From a virus: a DNA stretch of 64,000 nucleotides. How positions within the stretch are numbered: the first letter of the stretch is position 1; every line of letters starts with the position of its first letter. The notes beneath the pieces were generated by a model, which saw nothing but the letters and a program-made list of their open reading frames with translations, searched no databases and had not been told where the DNA came from. Positions 1 through 64,000 of this stretch are shown here, piece after piece. The position numbers were made by a program, and so were the translations under genes. The DNA lies in the IMG/VR virus record IMGVR_UViG_3300047497_000079, positions 1 to 64,000 of that record; one strand, written 5' to 3'.

Positions 1-40
1 TGAGGCGGGAATCATCCCCCTCTACAAGGAGGAACTATCT

Positions 41-325
41 ATGGACAATGTAACTGTTGTGATCGCGACCGTTTATTCAGGCGGAGCGTCGGAATCCGGA
101 AGCTGTGTCGTTTCCGAACATACTGATCTGGAAGAGGCCAAGGTTACGGCCCGCGATGAAGCTCTGGAGCGCTTTGCTGAAACGCACGGCGATCTGGAAC
201 CACAGCATCGCATCATTCTAGGATGCCTAACCTTCCCCGAACCAGAAGTGAAGACGACCGTCTTCGACGCGGTCCTTCCACAACAAACCCCAGATAGCGA
301 GCCGGTGACGGTTCAACTTTCATAG
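41..325 (+). CDS. hypothetical early protein
   Basis: 94-aa ORF with AAGGAGG SD upstream; first gene of a co-oriented small-ORF array. Confidence 0.8.
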   Translation: MDNVTVVIATVYSGGASESGSCVVSEHTDLEEAKVTARDEALERFAETHGDLEPQHRIILGCLTFPEPEVKTTVFDAVLPQQTPDSEPVTVQLS

Positions 326-403
326 AGTTCACCCAGGGGGCGGGTCCGAAAGGACCCGTCTCATCAGAGGAGAGTAATTAGCCAATTTTAACAAGGAGGT
401 GTT

Positions 404-673
404 GTGAAAAATGGCAAACGTTCTGATTCCCTCCCAAAGGAAACGGGACCACCAAAAGAACTGATTACTATTGATCAGATAGACCAACTAATCACAGAAC
501 TTGACGACGATTTCATTCGCGCTCTTAGCGAAGAATATGACGAACCCCTCGACTATTCAGATGTCCTTGAGCCGACCATCTTTGGTCAGTGGCTCATCCC
601 GCTTCTGTTAGGTGAGTTCATCGTATTGACCATCGCCATTGTCCTCTGGATCGTGTGGCTATCTGATCGCTGA
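404..673 (+). CDS. hypothetical protein with C-terminal TM helix
   Basis: GTG start after TTAGCCAATTT + AAGGAGGT; hydrophobic C-terminus. Confidence 0.75.
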   Translation: MKNGKRSDSLPKETGPPKELITIDQIDQLITELDDDFIRALSEEYDEPLDYSDVLEPTIFGQWLIPLLLGEFIVLTIAIVLWIVWLSDR

Positions 674-754
674 AATCGTTGCCTCGGGGGAGAGATTCCC
701 CGAGGTTTTATTTTATTGTTTAGCCAATTTAGGCACATAAGGAGGAGTATTAAG

Positions 755-970
755 ATGCGTTATTCGGACAAAAGCGAACTCAAATATTTGATCAATGAGT
801 ATGGCTTTGACGCCGTTATCGCTGCTCTGACTGAGGTCGTGGCGGCTAAGTCTGAACAGATGAGAGACATCAATAAAACACGCTCAAAGGAATGGGGAAG
901 AGCTTCGGCTCGTCTGACAGAATTGCGCGTGTGGTGTGACCGTTTCGGTCCAGACTCTAACTGCCGCTGA
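755..970 (+). CDS. hypothetical early protein
   Basis: Start moved to ATG 755, downstream of TAAGGAGG. Confidence 0.75.
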   Translation: MRYSDKSELKYLINEYGFDAVIAALTEVVAAKSEQMRDINKTRSKEWGRASARLTELRVWCDRFGPDSNCR

Positions 971-1024
971 TCATTGGAGGGGGATACAACCCCCTCTGTT
1001 AGCCAATTTTACAAGGAGGTAAAC

Positions 1025-1318
1025 ATGGCACCAGACCTTAACATGCTCGTCATTGAATCCAAATTCCCCCTCGCTTCAACGCCCGTTGGAAAGTTTGCCG
1101 GCGAAAGAGTTGCCGTCGCAATTGCTTATGAGCGAGTCCGGGCCGGTGAAGGTGAATCGTTTGGTTCACCTCTTCATTTCGGCTTCTACGGCCGCGTCAT
1201 GGTTTGTGACGATCCGATCTGTTTCGTCGAGGATGAGTACGGCGTGAATGAAATCACGGAAGAGGAGTATCGAAGCGCCGAAGAGGAGGAGTTCCTTGAA
1301 TTTGATGACGGCGCATGA
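1025..1318 (+). CDS. hypothetical early protein, acidic C-terminus
   Basis: ATG 1025 after AAGGAGGT. Confidence 0.75.
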   Translation: MAPDLNMLVIESKFPLASTPVGKFAGERVAVAIAYERVRAGEGESFGSPLHFGFYGRVMVCDDPICFVEDEYGVNEITEEEYRSAEEEEFLEFDDGA

Positions 1319-1387
1319 AACTGGTATTTAAAGCCAAGGAGGGGTTCGCCCCTCCGAGGCGTTTGTCCATTTTGATAGGAGTATTTA

Positions 1388-1597
1388 ATGGATCAGAGAA
1401 CGCTTGACCACCTGGATAGGTGGCTTAATTCGGAGATGTCGCGTTTGCCCGAACACACGCGGACCAAGTTCCGCAAGGTTATGATCGCCGTCTACAATGA
1501 AGACCCCGACCATTGGGGGAACACTTCGTGGTGGCGATGCTTCGACGAAGCGACATTTAGGATCGAGCGCGAAGCCATCAGGGAAAGTCAAGTTTAA
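1388..1597 (+). CDS. hypothetical early protein
   Basis: AGGAG SD; hairpin and motif upstream. Confidence 0.75.
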   Translation: MDQRTLDHLDRWLNSEMSRLPEHTRTKFRKVMIAVYNEDPDHWGNTSWWRCFDEATFRIEREAIRESQV

Positions 1598-1657
1598 AGC
1601 CGAGGGGGCGGAAGCCCCCGTGGCGTTAGTCCATTTAACCACAAGGAGGTATTGGAC

Positions 1658-1888
1658 ATGTCTAACGATCACACGAACGGAGTTACCACTATGAGCAGAG
1701 CCGAACAACTCAAGGCTGAACTTGCCGAAGCCCGCGCCGCCGAGAAGGCGAAGAAGGAAGCCGAGCGTAAAGCAAAGCGCGAGGCCAAAGAAGCGGCCGC
1801 GAAGGCAAAGAAGCAGGAAGCCATTGACTGGCATCTTGAGAAATTGGCGAAGCTCGGTGCTGATTGCCACTGTGAGATTAAAGACTAA
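1658..1888 (+). CDS. Ala/Lys/Glu-rich helical hypothetical protein
   Basis: ATG 1658 after AAGGAGGT. Confidence 0.7.
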   Translation: MSNDHTNGVTTMSRAEQLKAELAEARAAEKAKKEAERKAKREAKEAAAKAKKQEAIDWHLEKLAKLGADCHCEIKD

Positions 1889-1989
1889 CCAGTATTGCCG
1901 AGGGGGAGCGATCCCCCGAGGCGTTTGTCCATTTAGGACCAAGGAGGTAATCATGGCACAAGTAGAAGTAAACGCTATCGGAGGTACAC

Positions 1990-2169
1990 ATGAAGAAACA
2001 GATAGGCGTGATTGATTGGTCGCGGTGGAATGACCGCCCGTGGTGGATCAAGAACGGGTTCAAGACGCGGGAGGAGGCGTGGGATGCATACCGGGGCAAT
2101 CCCGAAGCTTCCGAGAGCGCCGCTCATCAAGCCGAGTGGATCAGGAAGCGCCGCCAGTCTAAATCATGA
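1990..2169 (+). CDS. 59-aa Trp-rich hypothetical protein (not in ORF track)
   Basis: GGAGGT SD at about 1980; MKKQIGVIDWSRWNDRPWWIKNGFKTREEAWDAY...; TGA at 2167. Confidence 0.7.
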   Translation: MKKQIGVIDWSRWNDRPWWIKNGFKTREEAWDAYRGNPEASESAAHQAEWIRKRRQSKS

Positions 2170-2267
2170 ACCACGAGTCTAAACTTGCATCCATGAGATC
2201 TTATTGAAAGCCAAGGGGGTCTTCGGACCCCCGAGGCGTTTGTCCATTTAGGACCAAGGAGGTAATC

Positions 2268-2501
2268 ATGCCCTATGTTGTGCAGATGCAATACTATGTT
2301 CAGGGTGACAAATATACTCACTTAGTGCATAGCAAGAGTACAAATAAACTCTTGGTATATCCAGATCATAAATCGGCAAAAGTGTGGCCCGACGAGGCTC
2401 TTTTTCCGAAGGTTGATTGCGATAGAGCACCTGAGTTCTCGCTCGTGGACGTTAGATCTTTGCCAAAGCTTTTACAGAAGGCAATTGCAGAGGGGGCGTA
2501 A
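2268..2501 (+). CDS. hypothetical early protein
   Basis: AAGGAGGT SD; hairpin and motif upstream. Confidence 0.75.
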   Translation: MPYVVQMQYYVQGDKYTHLVHSKSTNKLLVYPDHKSAKVWPDEALFPKVDCDRAPEFSLVDVRSLPKLLQKAIAEGA

Positions 2502-2542
2502 GCCCCCAAAGCGTTAGGTCATACTGACCAAAGGAGGTATTC

Positions 2543-2845
2543 ATGGCACAAGTAGAAGTAAACGCATATCCAATTCATGAAAGGTTTCCGGGCGGACATA
2601 CGATTTCGTTCGACCTCACAAGCCGGTCCCCATCCAAACGCTACGACATCAAGAATGTCGACGATGCGAAGGCAGCTCTGGCTGACTTTGCAATGGAGAT
2701 GGCGAAGACCCAGAAGGCTTGGGAGGTATCGGTACGTTTCGATAAACGTTCTGGTCGTAAACCTGCTGGATTTGATAAAGCGGACAGGGCACGCGAATTA
2801 CAATGCCTCGTCAATCTCGAACTTGCACCTATGAGAAAATATTGA
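2543..2845 (+). CDS. hypothetical early protein
   Basis: AAGGAGGT SD. Confidence 0.8.
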   Translation: MAQVEVNAYPIHERFPGGHTISFDLTSRSPSKRYDIKNVDDAKAALADFAMEMAKTQKAWEVSVRFDKRSGRKPAGFDKADRARELQCLVNLELAPMRKY

Positions 2846-2902
2846 AAGCCAAGGAGGGGTTCGCCCCTCCGAGGCATTAGTCAATTTAAACAGGAGGACA
2901 CT

Positions 2903-3346
2903 ATGTTATCAGACACAGATAGGGGATGTATACGTAGGCACTTCACAGTACCCCCGCATATTGAAGCCTGTAGTAGGGCTATCTGCTATGACTTGTTATT
3001 CGGACCTTCTTGGTCACTTATCCCTTCCAACGACATCACCAAGTACAACGCGGATTGTCTCGCGACTTTCCGTGCGGACCTTGAGGATGATTTTGAAGAG
3101 GGAGACGTGATCGAGGAAACGTATGTCGGTCAGGTGGCTCAAGCCCTACGGGACTTCATAGATTCCCTGCCCTCTGAGATTTATTATGACAAACAATTGG
3201 GTGAGGTCCTCGATAAGGAACCTGAAGGCTATGAAGACGAAGATGGTGAGTATTATGAACCCGACTGGGATGATTATTACAAGCTTGATAGCGCCGACAT
3301 AGTCGAGGTTCTCTTCGGGAAAACAATCGCCCGAGAGTTCAAATAG
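2903..3346 (+). CDS. acidic hypothetical protein
   Basis: AGGAGG SD; very D/E-rich. Confidence 0.8.
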   Translation: MLSDTDRGCIRRHFTVPPHIEACSRAICYDLLFGPSWSLIPSNDITKYNADCLATFRADLEDDFEEGDVIEETYVGQVAQALRDFIDSLPSEIYYDKQLGEVLDKEPEGYEDEDGEYYEPDWDDYYKLDSADIVEVLFGKTIAREFK

Positions 3347-3404
3347 GAGAGGAGGTCTTCGGACCTCCGATCCGTTTGTTCATTTAGAACCAAAGGAGAT
3401 AACA

Positions 3405-3590
3405 ATGAAGAAGATGTCCCAAAAGGATATGTTCTATAAAGCCAGTCGAGACAACGCGGCTTTGGATGCTGAATTTTCTGAAATGGTGAATGGCCCAAAC
3501 CCGATTACGAAAGCGGAATTGGAACGTCTCATTCAGAAACGCCCTACACTCTGGGGCCGTTGGAAGTCCTGGCTCGACAAACTCCAGTAA
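3405..3590 (+). CDS. hypothetical early protein
   Basis: AAGGAG SD. Confidence 0.75.
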   Translation: MKKMSQKDMFYKASRDNAALDAEFSEMVNGPNPITKAELERLIQKRPTLWGRWKSWLDKLQ

Positions 3591-3640
3591 TTGGTAGGGG
3601 TACGGCCCCTACCGTTAGCCAATTTTCAAAGGAGGCAAGA

Positions 3641-3871
3641 ATGCACAACGAATGTTGTGAACATAATGAAAAATGCAACTGGGCAGTAGGTTCCAATTTT
3701 CCAGGGTACCTTCCAGAAAATCACGCTGAACACTTTTCTGATTGGTATGACGCTTATGAGTATTTCATGCAGCTTTCAGAAGATTTACCGGTCGTTGAAC
3801 CAGAGAAAGACATCGAAACCATTGGTAAAGATGGAATGATCTACTGGCTGGTTGCTATTGGAAGGGGTTAA
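3641..3871 (+). CDS. hypothetical early protein
   Basis: ATG 3641 after AAGGAGG. Confidence 0.75.
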   Translation: MHNECCEHNEKCNWAVGSNFPGYLPENHAEHFSDWYDAYEYFMQLSEDLPVVEPEKDIETIGKDGMIYWLVAIGRG

Positions 3872-3913
3872 CCCCCTTCCGTTTGTCCATTTTCAGGACT
3901 ACAGGAGGTAACT

Positions 3914-4183
3914 ATGCGCAATCGTTTTGATAAAGCTCTCTATGCTCAGGCAGGAGCGGGCAATCCTTCGGGCATTGCTCTGGGAATAATCGAAGCATGT
4001 GAAGAAATCAGAAAAGACCCACACTGGTCAACGGAAGGGATCTGCAAAGACCCTGCGGTACGCCTCTTGGTGCATCAGTTGGCTAGCATCTGCGAAGTGT
4101 GGGAGATGTTTTACGACTTCGATGAATACGCTCGTCTCATGAATGAGTGCAGGAAGCTTTCGAGCGAAAACGTCGTTACATAA
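3914..4183 (+). CDS. hypothetical early protein
   Basis: AGGAGGT SD. Confidence 0.8.
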   Translation: MRNRFDKALYAQAGAGNPSGIALGIIEACEEIRKDPHWSTEGICKDPAVRLLVHQLASICEVWEMFYDFDEYARLMNECRKLSSENVVT

Positions 4184-4257
4184 CCGAATAAGACAAGGGG
4201 CGGCCGTCGCCGCCCCTTGTCTGGCTTTTAGCCTTATTTCAAGGCAAGGAGGTATCT

Positions 4258-4485
4258 ATGAGCATTAACTTTTCTTCTGAACCAGATGGGTGTGGTTTTA
4301 TCTATCAGCGCACGCACAATTGCGGTTTCGAACAGTACAATATCGCCGTTCCAGGCCGGGGCTATGGACCCCATCCTGGTCCTGGCTTTAAGGTGTTGTA
4401 CGGTGGTGTCGAGATCGGCGAGGCTGCTACGCTCGACGAGGCCAAGACCATTGCCAACGCTCACTGGCAGAAGATACAAAACTAG
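4258..4485 (+). CDS. hypothetical early protein
   Basis: AAGGAGGT SD. Confidence 0.75.
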   Translation: MSINFSSEPDGCGFIYQRTHNCGFEQYNIAVPGRGYGPHPGPGFKVLYGGVEIGEAATLDEAKTIANAHWQKIQN

Positions 4486-4554
4486 CTCAGAGGCATGGGG
4501 TTCACATCCCATGCCGGCCTTCGGCTTTTAGCCACTTTTAACAAGGAGGTAAAC

Positions 4555-4965
4555 ATGTACTTCTCATGTATCTACGCCGTTGACTGCCATCCAGACAATC
4601 TCTACGGAGCCGAATTTTATAAACCTGATATCGGTGAGTGGACGGAAACGGAGGGTGACGATCAGTATCAGAAGTGGTGCGCGATCTTAACTAAGGACGA
4701 GTTCCTTAAATGGGTCAGGGGAAATTTCTCCGTTGGCAGCCTTTCGGAAACGATGGGAATGCTTGGTGCTCCTGGCTTTGGTATTGGTCATGCACCTGCA
4801 TGGTGCTTAACCTCAGGCGAGGAAGATTGGTCTGGCTCTCTGTATTTTTGCCCTCTCATTCCGATGCAACGAAAAACAGGTGAAGCCGAATTTTATAAAG
4901 TGGCTGACCGGGATGAAAACTGGAAGCGCCTAAAACGCGCGGTAATCAACATGATGCGGAAGTAA
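4555..4965 (+). CDS. hypothetical early protein
   Basis: ATG 4555 after AAGGAGGT. Confidence 0.8.
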   Translation: MYFSCIYAVDCHPDNLYGAEFYKPDIGEWTETEGDDQYQKWCAILTKDEFLKWVRGNFSVGSLSETMGMLGAPGFGIGHAPAWCLTSGEEDWSGSLYFCPLIPMQRKTGEAEFYKVADRDENWKRLKRAVINMMRK

Positions 4966-5020
4966 TTGTAAGCTCGGGGTTCGCCCCGAGTGTTAGCCTA
5001 TATTAAACCAGGAGGTAAAC

Positions 5021-5263
5021 ATGACTTATTTTAATGGCACTCATCCTAGCTTACCGACAGAGAACGTACGAGGTGAACCCATTTCACGTAAGCCAATGAC
5101 ACGGATCTATTGTGATGCCTGTGCGGAGGCGGCAATACCGCTTCCACCAGCAGGTCCACTCACAAGCGATCCGATGGTCGGCCGGCACTGGAATACAGAG
5201 TTCATCTGGTGTCCTTATTACGGTGGGGATGCCAAGTGCCAAGTTTGTAATGAGCCATGCTAA
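5021..5263 (+). CDS. small Cys-rich (CxxC...CxxC) putative Zn-finger protein
   Basis: AGGAGGT SD; CDAC and CQVC motifs. Confidence 0.7.
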   Translation: MTYFNGTHPSLPTENVRGEPISRKPMTRIYCDACAEAAIPLPPAGPLTSDPMVGRHWNTEFIWCPYYGGDAKCQVCNEPC

Positions 5264-5303
5264 TTGTAAGCTAGGGGTTCACCCCTAGTCTTAGTAAATT
5301 TTC

Positions 5304-5375
5304 TTACTCCAATGCGAAACCTAATACGTCGTACCGGGGTGGTGCTCGGTGCTTGAAGATGCAGCCATGGAGTAA
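5304..5375 (+). ncRNA. Type II hammerhead ribozyme-like element HH1 (predicted cleavage after GUC, C5330)
   Basis: TTACTCCA.TGC-GAAAC..GTC-[GTACCGGG gtggtg CTCGGTGC]-TTGAAGA-T-GCA-gcca-TGGAGTAA; U3 core variant, extra U after A9, only 2-bp stem III. Confidence 0.7.
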
Positions 5376-5379
5376 ACGA

Positions 5380-5601
5380 GTGGGCCAATCTAAAATGTAC
5401 CAACCGGAAGTCGACGCTATCGTCGATAAGGTTCGAAAGACGAAGAGCTGCGAACGAACGACATTACCAGATGGTGCCGAGGTATATGCCTATCCTTATG
5501 CGGATGGCTCGGTAGCATGGGGTATCAATCGTCCCAGCGATCACGTCAACATCTTACGCGGCATTCGTGGCCCGGATGGTCAGGACAGGAACACTTATTG
5601 A
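5380..5601 (+). CDS. hypothetical protein between HH1 and HH2
   Basis: GTG 5380 lies 7 nt after the GGAG in HH1 stem II; same frame as track ORF 5353..5601. Confidence 0.7.
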   Translation: MGQSKMYQPEVDAIVDKVRKTKSCERTTLPDGAEVYAYPYADGSVAWGINRPSDHVNILRGIRGPDGQDRNTY

Positions 5602-5626
5602 TCTAAGCGGGGGCTTCGGCCTCCGC

Positions 5627-5695
5627 CCTCCAATGCGAAACGCAATAGCGTAGTACCGAGGTGGTGCTCGGTGCTTGAAGATGCAACCATGGAGG
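5627..5695 (+). ncRNA. Type II hammerhead ribozyme-like element HH2 (predicted cleavage after GUA, A5652)
   Basis: CCTCCA.TGC-GAAA-CGC aata GCG-TA-[GTACCGAG gtggtg CTCGGTGC]-TTGAAGA-T-GCA-acca-TGGAGG; loop I UGGU can pair with the ACCA bulge. Confidence 0.8.
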
Positions 5696-5700
5696 TAAAA

Positions 5701-5814
5701 ATGCACGAATACATCGTCCCCGCGATAATTGGTATTCTTTCAGGCTGGGTCGCCTATGACATCATAGGCGGCATCGTCCTGTTCATCAAATACCGGAAGG
5801 AACGGGTCGAATAG
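5701..5814 (+). CDS. 37-aa single-pass membrane protein (not in ORF track)
   Basis: MHEYIVPAIIGILSGWVAYDIIGGIVLFIKYRKERVE; its SD GGAGGT is the 3' strand of HH2 stem II. Confidence 0.7.
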   Translation: MHEYIVPAIIGILSGWVAYDIIGGIVLFIKYRKERVE

Positions 5815-5855
5815 CATTCTCTAATGCAACTACTTGATAGCCATGGAGGTAACCC

Positions 5856-5933
5856 CTCCTAGAATCGAAAAGCGCCAGGCCGACCCCCTGGCGTCTTCAT
5901 GCCGGGGTGGTGCTCGGCGTCTGATGAAAGGAG
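5856..5933 (+). ncRNA. Hammerhead-like element HH3 (canonical CUGAUGA core, imperfect stem II; predicted cleavage after UUC, C5898)
   Basis: GAAA-AGCGCCAGG..CCTGGCGTCT-TC-[ATGCCGGG gtggtg CTCGGCGT]-CTGATGA-AAGGAG; CTCCT/AGGAG distal pairing. Confidence 0.55.
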
Positions 5934-5939
5934 TAGATA

Positions 5940-6188
5940 ATGCCAATCACTAAGCAGGAACTTGCTATGGTGGCAGACTTGCTCGAAGAGATCGAGAGGG
6001 CGTCCCGTGAGGCACAGGCGCTGTTGATGAAAGCAGGGTATCACACGATGCCCTCGCCCATCGGCAAGGCCAATCATTTCCTCATGGACCATGTCGGTAT
6101 TGGTCATCCGGACTTTCCGGAACTTGCAAGTCTGTACAGTCCACCAAGCAAGCTTGCCGATGAGCTAAGGCATTTGCGTCAGAACTAA
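5940..6188 (+). CDS. hypothetical protein downstream of HH3
   Basis: AAGGAG SD within HH3. Confidence 0.75.
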   Translation: MPITKQELAMVADLLEEIERASREAQALLMKAGYHTMPSPIGKANHFLMDHVGIGHPDFPELASLYSPPSKLADELRHLRQN

Positions 6189-6310
6189 CCAACAAAAAAG
6201 GGACGGAAGGTGGTGCTTCCGTCCCCGTGGTGCTCGCGCCTTCGACCATGGAGGTGCTGCATCCGAATATCATTATGTTAGCCAATTTTCAACAGCAAAT
6301 GGAGGTGGAA

Positions 6311-6523
6311 ATGTCGGTAGAGATTGATACGGACGACGCGAAGGCATTTGGGGCAGACGCCTGGGTTCATTGCGGGTCACATGGAAGGCCACACCGAACG
6401 GGGTGGTGTACCGTTAATGTCCGCAACAAAACCCTCTTGAAGGCCACAAATTTCGACGACGCCGTCAAGGAATGCAAAGCCCGAGGGCTTTGGCTGTACG
6501 GCCATCAATCAACCGACACCTAA
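6311..6523 (+). CDS. hypothetical early protein
   Basis: ATG 6311 after GGAGGT. Confidence 0.7.
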   Translation: MSVEIDTDDAKAFGADAWVHCGSHGRPHRTGWCTVNVRNKTLLKATNFDDAVKECKARGLWLYGHQSTDT

Positions 6524-6587
6524 CTACATTAGCCAGCCCTCCGTGGCTGGCCCTTAGGTCATAACTGAAAGGATAGGACCAAAAAAC

Positions 6588-7022
6588 ATGCGATACGTCT
6601 TCGATGACGGAGGCAGATCAGCCGCCGGCTTCAAAGGAAGATCCGGTGATTGTGTTTGCCGATCAATCGCCATCGTCACGGGAAAACCCTACCTAGAGGT
6701 GTATCAAGAAATCAATGCCATAGCCCAAACCGAGCGCCCCAACTCGAAGCGGCGTAAGGGAAAGCGCTCATCCGCCAGGGATGGAGTTTTCAAGGCAACC
6801 ATGCATCGATATCTCAAGGACCTCGGGTATCAGTGGGTCCCCACGATGAAAATAGGGCAAGGCTGCAAAGTCCATATGCGACAAGATGAACTGCCCCCTG
6901 GACGCCTAATCGTGAATTTGTCAAAGCATACGACGGCCGTCATCGACGGCGTGATACACGACACACACGATTGTTCGCGGGATGGAACGCGCTGCGTTTA
7001 TGGCTATTTTGTGAAAGCCTAG
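6588..7022 (+). CDS. conserved phage protein, possible papain-like Cys-His-Asp fold
   Basis: GDCVCRSIAI...H..AVIDGVIHDTHDC motif pattern. Confidence 0.65.
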   Translation: MRYVFDDGGRSAAGFKGRSGDCVCRSIAIVTGKPYLEVYQEINAIAQTERPNSKRRKGKRSSARDGVFKATMHRYLKDLGYQWVPTMKIGQGCKVHMRQDELPPGRLIVNLSKHTTAVIDGVIHDTHDCSRDGTRCVYGYFVKA

Positions 7023-7026
7023 CAAC

Positions 7027-7062
7027 AAAAAGGGGCAGCCGGAGGTAACCGCTGCCCCTTTT
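7027..7062. terminator. bidirectional intrinsic terminator ending the early array
   Basis: AAAAAGGGGCAGC..GCTGCCCCTTTT. Confidence 0.7.
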
Positions 7063-7340
7063 CGTCTACAAGGAGGTGGCCTGCTTATAGCGGGTAACGC
7101 CCCCGCGCACAAGACAAATTTGTGCAGATGTAATTCGTTGAACGCCGGTCCTTTTCCGGCTTTAGTGAATTTAAGTCCAAGGCGTCAGATGCTTTCATGG
7201 AGACAGTCCGAATAGCACATATTCCGAAAAATTGTGACTATTCCAAGCACTTTTAGTGACTGCTTTCATCAACACAACTTAACAAAAGTTGTGAATTTTT
7301 CGTAGCGCCTTGATTTTTTAACACATATTTTATAACGTGT

Positions 7341-7820
7341 GTGTTAGCGGGAACTTGCAACGCAACACGTTATAAAAGCGATTCTAAAATGACAAGAGAC
7401 TGGGAAAGTGAAGTCAAAGAAGCGATTGCAACTCGCAAAAGAGAAATCATGCTTCTTGAAGGATACCTAAAATCCCGGAGTTCGGTCGATCACCTGCTGT
7501 CAGGAGCTGGCCGTCGAAAGATGCCAGCTAGTTATGAGTCCAGAGATTTGATGACCGAATCTGGGACTACCGAAGAAATTCTCCCCACGGTATCTGGCCG
7601 TGTTGGGAAGGCGATCTCCCCCGAGACCAAGCAAATGTTAGAGCAAGCCGTTGAAATCGTAAGGCTTGCTGGCGGAAAGCCCGTCGCTACGAGCGTCCTG
7701 ATGGAAGAACTTAAAAAGCGTGGTATCAAAAATCCAGGCTCAATTTCCAACATCACGAAGAAGCTCGAACGAGATGGAAGGCTTTTGAATATTCCGCGTA
7801 CGGGATGGACGCTCGCCTAA
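7341..7820 (+). CDS. putative winged-HTH DNA-binding protein (likely start ATG 7389)
   Basis: C-terminal wHTH-like segment; AT-rich promoter-like upstream region; terminator at about 7850-7875. Confidence 0.55.
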   Translation: MLAGTCNATRYKSDSKMTRDWESEVKEAIATRKREIMLLEGYLKSRSSVDHLLSGAGRRKMPASYESRDLMTESGTTEEILPTVSGRVGKAISPETKQMLEQAVEIVRLAGGKPVATSVLMEELKKRGIKNPGSISNITKKLERDGRLLNIPRTGWTLA

Positions 7821-7903
7821 TACGGTTTTCACTACAATCAAAGCAGTTCAAGGGGGCCTCGCGGCTCCCTTTTTCTGTTCTCTCTTGTCGTTCTTAGTCC
7901 ATT

Positions 7904-8911
7904 TTGATGAAGGTCAAGGTGGTCGCGGCGCTTAGCCGCAGTTCAACCCCAACTATAGGGGTCATCCGAAAGATGAGAAATATATCCTTGAGCCAAGTGA
8001 TCCTTGGCGCAGGTGGGGCGGGGATCATGGCTTGCCAGATCTTCGCAGCATATTCGAACGGTCTTAAACAAGCTCTCGACGGCTCGCTGGAAAGCCAGTT
8101 CTTCGGTATCGCTTTCGTAAGCGTCGTCGTCATCACACCATTCATTCTACCGCGTGCTTTCAGCACTGCACGCACTGTGGTCGGTAAAGCGGCCGGATTC
8201 CTGTTGTGGTTCATTGGTTTTGCATTCGTGCTCTACAATGCCGCGACGTTCACTTTCTCCAACCGGGCAGAGATGGTTGACGTGAAGGTGGTCAAAGTCG
8301 GAACCTACGACTTGGCGAAAGCCAAGCTTGAAAGGGCCAATGGGGATCGCGACAAGCAGAAGTCCAATCCCAGATGGGACAGGACGGACGGCTGCACCAA
8401 AATTCGCAACGACGCAGACGCACAGTTCTGTGACGTTGTGAGGGCTACAGTGAAGGAAATCCATGATGCAGAGGACGGTATGAAGGGGGGGAAGCCCCGA
8501 TACGCCGACCCTGCTGTTCATATTCTCTCGTGGATTACGGGGGTATCGGAGGAGACAGTGGAAATGGTTTTGCCCATTGCGCTCGCCGTTACTCTGGAAT
8601 GTCTGGCGTCTGGCGTCTGGTGGCTTGCGCTATCAGGGGCTGAGAGTATTGCAGAACCTGCCGTTCAAATAACCCCGCTCGAAAGCGTCCCGGAGGAGGA
8701 TGACCGTCCTTCCAAAACCGATGAGGAACTCTATCCCGAATTGGTCTTTTCTGACGGTTCTGACTATAAGCCTCGTGCTTTAGGTCGTCCCCTCCGCCCC
8801 AGAACGAAACATGCGTGGATCATTCCACCAATTGATGGACGCACTCTTAGGCCGTTTAGGCGGCCACAGAATGATAACGCGCCCTTGGGGAGCGCGACCG
8901 AAGATGATTAA
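7904..8911 (+). CDS. multi-pass membrane protein
   Basis: Three N-terminal TM segments, a periplasmic coiled region with a Cys pair, then a further TM. Confidence 0.7.
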   Translation: MMKVKVVAALSRSSTPTIGVIRKMRNISLSQVILGAGGAGIMACQIFAAYSNGLKQALDGSLESQFFGIAFVSVVVITPFILPRAFSTARTVVGKAAGFLLWFIGFAFVLYNAATFTFSNRAEMVDVKVVKVGTYDLAKAKLERANGDRDKQKSNPRWDRTDGCTKIRNDADAQFCDVVRATVKEIHDAEDGMKGGKPRYADPAVHILSWITGVSEETVEMVLPIALAVTLECLASGVWWLALSGAESIAEPAVQITPLESVPEEDDRPSKTDEELYPELVFSDGSDYKPRALGRPLRPRTKHAWIIPPIDGRTLRPFRRPQNDNAPLGSATEDD

Positions 8912-8937
8912 GGGGAGCTTTCGGCTCCCCTTTTTTA
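8912..8937 (+). terminator. intrinsic terminator
   Basis: GGGGAGC tttcg GCTCCCC TTTTTT. Confidence 0.75.
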
Positions 8938-9207
8938 TTTGTAAATTTTGATGATGTGAGCGGAGGTCGGAGAGCCACAGACGGGTTCCCGGTCTTGATC
9001 CGCTTTATATCCAAGGGTTTGTTCGTGCCGCATAATTCGCAGGTGCTGACCCGAAAATTCGAGGATCAGTGCGGTGGATATAAACACCCAGACGGCCGCA
9101 ACTGCCGAGGCCAGATATAACTTGTACTCACTTGGAGTGAGGTGGCGTCCGTCGCCGCCTTGGCTTTTTGGTATCGGATTGGTTATTGTTTTCATCGACA
9201 TGAACAA
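8935..9207 (-). CDS. single-TM protein next to the holin (possible lysis accessory)
   Basis: One TM; overlaps the 3' end of the holin. Confidence 0.5.
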   Translation of the reverse strand: MFMSMKTITNPIPKSQGGDGRHLTPSEYKLYLASAVAAVWVFISTALILEFSGQHLRIMRHEQTLGYKADQDREPVCGSPTSAHIIKIYK

Positions 9208-9472
9208 AGAAACGCCCTTGAAAGAAAGTGAAAATAGCTTCTAATACCTCGGTACCAGCAAAGCCACCGAGGGCTGCCGAGACAAGTACCCAGGAATCGA
9301 TTGAGGTCAATCCGATTACAGTTTCGGCCGTGGTGTAACCCGAAAACATAGAAACAAGAGCATTTATGTATAGGATACGCCATGAAAATAGATGTCTCTT
9401 CTGAATATAACCGTCAAGATGCTTTGCTATACCGCCGATCATTGCCAGCATTAAAACGTGTATTGTCAGCAT
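9128..9472 (-). CDS. putative holin (LydA-like)
   Basis: GGIAKHL..ALVSMFSG..SAALGGFAG pattern, 3 TMs, basic C-tail; CTAAATA late promoter upstream on the minus strand. Confidence 0.65.
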   Translation of the reverse strand: MLTIHVLMLAMIGGIAKHLDGYIQKRHLFSWRILYINALVSMFSGYTTAETVIGLTSIDSWVLVSAALGGFAGTEVLEAIFTFFQGRFFVHVDENNNQSDTKKPRRRRTPPHSK

Positions 9473-9589
9473 GTGATCGCGAAATATTCGGTTATTAAGT
9501 ATTTAGGATATGTGAACTCTAGGACTTTCGGCCACTGCTTCAACTTAACGGCTTTTAGCCACATACTGTGGACATAGGAGGAGAATAAG

Positions 9590-9781
9590 ATGTTTGTACT
9601 CAAAATAGACACAGGTAATGCTGCGTTTGAAGACGACCCCAACTATGAACTCGCCAGAATTCTTCGTGCCGTCGCAGATAAAGTAGAGAACGGCCATGCA
9701 GATGGCCGCTGCTATGATATCAACGGCAATAAGGTTGGAAGTTGGGCAGTTGGTGTCGTCGACATCCCAAATCCGGAATAA
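9590..9781 (+). CDS. conserved small phage protein
   Basis: IDTGNAAF..ELARILR..D.NGNKVG; AGGAGG SD and early motif upstream; terminator at about 9790-9822. Confidence 0.8.
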   Translation: MFVLKIDTGNAAFEDDPNYELARILRAVADKVENGHADGRCYDINGNKVGSWAVGVVDIPNPE

Positions 9782-9872
9782 GATTTGTTAACCCCTGTCG
9801 CGCGAGCGCCGGGGGTTTTTTTGTGCCTTTTTTCTGGCCGGGGGCATAAATATCCAAAACTTAGTTGGTTAC

Positions 9873-11399
9873 TTGGCTACTTCGTCCTCCCCTCCCGCGA
9901 TACCCGGCGCAATCGACCTCGGATACGTCAATCTCACGAGCTACGACGGCTCGGAAACTCAGAACGTCTCTGAGATGGTCCGCGAGTTCAACATCTACGA
10001 GTCGATCTGGTCGAACCACATCCGGGCCGACGTAATGATCGAGGACGCCCTGGCGCTCACGACCCGCCTCCCCATCGTTGGTGATGAGACGTTATCGTTC
10101 CAGTTCCGCACGCCTTCGGAGTCGCCCAACAGCTTCAGTTACAACTGGGTCCAAACCCAGTTCTACGTTTCGAAGCTCAAGGAATTCAACATCACGAAGA
10201 CGCGTACGGCGATCTATGCGTTGGAACTGATCCCGCCTTCGCAGTTCAAAAATCTGACACAGACGATCAACATCGCGTACGGCCCGGATCTGATCTCGAA
10301 TATGGCCTCGAAGGTCTTTCAGCTCCTGGGTTTGACCGGGGGTGGGATCGGTGGAATTGCGTCCGCCGCCGCATCAGGGAATATCGTCGGTACCGCGGCC
10401 GCCATAGCCTCTACGGCCACCGGAAACCCCTTGGGGGTCGAAGTAGAGGCATCCACGGGCCAGCATCAGTTTACGATCCCCAATATGTCTCCTCATGAGA
10501 CCCTGAACTTTCTCGCTTCCGAGGCTCAATCCGCCGCGAACAAGCCATCCAACTATGTGTTTTTCCAGACCCACAAGCAGTATTTCTTTTGTTCGGTCGA
10601 TTACCTCATAAAGAAATCGCAGACCATTCAGAATTATTACTGCTTCGAACAGTCGCTTCCTAACGATCCCACCAACTCATCGGGCACGGGTTCGTCGACA
10701 ACTTCCACCTCTAATGGAACCGACTTCAGGACCATGACAGGTCTACGTTTCCGGTCTCTATTCGACATCGAGAAAGGGATCATCGACGGCCTGTACGACA
10801 ACACGGTGTATGCCATCGATCCCGTGTTGCAAAAGTTCGAGAAGGTCAAGGTCGGCCTGTACGATCACCTCGTTTATAATCAACAGTTTGGGGACTTCGC
10901 GCACGTCGGTGGCAACTCTGGACAGATTATCGCTCCGAACTCGAAGCTCATGAATCTACCGGGCCAATCCCATCAAAGGATGTTGATTACCAACCGAGCG
11001 CAGGATTCGACCTACGGCACCTATCCCCGCAAGCGGCAGGACTTTCTCCCATGGCTTGTGTCGGCGAATGCCCAGCTCGGAGCGACGGTCCTTGAATTCA
11101 CGATCCCAGGTGATTCCGACCGCTGCGCCGGTGATCTCATCAACATCTATTTCCAGGAGGTCGGGGGCACCGACGACGTCATAGGAGCCCTAAACCAGTA
11201 CTGGACAGGGACTTACTTGGTTACATCCGTCCGTCACAAGTACACCTACAACGCTCCGATGCCTTACACCACGATTATCGAGTGCGTGAAAAACGCGTTC
11301 GATGCGACCGTCTCCCATTCATCGGCTTCGGGTTCATCCTCGGCGACCTCTTCGACGATCTCCGCTCCCACGACGCCTTCGAACGCTCCGATTTCATGA
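9873..11399 (+). CDS. T4-like baseplate hub protein
   Basis: NIYESI..IED..LPIVGDE N-terminus and PGD..AGDLI..TGTYLVTSVRH C-terminus; directly upstream of gp5; ATAAATA upstream. Confidence 0.7.
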   Translation: MATSSSPPAIPGAIDLGYVNLTSYDGSETQNVSEMVREFNIYESIWSNHIRADVMIEDALALTTRLPIVGDETLSFQFRTPSESPNSFSYNWVQTQFYVSKLKEFNITKTRTAIYALELIPPSQFKNLTQTINIAYGPDLISNMASKVFQLLGLTGGGIGGIASAAASGNIVGTAAAIASTATGNPLGVEVEASTGQHQFTIPNMSPHETLNFLASEAQSAANKPSNYVFFQTHKQYFFCSVDYLIKKSQTIQNYYCFEQSLPNDPTNSSGTGSSTTSTSNGTDFRTMTGLRFRSLFDIEKGIIDGLYDNTVYAIDPVLQKFEKVKVGLYDHLVYNQQFGDFAHVGGNSGQIIAPNSKLMNLPGQSHQRMLITNRAQDSTYGTYPRKRQDFLPWLVSANAQLGATVLEFTIPGDSDRCAGDLINIYFQEVGGTDDVIGALNQYWTGTYLVTSVRHKYTYNAPMPYTTIIECVKNAFDATVSHSSASGSSSATSSTISAPTTPSNAPIS

Positions 11400-11439
11400 A
11401 CGGCGATAAATATCTGAAAACATACGAGGTTATCTCCTG

Positions 11440-14100
11440 ATGCTTGGCCAGGAATTCATGGGGTTTGAATGGATTTGGTGGATGGGACGGGTCGAAAACA
11501 CCCAAGACCCCAAGGAACTCGGCCGGGTTAAGGTACGCATTTACGGATTTCACGCTCAGGACTATCAAAAGCTGCCGACCACGTCCTTACCGTGGGCACA
11601 GGTTATGATGCCTTGCACTTCTGCATCTCAGGGGGGCACGGGTCAGACCCATGGCCTCCAGGTAGGAAGCTGGGTCGGTGGCTTTTTTGCCGATGGCCGA
11701 AGGGGTCAGTATCCCGTCGTAATGGGTTCCTTTCACGGCGTTCATGCTACGGCTTACACCCAGTCAGATGGAGCTGGCGTATCCTCTGGCCTCGGGCCGA
11801 CAGGGGCCGTTAATACCCCTATTACGGGGGCAGGGACACCATCTCTAAGCTCATTGACGAGTTACACGGGCTCGGCAGCCTCGGCCATCTCCGCCCTCTC
11901 AGCGGGCTCAGGAACGGCGTCGACGGCCACCGCCGCTGCCGTATCGTCGGGTTCGATCTTGCCGTCCACGGGCCAGTCTGTGGCTGGTACGACGGCCATT
12001 TCGGGGTCATCCTCGATCTGGTCAGGGTCGGGTGTGTATTCGGACACTTCCTCGTTGTCTTCCAGCATTTTGACGCAGCAATCCACGATCCTCGGCGGCA
12101 CCAACGCTCAGATATTTCTCGCCACGCTTTTCATCGCAGATGCCGTTTCGACCTATGCCCAGAACGTCGACGGTGTAACCTTGATCGTGCCTGCGGGTGG
12201 CGGCGTGAATTCGGAGTCCCTGAACCATTCATCGGGCGAGTCCATCGATCTCATTCCCTCGGGCGGGTGGGATTATTCCTATTCAGTTCAGGACAGTTCT
12301 ACGGGCATCATTTACAACCAAGCTCAGATGTACGCCTCCATCGCCTCGGCGTTTGGCGCAAACAGAATAGGGATTCCACAGCTTGAATCTGGATCGACGA
12401 TGCCCTTGCATGTGCAGCTTTCGCAGGATCCATCAATAGGCGGCACGGGATATCCAGCGGGGATATGGGGTTATCCAGGTTCAAATACGGCAACCGCTTT
12501 TGGTCAGTCTGGTTCGTCCACGGCTGTCTCGGCAGCTTTTCTATCCAACTTTACATACACGGCCAACGGCGTTACGGGAGGCTTCACACCATCCTCTATC
12601 CCGAACATTTCGGCCCTGACCGCGGCCGCTTCAATAAATCAGACATCTTCCCTTTCTCCTCCGAGCATCATTCCGTCGACGACGAGCCCAGCGAGTATCA
12701 TTGGTCAGCTCGCCAACAATTCGTCGGGTGGTCCACTTAGCATTCCTTCATTAGCGAGCTACAATCCGATGAACGAATATTCGGGCGAGGCCGTTTCTAT
12801 CGGGCCATATGCCAAGAGCCCTGATAATCCAACGATCACGACCAAATCGGATCAAAATGCCGCACAAGATACGACCAGGTCTTACCCCTATCGGCTCGCG
12901 GACGGCGGTGCGGCTGGCGAAAAATTGTCTTCGGATGTCGGCTCAGCCACCACTGTAAAGACGTGGGTTGATCCCATGCTCAATGGCGTTGTGCTGGATT
13001 CGACACCGGGCGCAAACCGGGTGAAGATCGTAGCCCCTCTATCTTACCAGGAGTGGGATCAGCAGGGAAATCACACTCAACGAACGGGAGGAGACCATAC
13101 TTCGGTTTCTCGTGGTAACTATTCTCTCGCTGCTGATAAAAACCTCGCTCTCTCAGCAGGTAATGGTTCGGCTCGCCTTTGGGCTGCTGGTAACATTGAT
13201 CATAAATGCAATGGGTCGGCGACAATCGACGCCGGTGGCAGTTTGAACCTTACCTCTCTTGGGTCTGGTGTTTTAAAGTTTTCGGGTGATCTCGTGATCC
13301 AGGCTCGGTCGATTAAGTTAATTGCCGATGGCGGTGGCGTTGATATTCGAGCCGGGGATGAGATCAATCTTGAAGCCGGTGCCAACATGAACATCCAGTG
13401 CCCAGGCGATATGTCATTTGAAGCAAATGGAAACATCTACCAGGATACGCATGCAAACCTTATCAGCCGAGCGGACAAAGACATAGCCATTGGTTCTGGT
13501 GGTAACACGTCAATTCTCGCAAATACCAATATGATGGTCCAGTCGGCTACCGGAAGTATGTCGTTGACAGCACCAAGCGGTAACATTCTAGCCCAAGCAT
13601 TGGGGGAATATTCGCTCGGCACGGGTGGTCAAATCAAAATGCAATCTGGCGATTCCGTTAATATTCAGGCTGGTAGCGACGTTGTCATGCAGGGTAATCA
13701 CATTGACTGTAAGGGCATAGTAAGGGCTACTAAGTTTTCATCAAAGAATGTTCCGGATATTCCAGCCGTTGGTACTCCCTATGGTGAGCTGGCTTTAGGT
13801 ACTAATATGGGCGATGATCCAAATAGTCCTCAGTCATCAGATCCTGCTTCAACTGCTGCTGATCCAATGACGGCTATAAAAGCCAAGGCGAATACCCTCA
13901 GTCAGATCGGTCGTAACACAGGTTCTGGGGGAGGTTTAGTTGCTGCCTCATCTCGGGCGGTAGCGAGTGTAGATCCACAGGCGGTCGAAGGAACCGCTTC
14001 TTCGTTGTCTGCGACGTCTGTGACTCCAGCAGCAGTGACAAACTCTCAGGACTCCGCTTCGCAGGTGAATGATGCCGCTCCAACTACGACCTCGACATAA
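11440..14100 (+). CDS. gp5: baseplate central spike (gp5-like) with internal M15-peptidase-like domain
   Basis: WWMGRVENTQDPKELGRVKVRIYGFH..LPWAQV OB fold; beta-helix repeats; SLNHSSGESIDL..LHVQ motif. Confidence 0.85.
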   Translation: MLGQEFMGFEWIWWMGRVENTQDPKELGRVKVRIYGFHAQDYQKLPTTSLPWAQVMMPCTSASQGGTGQTHGLQVGSWVGGFFADGRRGQYPVVMGSFHGVHATAYTQSDGAGVSSGLGPTGAVNTPITGAGTPSLSSLTSYTGSAASAISALSAGSGTASTATAAAVSSGSILPSTGQSVAGTTAISGSSSIWSGSGVYSDTSSLSSSILTQQSTILGGTNAQIFLATLFIADAVSTYAQNVDGVTLIVPAGGGVNSESLNHSSGESIDLIPSGGWDYSYSVQDSSTGIIYNQAQMYASIASAFGANRIGIPQLESGSTMPLHVQLSQDPSIGGTGYPAGIWGYPGSNTATAFGQSGSSTAVSAAFLSNFTYTANGVTGGFTPSSIPNISALTAAASINQTSSLSPPSIIPSTTSPASIIGQLANNSSGGPLSIPSLASYNPMNEYSGEAVSIGPYAKSPDNPTITTKSDQNAAQDTTRSYPYRLADGGAAGEKLSSDVGSATTVKTWVDPMLNGVVLDSTPGANRVKIVAPLSYQEWDQQGNHTQRTGGDHTSVSRGNYSLAADKNLALSAGNGSARLWAAGNIDHKCNGSATIDAGGSLNLTSLGSGVLKFSGDLVIQARSIKLIADGGGVDIRAGDEINLEAGANMNIQCPGDMSFEANGNIYQDTHANLISRADKDIAIGSGGNTSILANTNMMVQSATGSMSLTAPSGNILAQALGEYSLGTGGQIKMQSGDSVNIQAGSDVVMQGNHIDCKGIVRATKFSSKNVPDIPAVGTPYGELALGTNMGDDPNSPQSSDPASTAADPMTAIKAKANTLSQIGRNTGSGGGLVAASSRAVASVDPQAVEGTASSLSATSVTPAAVTNSQDSASQVNDAAPTTTST

Positions 14101-14103
14101 AAC

Positions 14104-15720
14104 ATGGCCGACGCATTAACTGACCAAACTGGACTACCGCTATCAGAGGCATCTCCTAACGGTTACACGGGGGTTCCTCTCGGACAATACACGATTGCAG
14201 ATGGGGGCGTCCCAACCCTTAATCTAGGGGAACGTTCCGTAAGTTCAGGATCGTGGATGATTCCATCACCCCAGGATCTAGCAAATATATCAATGGCAAA
14301 TAAGCTAACGGGGGGAGGCCCTCAGAACATGGCCTCTAATATCGCAACGAATGCGGCAACCGGACAAGGAGGCAACTCTGGGTCTTTTGCTGCATCGGGA
14401 CAGCCCGTTAACCCCGTGCTAGTTTGTTCGGCTTCCGATGACTATGCCGCTGCGCAGATGATTTTATCCGAAACGCATGGTGCGCTCGCGGAGATGATCA
14501 GGATCGCCGAAGTCTTGCGTAATCGAGTTCTGATCGCGCAAGCCGGGCAGTCCAAGAAGGCTGGTACACCGAATGCCCCAACCGTAACGGGCCAGATTCT
14601 CGCTCCTGGTCAGTTTTCGGGGTACAACGGCATCACGGGATATGCTGGCGGCAAGGGGGCAAATTACCTCGCAACAAAGACTTATACGGGTAATGAACCT
14701 GAGTTTCAGAAGGCTCTCCAGGCATGGATGACGGCGAAGGCCGGCTCTAATCTGACGAACGGCGCTACGAATTTTTGGGCTACTAGCCTCGGAAATCGTG
14801 GAATGACCGTGCAGGCCGTGGGATCTGAGAATCTATTTCTGTCTCCTAATAATGGATACACTTACCAGAGTGCCGCGCTGCAAGCCGCTGGATCGACCAC
14901 CAACAGCCCGAGCGGCCCCGTGCAAGCTTCTAGCCCTGGACAGTATGTTGCTAACAATGTTCGAAACAACAATGCTGCTCAGTTCATGATTTCAACAGGG
15001 CATAATCCCACTGTTGCCGAAGCTTCCATAGTCGGACTGCCAAACTTTCCTCCGACTATTGCGCAGGCATGGGCGCGAGCTATGGCCAATAAGCGTGGCC
15101 ATATGACGATCCGCGAACTCATTGCCCGTCAGGACCAGGATTCTGCGGCATGGCAGATGTTTGCATCGACATATATGGGAACGGTTACTCATCCGTCTCT
15201 TTCGCCTATCGAACATCTTAATGCGTGGGTGCATTCGTTCTTTCGTGCAAATAAGAATGTCGCTATGCAAAAATGGAATCCGCTTGCCGTCAATACAAAT
15301 TTCACGAATTCGGTGAATCCGGCTTCTCTTTCGTCAAATATCGCGAGTTCTCTGTTAACGGCGATTACGGCAATTAATAACACATGGTCGACCTCGGGGC
15401 CTGACGGCCCGATTGCTCATGGTGTGCAGAACGTGATGGCAAACCTTCTAACGCCGGTTTCGTTAGCTACGGTACAGCCTACTCCGGCCGCAACTAATCC
15501 ATCACCGTCGCAAACACAGCTCGCACAAGCCAACACTCTTCAGCTTACTTCCGTGCTTGGCGATCCCGTGACGCTCGCATTACATTCAGAGGATATTTTG
15601 AACAATCTTGCAACGACGCCTTCCTCGGTCATCATTGCCAATCTTGCGTTTCCAGGAGCAACCAACATCTCGAATTTGACCTCGACTACGAATGGTGCAG
15701 TCGTGGGAGCATCTGCATGA
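14104..15720 (+). CDS. virion-associated cell-wall hydrolase (SleB/Hydrolase_2-like domain)
   Basis: MILSETHG..IAEVLRNRV..GQFSG..TNGATNF. Confidence 0.7.
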   Translation: MADALTDQTGLPLSEASPNGYTGVPLGQYTIADGGVPTLNLGERSVSSGSWMIPSPQDLANISMANKLTGGGPQNMASNIATNAATGQGGNSGSFAASGQPVNPVLVCSASDDYAAAQMILSETHGALAEMIRIAEVLRNRVLIAQAGQSKKAGTPNAPTVTGQILAPGQFSGYNGITGYAGGKGANYLATKTYTGNEPEFQKALQAWMTAKAGSNLTNGATNFWATSLGNRGMTVQAVGSENLFLSPNNGYTYQSAALQAAGSTTNSPSGPVQASSPGQYVANNVRNNNAAQFMISTGHNPTVAEASIVGLPNFPPTIAQAWARAMANKRGHMTIRELIARQDQDSAAWQMFASTYMGTVTHPSLSPIEHLNAWVHSFFRANKNVAMQKWNPLAVNTNFTNSVNPASLSSNIASSLLTAITAINNTWSTSGPDGPIAHGVQNVMANLLTPVSLATVQPTPAATNPSPSQTQLAQANTLQLTSVLGDPVTLALHSEDILNNLATTPSSVIIANLAFPGATNISNLTSTTNGAVVGASA

Positions 15721-16367
15721 TTGTTATTCCTGCCAATGCGCCGACCATTGATGCCAATTTTGTATACCAACCAGGAGTGATGATCTCGGACAGCGTCTCT
15801 CTTGATGCTCTAACGAGCGGTGACACGACCCCTAATTCACCGTTTCAGCTTCAAAGAACATCGCCGCTTTTCGTTGATTATGATCCATTGCAATTCGACC
15901 CGTTCGCTACCGGACGGCCGCCGTTGATCGCCCAGGACTGGCAGATCGCAGCTAACCTACAGTATCTTGCGTACGGCGTCGTGCAGCCTTTGCTTTCCTA
16001 TTTTGGCTGGGGAAATATCCAACCTCTATGTGCATATCTCGATCCAGAGCGATCCGCTCCTAATGCGACATTCAATGAATCAAAGCATTTTTCAGGAGAA
16101 GCTATAGATTTTACCGTGTTATCCTCTGCCTCTAACATTTATAATGTGCTCGGGGACGTGCTTTATGCCTTGAACGGAGCAAACGGCCTTCAGTTCGTCG
16201 AGATGGGTCTTTGTTACTCGGCGATTTCCTGGTTTCATGTCGGAATCGCCGGTCCTTATTCCTACTCTGGTGGTGATTATGTGAACCCGAGGATTTTTAC
16301 ACGCGATTTTGTATCCGGTGAAAGTTATACTGGCTTCTTTCCGTGCCGAGGGATTTCTTCTAACTGA
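15717..16367 (+). CDS. peptidase M15-like protein
   Basis: SKHFSGEAIDF...WFHVG Zn-ligand motif. Confidence 0.7.
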   Translation: MIVIPANAPTIDANFVYQPGVMISDSVSLDALTSGDTTPNSPFQLQRTSPLFVDYDPLQFDPFATGRPPLIAQDWQIAANLQYLAYGVVQPLLSYFGWGNIQPLCAYLDPERSAPNATFNESKHFSGEAIDFTVLSSASNIYNVLGDVLYALNGANGLQFVEMGLCYSAISWFHVGIAGPYSYSGGDYVNPRIFTRDFVSGESYTGFFPCRGISSN

Positions 16368-16384
16368 CATGACTAAATAGTCAT

Positions 16385-16777
16385 GTGCAGCAATTTCCCT
16401 CCATCTATGTAGACTTCGCTCTACAGTTTCTACCAGACCCGTTTACGGGCGATGTCGTTTTAGTGGAAGACGTAGACTCGGTCGCGCAGGGTGTGCGTAA
16501 CATCGTACTGACTAATTTTTCTGAACGCTTTCATCATCCTCTACTTGCAACGAATACGATTGCTCTTCTTTTTGAGAACTTCGATTCGATCACGGCATAT
16601 ACTCTACAAAATCAAATAGCGACGGCACTAGCCAACTACGAGCCTCGCGCTAACGTGCTGTCAGTGAACGTCGTTCAAGACGTCGATAACGACGCTCTGA
16701 GCGTGTCTATCACTTTCAGTATCGTCAACAATCTTTTCCCCGTCACCGTTACAATACCAATTCAACGAATAAGATAA
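16385..16777 (+). CDS. gp25: baseplate wedge subunit gp25
   Basis: VRNIVLTNFSERF..LLFE..LANYEPR. Confidence 0.9.
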   Translation: MQQFPSIYVDFALQFLPDPFTGDVVLVEDVDSVAQGVRNIVLTNFSERFHHPLLATNTIALLFENFDSITAYTLQNQIATALANYEPRANVLSVNVVQDVDNDALSVSITFSIVNNLFPVTVTIPIQRIR

Positions 16778-16833
16778 GCGCGGGCTTCGCGCTTTTTTTG
16801 TGCCGGTAATAAATATCCATAAAACCGGGACAC

Positions 16834-18705
16834 ATGGCTCAACTACCTATTTCCGACCTTGATTTCGAGACTCTGCGCTCGAATCTGTTGGCCTCTTTTC
16901 AAAGCAATACTGTTTTCCGGGACTACAACTTCGACGGTTCTGCTTTATCAATACTGCTAGATGTCCTAGCACACGACAGCTATTACAAAGCCTATTATTT
17001 AAATATGCTGTTCAATGAAGCATTCATTGATTCAGCCCTTCTGCGTGGACCTATGGTTTCAGCGGCCAAGGCCGTCGGTTATACACCAAAGTCGGCTCGT
17101 TCGGCCGTAGCCGTGCTCGACCTAGCACTGGTCCCATACTCTTTGTCGACGAACTTTGTCACCGTCCCCGCAGGCACAGCTTTCACCGGACAGGTCAATA
17201 ACCAGAACTACACCTTCTCGACCACCCAGGATTACACCGTAAACAAAAACGCGAACGGCGCTTACATGGTGACGGTTGCGGTGTACGAGGGCGATCCCGT
17301 CGTCCAGACTTATACGGTCCCGGCCTATTCCAACACCCTCACCGTTCCTATCAACAATGCCGGTATCGATGAGACGTCTCTGTCCGTCGTGGTCTTTCCC
17401 AATGCCAACTCCACGACGCAGACGCCATGGACGCGGGTTACGGATGTCCTCGGTGTCACGGCCAACTCGAACGTGTTCTTCTTCCAAGAGAACATGTACG
17501 GCCTCTTCGAGCTTCAGTTCGGCGACGGCGTGCTCGGAGCACAGCCCGAACCCGGTAACGTCATCTCCATCAGCTACACCGTATGCAACACCTCTGCCCC
17601 CAATGGGTGCAAGTTCTTCTCGCTCCCGGCCGCGATCCCGAATGTTGCCATCGCCACGATCAATCTCAACACGCCAGCCACGGGCGGGTCCGACAAGGAG
17701 AGCATCGACTCCATCCGGTTCAACGCCCCGCGCAATTATACCCAGCAGTACCGGAATGTTACGACGGCCGACTACACCCAAGCCATCGTCTCTCAGTTTC
17801 AGAACATCCAGGCCGTCTCGGTATGGGGCGGTGAACACAATACGACGCCCGATTATGGGAAGGTGTATATCTCCGTTAAGCCAACGACGGGCTTTACCCT
17901 GACGGCCTCGCAGAAGAGCCAGATCCAGACGGCCCTTGCGCCCTCAAACGTAATGGCCATCCAGACGGTCTTGATCGATCCCACGTTCAACTATATCGTT
18001 CCGCAGGTGAATGTGTGGTTCAATTCGCTGAAGACTTCGCTGTCGGCGACCCAGATCCTTGCCAATATTTCCGCGACCGTTCAGACCTTCGAGACCAACA
18101 CGCTCGGCACCTTCCAATCGCCTTTTTACTTTTCACGGTTCGCGGCGGCCATCGATGGCACCGATCCCTCGATCCTCGGAAACGATTCACGGATACTGGT
18201 CCAGAAGCGGTTCACGCCCCAGCTAAACTCGTCGTTCTCCTATGCCTTGAACTTCCATCAGGCCGTGGTCCATCCCTATGACGGGTATCTGGGAGCGATC
18301 ACGTCGACGGGCTTTACGGTACCGCTTTACGCGCAGACCCTGTACATCACTGATGACGGGTATGGCAATCTCGTCACTTACTATCTGTCGGGTACGAGCA
18401 AGGTCTATGTGGCCCCGGACGGCACCAACAAAAACATAGGCACGGTCAATTACAGTACTGGTCTATTGCAATTCACGCTTCCCGTTGCGAGCGTCGTCGA
18501 TGGATCAGGGGAAATCCAGATCAACATGGCCCCGGTGCTTAGGGATGTGACGCCAGGTTTCAACGAAATCTTGCTCATTACCCAGTGCAACATCAACCTA
18601 TATGATAGCGCTTCCGGCAATCTCGTCACTTCCGGCTCGGTCAATACAGCGGGCGATACGACGACCCTACAGCAGAACGGGTTTGCCACGGCCATCATCA
18701 TATGA
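16834..18705 (+). CDS. gp6: baseplate wedge subunit gp6
   Basis: LDFETLR..FRDYNFDGSALSILLDVLA..FGDGVLG..ESIDSIRFNAP. Confidence 0.92.
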   Translation: MAQLPISDLDFETLRSNLLASFQSNTVFRDYNFDGSALSILLDVLAHDSYYKAYYLNMLFNEAFIDSALLRGPMVSAAKAVGYTPKSARSAVAVLDLALVPYSLSTNFVTVPAGTAFTGQVNNQNYTFSTTQDYTVNKNANGAYMVTVAVYEGDPVVQTYTVPAYSNTLTVPINNAGIDETSLSVVVFPNANSTTQTPWTRVTDVLGVTANSNVFFFQENMYGLFELQFGDGVLGAQPEPGNVISISYTVCNTSAPNGCKFFSLPAAIPNVAIATINLNTPATGGSDKESIDSIRFNAPRNYTQQYRNVTTADYTQAIVSQFQNIQAVSVWGGEHNTTPDYGKVYISVKPTTGFTLTASQKSQIQTALAPSNVMAIQTVLIDPTFNYIVPQVNVWFNSLKTSLSATQILANISATVQTFETNTLGTFQSPFYFSRFAAAIDGTDPSILGNDSRILVQKRFTPQLNSSFSYALNFHQAVVHPYDGYLGAITSTGFTVPLYAQTLYITDDGYGNLVTYYLSGTSKVYVAPDGTNKNIGTVNYSTGLLQFTLPVASVVDGSGEIQINMAPVLRDVTPGFNEILLITQCNINLYDSASGNLVTSGSVNTAGDTTTLQQNGFATAIII

Positions 18706-20039
18706 TTGACTGGAAGTTAGCCTCCAAGCTTTTACCATCCCGTCTCCCGGAGTTCGTCCGTGAAGATGCCCGGATGTTCGTCTTATTCCTTTCGGCCTAC
18801 TATGATTGGCTCGACAATCAGGGCAACCCATCATGGGGCATCAACAATTTCCTGCTCGAACTCGACATCGATCAGACCGAGGCCAAGTTCATATCGTCCT
18901 TCTGGGATTCGTACATGGCGACGGTCCCTTCGTCGGCCCTTGCTGATCCCCGGTTACTACTCAAGCATATCAAGCCGTTTTATCTCGCAAGGGGTTCGGA
19001 GACCTCGTTTAGGTTCCTATTCCGGGTGTTTTTCAACACCGAGATCGATTTCTACTATCCAGGCAATGACATTTTCCGTCTCGATAACTCGGAATGGATC
19101 GTCCTCACCTCGCTCAAGATCACGCCCGCGGCCGGCATCGATCCGAACCAGTATCTGAACAGGGAAGTGTATGGGAGCACCTCAGGAGCACGCACGGGCA
19201 TCACCAACGTCATCTCCTATTACACGGCCGGCTTGCTCATTTTCGAGCTTTATTACGCCTCGTCCATCGGAGCATTCGTCGCGGGCGAAGAAGTCGTCGA
19301 CTACGAAACCAATGCCACCATCGGCACAATCATCGCAGGCGGCGTCGTCAGCTATCCAGGCTATTACGACACCTATAACTCGCAGCCCGACGGTCCCTGC
19401 AAGCTCCAGGACGATTATTATTATCAAGCCTATTCCTATGTCGTGAAATCCCCGATCTCGTCGTCGGCCTATGAGCAGCTCGTTGCCAATTTGCTCCACC
19501 CGGCCGGGACCCTGCTCTTCCCCCAGTTTCAGGGCTTTTCGCAAGAACAGCTTCCGATTGCGTCGATCCAGAATTCGGTCATCAGTCTCGACGTTCCCGT
19601 TGCCTATGCCCTGCCCTTGGCCTACGGCAATTCCGCCTTCGCCACGTCCACCCTGGCCTTGCCGCCGCTAGCCATTTACGACACCGATGTATCCGTCCCG
19701 GTCTCCTACGCCTCTTCCTACGAGCCATGGACGGTTCAGGCCGATTACATCCAGATCCAAACCTACGCGACCTTGGGTTCCATCGCCGGATTCACAGGCT
19801 CGATTGTCGCGAGCTGGCAGGGCGCTACGTTTACCAACGGCACGGGCGTCATCGGCATCGGCAATACGTCGTTCCTGTCCTATCTATCGGTGTCCCAGCC
19901 CGTGGAGATCATCGACGATTCGGGGGCCAATGCTCCCGCACCCAACGCCGTTGCGGCCGTCGATTCCAACACCACGATGCGGCTGGTCTTCCCCTATGCA
20001 GGCGGCTCCCTCGCGAACGGACAGATATACACTTACTAA
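18702..20039 (+). CDS. gp7: baseplate wedge subunit (gp7-like)
   Basis: LPEFVRE..FLSAYYDWL; RGSETSFRFLFR; LQDDYYYQAYSYVVKS..HPAG. Confidence 0.75.
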   Translation: MIDWKLASKLLPSRLPEFVREDARMFVLFLSAYYDWLDNQGNPSWGINNFLLELDIDQTEAKFISSFWDSYMATVPSSALADPRLLLKHIKPFYLARGSETSFRFLFRVFFNTEIDFYYPGNDIFRLDNSEWIVLTSLKITPAAGIDPNQYLNREVYGSTSGARTGITNVISYYTAGLLIFELYYASSIGAFVAGEEVVDYETNATIGTIIAGGVVSYPGYYDTYNSQPDGPCKLQDDYYYQAYSYVVKSPISSSAYEQLVANLLHPAGTLLFPQFQGFSQEQLPIASIQNSVISLDVPVAYALPLAYGNSAFATSTLALPPLAIYDTDVSVPVSYASSYEPWTVQADYIQIQTYATLGSIAGFTGSIVASWQGATFTNGTGVIGIGNTSFLSYLSVSQPVEIIDDSGANAPAPNAVAAVDSNTTMRLVFPYAGGSLANGQIYTY

Positions 20040-20053
20040 ATAATCGATTAGGG

Positions 20054-20569
20054 CTACAAATATTCTTTGTACTGGCGTAGCAAACTATCGTCCCCTTTGC
20101 TTGTTAGCGGAACATAGAACAGCATACGATTATCGGACTTTTCATGAACTCTAAAAACACGTTTGCCATTCAAAGCTCGCTTCATCAATGCCGCAAAGTT
20201 GTAGAACGTGTTGAAACGCTGGGAATTCTCGCAGATAAGCAGAATTATATCGCAGTAGCGAAACTTATTTAAATAGAAGAAGACCGCTTTTTTGACTAAC
20301 GCCATAATCTCCTGAGCATCCTTTAACGATAGATCGTTAATCTTGCTGTAGTGTTCGTTCACAGTAAAATCTATCTGAAGAATCAGGCATCCATCCTCTT
20401 TGTAGGTTGCGGCATAGACCCCGACTGGTATATTGCTCTTTGTTTTCTGAATAACTCCATGGGTATTGGGCTTGTGTAGCCAGCGCTTAACAAAGTTGGG
20501 TACAAAAGAGCGTGGATGATCGTTAAAGGCCGGGTGGGCCTCGTTTAAGAACTGTTGGAAGCTTTGCAT
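20054..20569 (-). CDS. putative internal head protein (capsid-targeting N-terminus)
   Basis: MQSFQQFLNE; ATAAATA 4 nt before ATG; inverted AT-rich insert between gp7 and gp8. Confidence 0.7.
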   Translation of the reverse strand: MQSFQQFLNEAHPAFNDHPRSFVPNFVKRWLHKPNTHGVIQKTKSNIPVGVYAATYKEDGCLILQIDFTVNEHYSKINDLSLKDAQEIMALVKKAVFFYLNKFRYCDIILLICENSQRFNTFYNFAALMKRALNGKRVFRVHEKSDNRMLFYVPLTSKGDDSLLRQYKEYL

Positions 20570-20620
20570 CCCATATTTATTAACGGCCTTATAAATACTT
20601 TTAAAGACTCACGGTAATCC

Positions 20621-22117
20621 ATGTCAGGCATAATCACGAACCACGTCCGGCTATTCGAGGCCAATACCTTCCTCAACCGCTTCAATTCGACGGACAATTT
20701 ATATCTCTATATCGCGCGGATTACGCCCTGGCCCAACGAGTCATCACCGCCGTCTGCGGCCGATACGGTGTTCTCGACCGATTACGACCTGTGGCGGCAG
20801 ATCTATGCCATGAAGAAGGTGTCCATTGGCAACATGTCCTTCGGCGTCCCCCGCTATAACTGGACGACGGGCACGGTGTACAACGAATACCGGGACAACG
20901 ATTCCTCGCTGATATCCGAACCATTTTTCGTGATCACGTCGGCCCTGAACGTGTACAAGTGCTTGTATAACAATGGCGGGGCCACATCCACCGTACAGCC
21001 CACGGGCACGTCGACGTCGTCATTCCAGACGGCGGACGGATACATATGGAAGTTTCTCTATCAAGTCTCGGCCTCGGGCGCGACGACCTTCCTGACGCCG
21101 TCGTTCATCCCCGTTCAAACCATCGCCTCGAACGACGGATCGGCACAATGGTCGGTACAACAGGCAGCAATCCCAGGTTCCGTCGAAGTCATCGACGTCA
21201 TTTCGGGCGGCACGGGCTTTACGGGCGATGCCAACACGGCTTCGACGGCGTCGGCTTCCACAATCACCCTCCAGACTTCGGCCGCCACGGGCAAGCTCAA
21301 CGGCTCTGTCGTCTATATCTCCTCAGGCACTGGCGCGGGTCAGCTCAGGACTATCACGGCCTGGAACGGGTCCACCAAGGTTGCCACCATTTCCCCCAAC
21401 TGGACGACGACGCCCGATGGCACGTCTTCATACGTCGTCGGCGCACAGATCACGGTGGCGGGCGATGGACAGGGTTTAACGGCCTATGGCCTCGTCTCCA
21501 ACACGGGTGTCATAACGTCCGTACCCGTCGTCTCAAAGGGCAATTCCTACACCATCGTATCTGCCACGGCCTCGGCAAATGGCGGTTCTGGAGCCAACCT
21601 CGACGCGTACGTAAGCCCTCGGGGCGGACATGGTTCGGATGCCGTGTCAGAGCTATTCGGGACCAATATCATCTTCTATGCGCAGCTCAATGGCACCGAG
21701 AGCAACACGATTTCTGCCTCGAACCAGTACCGGGTGCTGGGCCTGATCCTTGATCCGCTCCTCGCCAATGGTTCGCCGGCGACAGGGGCCGTTTACGATC
21801 AGACCACGCATCTAACCATCACGTCTCCCGTGGGCACATTCACGAACGACGAGGAGATCGTGGGCCAGACCTCGGGGGCAACGGGCTATCTCGTCGATGA
21901 TACGTCGAACGTCCTCCGTCTCGTCAATGTGACGGGCACCTTTGCCAATGCGGAAAGCGTCGTGGGGCAATCGTCATCTGCACACGGCACTGTTTCAGCA
22001 ATTTCCGCATCTCCTCTTAAACTTTTTACTGGAAACATCCTCACCGTCGAAAATAGGCTTTCTGTATCAAGATCACCGAACCAAGCCGAAACTTTCCAGA
22101 TTGTGATGGAATTCTGA
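20621..22117 (+). CDS. gp8: baseplate wedge subunit gp8
   Basis: LYIARITPW..PRYNWTTG..VYKCLYN..DGYIWKFLY..GGHGSD; TATAAATA upstream. Confidence 0.88.
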   Translation: MSGIITNHVRLFEANTFLNRFNSTDNLYLYIARITPWPNESSPPSAADTVFSTDYDLWRQIYAMKKVSIGNMSFGVPRYNWTTGTVYNEYRDNDSSLISEPFFVITSALNVYKCLYNNGGATSTVQPTGTSTSSFQTADGYIWKFLYQVSASGATTFLTPSFIPVQTIASNDGSAQWSVQQAAIPGSVEVIDVISGGTGFTGDANTASTASASTITLQTSAATGKLNGSVVYISSGTGAGQLRTITAWNGSTKVATISPNWTTTPDGTSSYVVGAQITVAGDGQGLTAYGLVSNTGVITSVPVVSKGNSYTIVSATASANGGSGANLDAYVSPRGGHGSDAVSELFGTNIIFYAQLNGTESNTISASNQYRVLGLILDPLLANGSPATGAVYDQTTHLTITSPVGTFTNDEEIVGQTSGATGYLVDDTSNVLRLVNVTGTFANAESVVGQSSSAHGTVSAISASPLKLFTGNILTVENRLSVSRSPNQAETFQIVMEF

Positions 22118-22157
22118 TCCATCACACTAAATACTTAAAACGCTTTAATCCTTCTAC

Positions 22158-25100
22158 ATGGCAAACACTTCAAATACGAATTCTGCTGACAATACGGTCC
22201 CGTGGATTGATACCAACCTATCGGAATATCCGTATTTTGATGACACCGACGAAACCAAGGATTATGAGCGGGTTCTATTTAAGCCTACCGTTGGCCTTCA
22301 GACTCGTGAGCTAAATGCTCTTCAGACTTATATCCAGAAGCAAAATGCCCGCGTCACGTCTTCCATATTCCAGGACGGCACCCGGATCAAAGGCGGGTCG
22401 TTTAACATTGACCTCAACGCAAATTATGTACGGCTTCAAGACAATGATCAGTTCGGTCATGCCGTAAACGTAACTAATTTTGCTAACACAGTTATTACTG
22501 GTGCTACTTCAGGTGTTAAGGCCCATGTCAGCCTTGTTCAGGCAGGTACACAGGCGGCTTCACCAAATACAAATCTACTCATTGTAAAATATACCGCTGC
22601 TTCTAGTTCGAATAATTCCGTTACGACATTTACGCCCGGTGAGATTATTTCATCTGATACGGGTTTCACTGCAACTGTAATAAACCTGACCTCTGCACTA
22701 GGATCTGCTTCGACGATGAAAGTCGACGACGGCATATTCTTTTGCAAAGGATTTCCCGTTCGCTTTTCCAAAAGTTCCATTATCCTTGATCCCGCAAGCT
22801 CGACACCTTCGTGCCGTGTAGGTATCATCGTCAACGAAAACATCGTAAATTACGAAGAAGATCCAACTCTTCTTTCTAATGCCGCAGGCTTCAACAATTA
22901 TAACGCACCGGGCGCGGATCGGCTTCAACTGCTCCCCGAACTTACGATCCTCGGACTTACTGAGTCTGTACCGTCGAACTTTTCTCAGATCTGCGTGCTA
23001 TCAAATGGTGTCATTCAGTCAGTAAACCAGCCCGATACTCTATCGAATGTGATGGACGTTTTGGCTCAGAGACAGTACGAGACCACTGGGAACTTTGTCG
23101 CCAACGGCATGAACCTCAGTGTGGTCGAATGTCTCGATAGCGGTATCAACAACGGGTATTTGTCTGCTAATAATGGTGGCAACACCTATCAACTTGCCGT
23201 TGGTGTCCAGCCTGGGTATGCCTTTGTAAAAGGCTATAACGTCCAGTACTATGTCACTCAGTGGGATCTTATCGACAAGGGCATTGATTATGTCAATGTT
23301 GACTCCGTTACAATTCAGACAAATTACGGAAACTATGCGAATGTAAAGCAGCTTGCTGGTTATTTCGATACCGTCAATGGCACTCCTGTAAGCTTATACA
23401 GTGCCAACCAGTATGCTCTCTCCAACAATACCTACGTGTCTGGAAGCTATAATGGTTCGATCATAGGCACGGCTCGTGTTCGTGAAGTCGAGCTTCAGAC
23501 AGGCAACTATGACGACGCTGCCGCAACATTCAACGTCTATCTGTACGATGTAAAAATGACGGCCAACGATTTTTCGGCTGTCTGTTCTATCGTTTCAAAT
23601 ACTGGTGTATGCGATATCATTCCCGATGCTTCGTCAAATACAGCTTATCTATATGACGCAAGTTTCGACGACGCCGTCTTCCCCATTGCAAATCAGGCAA
23701 TCCGGACGATCAGAAACGCCAACGGCAATGTTGTAAACTCTTATGAGTTTACACAGTCCTTTCCCGTGACGATTGCGTCTTCGGGGACTTTTACCGTTGC
23801 AACGGGAAGTTCAAGCGAAACGTTTCCCTACTCTCCCGGTCTGTTAAATAGTACCCAGGTCCAAGACTTTATGGTTGTCTTGCAGGGTAGCGCAAACGTT
23901 GCCCTCCAGGGAACAGTCACGACTGTCAATGGCAATACCACTGTTACCGGCGCGAATACAATATTTTCTACACAGCTCCGGGAATCTGACAAGATAAATG
24001 TTGGCGGCAATCTGTATCGCGTTGCTAATGTCAATTCGAACACCAGTCTAACCCTTTGGCATCCCGCCACATCCAATGCGACGTCCTCTTTTTCGAAGCA
24101 GTATATTAGCGGCGACATCGTCCCATTCAATGTAAATGGTACGAGTGGCACTGCACGTACCATCACCGCAAGTTCATCGACGTCTGCTGCTTTCAACCTT
24201 GAGGAAACACTATCCAATAACGTTTCGGCCGTTGTCTTCTGTAAGCTTATTAAGGCTAACGCAACGGAGAAGAAGAAACACTTAAATAACGCTTATGTAA
24301 TAATTGATACTACGACCCATTCTGCTAATACCGTTGGCCCCTATTCATTGGGTTTCGCGGACATTTACAGCGTTATTAGCTGCCGTACGTCAGCCAACGC
24401 TTTTGTTAATGTAACGGACGGAACCGACGTCTCGTCATATTTTCTGTTCAATACAGGACAGAATGATGATTTGTATGGTCTCGGTTCTATGTCCATCGCT
24501 AACACTAGCGTCGTGCTGGATCGTTATTTGTTGGTCAATGTTGCCTTTTTCTCACATGACTTTTCACAGGGGTCGTGCTTCTTTACAGTCGACTCGTACC
24601 CCGTTGACGACACGACGTACACGAGCAACTCCACGATTAGGACGGAGTTAATACCATACTTCCAGTCACCTTCGGATGGTACCTTATACAGTCTTCGTCA
24701 GTGCATAGATTTTCGCCCTGCTTTGGTAAATACAGCAGCTAATTCTGCTACCATATCAGGTGCTACCACCAACCCGTCTGCCAATTCCACTCTAAATGTG
24801 CCATCGGGTGGCTTACATTTTCCGGTTATCGACTCAAACTTTACCTCTTCCTTCTCTTATTACCAGGGCCGTGTCGATCTCGTCACTCTTACGCCAACCG
24901 GAGGGCTCAATGTCATTCGTGGTGCGCCGGCAGATAGCCCTGTAACGCCACAGACGCCTTCTTCGACCATGGCTCTTGGCACTGTTCAAGTGCCTCCCTA
25001 TCCGTCCTTGGCCAACACCGTCACGACGTCCTGGTTGGGTTCCAAGGGTTATACGATGCAGATGATCGGGGCGCTTGAGACCCGCATCGCCGCGCTTGAA

Positions 25101-28100
25101 TATTATTCCAGTCTCAACCTATTGGAGCAGAGCACGAGTGCGCTGCAAATTCTCGACTCTAACGGGCTGAACCGATTCAAAAATGGGTTCATTGCAGATA
25201 ATTTCTCTGGCTCGAATATCGTAAATGTGTATGACGTTGAATACCTCTGCTCTATTGACACCACAAATCAATTGTGCCGCCCCCGCTTCTACCTTAATCA
25301 GGTAAAGCTTGACTACGATCAAGTACATTCAAATAACTGTGTCACATCCGCTAACGCAGTATCACTGATACTAGCCAGTAATAACACCACGTTTGTAGCA
25401 GGCCAGGCTTTTCAGACCAATTCTGCAAGCGGCACTGTCGTTGCAACACATGGCAACCGAGTTTATCTGGAAAATATCATCGGGACATTTGCCGCTAATT
25501 CTTACACGCTTGAAACCAACAGCTCACCGACGACCTATCAGATCACGAGCGTTGTTCCATCTGTCAATGGATCGTTGCTAACTCTGCCATGGACCAACTA
25601 TCTCGCGATACAGCAACCCTATGCGACAGAAACACGGAATGCTGCTGGTCTGGAATGGGATTGGGTAGGCAACGTAACTCTATACCCACCTTCCGATTAC
25701 TGGGTTGATACGAACCAAAGCGCAGACGTGGTTCTAAACGTCGGCGACCAGAATGATAACTGGGAGGCCAACAATGGCTGGGTTACGACCTGGAATTCTT
25801 GGCAGACCGTCTGGACTGGCACGAGCACGTCGAATACAACTACAACTCAGATAACTGTTAATAGCGCCAGTGATTTGACAGATATTACTGCTGTCGCGCA
25901 GTATGTCATTAACGGTGGCACTTTGACCTTAGGTCGTCTTGGGGGCAATTATGGGCTCTCCACAATTGAAAGCCGTTGGTCGTCGTTTTTTTCAGACAAT
26001 GAACCTCTTCAAGGTGTAATTGCTTGGTTACAAGAGGAGTTATCTCGTTACGGATCGAGCGGTGTAGAAACCGTTACTATTCAGAACGGCGTATCTACTA
26101 CCAACACGGTACAGACCAGGACGGGCACTTCTTCCTTAACGACCTATTCAGAGCAGACATCGACGGTCGGTGATTATGTGATTGACACATCACTCAATCC
26201 CTACATGCGCTCGCAGGCTATTGTGTTTGTGGCCACGGGAATGAAGCCAAATGCACAGCTCTATCCATTTTTCGACAACATCGCGGTCTCTCAATATTGT
26301 GCTCCCCTGGCGAATGTGAGTTTCCAGAATTCTTTGATTTCAGTCGCCAATACGAATGCGTATATACCACTGCAATCGTCCTTGGACCAGGCTTTAGCGA
26401 CGGGGATCGAGGTTCCGACTCTTGGCGATCCTTTGATAAGTGATGCTAATGGTAATGTGATCGGTGTTTTCTATCTTCCTGATAATCCAAATCGGCAGTT
26501 TAATGTTGGTTCGGTCGTTTTCCGGCTTTCGGATTCTTTGGTCAATTCTAATACCGTGGGCGATGTCACCACCTCGGCCGAGGCTACCTATTCTGCATAT
26601 GGTATTACGGATACCACGTCCAATCTGATCGTTTCGACGCAGGTAGCCTCGACCCAGACACAGAGCGTTACCCAGACTCAGACTTTATCTTCGACGACTA
26701 CGACCTCACAAGTCGTAGCGGCGGCACTTTATGAGCCCATTGTACAGTCTTTCTCGGTTCCGTTGCCTTCCAGTGAAACGGCCGAGGGAGTGTTTGTCAC
26801 ACGGCTTGATTTGTTCTTCCAGACCGCCGATCCGGTGCAACCCGTTACGATCAGTCTCGTTGCCCTTGACCCCAGCACCGCACAGGTTACCAGCACTACC
26901 ATCCCTCTATCTACCAAGATCCTGTATCCTGGAGATATTAACGTATCTGCGGATGGAACGGTCCCCACGCCGTTCTATTTCGACTCGCCGATCTATCTGA
27001 CGGCCGGTCAAATGTATGGATTTAAGATTTTCCCAGGTGGAAGTAACCCGAATTATAACGTGTGGGTCGCCACTCTCGGCCAGACGGATGTCTCCACGGG
27101 TATACAGGTCATACAAAATCCTGCGTCGGGCAATCTTTTCGTTTCGTCAAACGATCAAACGTATACGGCCGTAACAAATCAGCAGGTTAAGTTTAATCTG
27201 TACGTGGCACAGTTCAACACATCAGTGCAAGGTTCTGCCGTTCTTTATAATGATCCCCAAGAGTATTTGCAGCTATCTTCCAATACTGGCGGTGCCTACT
27301 TTATGACGGGCGAGCCGATATTTGGTCCGACCACTATCACTCTCTCAAATGTCGCAAATGGAACTCCCGTCGTCGGAGATATCGTCCGTGGGTCTACATC
27401 TAACACGTCGGGCTATATTACTGCCGTGTCTAATAATGTTCTAACTGTTACGCCTTGGGCCAATCAGTTAGGGGCTTCCTACTTCTCGAACGATGCCATG
27501 ACCATTCTTTATGCGAATGGATCGGCTACGGGCATAACCTCTAACACTATTTCTGTTACCTTCCCTTCGGGCCTACAGTCCAGTTCGTCGCTCGGAACGC
27601 TGGTATTGAATACTATGTCAAATACGCAGTTTCAGGTGAACAACACTATTGTTGGACAGTTTGCTGGCCTCTCCAGTGTTTTAAATTCCTTTGGCAATAT
27701 CCAATATGACGTTTATCAGCCGACGATATCATCGCTTGTGTTTCCGAAAACATCTATTGCTTGGGCGGCTAAGACAACTTCTAACACGGGAACATTGGAT
27801 AGCTCCTATAATGCATGTGTGGTGAACAACAATAATAATTGTCTCGGACAGCGCGTAATCTATACCAATACTTACGAAAAGAACATGCTGGGTGATCATT
27901 CATTCAAGTTGAATGGCATTTTATCCACCTCGGACGCTTATCTGTCTCCTGTGATCGATCTCACCAGGAGCGGTGTCATCCTGGTTGGTAACATCATAAA
28001 CAATGTGACTACAAATGAGACGACACCTCATGCGGGCCAAGCAGCCGCGAAATATGTTACCCGTTTAGCAACTCTTGATGCCAATATGGATGCCGAGGAT

Positions 28101-28451
28101 ATCGTCGTCTATGTCACGGCATACCGCCCGCCCGGAACCGACTTGCCTGTGTATGTAAAGCTATCCAATTTCCAAGATACGCTTGCGACGAATGACCATA
28201 ATTGGGTTCAACTCGTGCCGGATGGCACAGCTTATTCGGACGCGACCGATCCGACGGATTACATAGAATATACCTATAACTTGCCTTCTTCGGTTATGAC
28301 GGGTCCTGATGGTGGTTACCAGTACGTCGGTCCTAACAACGTGACGTTCTCTTCATTCCGAAACTACATAATCAAGATCGTGATGATTTCCGATGATTCT
28401 TCCAATGTTCCGCTCCTAAGTAATATGAGAGCGGTCTGTCTCCAGATGTAG
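22158..28451 (+). CDS. large virion structural protein (DUF4815/VrlC-like)
   Basis: PYFDD..RVLFKP..LQTRELN.LQ; APGADRL; LEYYSSLNLLE..RFKNGFIADNF. Confidence 0.8.
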   Translation: MANTSNTNSADNTVPWIDTNLSEYPYFDDTDETKDYERVLFKPTVGLQTRELNALQTYIQKQNARVTSSIFQDGTRIKGGSFNIDLNANYVRLQDNDQFGHAVNVTNFANTVITGATSGVKAHVSLVQAGTQAASPNTNLLIVKYTAASSSNNSVTTFTPGEIISSDTGFTATVINLTSALGSASTMKVDDGIFFCKGFPVRFSKSSIILDPASSTPSCRVGIIVNENIVNYEEDPTLLSNAAGFNNYNAPGADRLQLLPELTILGLTESVPSNFSQICVLSNGVIQSVNQPDTLSNVMDVLAQRQYETTGNFVANGMNLSVVECLDSGINNGYLSANNGGNTYQLAVGVQPGYAFVKGYNVQYYVTQWDLIDKGIDYVNVDSVTIQTNYGNYANVKQLAGYFDTVNGTPVSLYSANQYALSNNTYVSGSYNGSIIGTARVREVELQTGNYDDAAATFNVYLYDVKMTANDFSAVCSIVSNTGVCDIIPDASSNTAYLYDASFDDAVFPIANQAIRTIRNANGNVVNSYEFTQSFPVTIASSGTFTVATGSSSETFPYSPGLLNSTQVQDFMVVLQGSANVALQGTVTTVNGNTTVTGANTIFSTQLRESDKINVGGNLYRVANVNSNTSLTLWHPATSNATSSFSKQYISGDIVPFNVNGTSGTARTITASSSTSAAFNLEETLSNNVSAVVFCKLIKANATEKKKHLNNAYVIIDTTTHSANTVGPYSLGFADIYSVISCRTSANAFVNVTDGTDVSSYFLFNTGQNDDLYGLGSMSIANTSVVLDRYLLVNVAFFSHDFSQGSCFFTVDSYPVDDTTYTSNSTIRTELIPYFQSPSDGTLYSLRQCIDFRPALVNTAANSATISGATTNPSANSTLNVPSGGLHFPVIDSNFTSSFSYYQGRVDLVTLTPTGGLNVIRGAPADSPVTPQTPSSTMALGTVQVPPYPSLANTVTTSWLGSKGYTMQMIGALETRIAALEYYSSLNLLEQSTSALQILDSNGLNRFKNGFIADNFSGSNIVNVYDVEYLCSIDTTNQLCRPRFYLNQVKLDYDQVHSNNCVTSANAVSLILASNNTTFVAGQAFQTNSASGTVVATHGNRVYLENIIGTFAANSYTLETNSSPTTYQITSVVPSVNGSLLTLPWTNYLAIQQPYATETRNAAGLEWDWVGNVTLYPPSDYWVDTNQSADVVLNVGDQNDNWEANNGWVTTWNSWQTVWTGTSTSNTTTTQITVNSASDLTDITAVAQYVINGGTLTLGRLGGNYGLSTIESRWSSFFSDNEPLQGVIAWLQEELSRYGSSGVETVTIQNGVSTTNTVQTRTGTSSLTTYSEQTSTVGDYVIDTSLNPYMRSQAIVFVATGMKPNAQLYPFFDNIAVSQYCAPLANVSFQNSLISVANTNAYIPLQSSLDQALATGIEVPTLGDPLISDANGNVIGVFYLPDNPNRQFNVGSVVFRLSDSLVNSNTVGDVTTSAEATYSAYGITDTTSNLIVSTQVASTQTQSVTQTQTLSSTTTTSQVVAAALYEPIVQSFSVPLPSSETAEGVFVTRLDLFFQTADPVQPVTISLVALDPSTAQVTSTTIPLSTKILYPGDINVSADGTVPTPFYFDSPIYLTAGQMYGFKIFPGGSNPNYNVWVATLGQTDVSTGIQVIQNPASGNLFVSSNDQTYTAVTNQQVKFNLYVAQFNTSVQGSAVLYNDPQEYLQLSSNTGGAYFMTGEPIFGPTTITLSNVANGTPVVGDIVRGSTSNTSGYITAVSNNVLTVTPWANQLGASYFSNDAMTILYANGSATGITSNTISVTFPSGLQSSSSLGTLVLNTMSNTQFQVNNTIVGQFAGLSSVLNSFGNIQYDVYQPTISSLVFPKTSIAWAAKTTSNTGTLDSSYNACVVNNNNNCLGQRVIYTNTYEKNMLGDHSFKLNGILSTSDAYLSPVIDLTRSGVILVGNIINNVTTNETTPHAGQAAAKYVTRLATLDANMDAEDIVVYVTAYRPPGTDLPVYVKLSNFQDTLATNDHNWVQLVPDGTAYSDATDPTDYIEYTYNLPSSVMTGPDGGYQYVGPNNVTFSSFRNYIIKIVMISDDSSNVPLLSNMRAVCLQM

Positions 28452-28458
28452 GTGACAG

Positions 28459-28677
28459 TTGCCAGAGTTTATTAAAGTCGTAAATGCCGACCACTGCATC
28501 AGAGACAAAAAAAGCAAGTGCGTCTCGTCAACAAATGTTGCTGCTCTAAAGCAGTACAAACGTAACAAAGCCACGGTCGCTTCCCGTGATAATCGAATAA
28601 ATAATTTGGAGACCGAAATCTCCGAACTTAAAGAATTAGTCCAACAAATAGCGAATGTCGTACTTAAACACAGTTAG
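28459..28677 (+). CDS. small coiled-coil protein
   Basis: RD..S...STN..Y..K..INNLE..ISELKEL pattern typical after this gene in T4-like phages. Confidence 0.65.
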   Translation: MPEFIKVVNADHCIRDKKSKCVSSTNVAALKQYKRNKATVASRDNRINNLETEISELKELVQQIANVVLKHS

Positions 28678-30079
28678 CCTATCTAATACCGTCAATGATT
28701 ATGTGAATGCACTCGACGCGGCAATCGGATGGATAAATTCCGTTACCACGGGTCTCAATGTCGTCACGGCAAATTCGATCTCGGCTAATTCTGGAAGCAT
28801 CTTATCGCTAGGTGCGAACTCCGTTTCTGCCAATTCCTTAGCCGTCGTAAATACGTTAACTCTCGGGGGTGTTAACGTCGCCATTCAGAGTACCAATATC
28901 ATTGGCGCGGGTCTTATTTCCGGTTCGGGCAATCTTGCTGCCAATGTGACCCTAACGGTAACGGCCGCCGCAGGGTCGGATATCAACGCTGGAACGAATA
29001 ATTCGATTGTTGTGACGCCCTATGCGCTCGCACAGTCAAATTTGAGCATTAGTGCCTTGAATCTAAAGGCTCCGTTGGCATCCCCGGCCTTGACCGGAAC
29101 GCCCACGGCACCCACCCCGGCCAATACGTCGAATGCAAACACCGTGGCTACGACGGCGTTTGTCAACAATGTACTTTCGAGCTATGCTTCTCTAAATGCA
29201 CCTACTTTTTCAGGTGTTCCTTCGTGTAGTACCGCCGCTATTGGTGCAGCCAATAGCCAAATTGCAACTACTTATTTTGTCGCGCAGTCTGTAGCTACCA
29301 TAAATTCTCCAGCATTGACGGGAACACCGACAGCTCCCACCCCCGCAAATACGTCCAATGCCAATACAATTGCTACGACAGCTTACGTAAAAAATAATTT
29401 GGCCTCTTATCTACCGCTATCAGGTGGAACAGTGACTGGTTCATTGGGTGTTACCGGTTCATTGACCGTTAACACTGGTAGTCTAGGGAATACATATGCC
29501 TCTGGTTTAACCCTTTACTCAAGTGATTATACGGGCAATTCGACTTCACCAACAGAATTAGTCATTCAAACCAATGGCGTGACGGGAAATTGGCAGATTA
29601 ATCTATGGAATGGATCTGGATCGACCGGAAGTCTTAATTTTGGAATGCCATCAGTAACAGCGACAACCCCTTCTTTTGGAGATAACTCTACTAAATTAGC
29701 GACCACGGCTTTTGTCAGCCAAGCTATTTCTAATTCTTCAAGTATTGCGTTTCTGAACAAAACTGCACAGAGCTTTTCAGGAGGATTTAGGGTAACCTCT
29801 TATAGCGTAGGGACCGGTTCGTTTACGTGCGACCCTGGAAACGGTCCTTATCAATATGTCACGAATAATGGAAGCATGACGATTACCGCTCCATCTTATG
29901 ATGGCGGATTTGATCTCCTAATTACCAATACGAGTACGCCAGGTGTCGTAGCATTTTCAGGCTTCACAGTAAATAGTTCAACTGGTGATACAATCACAAC
30001 ATCCGCAAGTGCTGAGTTTATCGTTTCAATTAGACGCATAAATGGCGTATCTACATACTTTGTAAAGGCACTTCAGTAA
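28655..30079 (+). CDS. tail fibre protein
   Basis: Repeated SPALTGTPTAPTP..IATTAFV fibre motifs. Confidence 0.8.
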   Translation: MSYLNTVSLSNTVNDYVNALDAAIGWINSVTTGLNVVTANSISANSGSILSLGANSVSANSLAVVNTLTLGGVNVAIQSTNIIGAGLISGSGNLAANVTLTVTAAAGSDINAGTNNSIVVTPYALAQSNLSISALNLKAPLASPALTGTPTAPTPANTSNANTVATTAFVNNVLSSYASLNAPTFSGVPSCSTAAIGAANSQIATTYFVAQSVATINSPALTGTPTAPTPANTSNANTIATTAYVKNNLASYLPLSGGTVTGSLGVTGSLTVNTGSLGNTYASGLTLYSSDYTGNSTSPTELVIQTNGVTGNWQINLWNGSGSTGSLNFGMPSVTATTPSFGDNSTKLATTAFVSQAISNSSSIAFLNKTAQSFSGGFRVTSYSVGTGSFTCDPGNGPYQYVTNNGSMTITAPSYDGGFDLLITNTSTPGVVAFSGFTVNSSTGDTITTSASAEFIVSIRRINGVSTYFVKALQ

Positions 30080-30080
30080 C

Positions 30081-31160
30081 ATGTTTTTCCCGGTCGGCAT
30101 CTTTGGGGGGACGACGCCATATTCAAATACTTGGAATGAAATTTCTTCTTATCCCATAAGTGTAGGTGGTCTATCTGCTGTTACACTTTCTAACAATTAT
30201 GTAATAGCCTTTGGTGGAAATTTCCCGATTACTCCAGAGACTTATGCAAGTGTGTCGACTTCTACTACATCATATGGTTATTCTGTTGTCACCAATTCTT
30301 GGAGTGAATTGGCAAACGTACCTTTGGGTATATGTTTCAATGGAGTAGCTGTTCTCTCCAACAATAGTGTTGTTACTGTAGGCGGTTCTTGGTCTAACTC
30401 GGGATATTATTCAGGAAGCTCCGCTTATTGGAATTATTATTCTTTACTAGAACCGACAAGCAATTGTTACTTATATAGTCCTAGCGCAAATTCTTGGAGT
30501 GCATTCTCATCTTATCCAATTGCAGCAACGGGTGTAACTTGTTCAACACTTTTAAATGGCAATGTTTTAGCTGTAGGCGGTGATGCTTGGAGTTACAGTC
30601 AAAATTTATCAACCCAAGTCAATTATGTTAATGAAACCTTTATCACTCAGTCGTGTTATCTTCTTAATGGTAACACTTGGAATAGTGCAGCATCTTACCC
30701 AATTCCTATTACGAATGCAGGTTCAGCAAGATTTCCAAATGGTTCCGTTTTAGTGGTCGGTGGATTTACAAATAACTCAATAGCTACGACATCATGTTAT
30801 CGATATGATCCGTCACCAAATACGTGGACACAAGTAAGCCATTTACCATTATCGCTTGGCTTTGTAAGTTGTTCACCTTTAAGAGATGGTACTGTATTAG
30901 CAGTTGGTGGTGCTTCCAGTAAAACGACAGCACCTTCGTCTGTGACATATAGATTTACTCCAAGCAGCAATACTTGGAGTAATGTTTCATCCTGCCCTTT
31001 AGGCGCAGGTGCCGTAGGGCTTACCAATTTAGCTAATGGTTCCGTTATCGCCGTCACCGGTGCTACAGGATTTGATTTAGCTGTGCAGGAAGATGGAAAC
31101 GACGATGTATCCTGTACTTTAGTTTCTTCCGTGACAAACTTGGGTTATAGATATGATTGA
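30081..31160 (+). CDS. Kelch-repeat beta-propeller protein (putative receptor-binding)
   Basis: About 6 repeats of L.NG.VL.VGG...Y.P..N.W. Confidence 0.8.
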   Translation: MFFPVGIFGGTTPYSNTWNEISSYPISVGGLSAVTLSNNYVIAFGGNFPITPETYASVSTSTTSYGYSVVTNSWSELANVPLGICFNGVAVLSNNSVVTVGGSWSNSGYYSGSSAYWNYYSLLEPTSNCYLYSPSANSWSAFSSYPIAATGVTCSTLLNGNVLAVGGDAWSYSQNLSTQVNYVNETFITQSCYLLNGNTWNSAASYPIPITNAGSARFPNGSVLVVGGFTNNSIATTSCYRYDPSPNTWTQVSHLPLSLGFVSCSPLRDGTVLAVGGASSKTTAPSSVTYRFTPSSNTWSNVSSCPLGAGAVGLTNLANGSVIAVTGATGFDLAVQEDGNDDVSCTLVSSVTNLGYRYD

Positions 31161-31172
31161 ATAAATAATTGC

Positions 31173-31796
31173 ATGAATAATATCATTCCACTTCTCACTT
31201 TTGCATGGGCATGTGATCAAATCCTCGTTTACGAGGGTTCCGAATATACCGACGATCCCGATGACGCCGGTGGTCCCACTAAATGGGGTGTGACGCTCGA
31301 AGATTACCGCGAGAACATCAATCCACAGGGCACCGCGAATGACATCAAGAATTTGTCACGCGATACCGCTATTCAAGATTATAAGCTGCATTACTGGGAC
31401 CCCATAAAGGGAGACGACCTGCCATTCTATATGGCTTTCCTCATCTTCGATTTCGGGGTCAATTCCGGTATCGGTCATGCCGTGAAATATGCTCAGGCCG
31501 TTATGAACATCACTCAGGACGGTTCCGTAGGCCCTGTGTTTGAAGCGGCCGCCGCCGCGTTCAATCCTACGACTTTCATCGAACAGTTTTCCGCTGCCAA
31601 GGAAACGTTTTATCGAGGTCTCGGTAACTTCTGGAAATATGGATCGGGATGGCTGTCTAGGGCCGAGACCTCCAAGGCCCTTGCTACGGCAATTGTCACC
31701 GAATTCGGTGCGGCCAAAGTCACCCCTGATGATACGACTACGGAGGACACTCCGGACGTCGCTCAAGGCGACCTCCTGGTTAAGAGTACTCAATAA
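31173..31796 (+). CDS. endolysin, glycoside hydrolase family 108
   Basis: EGSEYTDDPDDAGGPTKWGVT; FDFGVNSG; GWLSR. Confidence 0.85.
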   Translation: MNNIIPLLTFAWACDQILVYEGSEYTDDPDDAGGPTKWGVTLEDYRENINPQGTANDIKNLSRDTAIQDYKLHYWDPIKGDDLPFYMAFLIFDFGVNSGIGHAVKYAQAVMNITQDGSVGPVFEAAAAAFNPTTFIEQFSAAKETFYRGLGNFWKYGSGWLSRAETSKALATAIVTEFGAAKVTPDDTTTEDTPDVAQGDLLVKSTQ

Positions 31797-31829
31797 AAAA
31801 GCGGCGGTATCACCCGCCGCTTTTTGTTT
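31795..31829. terminator. bidirectional terminator
   Basis: AAAAAAGCGGCGG tatcac CCGCCGCTTTTT. Confidence 0.8.
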
Positions 31830-31843
31830 GCGCGTCAGCTCGT

Positions 31844-32104
31844 CTAATTCATAACACGCCGGCGGGATCCATTGGAATTCGCCCCGCCTTTCCTTCCTGC
31901 CGCGGCCGCTAAGTCCCTATTGAGGGAAAACGAGCGCTTTTCGTTGGATACGTTCAACCCACCCTTCCGTCCAGCCCTCACCGCCAAGTCCCGATCCTTG
32001 GAAAACGCGCGATCTTTTGCTTTGACCGCATGTCCTCCCATCGCTGCAATTTTTCTCCGTTTTTCGAGGTCCATGGACGCAAAGCCTCTGCTCTTCATGA
32101 TCAA
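31844..32104 (-). CDS. KGG-repeat general stress protein (YciG/GsiB-like)
   Basis: RGFASMD.EKRR.IA..GG; repeated FS.DRDLA..AGRKGG. Confidence 0.85.
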   Translation of the reverse strand: MIMKSRGFASMDLEKRRKIAAMGGHAVKAKDRAFSKDRDLAVRAGRKGGLNVSNEKRSFSLNRDLAAAAGRKGGANSNGSRRRVMN

Positions 32105-32171
32105 CTATCCTTTCGATTAGCTTGCCGGATCAATAAATACTCGAAGCAAGTTCGAGCGAGAACTCAAATAT

Positions 32172-32912
32172 ATGACGAAACCTACCAACCGGGAAGAGCT
32201 AAAGTGTTATGCGCTAAGAGCACTTGGTCAACCTGTTATTAACGTAAATGTGTCTGATGATCAGTTGGAGGACCGTCTCGACGATGCCTTGAGCATCTTC
32301 CGGGAATGGCATCATCTTGGGACGGTGCGTGGCTATCTGAAATACCAGATGCAGGCCCAGGATATCACTAACGAGTATCTCACTCTCCCTGAAAACGTTC
32401 AGGAGGTCACGCGGCTGCTAAACTACGATACATCCTATGGAGCGGCTCTGTTTTCACCAATCCCGTACGCCAAATATACATATATGTATAATTACAATTT
32501 CGGCGGCGGCGCGGGGCAGATCTATGGATATTCGGTCGCTCTATCGAACCTGGAGCAGCTCGACGAGCAGCTCGGCCAGAAGATGGATTTTCAGTACAAT
32601 CGCTATAATAACCAGCTCTTCATCGAGACCGATTGGGTCGACTTTCAGGCTGGGAATTACCTCGTCATGGAGGCTTATTTCACCCAGGACGTGGAAGGCA
32701 TGTATGGCGACATCTGGCTTCAGCGCTATTTCACGGCGCTCGTTAAGAAACAGTGGGGCAACAACCTCGGAAAGTATTCGAACATACAGCTCTTGAACGG
32801 AATCACGTTCAACGGTGAGCAGATCATGGCTCAGGCCGAAGCCGACATCGAAAAACTGACAGAGGACCTGGAGAAGAAGTTCACGCTTCCGGCTATTGGT
32901 TTGATTTACTAA
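32172..32912 (+). CDS. gp13: neck protein gp13
   Basis: ELKCYALRALGQPVINVNVSDDQLEDR; KKQWGNNLGKY. Confidence 0.92.
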   Translation: MTKPTNREELKCYALRALGQPVINVNVSDDQLEDRLDDALSIFREWHHLGTVRGYLKYQMQAQDITNEYLTLPENVQEVTRLLNYDTSYGAALFSPIPYAKYTYMYNYNFGGGAGQIYGYSVALSNLEQLDEQLGQKMDFQYNRYNNQLFIETDWVDFQAGNYLVMEAYFTQDVEGMYGDIWLQRYFTALVKKQWGNNLGKYSNIQLLNGITFNGEQIMAQAEADIEKLTEDLEKKFTLPAIGLIY

Positions 32913-33304
32913 TGCTTGGATTTGCGCAGTTTGTAAGGGAAGAGATCGGTGACCCTTTAAACTCCGATCACATGACACATCACTTGCCTCATTCGCCTTA
33001 TGGTGATCATTCGAACCCCAGAGGCTTGCTCAAGCTTTTTGCTGCCACACGGGCCAAAGCTACCGCGCGTAGGTCTGAACCTGAGAACGTGCCTTTGCAC
33101 CGTATACGGGCGACCAATAAATACATTGGCAAAAAGCGTGGCAAGTACGACGCCTTCCCCGATCACGAAGAGCCGGTCCTCGCGAAGGTTCTAGGCACTT
33201 ATCATATCCTCGACGGTCATCATCGTATTCATAGAGCCGTCGAGAAACGTGCTAAGTCCGTTCGGGCTCATGTCTACCATGTGAAGAAACACGAGGTAGA
33301 GTGA
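32912..33304 (+). CDS. putative internal head protein with ParB/Srx-like domain
   Basis: MLGFAQFVREE; ILDGHHR. Confidence 0.7.
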   Translation: MLGFAQFVREEIGDPLNSDHMTHHLPHSPYGDHSNPRGLLKLFAATRAKATARRSEPENVPLHRIRATNKYIGKKRGKYDAFPDHEEPVLAKVLGTYHILDGHHRIHRAVEKRAKSVRAHVYHVKKHEVE

Positions 33305-33726
33305 TGAAGTCTTTTCATCGATTCGTTGTTGAAGTTAATGAGTTTGAGCGCTTGCATCCGCGCGACGATAATGGACAATTTACGGATAAAATCATACAGG
33401 GCATGAGGGAGCTTGACCGCCATTTTGATAGAGCAGGTGATTACCTAGAGAGGAAATATGGTAATAGTTTCAGGAAAGCGATGGATAAGGAGATAAATCG
33501 CCCTACTTCGGATGCTATGAAAGATCTGGCTCTATCAATGGTTCCAGGATATGGTCTCTATAAACAAGCAAAGAAGTTCAGTCAAATAGCAAATGCTAGA
33601 GGTTATCGCTGGTATTATCCTAAATACGATCCTATGTTGGATAAACGGCTTACTCCAAAAGAGAGAAAAAAACTTTTGAAAGGCAAACAGTCTGGGTTGT
33701 CAAAAAAGCCGACATTAAGAAAATAA
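33301..33726 (+). CDS. putative internal head protein
   Basis: MKSFHRFVVE; HPRDDNGQF motif. Confidence 0.7.
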   Translation: MMKSFHRFVVEVNEFERLHPRDDNGQFTDKIIQGMRELDRHFDRAGDYLERKYGNSFRKAMDKEINRPTSDAMKDLALSMVPGYGLYKQAKKFSQIANARGYRWYYPKYDPMLDKRLTPKERKKLLKGKQSGLSKKPTLRK

Positions 33727-33727
33727 T

Positions 33728-34546
33728 ATGCCTTTAAATCCTTATTTTCAGAACTACACTAGCCTAAATGAGATGAATCTCTTACGTGCGCTTACCGAAG
33801 AGGCCATCCAGATCGGTGGCATCCTCGTCTATTACATGCCGCGTACGGCTGGTTATGTTGATCCCCTGCTAGGGGAAGACTCGCTGTCCGAATACCCCTT
33901 GTGCGTCGACATGGAAGCCTTCCCGGAGACCATAGAGAACTGGGGCGGCACAGGCGAACTCATCTCACGCTTCACCGGCCTCACGTTCGACGAGAAGCTT
34001 ACTCTATCCATCGCGCAGCACCGCTGGGCGCAAGAGCGCAACGAGATGCTCTATTTCACGACGGCCGAGATGATCACCTACGCCGGCACGAACCTGTTCA
34101 CGCTCACCGGGGGTGTCGAACAGTCGTCCTCGGGCTATGTGCTGCCGAACGTCCCGAAGGAAAACGATCTCATCTTCATCCCGACCTTCAACCGGATCTT
34201 CGTCATCAACCACGTCGACCGTGACAAGGACTTCTTCCCCCTTGGCGTGCTGCCGACATACACCCTTACCTGCGGTGTATGGGATTACTCATCCGAACGG
34301 CTGTCTACGGGCTTCACGGGCATCGATATCTTCCAGACCCAGTATTCGACCGATGTCCTCTCACAGGGTCAGATCATAGATGCTACGGGCAACAACGTCC
34401 TCACGTCCTCGGGCGATCTCCTCATCGACAATACCGATACGCTCGACAACGATCCTTTCGCGGGTAACGACGAGATCCAAGGCACGGCAGATGTGTCGGT
34501 TATCTGCGATGAAGACAATCCCCTGGCCGGGAAGAAAACGTATTAA
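33728..34546 (+). CDS. gp14: neck protein gp14
   Basis: LNPYF..EAIQIGG..YYMPR..LGED..PKENDLIFIP. Confidence 0.88.
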   Translation: MPLNPYFQNYTSLNEMNLLRALTEEAIQIGGILVYYMPRTAGYVDPLLGEDSLSEYPLCVDMEAFPETIENWGGTGELISRFTGLTFDEKLTLSIAQHRWAQERNEMLYFTTAEMITYAGTNLFTLTGGVEQSSSGYVLPNVPKENDLIFIPTFNRIFVINHVDRDKDFFPLGVLPTYTLTCGVWDYSSERLSTGFTGIDIFQTQYSTDVLSQGQIIDATGNNVLTSSGDLLIDNTDTLDNDPFAGNDEIQGTADVSVICDEDNPLAGKKTY

Positions 34547-34560
34547 AAGGAATAACGGCA

Positions 34561-34905
34561 ATGAATAAAAAAATGGAGCAAACTGCTGCCAGACACAAGT
34601 CGAGAGCATTGCATCACCACAGAGAATATGTGGAACATAGTATTTTAGCTGATCATCATAAAAAACAAGCAGAACATTTTCAGCAAAAAGCACAACATCA
34701 CTGGGACAAAGCTCATGCTTCTGCTTATGGAACTAAAGAATATGAACAACATTTTCGTGAAGCGAGAGCACATGAACATGTAGCTGGCTATCATTACAAC
34801 CATTCTAATGATGCCAGCAACAAGGCTAGTAATCATAATATTCTGTATAAACATTATCGTAAGGCCCATGCAACCTTGATGCGGTCTGCTAAAAAACTGA
34901 AGTGA
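34561..34905 (+). CDS. His-rich basic helical protein
   Basis: 19 His in 114 aa; AT-rich insert between gp14 and gp15. Confidence 0.7.
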   Translation: MNKKMEQTAARHKSRALHHHREYVEHSILADHHKKQAEHFQQKAQHHWDKAHASAYGTKEYEQHFREARAHEHVAGYHYNHSNDASNKASNHNILYKHYRKAHATLMRSAKKLK

Positions 34906-34923
34906 TGTTCATATAAATAGTAG

Positions 34924-35859
34924 ATGTTTGGCAACGCCTACTTCTTCAACGGCCTCCTCCGCATCTATATCGCCGTGTTCGGTAAGATGTTCGACGACAT
35001 CCGAATCCAGCGTAAGGACGCCTCGGGGAATACAATCCAGGAGCTGCCCGTCTCGGTTTCCTATGGTCCCAAGGAAAAGTGGCTAAGAAGGATCACCGAA
35101 GATCCGAACATGACCCAGCAGCTCGCATTCATTACGCCTCGCATGGCCTATGAGATGACGGGCCTTCAGCACGTTCCCGAACAGCAGACATCCCAGCTCC
35201 AGCGCCTCACGAACGTTACATCGGGCCAGGAGATGCTTTCCCAGTACAAGTGGACGACCTACAAGCTCAATTTCGCCCTGTACGTTCAGGCGAAGAACGA
35301 GATGGACCATTTCAACATCGTCGAGCAGATCATCCCGTTCTTCACTCCAGACTGGACGATGAAGGTCAACACCGTCCCGGCCATGGGCTACGAAGACAAG
35401 GTTTCCACGACCCTTGACAATCTCACGATTGACAAGATGTACGAAGGAGATCTCGATTCCAAACGGGTAATTACCTGGACACTTAATTTTACGATGACGG
35501 CTCGCTTCTATGGGCCGATCTATCAACAGGGTCCAATCCGCCGCGTGCTGATAGACCTTCTTGTTCCGGGTGGTACGGATCCCATCACCGTCGAAGACAT
35601 CGTCGACACACCCCGCTCCGTGCGTATCACAGTCACCCCTGGTGAAACGGCCAATGGCTACCCGACGACCGACCCCAACCAGTCCAAACCCTGGAACGAA
35701 ATCAACGCTTCGGATGTGACGATGGACGGCCAGCAAGCTTGGGCTTACATCACGAAGATCATGGAATATGATGATAACAATCAGTTCAATCCGAATACCC
35801 TTACGGACCAGCCCGTAGGAACATTCCCCGTCGAAGCTATTCTCCGCACGGAAGAGTAG
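34924..35859 (+). CDS. gp15: tail terminator / sheath stabilizer gp15
   Basis: FG..F..I.IQR..PVSVSYGPKEKW..PRMAYE..IVEQIIPFFTP. Confidence 0.92.
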   Translation: MFGNAYFFNGLLRIYIAVFGKMFDDIRIQRKDASGNTIQELPVSVSYGPKEKWLRRITEDPNMTQQLAFITPRMAYEMTGLQHVPEQQTSQLQRLTNVTSGQEMLSQYKWTTYKLNFALYVQAKNEMDHFNIVEQIIPFFTPDWTMKVNTVPAMGYEDKVSTTLDNLTIDKMYEGDLDSKRVITWTLNFTMTARFYGPIYQQGPIRRVLIDLLVPGGTDPITVEDIVDTPRSVRITVTPGETANGYPTTDPNQSKPWNEINASDVTMDGQQAWAYITKIMEYDDNNQFNPNTLTDQPVGTFPVEAILRTEE

Positions 35860-35876
35860 AATTCGGCGTTTTGGCG

Positions 35877-35905
35877 TTGCCAAAATCCCACATGGTTACT
35901 ATACT
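35877..35905 (+). promoter_or_regulatory. sigma70-type promoter
   Basis: TTGCCA-17-TATACT upstream of ORFs 35936 and 36141. Confidence 0.65.
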
Positions 35906-35935
35906 GATCCCCTGTTAAATCGTCAGGGAAATGCC

Positions 35936-36136
35936 ATGCCTCGCTCAAATCACAAGTCTGCTAATCAGTCTCCCGAAGGCCGGTTCCTTCAAATGTTAGA
36001 AGCCGAAATGAGCCGGGAGCTTCTCCGGCGTGGGGTTCCTGAGGATACCGTCATAGATATATGCAACACGGCTTATAGGAATGCCGTTACCAAGTTTTCC
36101 GGCGGTCGCTGCCTTGAGCTGACGGCCCTTTCGTAA
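35936..36136 (+). CDS. hypothetical protein
   Basis: Follows the promoter. Confidence 0.55.
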   Translation: MPRSNHKSANQSPEGRFLQMLEAEMSRELLRRGVPEDTVIDICNTAYRNAVTKFSGGRCLELTALS

Positions 36137-36140
36137 GGAG

Positions 36141-36434
36141 GTGGTGATGGCGATGAAGGTTATTGAAACGAGACGGCGCGGGCCGTTTGGCAAGCTGATG
36201 AAAGGGCTGTTTATCGCGGGCAATCTAGTTATGTTTTTCGTTACCGTGGGCTTGTTCTGGGCGTTTGAACACGCGAAGCTCGATCCTGCGAATATCCACG
36301 ATACCAAGCTTCAAGACACACCATCGGCCGCTACGCTGGTCTTTACAATTCCTGCGTGGTTCGCGGTTTTCGTTGTCACGGGGATACTTGCTTTGATCAC
36401 CCGAGGCCAAAAGGTGTATGTGCAGGAAACTTGA
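36141..36434 (+). CDS. two-TM membrane protein
   Basis: TAAGGAGGT SD; RRRGPFGK..TM..TM. Confidence 0.7.
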   Translation: MVMAMKVIETRRRGPFGKLMKGLFIAGNLVMFFVTVGLFWAFEHAKLDPANIHDTKLQDTPSAATLVFTIPAWFAVFVVTGILALITRGQKVYVQET

Positions 36435-36436
36435 TC

Positions 36437-36510
36437 TGGTTCACCCTCATGGATTCGAACCACGGTTTTCTGATCCAAAGTCAGACGTCCTACCGCTAGA
36501 CGAAGGGTGA
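36437..36510 (-). tRNA. tRNA-Gln (TTG)
   Basis: Reverse complement TCACCCT..TCTGA ctTTGga TCAGA..GGTTCGAATCC..AGGGTGA A CCA. Confidence 0.92.
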
Positions 36511-36587
36511 TCTGAATAAATGAAACCCGGTACAGTTTCCTGTACCGGGTTTTTTGTTGCCTAGCACGTCGATGCGAGTGCGCCGTG

Positions 36588-37007
36588 TTACTCGGTGATG
36601 GCACTCATCATTTGCTGCGCTTGAAGGCTTTCTTCAATAGCCGATTGCACCGCGCCGATGAACTGTGATTTTGCATCCTCACGGGCGTTTTCCGGGGCCG
36701 TGGACAGGATGAAGCCCGTGACAATTGCCAGAGCCGCTAGGCACACATTGTGGCCGTGCTCAGCGTCGTCGGGCAGGAGATCGATGATCTTCTCGGCGAG
36801 TTCTTCGACTTGAGTCTCGGCGTCGCCTTGGGGACCGGGGACGCCGGTATCGGAAGCGAAATCTGCAAGGCCCGCGCCGATGCTGTTGAGAGTAGTGTCA
36901 CCCGCTTCAACTTGCATATCGCCGGGGAAAGCCTGATCAAGAGAGTTCATCATGAGAGTATCCTCTGGGTTAGTGGTAGGGCGAATATGGATAGTACGCC
37001 CTACCAT
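36588..37007 (-). CDS. hypothetical protein
   Basis: Acidic ORF followed by a terminator hairpin at about 36523-36555. Confidence 0.6.
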   Translation of the reverse strand: MVGRTIHIRPTTNPEDTLMMNSLDQAFPGDMQVEAGDTTLNSIGAGLADFASDTGVPGPQGDAETQVEELAEKIIDLLPDDAEHGHNVCLAALAIVTGFILSTAPENAREDAKSQFIGAVQSAIEESLQAQQMMSAITE

Positions 37008-37186
37008 TCCAGGGATTTAGGCAGCTTTTGAGCTAGTAACCTTAACGGGACAAACTACGTCTTTGCAGGTTACCATATAACTTGTTTTGCCCCACTGACC
37101 AGATTTGATGTGTCTACAGACATAAAAAATCAAAATGTCTTCAGAAAAAGGGGAAACTTCAAGGATCTTGATCGGTTCGCCATGTT

Positions 37187-37453
37187 TTATGTCGCGCCGG
37201 TCGCTGCCCAGGTATAAGTGACTTCCGCTCCAATACCAAATCCTTGCTCTGTGGCGATTTCAACGACGATATCCTTCAAGATGTAGGCCATATCGTCGAG
37301 CGCATCATACAAATTATAGATCTCAGTCTGAAACTCGTTCTCCCACCGGCTCGTCAGCTCCTCCAACTTGCTGGAAATGTTATCCTGTGTGGTCCTGACG
37401 CGCTTCTCCAATTCGAGCAGTGTCTCTGTGTTATGCTGTATTCTGAACTCCAT
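37187..37453 (-). CDS. acidic hypothetical protein coupled to the integrase
   Basis: Overlaps the integrase stop. Confidence 0.55.
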   Translation of the reverse strand: MEFRIQHNTETLLELEKRVRTTQDNISSKLEELTSRWENEFQTEIYNLYDALDDMAYILKDIVVEIATEQGFGIGAEVTYTWAATGAT

Positions 37454-38726
37454 ACTTCATGACAAAGGCTTCCTCCCTAAATTTAATGATCATTTGTTCC
37501 CATTTGTTTAACGCTTCAACTTTTTCATCGAGATACTCATATAAGTTGTAAACTGCCGCAATCTGAGAATGAGCGACAACTCCCCCAGCAAGCGTATGAT
37601 CGAGGATGGACTCGGTAACTTCGCGGGGAACTCCCAATTTAGGGCGTGCAAAAGTTGTCGAGAAAGAACGGCGAAAATCATGCGGGGTCCAGTCTTCTGC
37701 CCATAATAGCTGCTTCTGTTCGCTAAGGGTGCCACACCGCCTTTTGAGTTCGAACAATCCTTTTGAAAAGCCAGAGAACGGATTCTTATCGTTCCCCTCT
37801 GCCGGAAAAACATAAGGCGATGTTGTCCGCTCTATCGTCTTCATGATTTCGAATGCCGTTGGCGAAAGTGGTAATAATAGCTTCTTACCAGGGGATCGCT
37901 GCTTGGAATGTACAAAGATTTGGCGATCCTCTAAATGAACGTTCTCCCATAGCAACTGCGTTATTTGTCCGCGTCTTGCACCAGTGAGCATAAGTAAGCG
38001 AACAATGTCTCCGTAATGTTTACCCTCATTCGACATCTCTTCAGCAGCAAGATAGATTAATCCAAGTTCCGAGTTAGACACAACTCTGCTTCTTGGAATG
38101 TATTCGGAAACTTTTTTGATCTTAGCAGCGGGAGACTCCTTTAATTGTTTTGCGTCGACTGCCCACGAAAAGAAACGCTTGATGTCCGAGACTGCATGAT
38201 TTGCGGCACCATTTTTACCCTTACTCTTGAGATCATCAATGATCTTCTGGATGTCCTGTTCGGTAACAGCGTTGATATCTTTTTCACCAAGGGAAAGACA
38301 AAATTTCCTATTCAACGTCCAGGATAACTCTTGAACTGATCGTGGTCGCATTTTTGGTTTTGCATAGTTTTCGATATACTCATCTACTACCGCTGAGAAG
38401 GTTTGCTTTTCCTCGGGAGTAGACTCCATGACCTGTGATTTGGGTCGGTATTCACCATCGGTAATGCGAAGCTTAATTGTTTTTGCCTCGGCTCTGGCGT
38501 CTGCCAGTTTCATTTCGGGATAACGACCTACCGTGGCTTTCACACTCTTACCTTCGGGTGTATGGCCTACCACAATGTATGCAATGGCCCCTTTTTGAGA
38601 CACACGCACTCCGAAACCTTTTAAGGTTTTGTCCCAAATGAAATATTGCTTACCCGTTTTCTTAAGATTTTGCAGAATTGTCTGTTGCAGATCCCGCCTA
38701 TTATTATCCATCTTTTCGTTCTTCAT
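37431..38726 (-). CDS. int: tyrosine integrase, P4/IntA-like with arm-binding domain
   Basis: IWD..LKGFGVRV arm domain; TGARRGQI, HDFRR, ILDH and VYN catalytic motifs intact. Confidence 0.93.
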   Translation of the reverse strand: MKNEKMDNNRRDLQQTILQNLKKTGKQYFIWDKTLKGFGVRVSQKGAIAYIVVGHTPEGKSVKATVGRYPEMKLADARAEAKTIKLRITDGEYRPKSQVMESTPEEKQTFSAVVDEYIENYAKPKMRPRSVQELSWTLNRKFCLSLGEKDINAVTEQDIQKIIDDLKSKGKNGAANHAVSDIKRFFSWAVDAKQLKESPAAKIKKVSEYIPRSRVVSNSELGLIYLAAEEMSNEGKHYGDIVRLLMLTGARRGQITQLLWENVHLEDRQIFVHSKQRSPGKKLLLPLSPTAFEIMKTIERTTSPYVFPAEGNDKNPFSGFSKGLFELKRRCGTLSEQKQLLWAEDWTPHDFRRSFSTTFARPKLGVPREVTESILDHTLAGGVVAHSQIAAVYNLYEYLDEKVEALNKWEQMIIKFREEAFVMKYGVQNTA

Positions 38727-38779
38727 ATTTCACTCCTTGCATCAACGAGTTTCATATGGGATTACCCCTTCCCTCCGTC

Positions 38780-39045
38780 AAGAAAAAAGGTAGCAGAAAG
38801 GTAGCAAATTTGGGCATGGTGCTGGCGGATTTTGCGGGAGCTTAATGGACAATAAGAACCGTCTTGTTCAGCAAAATCAACGATATATAGGATATTCTCA
38901 GATTTTAGCGGACATTAATTAACCAGATTGTGGATCTGGGGGTCGCCCGTTCGAGCCGGGCCAGCGGTACCAATGAAATCAATGACTTAGATCGAACTTA
39001 AAAAAGGTAGCGAAGGAAAAGGTAGCAAAAAAGGTAGCAAAACCT
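38780..39045 (+). mobile_element. attP site: tRNA-His 3' half core (38923-38972), five AAAGGTAGC arm repeats, IHF site
   Basis: CCAGA ttGTGga TCTGG..GCCCGTTCGAGCCGGGC CAGCGGT A CCA; AAAGGTAGC at 38786, 38797, 39003, 39018 and 39030; AATCAATGACTTA at 38977. Confidence 0.88.
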
Positions 39046-39162
39046 GGTGGCTTCCACCGGACGTGTCTGGACAATTTACCATCCTGCCAGTTTTAGTTTG
39101 ACGGCTTTTGGCGTCCTTCCCATCTCCAGGGTTGTTGGTTTAGGCCATTTCGGAGATGCCCT

Positions 39163-39405
39163 GTGGAACGCGCCTTGCGTTTAAAAGAAGTACAAAAGTA
39201 CATTCCTTATTCTCGCTCTCATATCTACCAGCTTATGTCTGAGGACAAGTTTCCACGGTGCCGTAAATTGCGGCCAGGGGGTAGAGCTGTCGTGTGGGAC
39301 GAAAACGAAATCCAACTCTATAAAAATGGTAGTTGGCAATCGGCACCTACTGCTCTTCAAAAAAGTCATAGGAATACTTCTTCAAACGATCCACGAGCTG
39401 CTTGA
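39163..39405 (+). CDS. alpA: AlpA-family excisionase / regulator
   Basis: LRLKEV....SRSHIYQLM...FP...L....VVWDENEI. Confidence 0.88.
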   Translation: MERALRLKEVQKYIPYSRSHIYQLMSEDKFPRCRKLRPGGRAVVWDENEIQLYKNGSWQSAPTALQKSHRNTSSNDPRAA

Positions 39406-39579
39406 CAACAGTCTGCGATTTGATTTATTAAAATTGTGCTCACTGCTTGAAGAGGTGTTGGTACTCCTCCTCCTTGCGCCTCTCCTCTTTAGGTTTCCCC
39501 ACACTTGAGCACTGGGAGTCTGAACTTCATCCAGCCGTTCAGACTCCCTTCTCTGTTTTCGCTCTTCATAAATATTCCT

Positions 39580-40275
39580 ATGATGAGCTTACATACCTTC
39601 AATTACTTCATTACCGAGATGGCAGCACCTGCCACTCAGCTATGTCTCCCCAAGCGGAATACGGGTGATTATCAACCAGCCTCCTTCTATATTGCCAAGA
39701 AAGCTCAGACGATAACGACTGCGACAGGTCCTGTTCGCGCTCTGGCTGGTGATTACATCGTCAGCGGAAAGAAAGGCCGGCAAGTACTCAAGCCGGCAAA
39801 GTTCTTCCAGCTCTTTAAGATCGTGCAAAACCCAACGGCCCTTCCTCCAAAGGGTCTTTCTTCGACTCAACCTGACCCCAAGCACCGCAAGGAAGAGATA
39901 TCGAGCCTCCTCGACGACATCGTTACTCATCACCTTGATGGCCTCCTCACCAGTAAGGAGGCAACGAAGAAGGCGTGGGACATCGGCTCTAATCAGATAG
40001 AGTTCGGCAAGCGGCTAACAGCAGAAGCTGCTAGGCGGGCAGATTTTCTAAAAAGCCGCCTGCATTTCATGACGGGTAAAGACCGTGATTTTGAAGACTT
40101 CATCAGGAAGCTTTCACGAACCCATCCGGCCGTCATCTTTAAGCTTGCCGACGACTATACAGGCTCAAAGGTAAGCCGTTCTGTTCCCGTTGCTCTTGAA
40201 GCTATTCGCAAGGAATACGAGGAGCGCACGGCTGATATGATGGCCCATCTCATGCATCAGTTTCACTCTCATTAA
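39580..40275 (+). CDS. putative internal head protein with PGDYG-like domain
   Basis: ATAAATA 5 nt before ATG 39580; MMSLHTFNYFITE; ITT.TG...A.AGDYIV.G..G. Confidence 0.65.
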   Translation: MMSLHTFNYFITEMAAPATQLCLPKRNTGDYQPASFYIAKKAQTITTATGPVRALAGDYIVSGKKGRQVLKPAKFFQLFKIVQNPTALPPKGLSSTQPDPKHRKEEISSLLDDIVTHHLDGLLTSKEATKKAWDIGSNQIEFGKRLTAEAARRADFLKSRLHFMTGKDRDFEDFIRKLSRTHPAVIFKLADDYTGSKVSRSVPVALEAIRKEYEERTADMMAHLMHQFHSH

Positions 40276-40425
40276 AAATTCGTATACTCCTCTTGCCAAG
40301 GAGTACTGTTATGAATATAGATTGATCGGCAGGTACCAGCCCGTGGCCACCTGCTGGGATCCGGCTGGTTTTCCGCATGACCAGACCGGATCCTTCTTGT
40401 ACTCTTGCCGTGCATAAATAGTTGC

Positions 40426-40683
40426 ATGGCCAAAACCTTCAAAACATTCATTCTTGAGAATAAAGCTCGCCTCGACGAGATCTCGCCCGCCTCATACATC
40501 CATTGGCATAACGCTACGTTAGATGCCGATGAACGCGGTGATGAGAAACGGGCCGCTTACGCCCACAAACGCATGACAGCCGCCTACAATCGTCCTCACC
40601 CCAACTCCTTTGCCGGTAAAGCCAAGAAAGTTGTCGACAAGGGCCGTGCCGTTGTTCGCCTCGCCCGTAAAAAAAAAGTCTAA
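40426..40683 (+). CDS. putative internal head protein, 5' part of a frameshift-joined polyprotein
   Basis: MAKTFKTFILE; ends just after the A9 tract at 40669-40677. Confidence 0.7.
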   Translation: MAKTFKTFILENKARLDEISPASYIHWHNATLDADERGDEKRAAYAHKRMTAAYNRPHPNSFAGKAKKVVDKGRAVVRLARKKKV

Positions 40684-41639
40684 CTAACTCTTACGCCCTT
40701 GATGAACGTGACGATTCATCTTCCGAATATTGGGCAAATAAATATGTCGATCATCTTGGTAAGGCGGCCGAACATGCCCGCCACATGGATCGACATAAGT
40801 CTGGACCCGCGTTTGACAGAGCCCAGGACAAATACTGGGCTGCACAAGACCACAGGGACTATGCTCTAAGCCGCTGGAAAGCAGCACAGTACCGCACAGA
40901 CCCCAAATCAATCTCCGGTAAGATCACGCGAAAGACCAAGGCTCTCAAACGCCTGGGTCAACGCAAGCTTAACAAGTATCTATCTCGATCCGAGAGCTTC
41001 CTCGTTTCCGAGGGTCTGTTCGACTGGCTGCGGGGACGCCCGCGCGATCAAGACATCGGCCCTCTCGAACACGAAAAAGTCGTTGGTGTCGTAAGCGACA
41101 TCATCCATTCGTTGCAGCATCCTGAGGGATATCCAGACAGAAAAAGCTTCCTCAAACACGTCAAGGCCGAATTAGAAGGCCGGATGCATCACGAAGACGA
41201 ACCCGCGAAGAAAGAGGAATTAATTAACTTATTACAGTCTCTTGACGCCGAGATCCGGAGCGAAAATGCCGTTCGATTTCACTACTTGCTGGTGAATCCA
41301 GAGATCCAGGACATCAAACTCAAGGCCCGTTACGACCGCGATCTGATCTTTTGCATCAACAAGCGCGGAAACATCTTCGTCGCTCGCGTAGCGGACGTCC
41401 ACGGCGAGGGAAAACAATCCCTGGGAAATCTGACGAACGCCATTTCACACATGCACCATGCGTGGAATGGCGACACGATGTCTCCGATTGTGAATTGGGG
41501 TTACATCGATTGGCACCCCGACGAGGGCTATTCTTTCTATTTCCTCGACAACAAGTACGACGGTCTCGTCCGCGCCTGGATTAGGGAAATGAAGGCTGCG
41601 GGCATACAAAACGAGACAGAATACAAATTAAATAAATAA
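40677..41639 (+). CDS. 3' part of the putative polyprotein (frame open from the A9 tract; track start 40785)
   Basis: Frame reads ..ALDERDDSSSEYW.., homologous to LVERDDASTDYW of ORF 41644. Confidence 0.65.
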   Translation, partial: SLTNSYALDERDDSSSEYWANKYVDHLGKAAEHARHMDRHKSGPAFDRAQDKYWAAQDHRDYALSRWKAAQYRTDPKSISGKITRKTKALKRLGQRKLNKYLSRSESFLVSEGLFDWLRGRPRDQDIGPLEHEKVVGVVSDIIHSLQHPEGYPDRKSFLKHVKAELEGRMHHEDEPAKKEELINLLQSLDAEIRSENAVRFHYLLVNPEIQDIKLKARYDRDLIFCINKRGNIFVARVADVHGEGKQSLGNLTNAISHMHHAWNGDTMSPIVNWGYIDWHPDEGYSFYFLDNKYDGLVRAWIREMKAAGIQNETEYKLNK

Positions 41640-41643
41640 CAAC

Positions 41644-41952
41644 ATGCTTTCATTCTACTCATTTCTCGTCGAACGCGACGACGCATCCACCGATTACTGG
41701 CACCAGCGGGCTCATGCGGCTATCTCAAAGGGCTATGACCTCCGTCGCCAGGGCGGTTCTCGCGCCGACATCGAAAAGGCCCATAGGGACCGAGATTACG
41801 CCAAATCCAGGCATGCAGCGGCTTTAGCCCGGCCTGATCCACGATCAGCCGAAACAAAGACGGCCAAGCGTGCCGCCGCCCAAGCGCGGCTGACCAAGCG
41901 AAAATCGACATCGAGCAAGGTTAAGCGTTTCGTGCGGCGCTTTACGGGCTAA
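41644..41952 (+). CDS. putative internal head protein, basic
   Basis: MLSFYSFLVE; ATAAATA 5 nt before ATG. Confidence 0.75.
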   Translation: MLSFYSFLVERDDASTDYWHQRAHAAISKGYDLRRQGGSRADIEKAHRDRDYAKSRHAAALARPDPRSAETKTAKRAAAQARLTKRKSTSSKVKRFVRRFTG

Positions 41953-42197
41953 GTTACAGGAGGCTTCGGCGTCCTTTTTGCTTTTGGCGGGTTGGCAACC
42001 ACGCTCGTCGAAATATCCCCACAATCTTTGATCACCTTGCACGCTGGACAGTCGTGCTGGCTTTTATGTTTCAAGAGCTGAAGGGCCTTTTTCACGTCTT
42101 GCTTGTTCAGCATCACGATGGCCTTGGCTTCCTTCCATTCCTTCGTGGAGCAGCTCGATTCTCGAAGGGCGTCCCACAACTCATCTAAATCGGTCAT
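41949..42197 (-). CDS. hypothetical protein
   Basis: 82-aa ORF with CPAC. Confidence 0.55.
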   Translation of the reverse strand: MTDLDELWDALRESSCSTKEWKEAKAIVMLNKQDVKKALQLLKHKSQHDCPACKVIKDCGDISTSVVANPPKAKRTPKPPVT

Positions 42198-42291
42198 TTC
42201 GTTGTAAAATTCCTGATTGGTTATTTTTGGCTTGCTCGGCGATAAGTGGTCATTTACTATCCTTTTGTCACCCTAACATAGGAGTAAAACG

Positions 42292-42414
42292 ATGAGCAGA
42301 GTAGTTTCTGTACTTTTCGTTCTTGGACTTCTCACGGCCGGTGCTACAACGGCGGGAGCACAGTCAACGGGCAAAAAGTGTTGCTGGGCATGGGACTCGC
42401 GTTGTTGTCCATAA
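42292..42414 (+). CDS. 40-aa secreted Cys-rich peptide precursor (not in ORF track)
   Basis: AGGAG SD; MSRVVSVLFVLGLLTAGATTAGA/QSTGKKCCWAWDSRCCP. Confidence 0.7.
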   Translation: MSRVVSVLFVLGLLTAGATTAGAQSTGKKCCWAWDSRCCP

Positions 42415-42554
42415 TGCCGGATATAACGGACAACCCCTGGTTCTCACTGGTTACTCAATACACCCCTTTCTTTGTGGGGGAGATGTGTGTATTGATCGCC
42501 GTTGTAGTCGGCTATATTGCTATGATGGTGTGGATCGGGTTGGACAAATCCTGA
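42414..42554 (+). CDS. 46-aa single-TM protein (not in ORF track)
   Basis: TAATG-coupled to the peptide gene; hydrophobic C-terminal half. Confidence 0.5.
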   Translation: MPDITDNPWFSLVTQYTPFFVGEMCVLIAVVVGYIAMMVWIGLDKS

Positions 42555-42555
42555 T

Positions 42556-42801
42556 ATGACGGATGAAGAAGACTATAAGCTTACTCAAAAGATAGTCGGG
42601 CAAGTCAAACAACTTTTGACGGGTGCGCCTCGTGGAATACAAGGTGTGGTGCTTGCTGAGTTGTTAGCAATCTGGCTCGCGGGACATTTCGGTGATGAAA
42701 CGCTTCGCGATGAACTCATAAAAATGCATGTCGCTCAAGTTCGGGAATTCATACCCATTATTGAACCTGAGATACTTGCCTCAATTAGCCAGATTGCATA
42801 A
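42556..42801 (+). CDS. hypothetical protein
   Basis: QG.VLA.LLA.WLAGH motif. Confidence 0.7.
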   Translation: MTDEEDYKLTQKIVGQVKQLLTGAPRGIQGVVLAELLAIWLAGHFGDETLRDELIKMHVAQVREFIPIIEPEILASISQIA

Positions 42802-42805
42802 AAAA

Positions 42806-42887
42806 GCGGACGTGGCGGAACTGGTAGACGCAAGGGACTTAAAATCCCTCGATCTCGGTCGTGCGGGTTCGAATCCCGCCGCCCGCA
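42806..42887 (+). tRNA. tRNA-Leu (TAA), CCA not encoded
   Basis: GCGGACG TGGCGGAACTGGTAGACGC AGGGA ctTAAaa TCCCT, variable arm, GGGTTCGAATCCC. Confidence 0.92.
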
Positions 42888-42904
42888 CATACTAATACTG
42901 ATCC

Positions 42905-44551
42905 CTACTTTCCAAAATATGTTGACAGCTCGTCGAAATGGACGGGAGCGTAATTGGTCATTTCCATCGACACGCATGCATAACGTGGATCTTTCAGCGT
43001 CTTGTAGTGCAGGTGGCCATGCACACAGCGGGTGTATCTTCCATCCTCAAACTCTTCGGTGTGTACGGGCATATGAGCCGCGACTATCCCTTCTTCCTTA
43101 AAGTGCCGCCAGTACATCACCTTTTCGAAGTAGTCCATTAGGGACGTTCCCTTCAGGCTATCGTGATTACCGATACAGAGACGTTTCTTTCCCTTTAAGC
43201 GGCGCGCAATGTTCTTGGTAAAATTCTGCCAGTCCATTGTCACGTCCCCGAGGAAGTAGACGTGGTCCACGTCGTTCACACGCGCGTTGTGTTGGGAGAT
43301 CATGAACTCATCCATCTCCTCGACGGTTTTGAACCCTGGCCGTAAAAGGCTGCCGTCGTCCCGATAGAACGGTGACGTTATCATTTTGGCGTGCCCGAAG
43401 TGATGATCGGCCGCGAAGAAGATGTTCACGGTATAACAGGTTCCGATCAATGACCGCATCGCATCGACGCTGGTCTGCGAACCCGTCCGTCCGCGCATAA
43501 AATTGAGGACCTCTTGCATTGGGTTCTGAGAATCCAGAGCTGCGAAGGCGATGGTTCGGATGTCGCGGGGGACATCCTTAAGCACCTCTACGGCGAATGT
43601 TTTCCTGTCCACATGGCGGGCTTTTTCGAGAAGAGAGGCGATCTGAAGGGCTATGTTTCTCATCTGCTCCTCAACGGCGTTCCGATATGTCACGATGTGC
43701 TCCTGGTCCTCCTCACTGAGCAACGGCAACACGTCGTCGATCTCACCCATCAAGATCAAGGCAAGCACGTTCTTTTCGTAGACCGTAGAGTCTTTTGCCC
43801 TGTGTTTGAGGATGTACTCTTCGCCCTTACATTTCATAAGCTGACGTAGGGGTTCATGTTCAAAATCCGGATCGAACATGAGCACATACCCTTCTTGCCC
43901 CTTCAGCTCACGAACGTGGGAAAGAAAGGCCGCGCATTCACCCCACTGGGTCTCCATGGCTGATACCCGATCAACACCAATGTGCCTCGCGAATAAATCC
44001 AGTCCTTTATAGGAAAGATAGCCACCCGTATTGATGAAACGAGCCCCTATGAGGGTCAACTTAGGCTCTTCGTACCTAATGACAATTCTGTTGGAAGGGG
44101 CCGTAAACTCAAAGATTGGAGTCACGCCTGTCTCAATGATATCCGTACACGCCTTAATAAAACCTGGTGTCGCACACAGTTCCTCGGCCATTAGAGAGGT
44201 GTCGGTAATCCCAGCCCGCGTCATGAGTCTGCATTTGCCCATAACCATTGCGGCATGAACCATCGACCCGTCCAGCTTATCCATAATCACATGGGGCTTA
44301 GACAGGTCGATCATACCAGGCTGAGTTTCTGCCCTCTCTCCGATGTTGAAGAACTTGTGAAAGGGCCGGCCGATGATCTTTCCATTACCGTCAAACTTGA
44401 TTCCCCGGAATTCACGGCGAATAGGATCGTCGAAACTATCGCTCAGGCCGATCTGATAATCGACGGAGATATAGCCCGGTGCCCTGTGTATACGAAACTC
44501 CGTGCGGCCTTCTATGGCAGGAAGAACATCATTTAAGGATTCAATAAGCAT
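42905..44551 (-). CDS. T4 Rnl1-type RNA ligase fused to a calcineurin-like metallophosphoesterase
   Basis: PFHKFFN, KLDGS, FEF, EGYV, KCK; C-terminal D.H.GH, LGD, GNHD, HGHLH. Confidence 0.88.
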   Translation of the reverse strand: MLIESLNDVLPAIEGRTEFRIHRAPGYISVDYQIGLSDSFDDPIRREFRGIKFDGNGKIIGRPFHKFFNIGERAETQPGMIDLSKPHVIMDKLDGSMVHAAMVMGKCRLMTRAGITDTSLMAEELCATPGFIKACTDIIETGVTPIFEFTAPSNRIVIRYEEPKLTLIGARFINTGGYLSYKGLDLFARHIGVDRVSAMETQWGECAAFLSHVRELKGQEGYVLMFDPDFEHEPLRQLMKCKGEEYILKHRAKDSTVYEKNVLALILMGEIDDVLPLLSEEDQEHIVTYRNAVEEQMRNIALQIASLLEKARHVDRKTFAVEVLKDVPRDIRTIAFAALDSQNPMQEVLNFMRGRTGSQTSVDAMRSLIGTCYTVNIFFAADHHFGHAKMITSPFYRDDGSLLRPGFKTVEEMDEFMISQHNARVNDVDHVYFLGDVTMDWQNFTKNIARRLKGKKRLCIGNHDSLKGTSLMDYFEKVMYWRHFKEEGIVAAHMPVHTEEFEDGRYTRCVHGHLHYKTLKDPRYACVSMEMTNYAPVHFDELSTYFGK

Positions 44552-44557
44552 TACTTC

Positions 44558-45496
44558 CTACTTCGTATCGAACGGAGGTGTGGATTTTATTATCTCTTTG
44601 ACGCTTTGCCTCATTTTGCGGTCACGCAGGGCTTCTTTATTCTGATACCGGGCCGTTGCGATCCTCGTCAACATAGCCTCTCGCAAATAGGGGTCTTTTA
44701 TAGTCTGTGCCCACAGCGTATGTTGATCGAGTTTTTTCTCCTTGGCCTCAATGTCCTTAATTGTGTCAGTAGAATCGGCGGCGTGTTCTCCCCACCACCG
44801 TGGATCCATTTCCTCTCTCAATACGTCGAGGATTTCAGTTGTCGAGTATTTGGAGAGGGGCGAATCATTATTCATCGGAGGAACCCGTAAGAAGTAGAGT
44901 GCCAGGAGTAATATTATTACTCCTAGCGCCCATACGTAGAGAATGGTCATTGTAATGGAGAAGCCGCCGATGCAGCTTCGTTTTGAAGCTCCTCCATGTA
45001 AATGTGTGCAACGTCTCCCATAAATTTGAAGAACTCTGGTATGGATGGTGTTTTGGACACGGCGAGATAGATCGAAAGCGTACACACCGCAAGTGCCGTT
45101 AATTGAACGTCGGGCTTTTCTTGCTCAATAAGCTTCAGAATATTCTGACAAAGATCTCTCGCCGCATAAGTTTCGTCGTCGTAGACCATATTAATGCTTT
45201 GTCTGTCCTGTTTCTACCAACCCTGCAAAGAAGTCATTCGCGGCTTCCGCCGCCTCATCCGGTGTCATTGAAAAAACGTCATATGCTCTGGCACAGAAGT
45301 CGAGATAATGTTCCCTCGAAGGCACCTTTGCGGCTATCAGATAAGTATTAGCCGAAGCTGCTATGAATGACGTAAGGGCCGTGACAGGTTTAATGTCAGC
45401 ACCTATCGCCATTCCAATCATGGTCTGGACGAAGTTTCTTACGCTGACGGCTTCTTCTTGTGCTTGTTCATGAGTCAATGGCATTTTACTCTCCAT
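44558..45496 (-). other. cluster of 3 small hypothetical CDS (44558-44950, 44947-45189, 45191-45496)
   Basis: Tightly packed co-oriented ORFs. Confidence 0.6.
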
Positions 45497-45886
45497 AGTG
45501 TTGACTGTTCCGTGAATATGTGAGGAAGAGAATTTTCTTAAAGGGCTAATGCACTGTTAACCTTACCTGTTCTGTCCTCTGAAAATGATCCACAAGGCAA
45601 AGATCACAAAGGCCGCCCAGGCCATCTCGTGCAAGCCATCACCAATGGTCATGACGATTTTTCTCCATGTGCAGGTAGTAGCTTCTTAAGCTCAGAGATA
45701 AACTCTTTGCGGGCTTCGTCAGCTCGCTGCCAGGCTTTCTTCGCAGAAACGTCTGATCTATAGTCCAGAAGACCCAATTCGCTATCTGCTATCCACGCCC
45801 GCCCGAGCAGGTTTTCGAAATTAGTGAACGCCTTTCCAAGAGGAGTGGCACAAAACTCGCGCCATTCCTTTACCTCTTTCTCGATA

Positions 45887-46513
45887 TCAAGCACTGAACA
45901 ACTGTTCTCCTTTATCCTTGGCTTCAAACCCCCACGCGGACCATCCTGGATGCACACCTCGTGCAAACAGCTCCAGATAAGGCCCTGGGGAGCACGCCTG
46001 AATGATCGTGTACTGCTCGTCGGGCTTGCGTGAATGTTCTCTCTTTCGTGAAGACAGGAAGTTGACTTGTCTCCGGCCGGCGGCGAGTGTTCGAGCGTTC
46101 TTTCCACGGACACCGAAGAGCAGCAGCTCCGTTACGTTCCGGAAATAGAAGCCCACACCGCGGCCGTCCGAACCACCGTCCTTTCTAATCTTGTGCCATA
46201 CGAGGTTTGTCTTGTACGTGAACCCCCATGCCTTCATCACCGCTAAGCCCTCGGGAAGCATGGCGTTGGGGCACCACAGATATAGATGTGCCGCAGGAGC
46301 AGCCACCTCCACCACAGGAAGCTTGCAGATCTCGGAAAGGGTCATCGTCGTGTAGCGTGACAGCCGCCGATGTTCGGGTGATACCTTTCCTGAGCTGTTC
46401 TGGAAGCGCCATGGCGGATCGGCGAGGATAGTGGCATAGGGAGTCGAACCCCGTGCCACGTACCAGTCAGTTAATGGTAGGAGAGGCGGGCTGATCATTA
46501 AATCCGTCTTCAA
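45887..46513 (-). CDS. MT-A70 family N6-adenine methyltransferase
   Basis: ILADPPW, HLYLW, WGF.YK, TELLLFG.RG, HSRKP, LELFAR. Confidence 0.92.
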   Translation of the reverse strand: MKTDLMISPPLLPLTDWYVARGSTPYATILADPPWRFQNSSGKVSPEHRRLSRYTTMTLSEICKLPVVEVAAPAAHLYLWCPNAMLPEGLAVMKAWGFTYKTNLVWHKIRKDGGSDGRGVGFYFRNVTELLLFGVRGKNARTLAAGRRQVNFLSSRKREHSRKPDEQYTIIQACSPGPYLELFARGVHPGWSAWGFEAKDKGEQLFSA

Positions 46514-46916
46514 CTTCCATTCGCGCGATCAAACTCTTCAAATAGTCCGTCGTGCGATGCATCTCAGCGGCCGCCCGCGAAGCCGCGAGACCATATCCCA
46601 AGCCAAATCCTCCACAAACGGCGGCTGTGACCACGAATGATCCAACCCACCAGATCTGATTAATCACCATCGCATGCCATTGCATCTGCCATCTCCTCTG
46701 CTGTTGGGGGGGTCATAGAACTCTTGATCAGGGCTTGAGTGTATTTGTAACTCACGGATTCCTGCGAGATGAAAACCAACAGTGCCTTTCTCAAAGCACC
46801 GATTTGATCTTTGCGCACTCGCGGCGAAAGCTCTTCCCACATAGGCCCGTGTCCCTTAGTGATATATTTCCAGTGAGCACGAGCTGATGCCTCAAACGGA
46901 TCTTCCTCTTCATGTG

Positions 46917-47948
46917 TCATGATGCGCGCTTTCTCTTCGTAAACCCTACGACACGGCTTTGATCGGGTAGATCATCGGACGTTATAGTCTCGTTGATCCG
47001 GTCATCCAATGACTCTACGACCTCGTCAAAGTTACGGTCGAAGACTGTCATGGCAATGATCACTTCTTTCATGAAGGCGATTGAGAATCCCTTTGTCTTT
47101 GACACGTAATATTCGGTCTGCTCGGGTGTTGCTTCGGGCAGTTTACGCAAGAAGAATTCGCGCCGCACTTCTGTAGAAGGCATGCCGATATATTTGATCG
47201 TATCAAGCCGGGAGGGGCGAAAGATCCTTTTGTGGATTTGCTCGGGATGATTGGTCGTCGCCAGAAAGACGACGTTTCCTATCTGCGTCTCGCCATCGAG
47301 CATGGATGCATACTCGCCATCCCCATTCCGATTGATCAACGTTTCAAGTTCCTCCAGGATACAGATCATGGGACGATCCGGCTCATTCTGGCGGATCATT
47401 CTCATGGCGTCGATGGCATATGGAGGAAAATCGACGAACAAAACGATGCCGTTGTATTTCGTTATCAGCTCTTTGGTTAGCTTGTTGACGAGGGTTGTTT
47501 TGCCAGAGCCAGGGGGTCCCCAAAAAAGAAAACCACGCTTCCACACAAACCCTCTGTCACGATATTTTGCCTCGGAAGACCAGAACTTTTCGAACTCCGC
47601 GATCACACCTGAAAAGGATTCGTCGGGAAGATCGATGATGTCATCGGCCTGCACTTCATGTTTCTTGACGACCGGGCCAGTCCCGTCCATGTTGTCGCAA
47701 CGATAAACGCCCGCAGGCAGGGTCTTATAGGAATGATTGACAGACCAGAATATCCCATTACGCTCTCCCCATGCCTTTTCACCGGGTGATATAGACATGG
47801 AGATCTCTTCGCTTTCTCCATTATCTGTTAGAGACCCATACGGATCCTCTCTCTGAGACTTTTTCCGTTTGTTTGATATTGACGGTTGGGGAGTAGGTGC
47901 CTTCGTTCCGGCAATCTCAAAAAACTTCTTTGTGGATTCATCCGTCAT
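46917..47948 (-). CDS. AAA+ ATPase
   Basis: RGFLFWGPPGSGKT, ILEE, ATTNHPE, RPSR. Confidence 0.9.
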   Translation of the reverse strand: MTDESTKKFFEIAGTKAPTPQPSISNKRKKSQREDPYGSLTDNGESEEISMSISPGEKAWGERNGIFWSVNHSYKTLPAGVYRCDNMDGTGPVVKKHEVQADDIIDLPDESFSGVIAEFEKFWSSEAKYRDRGFVWKRGFLFWGPPGSGKTTLVNKLTKELITKYNGIVLFVDFPPYAIDAMRMIRQNEPDRPMICILEELETLINRNGDGEYASMLDGETQIGNVVFLATTNHPEQIHKRIFRPSRLDTIKYIGMPSTEVRREFFLRKLPEATPEQTEYYVSKTKGFSIAFMKEVIIAMTVFDRNFDEVVESLDDRINETITSDDLPDQSRVVGFTKRKRAS

Positions 47949-48033
47949 AACATATCCTTACTACTAAATTGGCTGATCGTCTGTAGGCTCGATAGAAGGC
48001 CGTACAGGCGTACTTCTTTTTTGTGGTACTACC

Positions 48034-48399
48034 CTAGCTCCCCTCACCGCTCTTGCCGTCTCCGGACGCGTCTGCTTGGCAGGAAGCGGATTTCATCTCC
48101 GGGGGAAGATAATCTTGTAGAATCACCCATCGTTGCTTTTCGGAGAACCCCTCGTCATACAAATTCGAGATGATTGACTCCATCTCGATCCCTTCTCTAA
48201 CGAGTTCTTTCTCAAACGGAGTGAGTTTATCGAAGAAATAAAACGCTCGACGAGCATTACTTTCGAGAGTCCTCCATGGAGTCTTCCATCCCCCGTGCTC
48301 GAATGATGCCGGAACCCATTCATCGGGACATAATCGTTTACCAAAGTCAGACGCCTTCCGACATCTTGGATTGAATTTCCATTTACCGAATACTGCCAT
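48034..48399 (-). CDS. hypothetical protein
   Basis: 121-aa ORF in the minus-strand run. Confidence 0.6.
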   Translation of the reverse strand: MAVFGKWKFNPRCRKASDFGKRLCPDEWVPASFEHGGWKTPWRTLESNARRAFYFFDKLTPFEKELVREGIEMESIISNLYDEGFSEKQRWVILQDYLPPEMKSASCQADASGDGKSGEGS

Positions 48400-48460
48400 T
48401 AATACGTCAGACCCGCTGCCAGAAGTCCGAGGATCATTAGGATTTCACACACATACGAGA

Positions 48461-48976
48461 TCATACTCTTCTTTCCCTTTTGTGGACGGCTCTACTCTGA
48501 CGCCGGGCTATGTGATTACCTTTGATAACGAGATCAATGCCCGCGCCGCACAAGCGCGATAGAAGCTCGATGACGAGATATGAGAGTGCTATTAGGAAGA
48601 TCATCAGAGGCTGAGCAATCTGGGAGTCCGATCCCGTCACGGACGTAACCAGCGCAATCTGATAATTGTGAACCTCGGGTTGTTGAGCCGTCTTCAAGGT
48701 TTCCATGATTGTGATTAAGGCGCAGTAGGTATAGCACGCCAGTGTCGTCAAGAAGAGAAGGTGTGATTTGCCAAGTAAGGTCTGTACCAGCGGCACGACC
48801 AGGACGGCTATCGTGGCAATGGCATATGTCAACAACTCAATAGAGCTGGTCTTTAGAAAGAGAACATTGGAGATAATGACGATAAGCTGAGAGGACACGG
48901 CGAGAGCTATAAGCGCGGCACCGAGACTCCAGTAGGTGTATGGAGAGTGAGTGGGCAGGCGAGTATGGGACGGCAT
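48461..48976 (-). CDS. multi-pass membrane protein
   Basis: 4 hydrophobic segments. Confidence 0.65.
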   Translation of the reverse strand: MPSHTRLPTHSPYTYWSLGAALIALAVSSQLIVIISNVLFLKTSSIELLTYAIATIAVLVVPLVQTLLGKSHLLFLTTLACYTYCALITIMETLKTAQQPEVHNYQIALVTSVTGSDSQIAQPLMIFLIALSYLVIELLSRLCGAGIDLVIKGNHIARRQSRAVHKRERRV

Positions 48977-49080
48977 GGGGAATATTCCAAATCAATGACT
49001 ACTCCTCATTTAATTTCCCCTAATCATTCTTCAATACTGATTCCGAGCAATGAATTGAATTATGAAATTATGATTAATGG

Positions 49081-49584
49081 CTATGGAAGTCCAACGAGAG
49101 TAGACAGATCAATAGTCGCCGGGATCTTGGGATCGAACCATACCGAGGCGGAATCCGAAGCCGGGATAGCTTTACCGATCATTGCAGGAATAGGCAGTAG
49201 GATATAAGGCCCGTCGTCGCTTTTGGCCTTTTTGCGCATCGTCTTCAGCCAGGGCTTTGCTGCCTCTTCCCACGGCTTTTTCCAATACTTCGTGTCAGGA
49301 AGGACCTCGACGGCCATTTCAATCGTTGCGCCGTCCACGCAAGCCACGGCGTCTTCCCAGCGGTAGATCTTCGGGTATCCAGGGATTCGGAAATAGAACT
49401 TATAATCGCCGAGTTCCACGTCCGAGAACAGATCATTGTGAACGGTTCGCAGGGGCATGAAATTAGTGGGAGACCCCGAAGTAAATTCAATATCCATGGG
49501 ATCAAGCACGAGCTTCATCAGCTCATTCAAGTTTTTGCGATATTTCACATATCGTTCGCATCGCCCCCGAAAGCAGATGTGCAT
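49081..49584 (-). CDS. hypothetical protein (paralog of 49586..50104)
   Basis: C-terminal WFDPKIPATIDLSTL. Confidence 0.65.
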   Translation of the reverse strand: MHICFRGRCERYVKYRKNLNELMKLVLDPMDIEFTSGSPTNFMPLRTVHNDLFSDVELGDYKFYFRIPGYPKIYRWEDAVACVDGATIEMAVEVLPDTKYWKKPWEEAAKPWLKTMRKKAKSDDGPYILLPIPAMIGKAIPASDSASVWFDPKIPATIDLSTLVGLP

Positions 49585-49585
49585 G

Positions 49586-50104
49586 TCATAGTCCTCTTAA
49601 TGAATCGAGATTGATCTTGGATGGCATTTTTGGATCGAACCAGCATCGTGGCGGACCGGCCGTGAATTCGCGGCTGGATATCCGTATCGCCGCAGGAAAA
49701 GGAGCGGCGATGAATTCATTAATGTCCCATGTTTGAACGGGCACACTAGAAGCCGGGTCTATGTACTCGAACTGGATATCGTAATATCCCGTTAGTCCCG
49801 AAATGGGGAATGGGGAGTGGCCTTCCCATATTCCATCAAAGACCAATGCTGCGGGGCCTTTGAGGAAAAGTCTGCTAGGGCTCTTTGTGTCCCACACCTT
49901 TATGTGGAGCTTCGACTCTTCGAATGGATCAAGCGGAGAGAACAGGCGTAACATACGATGTACGTCGTGCCAGTAGGAATGTGGCATAGGCCATCCCGGA
50001 TAGGAAAATTGAGCCCACGCGTCATGGACGCTATTCGCCATGGTACAAACTCCTTCAACCGTTGGGGCGTACCGTAATGCGGTCGTAGCAAGCTTTGCCT
50101 TCAT
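49586..50104 (-). CDS. hypothetical protein (paralog of 49081..49584)
   Basis: C-terminal WFDPKMPSKINLDSL. Confidence 0.65.
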   Translation of the reverse strand: MKAKLATTALRYAPTVEGVCTMANSVHDAWAQFSYPGWPMPHSYWHDVHRMLRLFSPLDPFEESKLHIKVWDTKSPSRLFLKGPAALVFDGIWEGHSPFPISGLTGYYDIQFEYIDPASSVPVQTWDINEFIAAPFPAAIRISSREFTAGPPRCWFDPKMPSKINLDSLRGL

Positions 50105-50880
50105 TCAAGCCGCCGAGATAGCCGACAGCGCCTGCGGTCATGAGCAGGAAGAAGATGATGGTGAAAAAGAACAGGTCTCTGGGCATTGGAACCTCAAGGA
50201 AGAATGTTGGAAAGATAGGGGACGGAAGCGGGACATCCCATCGGATCGTCGATGAAGAAGCTCGCGATAGTGCCCACAATGGCGATAGTCATGACGATAG
50301 CGAACGCGCGCACAAATCCCTTGATGTCTTCGGGCATCACAAAAACGTCCGAAACAAATCGACGAAGACATCGGGATAAAACAGTGCCACGCCGGAACCG
50401 AAAGTGATCGTCCAGCAAGCAATCAAAAGGATCACGGCGAGGTCCCCTCGTAAGTGAGCTGGTGAGAAGGGGGCGTGCGGGGCGATGGCACGATGAATAT
50501 CCACACGCGCCACCTACGCCGCTCGGGCGGCCGGCCCGCCACGATACGCCCCAATTCCATGAGAAGGTTGACGGCGGTCAGCTCGACGAGCACGCCAAGC
50601 ATGATCAAAAAGCGGCCGGCGCGACCCCGGAAATCCCTGCGGTTGTAGAGAATATCCGTCATGACGCGAACTTTCCACTGTTCCCATAGTTCGCCGTCGC
50701 CGGTGCGTGGTGGATCATATATCGTCATGTAGACCCCAATGAGTATGACCAATTAATAGTATTCCGAAGCCGGGCAGCAAGTGCCCGGAGGAAAAATGGA
50801 ATAAAATCATTTCATTAGCGTTAATATGGGGCGTTAATAGGGATAGTTACCGCGACCAGGCCACGGGAGCAGTTGAGGGC

Positions 50881-50963
50881 AAAAAAGAGCCCCGAAGAGA
50901 ATACACGCTCCGAGGCCAAGTTGAGATAGGGAAACTTGAAAGAGAAGGACTTCTCTTTCAAGG
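50881..50963 (-). ncRNA. suhB/MmgR-like alphaproteobacterial sRNA candidate
   Basis: Minus strand: hairpin TTGAAAGAGAA..TTCTCTTTCAA, unpaired GTTTCCCTATCTCAACTT, terminator GGCCTCGGAG..CTTCGGGGCT TTTTTT; TTGACT -35 upstream. Confidence 0.5.
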
Positions 50964-51455
50964 CGTCATGGTTAATGCATGGTTTAGGATTAGTCAAGGG
51001 GGGGAAGAGCGGAGCACCAGGGCTATGTTAGGCCAACAGCTCGACGCTCTTCCCAGCCACCGTTCGCCTATTGGGCGGGGCACAGGTGGCTGCCCTTATA
51101 TGTGACGGGCCTATAGCCGTGTCAACTATTCCGTTTGTGACAGATTTATCACAGACTATTAGTTTTATGAATGTATCTTCCCAAACAGGGAATAATACGT
51201 TAACCTTAACCTGATGCATACCGCATCATCAGGGTGGTTGACATGAGAGCTGAAGCAAACTCTTCCCATTTGCCGGTGTATACTCTTACCTTAGGTTGCG
51301 CTTTCGATTATGGGTGATAGCATCCTTACCCTTTGTTTTCGCGGGACTTCGGGAACAGAGAGGGGATCGTTAGATCCCCTTAGGAGCGTGCATGAACCTC
51401 TTGAACTGTCTATCTATTGAATTAGTACGCATCTATCGCTGGAACGGCACCGAGT

Positions 51456-53568
51456 TTGATTTTGTTCGATCCAGGTTCGTGGCTTTCGTTAAGAATACAT
51501 CCTCCTCGACTACTACTATCTGCAAAGGGAACAATCCGTCCAAGTTACGGATTCGTCATGATTGAATTAAGCTTATTTGCAGACTTTCCCTTTAAGATCA
51601 AATGGAAGCACTTGTGGGATCGTACGTGGGAAATATCTCCCAACAAGTCACTTGAGATCGAGATTGAACGACGGAACTTAGTGTTCTCCTTTTTCCTGAG
51701 AGTATCCTTCCGGGGATATGACCATGCAGGCCCAAAGCTGCGCATGGGTTTGTTCTGTCACGAGATCTCCATTGACTTTTACGACATCCGTCACTGGGAC
51801 CGGGAAGCCGATCAGTGGGAGAAACGCATGTGGCAGAAAGAATAATTGCGATGTCGCTTGGAAACATAGATCCTGAAATGCTCGTACTTCCCGTGGCGTT
51901 GGGATCGGAATTAGGTCGTTACCTATGATAACTCTCGTTATACAATTAAGGATGGCAATGGCATGGGCATGATGACAACAAACTCTGATACACGTTACAG
52001 TTCCCCAAAGCCGGGAAAAAAATCTTCTTACGCGGCGATCCGGCGCAAGTACCCGAATTTCTATGACGTCGTCGTCAGTAGTGAAAACGAGCTTAATGAG
52101 TACATGACGCAGACTTTTCCTCACTGGCAAGAATCGAGGCGTTGGGAAGAGGATGGCGTTACCCTCATCGAGCTGGTTGAGGACAACGTCGTGATGGAGG
52201 TCGTCGCTTTCACCGGTCCTAAGAAGGCAGACGTCACCTTCTACTACTACCGCAAGGCGTCAACGGGCCGTTACATCGCGATTTCCCCCCAGGATGACGG
52301 CTTCTTCGCCGCCGATGACACTCTCGATGCTCTCCAAGCCAAGGCCGTTGAAGCGTGGAACGATCTGCGGGCCGTGCAGGGGCTGTCTCCCGTGGATGTG
52401 CAAGCTACATGGATCGAAATCGCCGTCCCGGCCGGGGAGGAATAGAGTCCGTGTACGCCATGAGAGCCGTCACTTCCCTCGATCCCGCGACGAACGCTTC
52501 CTCCGTCGTGCTATGGGATATGTTCAAGGGCGTTGAGCAGACGTGGCTGGGGTCGCGGCGTACTCTCGATCAATGCTCTTTGTTTCTTCGCGCCCCCGTC
52601 GACGATTCCGTCAAACATGAGAGCGTGTCCGTAAAGGAAGATCATTCCATCGCGGCTCTGCGGCGGCTTTGGGCTGACTATCCAGAGCTAATGAAAAAGT
52701 GGGATGCACCCCAAGTGCCGGAAGAGGAAGAGCATGATTAGCAACATACTCTTAATGATCGTGATCATCATGGAGATAATACTCTTCGCCGATTATCTGG
52801 CGATGCGTAAGCGAATGGACCGTCTCCAACAGCGGTTGGAAAGCTTGATCATCCGCCGCCGCCTCGAACGCTTCTCGAATTGGGGCGTAGGAAGAGAACC
52901 ATGAGCCGCATGATCCCTTATGATGTATCCGTCATCTCAACGGCAGGTCCGCCCCTACGTTACGTTGCGCGGATCGAAGCCGTCGACGAACATTCCGCCG
53001 CGCTGATCGCCATTCGCCGCGCCGGGTGCGAAGGCCGTCTCTGTGCCGTCTCGGTATCGGCCGGATATGGCGACGAAACATCGTACATCACCGATTATAA
53101 AACGGGGTATCGAACCCTCGAAGACTATTCACAGTAGAGGAAAAATGACGGAGGAAGCGTTCTATTATGACATGTGGATCATCTGCTTAGTAGGCTGGAC
53201 CTTTACGTCATTCATGGCGTGGAGGTTATGGTTAGAAAATAGACGTTTGTTGAAGTTGCTTATCGGTAATCGTAAATCTAATGATACAGGGGCACAACAT
53301 GGCGGCGGCGAAATACAAGGGCAAACATACCATCATTAGCAACGGCATACTCTCTCATTATGAGCGTATTAAGACCGTCGAGGATCTCGCCGAATTCTTT
53401 TCGGGGGCAGATAAGGACGATCTCCAATTCTCGGAATGTATCGATCCCGAATCGCATCAACGCTTCGTCGCCGTTACTAACGTAAAGACGGGCGAACGCA
53501 AGGCATACGACTTCGCCATCGCCCGCGCGTATAAGAACGAAGTCGAATTTTTGCTGACGTTGAATTAG
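51456..53568 (+). other. run of small hypothetical CDS, including 51963..52445 with a HicB/DUF1902-like C-terminal fold
   Basis: Co-oriented, often overlapping ORFs; YIAISP..GFFA..DTLDAL motif. Confidence 0.6.
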
Positions 53569-53577
53569 GGGAACACT

Positions 53578-54018
53578 ATGGGTTCTGAAATTGATCGTAG
53601 AGGCTTCCTGGGCCTCGTAGGGGCCTTTGCAGCTCCGGCCGTGATCCTGACACCGGGCTTGCTAATGCCCGTCCATAAGCGTCTGTTGACGTCGAGAGAA
53701 GCCGAGCTAATTTCCCTGTACAAGCTTCCCGATCAGATCTTGTTCTCGGCGGCTTCACCATCCGTACAGAGACAGATGATTGCGGCCGCCGAATTCTGGA
53801 CCAGGGCATTCCCCCGGCGATCTCTGGGCGAGCTAGTGGAATCCAAACATGATTTCGGCGTCGATGCCGGCTTGGTCTATCTCGGGCCGGGTAAGCGTGG
53901 CATTCGTCCCGATGGAGGCCCGGCCGCGCTATACGACTATTCCCGTCCTCGCTGCGTATTAGATTGTATCCCTCTCTATCCATGGATGGACAAGGAGACG
54001 CGCTATGATCGGACGTAG
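53578..54018 (+). CDS. twin-arginine-signal-like hypothetical protein
   Basis: IDRRGFLG..AAPAVI.TPGLLMP. Confidence 0.65.
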   Translation: MGSEIDRRGFLGLVGAFAAPAVILTPGLLMPVHKRLLTSREAELISLYKLPDQILFSAASPSVQRQMIAAAEFWTRAFPRRSLGELVESKHDFGVDAGLVYLGPGKRGIRPDGGPAALYDYSRPRCVLDCIPLYPWMDKETRYDRT

Positions 54019-54289
54019 AGGATTTATCACGGGCCTCACGGGTCTAATAGCGGCACCAACCGTCATTCGTACGCCGGGCTTGCTCATGCCTATTCGTTCG
54101 GGGCGCGGTATCTATGACTTCGTCGTCGTATGTGACTCAACCAATAACACGCCTGATATTGATGTCCCCGATGATGTGTTTAATCACCAGTTCACTCTTG
54201 ACCAAGTACAGGTGAATGCAAGCGTCCGCCGCCTCGAAGCGGTTTATATCTGGGAACGTCGGGATGGGATCTGGCTGTCTCAATCGTAA
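54005..54289 (+). CDS. twin-arginine-signal-like protein with a tail-sheath C-terminal-like motif
   Basis: IGRRGFIT..TPGLLMP; GIYDFVVVCDSTNNTPD. Confidence 0.65.
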   Translation: MIGRRGFITGLTGLIAAPTVIRTPGLLMPIRSGRGIYDFVVVCDSTNNTPDIDVPDDVFNHQFTLDQVQVNASVRRLEAVYIWERRDGIWLSQS

Positions 54290-54338
54290 TTAATTGATTA
54301 AAAAGCCGAGAGGGGTCGTGATCGAGGTCACGATTATC

Positions 54339-55349
54339 TCAGCTCGTTCTTTGTACCTGAGCTATTGCGGTCTTTTTGAAGACGGCCACTTCGTCGACCA
54401 CGGCGCGGGCATTCGTTAGGCTGTTTGATCCAGGCCGAAGGAGAATATAACTAGACACCTTTTTAACGTCGGGGTGTTTCAGAAGCTTGTTGGCGTTCAT
54501 CTTCAGGACCACGAACGATTCTCCTACGGCCACGGCGGATGATCCCTCCGTTATTGATATCATCGGATGCACGTTGGTATAGCGTATGGCTTCGCCGTGG
54601 CGGTCATTAGGGAATTCGATGATGTTCTTCTCGCGGTAAAGTTCATATTCGTTCCATAACAGCGTTAGATATACAGGCGGGAGCTTGTGTGTCCACGTAG
54701 GAAAGGTTATTTGCTTAAGCCCTTTGAGCCGGGATGGTTCGAATACGAGATAGCACACAGGTGTTGATGTACCCTCTGTTTCCTCTTTGGCCGTGTCCTT
54801 ATACTGGATGGCATCGTAAAGGCGGGCCAGCTTGGATCGAACGAAGGATATGTCTCTTCGTACTTGAGATAGGCTTACGTACCTGTCCATTTCTAATAGC
54901 ATGCACATCTTTCGGGTACGAGAAGTCTCCGTGCCATTGTTTCCTTTAAGATAACCCTTCACTTTCTTGGGTCGATTCGAATACTTTAGGAGATATTGTT
55001 CCCACGCATCGACGTCGTCACCGAACTTCGTGCGAAAGAAGAGCCTATTGAACGCGAGGAAATCGTCGGGACAGTCGCCGGATTGATCGAGGACTAGGAT
55101 GCGCGGCGGTATCTGAGCTTGATACAGATTAAGGGCCAGAGTGTTCTTGATGCCGTAGTAATTCATCGACAGCTTTGGATCTTTGGCCCAGTGCGTACCT
55201 AGATACATGTCGATGGTCGTGGCGTGGTGTTTTATTCGTTCGGCGGCATAACCCGCGCGGTACATCTTGTTGGGGAGTATCAGTCCTTTAAGGTATTTGG
55301 CGAGGTCTGCTACGGAGTATTCGGCGAGGTGCTGGGCGAACGATAACAT
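54339..55349 (-). CDS. putative internal head protein with ADP-ribosyltransferase-like domain
   Basis: MLSFAQHLAE; MYRAG..MYLG..YDAIQY.D..YLVFEPSRLK resembles ART-PolyVal. Confidence 0.6.
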   Translation of the reverse strand: MLSFAQHLAEYSVADLAKYLKGLILPNKMYRAGYAAERIKHHATTIDMYLGTHWAKDPKLSMNYYGIKNTLALNLYQAQIPPRILVLDQSGDCPDDFLAFNRLFFRTKFGDDVDAWEQYLLKYSNRPKKVKGYLKGNNGTETSRTRKMCMLLEMDRYVSLSQVRRDISFVRSKLARLYDAIQYKDTAKEETEGTSTPVCYLVFEPSRLKGLKQITFPTWTHKLPPVYLTLLWNEYELYREKNIIEFPNDRHGEAIRYTNVHPMISITEGSSAVAVGESFVVLKMNANKLLKHPDVKKVSSYILLRPGSNSLTNARAVVDEVAVFKKTAIAQVQRTS

Positions 55350-55354
55350 GCTCG

Positions 55355-55381
55355 TATTTATGCGTACGCATTACATAAATA
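55355..55381. promoter_or_regulatory. back-to-back late promoters
   Basis: TATTTAT..ATAAATA overlapping and flanking the palindrome ATGCGTACGCAT. Confidence 0.75.
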
Positions 55382-55385
55382 TGGG

Positions 55386-56360
55386 ATGCTATCCTTCTCG
55401 TCCTATATCCTCTCCGAACGCCTCGACTTCGACTTTCTCCAGGATGCTCGCACGACGGGTAACGCCGTGTTCGATGCGCTTCTAATTTACATTAAGAGCC
55501 ATGGAGGATTACCGGAAACGCGCGATACGAGAAAGATTCGAAGTTATTTTAAGAACGATCCCAATACTCACTGTGTACGTGTAAGAGACTTGCCCGTAAC
55601 AGACGACATCAAATCACGATATGGTTCATCGCTAATCTCTTTTGTGCCTTATGTCGTGTTGAATCCAAAATATAATGGAATGGGTCTTTATTTTGAAGGC
55701 GGTTATTCACATCCTACGGGTCCTGCTTTTATAAGAGCTATTACGACTCGTTTGTTTACGATCCTTAATAGTATTTTTATTGGGTATGTGACGCCTATCA
55801 ATGACACATCACGCTTTGCTTATGAGATGTCTAATATCAGGCGAACGACCTTCCTTCATGAGTGGACGCATTATATGCAGTATGTTATGGCGAAGAAGAA
55901 TGTCGAATACGCCGATGCCAAAGATGATTTGGACGCCTATCACAACCGATCCGCTGAGGTCGAGGCATTTACGCAAGAGATACTGCACGATCTGGATCTC
56001 ACGTTTAATCCAACATTTGGACCAAAGGGCGTAAAGACGTTCAAACAGTGTAATTGGTCGTCTCGATCCAAGTTCAATTCACCCAATGAACTATTAAGAG
56101 CGATGCTTGCTGATGCTCATGCTCGGGGCATATATGACAAATTCAATGCCGAAAATAAGATAAACGTGCTTAGAGTCGTGTATGACAATTATAAGAAAAT
56201 TATTATGAATCAGACATTGAAGGCCATTGCTCCCGATAAAAGCAGAGCAAGAGAGATAGCAATGCGGAAAATGGAGATTGATCATGAGAGGCGCAAACGT
56301 GATGCATTCCTTAATGCAGTCTTTGCTCGTAAGCGGGAGGCATTGAAGGCTCGTGCTTGA
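55386..56360 (+). CDS. putative internal head protein with zincin metallopeptidase motif
   Basis: MLSFSSYILSE; FLHEWTHYMQ..Y.N..AEVEAF. Confidence 0.7.
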   Translation: MLSFSSYILSERLDFDFLQDARTTGNAVFDALLIYIKSHGGLPETRDTRKIRSYFKNDPNTHCVRVRDLPVTDDIKSRYGSSLISFVPYVVLNPKYNGMGLYFEGGYSHPTGPAFIRAITTRLFTILNSIFIGYVTPINDTSRFAYEMSNIRRTTFLHEWTHYMQYVMAKKNVEYADAKDDLDAYHNRSAEVEAFTQEILHDLDLTFNPTFGPKGVKTFKQCNWSSRSKFNSPNELLRAMLADAHARGIYDKFNAENKINVLRVVYDNYKKIIMNQTLKAIAPDKSRAREIAMRKMEIDHERRKRDAFLNAVFARKREALKARA

Positions 56361-57140
56361 ATCGTGCATGAATCGTCGTGGAATCGTGCAAAACCCATGC
56401 AAATGCCATGCCTAATCGTGCGAGAACCATTCGGCGGCGTGCGAAGGCGTGCGGGACTGTCCAAGGTCATTCTAATGCGTGTAGGGGCGGTTCATTGCAT
56501 TTATATGCATGTCCTTGCGGTTCATTAACTGCACAGACTCTTGCCCTCGATCTCCCACCCCCAGGGTCGCAAGCGGCCCACACAAGCCTGCCCAAGAATT
56601 GATCACGAACTGCCTAAGGAATACTCAAAGTTCCATAATCCAACTTATGCGAACGAAAAACATGGGAGTAGTCGGCCCGTTCAAGGCATCATCGATCTCC
56701 AACTGCAAGGTGAACACAAAGTGAAACTCACAGCAACGTTGGGGTTGAAGTCCGTTGCCAATCCGGCATAAACTCTTCCCTCGCCCCATCGTCAGGGGGC
56801 AAGGAGGAGGGGTTCTCAACGGCGCGTACGATCCATTTGCAGCCGTGACAGCGGGGTAGAACCCCTCCTCCCCTCCCGTAAGCCCTGTCATATCAACGCC
56901 CTGTCCTGGCCCGTCCTTGTGGTTCATGGAGGGCCGCGCGTTCGCGCCGGCCTGTAGAAACCGACATATGCCAGGGATGGCATGGTGCAGTTGGGGACCC
57001 CGGTTGCCAGGAGTCTACATTGCTCTTTGCACGTTTTTGCTAGGATCACCCCTCGTTTACCAAGGTTTTACAAAGGGGTACCTTGCCCTTACAAATTTTT
57101 TTGCCAACCCCAACTACTCCCTGAAACGATTGGAGTAGTC

Positions 57141-57563
57141 ATGGCAAGCCCCGAAACAGAACTATCCCTTGCGCTGGGTCCATTGCAGGATCTTGCGACG
57201 AACATGCTTAGGACAGTCCGGCCTGGCTTGGGTGGGAATCCTCATTTGCTCTATGAACAGGCATTGGCATTCATTGAAGCTTTTGAGACCTATCGGGATC
57301 GTATGGGGCAATCCCTCACATCTGAAGACGTTCGCCGGGTGCTGAAGCTGCCCCCTCTTATCATGAGTTATGAAAACAGGGCTTCTGGAAAATATAGTGA
57401 GCTTTGCGTAGCCCGGAGTGAGTTCATCGACGAGGTCGTCGCGGCCTCTCTCCAGCTTGCTGCTTCAACGCTGACTTGGAATAATTCCATGCGAAGCAGG
57501 GCCGATTGGGCGATCATGGATGCCATGCAACAATATCAAAAAATCAGAAGGCAAGTAGTATAA
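57141..57563 (+). CDS. hypothetical helical protein
   Basis: ATG 57141 after GGAG. Confidence 0.6.
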   Translation: MASPETELSLALGPLQDLATNMLRTVRPGLGGNPHLLYEQALAFIEAFETYRDRMGQSLTSEDVRRVLKLPPLIMSYENRASGKYSELCVARSEFIDEVVAASLQLAASTLTWNNSMRSRADWAIMDAMQQYQKIRRQVV

Positions 57564-57564
57564 C

Positions 57565-58104
57565 ATGGCTTATCCTAGATATGATAGTAATGGAAACTTG
57601 CGTCCTCCTTCGACGAGGCGGCGTATCAAAAGGGCTACGGCCGACCGCATGGTGGCGGACTTCCTCAATAGGGTGCAAGCCTATGGAGAAGACGACACAC
57701 GGCTCCTCTGGATTCACAAGGTATGGGCCTTTGGTTCCTACACCAGGGACGATCCAACCCTTGGCGACGTCGACTTATGCGTGAAGTTCTTGAGGAAGCC
57801 CGAATGGACGATGCTGGAAGTCATGGAGCAAGCCGATGCAGAAGCACCACCTAGCTGGGATTGGTACCATCACATCTGCTGGGATGTCACCGATCTATTC
57901 CGCCGCATTAAGGGCCGTAATGGATACTTGTCCATCGGCGATCTCCGGGACATCAAGAATGCCGAATTCTTTCCCGTCATGTACCCGCATATGAAGCTCC
58001 TGTACGAACATGAACGGTCAGACTGGATTGCTTCGGAAGCCAGGAAGGTGAGGTCATACAAAAATCTACAACCCGTCATGGGCATCGAATATGCTCTATT
58101 TTAA
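57565..58104 (+). CDS. minimal nucleotidyltransferase-like protein
   Basis: VWAFGSY......GDVDL. Confidence 0.65.
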   Translation: MAYPRYDSNGNLRPPSTRRRIKRATADRMVADFLNRVQAYGEDDTRLLWIHKVWAFGSYTRDDPTLGDVDLCVKFLRKPEWTMLEVMEQADAEAPPSWDWYHHICWDVTDLFRRIKGRNGYLSIGDLRDIKNAEFFPVMYPHMKLLYEHERSDWIASEARKVRSYKNLQPVMGIEYALF

Positions 58105-59613
58105 ATTGTTCGAAACGGGACAGGCTGGCGACGGCCCCTTAGCAGAATTCCGATGCACGGCTATTCCTCCCGCAGGCACGGTCTTATGGACGGATAAGGG
58201 ACCGTACAAGGTAGTATCCATCGAGGCCGTGTTGTCCAAGGACGGGACCTTAAACGCCTTTGAGATGATGGTAGAAAAGCAATGAAGGGGGCCGATCTTG
58301 AAAATATCATCATTTACGTCTCCATAGTCTTATGCACGGCGGCGGTGGCGTACTGGCTACATTCACCACAGGGACTGTGGTCAATGCTCATGCTCCTCTT
58401 CGTCAAGTATGATGCATGAAGACGTTAGGAGACATAGCCTACGAAGCCTTTTACGCGAAGATGAACGCGATCTTTGCCCAGGACAAGATGCCGTCCAAGG
58501 CAAAGGACTCCGTGGGGTCGAAGTGCTGGGAAGCCGCGGCCGAGGCCGTAAGGAAAGAAGTGGCCGCGAAGATCCTGGCGGCTGTCGTGGCTCCTGGCTA
58601 TGTAAGCTGTGATGAACAATTTTCGCAAGGGTATGATAGCGCCATCGAAAAGACTCGGGAAGACATCGCCGCTCTCTTTAAGGAAAGTCCATGAATGAGA
58701 TATTCGCCATCATCAGCCTCCCGCGACCTAATCGACGGCGCACGGCATGAAGTGGCGGTGGCTTCTTAACGAGCAGACCGAGCTTGGGTGGATGGTATGG
58801 CCGTTCCTTTTGTTCGCAATTTCTGGCGCGATCACGGCAATTCTTTCTGAATATGGCGTAATATGAAGCTGATGTGGCAGTCTAAGAGATTAGTCGATCC
58901 ATACGACGTAACGGTCATCATTAAGGAAATCGATCACCACACCCGAATCATGATCGACATGATTAAATACGAACAACAATGAACTTCCCCTGTGCATTCA
59001 CATACATCGAACGGGATTGGGACCGTGCCGGAATATTTCACGTCCTGAAGTTTGCTCTTATCGAAGATCCCGAACAATACGAGAAGATCATAAGGAACGT
59101 CGAGGACGGTGTGTGTTTCGTTTGCTGGGTATCCCCTGGTCCTCCACAGCCCCTTTCCGTGCAAGATCCCGAACCTCCCGTAGATCCCCTGTAACAACCG
59201 AGGACGACATGTACCTGCTTCAGATGTGGCTGGAAGGCCAGAAGACGCACTGGAAAGATCATTCCTTCGTATTCCCCAACGGACGTGAATATATGATCGA
59301 AGCGGCGGCAAAAGCCGTCGAGAACGGAATAGCGGCCGAGGCCGTCCTGTGGTGGCTACGAGACATGACATCTCCCTTTATGTTCCCCGATGGACGCGAA
59401 CAGATGCTGGCTTTGGTTATGTCGGTGCGAGAAGGAGCCAAAAGGCATGAACCTACGGGATGAAGTGTTCCGCGTCCTCGAAATCGCCGTGTACGAAAAC
59501 GGCGAGAAGACTTTTCTGCTTTTACCCCCCTCTTTCGTGGCCGTGGAGATCAATTCGTACAACTCAACCCTGAACAAATTTGACCCCGCCGCCCTGGAAC
59601 CATACATTGCCGA

Positions 59614-59841
59614 GTGGCAGGAAAACGAAGGATACGGACATTGACTTCCATAACTATCATCAACGGTTTGCGCGCCGTGGTCTCCAAGGACCCTGGTTCG
59701 GCCTACGGCATCCACTTCCCTGATTGCCCTGGCCTGTACACGGCCGGGGATACGATGGAGGAGCTGTTCGCCAACGCTCACGAAGTCACGAGCATATGGC
59801 TGGAGATGGAGCATGATGATCAATTCACAGGGACGAAATAG
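59614..59841 (+). CDS. solo HicB-like antitoxin domain
   Basis: KDPGSAYGIHFPDCPGLYTAGDTMEELFANAHE. Confidence 0.75.
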   Translation: MAGKRRIRTLTSITIINGLRAVVSKDPGSAYGIHFPDCPGLYTAGDTMEELFANAHEVTSIWLEMEHDDQFTGTK

Positions 59842-60194
59842 AGCACAACTGCCCTGGGAGGGCGAAATGAGCACACCAAACAAAACGATGACGACGGTTG
59901 ATCTCGGGTCCGAGCGTGTCCTTACCGAGACCGTTGAACCTGATCCCGCACCCGCACCAAATCGTGATGTCATCCCATTGACCGAAGACGGCGTTACAGA
60001 GGCAATGTTCCGCAAAGCGGGATACACAGCCGCGGCCGCAAGCTTGCCGCTTTCGCAAACCGCATACGAGGCGAAATGCGCTTTTAACGGCGTCCACCCC
60101 AAATTCGCTCCTAATTCATGGCGATATGCGCCCAATGACTACATGCGGAAATATTGGGAGAATGGGCAAAAATTTCCAAAATCGGAGCAAGCCA

Positions 60195-60629
60195 ATGACT
60201 GAAGACCTATCGATCACTCGTAGGAAGCTTTTAGTCGCAGGGGCCGCAGCGGTATTCGTTCCCGCTTCTGCTTTCGCCGCGCTGGGCTCAATCCCCACAA
60301 GGCTGACGGCCCTTAATATCGACGGAGTAGCAGTGCCCTACTCGTGGGAATTGGCACGGGATATCAAAGCCGTATTTGGCTGGGACATCGAAGATCTGTT
60401 CAGCAAGCTTCATGGCACGTCCTTCTCCATTCGAAGAATAGCCGCTGGTCCATGGTGGGATACAGAACCTACGGAAATCCATTCGTTCCAATCTTTCGAA
60501 CTCACGACCAACGACAGTCGGGACAAACCAATGCGATGGACCCAACTATACGATAAGACCGGGCGTAGCGTCGACTGCTCTATATGCAAAGCTTTTCGTT
60601 GTGAATTTGTTGCAGCGCTTGGAGCATGA
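60195..60629 (+). CDS. twin-arginine-signal protein
   Basis: SITRRKLL..AAVFVPASAFA. Confidence 0.6.
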   Translation: MTEDLSITRRKLLVAGAAAVFVPASAFAALGSIPTRLTALNIDGVAVPYSWELARDIKAVFGWDIEDLFSKLHGTSFSIRRIAAGPWWDTEPTEIHSFQSFELTTNDSRDKPMRWTQLYDKTGRSVDCSICKAFRCEFVAALGA

Positions 60630-60869
60630 ATATGGCAACGTTCTTTCATCTACGCCCCGGCGATAAGGTCAAGCGTCTTATCGGAGGTCTCATTGCCATG
60701 CCCATGATCGTGACAGAGGTTAAGGACAGGACGCTCCTCGCTGATGCCTTCGCAGATGACGGATCAATCTTTCATGGCCAGTGGGAGTTCGACCGTGAAA
60801 CGGGAGCCGAAGAAGACCCTGAACTTGGATGGGGCAGGGCTTTCGGCGCGACGGGATCGTTTCTCGTTC

Positions 60870-61052
60870 ATGACTAAATCGTTCGAAAAAGGGGAACTAA
60901 ATCCATGCCCCGTCTGTGGTAGTAGCGTACAAACCAGCGCTGACCCTCCCCGTTTCGCGTGGGCAATCTCGTGTAGAGAAGACCACGGCCCGTGCGGCAT
61001 CACGCTTGTACAGGGTATGAAAGAAGGTAATGCAACCTTCTTTGCGAGATGA
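60870..61052 (+). CDS. Lar-like Zn-ribbon protein
   Basis: ELNPCPVCGS...ISC....PCG. Confidence 0.5.
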   Translation: MTKSFEKGELNPCPVCGSSVQTSADPPRFAWAISCREDHGPCGITLVQGMKEGNATFFAR

Positions 61053-61700
61053 AACGCGCTGTGGTCCCGGTTCATAGGGACTTGGACAAGAGGATAGGAC
61101 AATGACCGAACTTGCATGTCTCAGTGAAGGCATCGACGACGACACCTATCTCTTTTTGAAAGAGAATGGGTACATCACGGCCAAGCTCCTTGCCACGGGT
61201 AAACTTGCCGGCATTTCCCAGTTCATGTTCACGTACGGTCTCGTCTCCGGCATCACCGAGTATGGATATGAGATGCGGTGGTGCTACAAATCCTATCTTG
61301 AGGCCCTTTTCGCCTTGGACGAATGGGATGGCAAAGGAACGCCACCCGGCATGTGGATCAAAGAGAAAGGTGGCCGTCGCGGAGACAGACATGGTCCTGG
61401 CTCTCCGTATTATAATCAAGAAAAATGAACCATGTTCAAGGTACAGTCAAAACCATGTTCGACGTGCATTTACCGCAAGGACAGTCCTCTCGACTTGAAA
61501 CAGTTGGAAGACGCCGTGCGAGATCGTTACATGGGATTTTGGACACACCGGGTGTGTCATCATTCCGAAGACGCATGCTGCCGTGGCTTCTGGAACCGCC
61601 ACAAAGATAGGTTTCAGGCGGGTCAGATAGCGCAGCGTTTGAATCTCGTGCAATTCGTCGACGAAGACATAATTAAGAATACCCCTACCTGAGACTCCTC

Positions 61701-63104
61701 ATGATCATTGATGTTAACCGCCCCATCACGGGAAAGACTCTCATTGACCTCGGATACAAGTCTGGTCCCTGGTTTTCCCGTGCCATAGCCGAAGCCGAAG
61801 CGGCGCGGAAGCTTCATCGCCCCGCTGACGAGATCCGCCTCATCATCGACAGCTACGTTCCGGCACCGCCGACGCCGCTACACCCCATGGGGTTTCGGCC
61901 GTTCCATCTCAATATCGAAGCCGTGAACGAAGGAGATGCCGATAACATCAACAAGGTGTCCGTGGCGATGGACCATATCATGCGCGTTCCTACCGTCGTT
62001 GCAGGGGCCATCATGCCCGATGCCTGTCCCACGGGAGGTCCGGGAGAGATCCCCGTAGGCGGCGTTGTAGCCACGCAGGGGGCCATTCATCCGGGGTGGC
62101 ACTCCTCTGACATCTGTTGCTCTCTTGCCATGTCCGTGCTCGGAGACGTCGATCCGAAGGCCGTTTTGGACGCGGGTATGGCCCTCACTCATTTTGGACC
62201 TGGGGGCCGGCCGCGGTCGGGACAGATCCGGCCCAATCTCGAATTCCTGGAACGGATGAACGAGAACAGCTTCATGAAGCACGTCGTATCCGAAGCCATT
62301 GAGCACAACGCCACGCAGGGCGACGGCAACCACTTTTTCTATGTGGGACGGGTAGCTTCCACGGGCCACACGGCCATCGTCACCCACCATGGCTCACGAA
62401 AGCCCGGTGCCCTCCTGTATAAGATGGGTATGGTCCTGGCCGAGAAGAACCGTAAGAAGATCTGCCCCGAGGCCCCGCCCGTCGCGGGCTGGATCGACGC
62501 CGACACTTACGAAGGCGAGGAATACTGGAACGCCCTGCAACTGATCCGTGAATGGACCAAGAACAACCACATGGTCATTCATCACCTCGTATCCGGGCGG
62601 CTCAAGGCAAAGATCCGCGATCAGATGTGGAACGAACATAATTTTATTTTTCGTAAGACGGACGGGCACTTCTACCACGCGAAGGGGGCGACACCTGCTT
62701 ACAAGGGATATGCCGCCGACGAAACGGGCGTAACGCTGATCCCCCTGAACATGGCCGAACCTATCCTCATGGTCGAGGGCCTCGATGCTCCTAATGGTCT
62801 CGGCTTTTCTCCTCACGGGGCAGGCCGGAACTATTCCCGTACGGCGTTCATGAACTCGTTAGGACCTAACGCCGATAAGAAGGAGATCGTCGCGGAACAG
62901 ACCAAGGGCATAGACGCCCGTTTCTTCTGTGGTGTTCCCGATCTGAGCGAGCTGCCCGGAGCCTACAAGAATGCCTCCACAGTTCGTTCGCTCATCGACA
63001 AGTTCGGACTTGCCAAGGTCGTCGATACCGTCGAACCTTACGGTTGTATCATGGCCGGGGACTGGCAGGTGAACGCGCCGTGGCGAAAGAAGAAAGGTAG
63101 ATGA
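61701..63104 (+). CDS. rtcB: RtcB-family RNA ligase
   Basis: MPDAC, IPVGG, DICCS, GDGNHF, HHGSR, HNF, KGAT, HGAGR, E.P.AYK. Confidence 0.93.
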   Translation: MIIDVNRPITGKTLIDLGYKSGPWFSRAIAEAEAARKLHRPADEIRLIIDSYVPAPPTPLHPMGFRPFHLNIEAVNEGDADNINKVSVAMDHIMRVPTVVAGAIMPDACPTGGPGEIPVGGVVATQGAIHPGWHSSDICCSLAMSVLGDVDPKAVLDAGMALTHFGPGGRPRSGQIRPNLEFLERMNENSFMKHVVSEAIEHNATQGDGNHFFYVGRVASTGHTAIVTHHGSRKPGALLYKMGMVLAEKNRKKICPEAPPVAGWIDADTYEGEEYWNALQLIREWTKNNHMVIHHLVSGRLKAKIRDQMWNEHNFIFRKTDGHFYHAKGATPAYKGYAADETGVTLIPLNMAEPILMVEGLDAPNGLGFSPHGAGRNYSRTAFMNSLGPNADKKEIVAEQTKGIDARFFCGVPDLSELPGAYKNASTVRSLIDKFGLAKVVDTVEPYGCIMAGDWQVNAPWRKKKGR

Positions 63105-63106
63105 TC

Positions 63107-63196
63107 GGAAGGGTGGTTGAGCGGTTGAAAGCACTGGTCTTGAAAACCAGCGGCCCCTCATGGGGTCCGTGGGTTCGAATCCCACCCCTTCCACCA
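63107..63196 (+). tRNA. tRNA-Ser (TGA)
   Basis: GGAAGGG..CTGGT ctTGAaa ACCAG, long variable arm, GGGTTCGAATCCC, CCCTTCC A CCA. Confidence 0.93.
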
Positions 63197-63387
63197 CAGA
63201 GGTGATGACAATGGACAAGCTCTTGAGACGCTACTTTGCGGATTACATCGTCGATAGTTCTTCAGGGCGTTCTATCATTACCTTATCCGTACAGACTTTT
63301 AAAAACTGGACTACTTCCGTTTTTATCGCGGGCATGGTCGCGATGTGGTTTCTAATGGCTGTCTCTTATTTAATTGGAAGATTATAG

Positions 63388-63585
63388 ATGAATGATTATT
63401 TCGATCTTCTCTATTCCCTAGTCAAACGCGGTGCTGCTGTCACCGTCGTGTGTGATGAAAACAACAACTCGAAAGAAAGCATTGAAAAAGGATATCTGAA
63501 TATTGATCTTTATGCCACGTTTCCACCGGGGAGTATTGAGTTCGTGAAAGTACCACCATTAGAAAAGGACGGCTTAGATGGATAA
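63388..63585 (+). CDS. small protein resembling the tail-sheath C-terminal domain
   Basis: VVCDENNN..I.KG.LNIDL...P..IEFV. Confidence 0.55.
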   Translation: MNDYFDLLYSLVKRGAAVTVVCDENNNSKESIEKGYLNIDLYATFPPGSIEFVKVPPLEKDGLDG

Positions 63586-63778
63586 TGTTCTGAACGAAAT
63601 GGCGCAGTTCTGCCTTAAGTATAAGTCTAGCCGCTCTTACACGCTCGATGGTAACTCAATCGTCTTTCATCCGTGTGGCATTCGTTCCCACAATCCTAAC
63701 GACGTTGCAAATCGCTACTGTGCCGTGTGCCATCAATTCATTCCCGACCGGGAAGTACCGATGGAGCAACGGCGATGA
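63578..63778 (+). CDS. small Zn-finger protein
   Basis: HPCG.RSHNPND..NRYCAVCHQF. Confidence 0.6.
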   Translation: MDNVLNEMAQFCLKYKSSRSYTLDGNSIVFHPCGIRSHNPNDVANRYCAVCHQFIPDREVPMEQRR

Positions 63779-64000
63779 AGAAGAAATTTCCCTCCTTGGA
63801 ATACTCTCGTGCCGTTACGGCATTGGCGATGTCTAAGACCGAGGCTTGGAAAATGCGGAAATTTCTTGAGGGCCGGGTCATTGCCCTTAGAGAAGAAGCC
63901 AAGCAAATCGAAGACTTTCTCGTCGAATCGACTTCGGAAGTGGATAGTTGGTACGAAGTGATAAAGAAGGAGGAGACCGAAGCCGATTTGATGCGCCGTT

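Follow-up and report, generated by a model that had tools for sequence, protein, structure and literature searches.

Hammerhead ribozymes clustered between phage genes have already been published. Several hammerheads flanking prophage genes are described in Perreault 2011 (PMC3088659), and in the text on Figure 3 of that paper several ribozymes lie on the same strand, each separated from the next by a single small gene, as at the locus reported here. The closest described relatives of this locus are the pseudoknotted type II hammerheads of Rfam family RF02276, treated in the main text of the same paper, which are intergenic and lie directly before a start codon. They share with our locus the order of parts, the GAAA and (C/U)UGANGA segments, A15.1-U16.1, H17, an 8-bp stem I with a G-GUGGUG-C loop, an extra U after A9, a 3-bp proximal stem II, and an RCCA tail. 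Most RF02276 members, though not all, have a pseudoknot of at least four pairs between loop I and the bases just 3' of stem II. The three elements studied here, HH1, HH2, and HH3, are carried by a T4-like myovirus whose baseplate genes are of the gp5/gp6 type, and they differ from the family in several respects. Their stem II is prolonged past the pseudoknot nucleotides by a 5-8 bp helix that contains the Shine-Dalgarno sequence (SD); the other 80 members among the matches listed lack this helix. Their scores are below the gathering level, HH1 and HH2 have U3, stem III of HH1 has 2 bp, and HH3 combines an A·C mismatch at 10.1/11.1 with the lack of an adjacent RCCA. Relative to the clusters in the main text of Perreault 2011, the differences are the T4-like myovirus host, the weaker copies, and the two broken remnants within the array. 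Hammerhead arrays at five other phage loci include one contig with seven copies in IMG/VR record L094 and three in L034, and an array of seven copies and two pistol ribozymes (L121). In these arrays, 22 of the 23 listed hammerheads score 38-56 bits and the remaining one 33.3 bits, while two further copies, defined by pattern, are not among the Rfam matches listed. HH1-HH3, at 30-32 bits, score below 22 of the 23.

Engineered hammerhead switches provide a second point of comparison. In such switches the SD is hidden in a ribozyme stem and freed by cleavage; ribozymes are also used as insulators, RiboJ being an example. The logic shared with HH1-HH3 is an SD placed in a hammerhead stem, so that a helix within one molecule becomes, on cleavage, a weak helix between two. 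The engineered devices, however, are designed type I or type III ribozymes with fast cores, whereas HH1-HH3 are natural type II elements of doubtful activity and with no known ligand control. No description of a natural hammerhead with an SD inside a stem was found in the main texts of the literature searched.

Three hammerhead-like elements and two remnants

The window analysed is a stretch of 64,000 nucleotides (64 kb) of the phage record. HH1, HH2, and HH3 all lie on the gene (plus) strand, in consecutive intergenic gaps. In each of them the parts follow the type II order, as the original prediction claimed: an 11.x strand, GAAA, stem III, NUH, stem I with a GUGGUG loop, YUGANGA, and a 10.x strand. 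This order gives a junction with capped stems I and III and an open stem II. The predicted cut sites were the same on re-reading (5330, 5652, and 5898).

HH1 (5304..5375, from the RF02276 match and direct reading) begins with an anti-SD strand, UUACUCCA (5304-5311), followed by the stem II strand UGC (5313-5315) and GAAA (5316-5319). The last base of its GUC, C5330, is the predicted cut position. Stem I, GUACCGGG/CUCGGUGC, occupies 5331-5352 and is followed by the core UUGAAGA (5353-5359, with U3), the extra U5360, and GCA (5361-5363). The next four bases, GCCA (5364-5367), can pair with UGGU of loop I (5340-5343) and align with the tail AGCCa of the Rfam consensus. The SD, GGAG (5369-5372), is part of UGGAGUAA (5368-5375), the partner of the anti-SD strand; both reading and folding give eight contiguous Watson-Crick pairs. 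A 73-aa gene (5380-5601) starts at an in-frame GTG, with 7-nt spacing from the SD. Stem III has only 2 bp and is absent from the MFE structure, which retains stem I and the 8-bp distal stem II; by nearest-neighbour folding the hammerhead fold is at -16.9 kcal/mol and the MFE at -24.3 kcal/mol. Upstream are a GC hairpin (5271-5288) and the 11-mer TTAGTAAATTT (5291-5301), whose family has 14 plus-strand copies against 0.71 expected.

HH2 (5627..5695, from the RF02276 match and folding) is the best-formed copy. Immediately 5' of it is a GC hairpin, GCGGGGGC-UUCG-GCCUCCGC (5607..5626), which also forms in the folded 5' fragment. The anti-SD strand CCUCCA (5627-5632), paired with UGGAGG (5690-5695), is followed by UGC of stem II (5634-5636), GAAA (5637-5640), stem III with the strands CGC/GCG (5641-5650), and GUA, whose last base A5652 is the predicted cut position. 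Stem I (5653-5674) leads to the core UUGAAGA (5675-5681, again with U3), the extra U5682, GCA (5683-5685), and ACCA (5686-5689), the putative partner of UGGU in loop I at the consensus place. The SD is GGAGG (5691-5695) and the ATG is at 5701. The gene between HH2 and HH3 (5701..5814) encodes a hydrophobic peptide of 37 aa with no match in PHROG. The MFE structure of HH2 is the complete three-way hammerhead junction (z = -2.99), and 2 of 200 shuffled sequences were as stable.

HH3 (5856..5933, from the RF02276 match) has the canonical core. Its anti-SD, CUCCU (5856-5860), is the partner of the SD AGGAG (5929-5933), with the ATG at 5940, and could alternatively pair locally with GGAGG upstream (5845-5849). 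GAAA (5867-5870) is followed by a stem III of 10 bp with a single bulged U (5870-5897), by UUC with C17 at 5898, after which the cut is predicted, by stem I, AUGCCGGG/CUCGGCGU (5899-5920), and by the core CUGAUGA (5921-5927). The proximal part of stem II is poor: an A is mismatched with a C at 10.1/11.1, and a 5-nt bulge on the 11.x strand, UAAGA (5861-5865), separates this mismatch from the 5-bp helix. RCCA does not directly follow stem II, the nearest GCCA being at 5942-5945, overlapping the start codon, or upstream at 5840-5843. The hammerhead fold (-31.3 kcal/mol) competes with an alternative MFE structure (-39.8 kcal/mol) that is 8.5 kcal/mol more stable. The downstream gene (5940..6188) encodes an 82-aa protein that found only itself among 5.8 billion proteins.

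Two broken remnants lie with HH1-HH3 within about 900 nt. Alignment and reading show remnant A (5820..5849, plus strand) to be a hammerhead cassette that has lost its middle (CTCTAATGC ... CTTGATA GCCATGGAGG); the GCCAUGGAGG tail is retained, and GAAA, stem III, and stem I are all gone. In remnant B (6200..6254, plus strand), a GUGGUG loop caps a hairpin of 10 bp (6200-6225), and GTGGTGCTCGCGCCTTCGACCATGGAGG follows. On the minus strand, the hairpin of remnant B reads as a terminator-like site. As two neighbouring copies are plainly broken, the hammerhead set may be decaying.

Comparison with Rfam had been proposed as a check. The Hammerhead_II model matched all three elements in a 1.6-kb search (HH1, 5312-5370, 31.9 bits, E = 3.8e-4; HH2, 5633-5692, 30.3 bits, E = 9.9e-4; HH3, 5863-5942, 31.3 bits, E = 5.4e-4), but every score was below the gathering score of 37. 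In the 64-kb search, HH1 (E = 0.015) and HH3 (E = 0.022) were listed and HH2 was not; a gathering-level Rfam scan returned tRNAs only and no hammerhead. Other ribozyme classes gave no match at E <= 1 in the window. At the level of individual positions, HH3 has the complete invariant core (C3 U4 G5 A6 N7 G8 A9, G12 A13 A14, A15.1-U16.1, and H17), and U3 is the sole departure from it in HH1 and HH2. H17 is never G. The caveats raised with the original prediction (U3 opposite G8 in HH1 and HH2, the 2-bp stem III of HH1, and the lack of a clean 10.1-11.1 pair in HH3) were all correct.

Changes between the copies preserve the helices. The covariation claimed for stem I is evident when the three copies are compared: HH3 differs from HH1 and HH2 by two compensatory double changes, from G-C to A-U at 1.1/2.1 and from A-U to G-C at the third pair, and G·U in HH1 corresponds to A-U in HH2. 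Wherever HH1 and HH2 differ in stem I, the pseudoknot, or distal stem II, pairing is preserved; one of these differences is compensatory, the sixth pair of the distal helix being A-U in HH1 and C-G in HH2. Stem II opens with G10.1-C11.1, C-G, and A-U in both. The contact between UGGU of loop I and RCCA, suggested earlier for these two copies, is the published pseudoknot of the type II family and is also part of the Rfam consensus, and the GUGGUG loop is identical in all three elements. Stem I and its loop are nearly identical to those of a 47.0-bit member in another phage (L003), with 12 nucleotides of loop and stem I shared exactly. The L003 member and the Rfam consensus also agree with the copies here in the U inserted behind A9, in a proximal stem II of 3 bp, and in the RCCA tail. 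Judged from these sequence features, HH1-HH3 are very probably hammerhead-derived.

A search of the locus against a phage GenBank collection gave no match. The neighbouring 156-aa and 508-aa proteins had no relatives in IMG/VR, and the neighbouring 144-aa protein was found at 15 IMG/VR loci, with a hammerhead in none of those 15 records. Since no orthologous locus was found, the covariation is one between paralogous copies, and because these share a common ancestry they are not three independent observations. Scans of 4400-7000 for promoters and terminators were uninformative (three of each against 2.4 expected). Among the sequencing runs listed as containing the sequence there was no RNA run; the two found were DNA runs from a metagenome of moss, perhaps its source.

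U3 opposite G8

Two of the 89 members of the loop class among the matches listed have U3 opposite G8, and these are HH1 and HH2. A U3-specific pattern found no stretch in IMG/VR and three stretches in 185,579 genomes, none of them a hammerhead (3-4 of 7 stem I pairs, no NUH). With a stem I/core pattern, 17 stretches were found in metagenome contigs, and none was a hammerhead by eye (no stem I 5' strand, no GAAA segment). Because these patterns require the loop GGUGGUGC and the RCCA tail, they would not detect a U3 variant whose loop is different.

The C3U substitution in minimal constructs causes a defect of a few hundred- to a thousand-fold. When a type III hammerhead was comprehensively mutagenized, all single mutants of the CUGA turn were of low activity (Roberts 2023). 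Natural departures from the core are nevertheless on record. According to the main text of Perreault 2011 (PMC3088659), natural U3 is reported solely together with A8, a ribozyme with a U-U mismatch at the 10.1-11.1 position is active, and a halovirus variant with an impaired core lies 13 nt upstream of a start codon, its cut site matching a mapped 5' end. The core of the halovirus variant is written with U at position 3 in the text of PMC7151607. Like HH1 and HH2, the natural variants presented in these two texts (U3-A8 covariation, A6C in phage Bcep176, and the 2a/2b insertions of HF1/HF2) are phage-borne, non-consensus, and located directly before a gene; these variants are slow under standard conditions, and those of HF1/HF2 coincide with a mapped 5' end. 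HH1 and HH2 are unlike them in that U3 faces G8, with neither an insertion nor A8. This combination was not found in the main text of Perreault 2011 or in PMC7151607, though supplementary alignments could differ.

Given U3 in HH1 and HH2, the 2-bp stem III of HH1, and the poor proximal stem II of HH3, slow or partial cutting is to be expected, and the rate of cleavage is probably low. That at least one copy cleaves itself at a useful rate is a prediction to which we give slightly less than an even chance.

The Shine-Dalgarno sequence in stem II

The SD of the downstream gene forms the 3' strand of the distal stem II helix in all three copies, as had been claimed. This helix has 8 bp in HH1, 6 bp in HH2, and 5 bp in HH3. 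By duplex energy, the SD/anti-SD pairings rank 4 (HH1), 1 (HH2, -10.9 kcal/mol), and 9 (HH3) of the 83 class members among the matches listed. When upstream flanks were swapped (n = 80), none was as good as the real one for HH1 or HH2, and the fraction as good was 0.025 for HH3. We consider it likely that the helix forms in the RNA.

Nearest-neighbour folding predicts that the masked SD is freed by the cut in every copy, in agreement with the original prediction. The probability that the SD is unpaired is 0.004 (HH1), 0.002 (HH2), and 0.153 (HH3) in uncut RNA, and 0.81, 0.60, and 0.52, respectively, in the free 3' fragment; all three are thus predicted to be paired before cleavage and unpaired after it. 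The two fragments would bind each other with -7.0, -8.8, and -7.4 kcal/mol after the predicted cut, which corresponds to a Kd of roughly 1e-5 to 6e-7 M. After the HH1 cut, according to folding, the SD of the first gene could re-pair with the anti-SD of HH2 on the same RNA.

SD masking as a family-wide rule was considered and rejected. Most relatives do lie before a gene, 83 of the 89 class members among the matches listed having an SD and a start codon within 100 nt, as judged by a permissive detector run without a control. For the other 80 members listed, however, the mean duplex energy was -4.18 with real and -4.10 with swapped flanks (Wilcoxon p = 0.82). Their median predicted gain in SD accessibility was 0.02, and a gain above 0.4 was predicted for 7 of the 80 relatives listed, compared with 5-8 of 80 in swapped-flank controls. 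The SD-containing extension of stem II is real in this phage and not a property of the family, so ribozyme-gated translation is proposed as a hypothesis for one lineage.

Possible roles of the array

Our preferred explanation, which we hold tentatively and to which we give somewhat less than an even chance, is that the locus carries three diverged copies and two remnants of one cassette from the phage pseudoknotted type II family, and that release of the SD is limited by cleavage. Each copy occupies the leader of one small gene and stops a few nucleotides short of the start codon, as most relatives do, and in this lineage its open stem II has been lengthened by the 5-8 bp helix in which the SD of the gene forms the 3' strand. 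We infer the following course of events. As the RNA folds during transcription, the three-way junction would close on the SD, which would stay paired. Only self-cleavage after H17 (5330, 5652, 5898) would remove the anti-SD strand permanently. The pieces, whose remaining duplex would be interrupted and worth only about -7 to -9 kcal/mol, should separate, leaving an mRNA with a 5'-OH, the stem I hairpin as a cap, and a free SD. The net effect would be attenuated, cleavage-limited translation and not fast insulation.

The elements could instead be dead or decaying relics, either neutral or acting as a static leader structure that lowers translation, with the repeats serving perhaps mainly as a recombination linker for the shuffling of gene cassettes; we regard this as a serious possibility, if on balance an improbable one. 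Each copy is defective in a different way and at positions known to matter, all three score 30-32 bits where the listed matches of other arrays score 38-56, and U3 with G8 was seen in this phage alone among the sequences scanned. The low activity of CUGA-turn single mutants (Roberts 2023), the two obvious remnants inside the same 900 nt, and the character of the region, an array in which small-gene cassettes are shuffled and an 11-mer recurs, point the same way. Yet apart from U3 the invariant core is unaltered in each of the copies, with no G at H17, and the substitutions between HH1 and HH2 keep stem I, the pseudoknot, and distal stem II paired. Loop I, known solely for its pseudoknot role, is identical throughout. 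Nor are weak copies confined to this phage, since other arrays have one listed at 33.3 bits (of 23) and two defined by pattern and unlisted, and impaired natural cores are apparently used by haloviruses (main text of Perreault 2011).

Fully active ribozymes, as the original prediction had them, could process the polycistronic transcript fast and co-transcriptionally into single-gene mRNAs. This reading, with the SD pairing as a mere clamp that helps to close the open stem II, is unlikely in our view. Under such processing the masked state would be too brief for the SD pairing to have a regulatory meaning. Processing is how clustered phage hammerheads are read in the main text of Perreault 2011, and it accords with the position of 83 of the 89 listed relatives directly before a gene start and with the arrays of 7 and 10 copies in other phage records. 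Family members normally have a stem II of 2-3 bp plus the pseudoknot; strands that are about 55 nt apart would presumably be brought together more easily by a longer stem. The core and stem defects of HH1-HH3 nevertheless weigh against fast cleavage, and the other 80 members listed manage without an extension. In the one pseudoknotted type II ribozyme tested in this way, moreover, a longer stem II lowered activity, even a single added pair causing a substantial loss (main text of Perreault 2011).

Circular mini-mRNAs would arise if the ends of the released pieces of 322 nt (5331-5652) and 246 nt (5653-5898) reassembled into a hybrid hammerhead and were then sealed by the ribozyme or by RtcB. 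They are very improbable: the MFE structure of the 322-nt piece does pair UGGAG of HH1 (5368-5372) with CUCCA of HH2 (5628-5632) and places the 5' stem I next to the 3' stem III, the phage has an RtcB gene (61974-63050, 86 bits), and in animal retrozymes the RNAs that hammerheads release are known to undergo RtcB-type ligation (PMC7229834), but the 246-nt piece re-forms the distal helix only, two active ribozymes, each doubtful, would be required, RtcB is present in none of the five other array-bearing phage records and here adjoins tRNA-Ser, fitting tRNA repair, and circular or spliced products were sought and none found (main text of Perreault 2011).

Cleavage-limited release of the SD, the reading we prefer, also has a stronger version. 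In it the locus would be a natural translation valve whose core, slowed by U3/G8, times or limits the expression of each gene, and in its boldest form the valve would produce circular mRNAs sealed by RtcB; we consider the valve doubtful. If it is true, ribozyme chemistry controls small genes, one of which encodes a 37-aa membrane peptide. Should the copies prove dead, the locus would be a decay series of one ribozyme cassette within a single genome. What is unusual here is the SD-containing 5-8 bp extension of stem II together with U3 in place of C3 in HH1 and HH2. Bacterial and phage hammerheads are known in thousands, and a closing helix that holds the ribosome-binding site offers a concrete handle on their function for the carriers.

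Hammerhead-family elements in a small-gene array

The window, the initial 64 kb of a virus record of 81.6 kb in IMG/VR, encodes gp5- and gp6-type baseplate proteins, and the phage is therefore a T4-like myovirus; its DNA is also present in moss-metagenome runs. Small plus-strand genes form an array in positions 1–9000, where the usual gap consists of a GC hairpin, the 11-mer TTWGYMMATTT, and a Shine-Dalgarno sequence (SD). Between positions 378 and 8948 the 11-mer occurs 14 times (0.71 expected), always on the plus strand and nearly always 2–4 nt 3' of the GC hairpin and 5–12 nt 5' of the SD. The motif could act in the small-gene cassettes as a promoter-like element or a processing signal. The gaps at 4967–4995 and 5267–5290 both carry TAATTGTAAGCT-hairpin-TTAG, a repeated cassette boundary, and their hairpin stems differ by a compensatory C-G to A-T change. 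Elsewhere, genes for tRNA-Gln (36437–36510), tRNA-Leu (42806–42888), and tRNA-Ser (63107–63196) are found, the last immediately preceded by a plus-strand gene for an RtcB-family RNA ligase (61974–63050; 475-aa frame, 86 bits).

Three consecutive gaps each contain a longer element 5' of the SD: HH1 (5304–5375), placed between the 11-mer copy at 5291–5301 and that copy's SD, HH2 (5627–5695), and HH3 (5856–5933). As originally predicted, all three follow the type II hammerhead order (stem II 11.x strand, GAAA, stem III, NUH, stem I, YUGANGA, stem II 10.x strand). Stem I is closed by the loop GUGGUG in each, and the predicted cuts, after C5330, A5652, and C5898, agreed exactly with those proposed earlier. 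An Rfam scan of the window at gathering thresholds returned three tRNAs only and no hammerhead. When 1.6 kb was searched with relaxed filters, the elements aligned end to end with Hammerhead_II (RF02276), but below its gathering score of 37 (31.9, 30.3, and 31.3 bits for HH1, HH2, and HH3; E-values 4e-4 to 1e-3). In a 64-kb search, E-values were 0.015 for HH1 and 0.022 for HH3, and HH2 was absent from the listing. Since the RF02276 consensus contains a cgUGGugG loop and an AGCCaAAg tail, the tertiary contact earlier proposed as plausible is the pseudoknot described for this family, in which loop I pairs with the stem II 3' tail (Perreault 2011, PMC3088659). A window-derived pattern matched one other IMG/VR contig, L003, whose element (47.0 bits) is almost exactly equal to the window copies in stem I and loop sequence and has the same extra U 3' of A9; its proximal stem II is 3 bp long, and it carries AGCCA. 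Given the Rfam matches, the consensus pseudoknot, and the likeness to L003, homology to the hammerhead family is not in doubt; three same-strand matches in adjoining gaps far exceed what chance would give.

The Shine-Dalgarno helix

The claim that the 3' strand of stem II is the SD of the downstream gene held for all three elements, with the SD lying 5–7 nt 5' of start codons at 5380, 5701, and 5940. The distal helix pairs UUACUCCA (5304–5311) with UGGAGUAA (5368–5375) in HH1, CCUCCA (5627–5632) with UGGAGG (5690–5695) in HH2, and CUCCU (5856–5860) with AGGAG (5929–5933) in HH3. In HH1 and HH2, it extends stem II past the four pseudoknot nucleotides, which form an internal loop, and the sixth distal pair, A-U in HH1 and C-G in HH2, is a compensatory change. 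HH2 and HH3 carry CCCTCC at equivalent positions, so the three copies share ancestry and are not three independent events. CCUCC is common in intergenic hairpins of this phage, and that of HH3 can pair locally with GGAGG, the SD of an upstream remnant.

Among 83 family members, the SD-duplex energies of HH2, HH1, and HH3 ranked 1, 4, and 9, respectively. For the 19 members whose SD starts no more than 14 nt after A9, the real duplex was compared with 80 swapped flanks, which equalled it in 0/80 cases for HH1, 0/80 for HH2, and 2.5% for HH3; the remaining 16 were unremarkable save L027 (0.049) and L077 (0.098), from other IMG/VR stretches. No family-wide SD-duplex signal was observed (mean −4.18 kcal/mol real versus −4.10 swapped, p = 0.82), and cleavage was predicted to unmask the SD in 7/80 members versus 5–8/80 with swapped flanks. 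This rules out an SD helix as a rule for type II hammerheads and, given the strong duplexes of HH1–HH3, the helix is a lineage-specific feature. The L027 element, near position 4900, has a window-like layout: GUCUCCU, 3 nt 5' of stem II with AAA between, lies opposite AGAGGAC (6/7 pairs), a segment that includes the SD, immediately 3' of the pseudoknot nucleotides.

The effect of a cut on SD accessibility was modeled with nearest-neighbour thermodynamics, a method that takes no account of tertiary structure. The probability of an unpaired SD rose from 0.004 in the uncut RNA to 0.81 in the free 3' fragment for HH1, from 0.002 to 0.60 for HH2, and from 0.153 to 0.52 for HH3. Fragment binding energies (−7.0, −8.8, and −7.4 kcal/mol, respectively) correspond to Kd values of ~1e-5 to 6e-7 M. 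Since mRNA concentrations would plausibly be far lower, the cut pieces should part. Thus, if the ribozymes cut, SD unmasking would result physically. Two points complicate this picture: lengthening stem II of a pseudoknotted type II ribozyme by a single pair is described as substantially lowering activity (Perreault 2011, PMC3088659), and the SD freed by the HH1 cut can re-pair with the HH2 anti-SD at the opposite end of the same 322-nt piece.

Core position 3 and copy quality

Class members were gathered from IMG/VR with a degenerate pattern (at least 119 stretches). Among the matches listed, 103 of 146 with full flanks passed a stem I filter (at least 6/7 pairs plus NUH), leaving 89 unique members, the three window copies included; of these, 87 have C3, and U3 is found in HH1 and HH2 alone. 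A U3-specific pattern matched nothing in IMG/VR besides the window; across 185,579 species, each represented by a single genome, it gave three coincidental matches and no hammerhead. Among the natural hammerheads considered in Perreault 2011 (PMC3088659), U3 is described as occurring only with A8. Roberts 2023 reports that, in a type III hammerhead, each single mutant of the CUGA turn had low activity and that only a C:G to G:C swap restored it. Phages do carry natural hammerheads with impaired cores: under standard conditions, saltern and halovirus variants are described as cleaving hundreds of times more slowly, with one located 13 nt 5' of a helicase start and coinciding with a mapped 5' end (Perreault 2011, PMC3088659); its core is written with U at position 3 (PMC7151607).

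Further defects are present. Stem III of HH1 is 2 bp long and is unformed in the minimum free energy structure. The core of HH3 is perfect and its stem III long; however, 10.1/11.1 is an A/C mismatch, five bulged nucleotides precede the 5-bp stem II, and RCCA is missing from the position directly 3' of that stem. Its hammerhead fold lies 8.5 kcal/mol above an alternative fold. The sole GCCA 3' of its core (5942–5945) overlaps the ATG of an 82-aa gene, and a loop I pseudoknot with it would cover the start codon. Two more segments, 5820–5849 and 6200–6254, clearly derive from the cassette of HH1–HH3 but are broken. Read on the minus strand, the hairpin of the second one and the TTTTTTGTTGG behind it (6199–6226) look like a strong intrinsic terminator; HH3 stem III with its trailing CTTTTC (5873–5893) is likewise terminator-like, and neither site has an evident minus-strand gene nearby.

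Five other phage loci yielded 23 Hammerhead_II matches, 22 at 38–56 bits and one at 33.3, and two pattern-defined copies there were unlisted by the RF02276 search. Weak copies thus occur in other phage arrays, but there they are some of the copies, whereas in the window they are all three. Tandem hammerheads between phage genes have been published (Perreault 2011, PMC3088659). In a provirus record (L121, 3742–9597, plus strand), two pistol ribozymes (68.4 and 67.3 bits) precede seven type II hammerheads (47–56 bits), all on a single strand and spaced ~500–900 nt apart. L094 (8263–10755) and L034 (483–4489) belong to one contig, IMGVR_UViG_3300028840_005153, a 76-kb phage record with ten pattern-defined type II hammerheads, each followed after 23–34 nt by an identical AAAAGGAGGAG SD.

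Possible roles of the elements

The observation of three tandem hammerhead-type elements is confirmed, and their family identity, pseudoknot, and SD-in-stem II geometry are supported. The copy defects make putative self-cleavage, and hence the proposed gating of translation, less likely. Because they score below the RF02276 gathering score, and HH1 and HH2 lack C3, HH1–HH3 are not classed as bona fide active members; they are hammerhead-derived. We tentatively favor a leader hammerhead that would occlude the SD, with slow or partial self-cleavage limiting translation. That the copies, with these defects, are dead relics is a somewhat less probable explanation. Fast processing ribozymes, for which the SD helix would be a mere clamp, are unlikely. 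Circular mini-mRNAs joined by the phage RtcB are highly improbable; the gene is present in the window but missing from all five other array-bearing records. Engineered switches are known in which cleavage of a hammerhead releases the SD. As SD-occluding leaders, HH1–HH3, if active, would operate like these switches.
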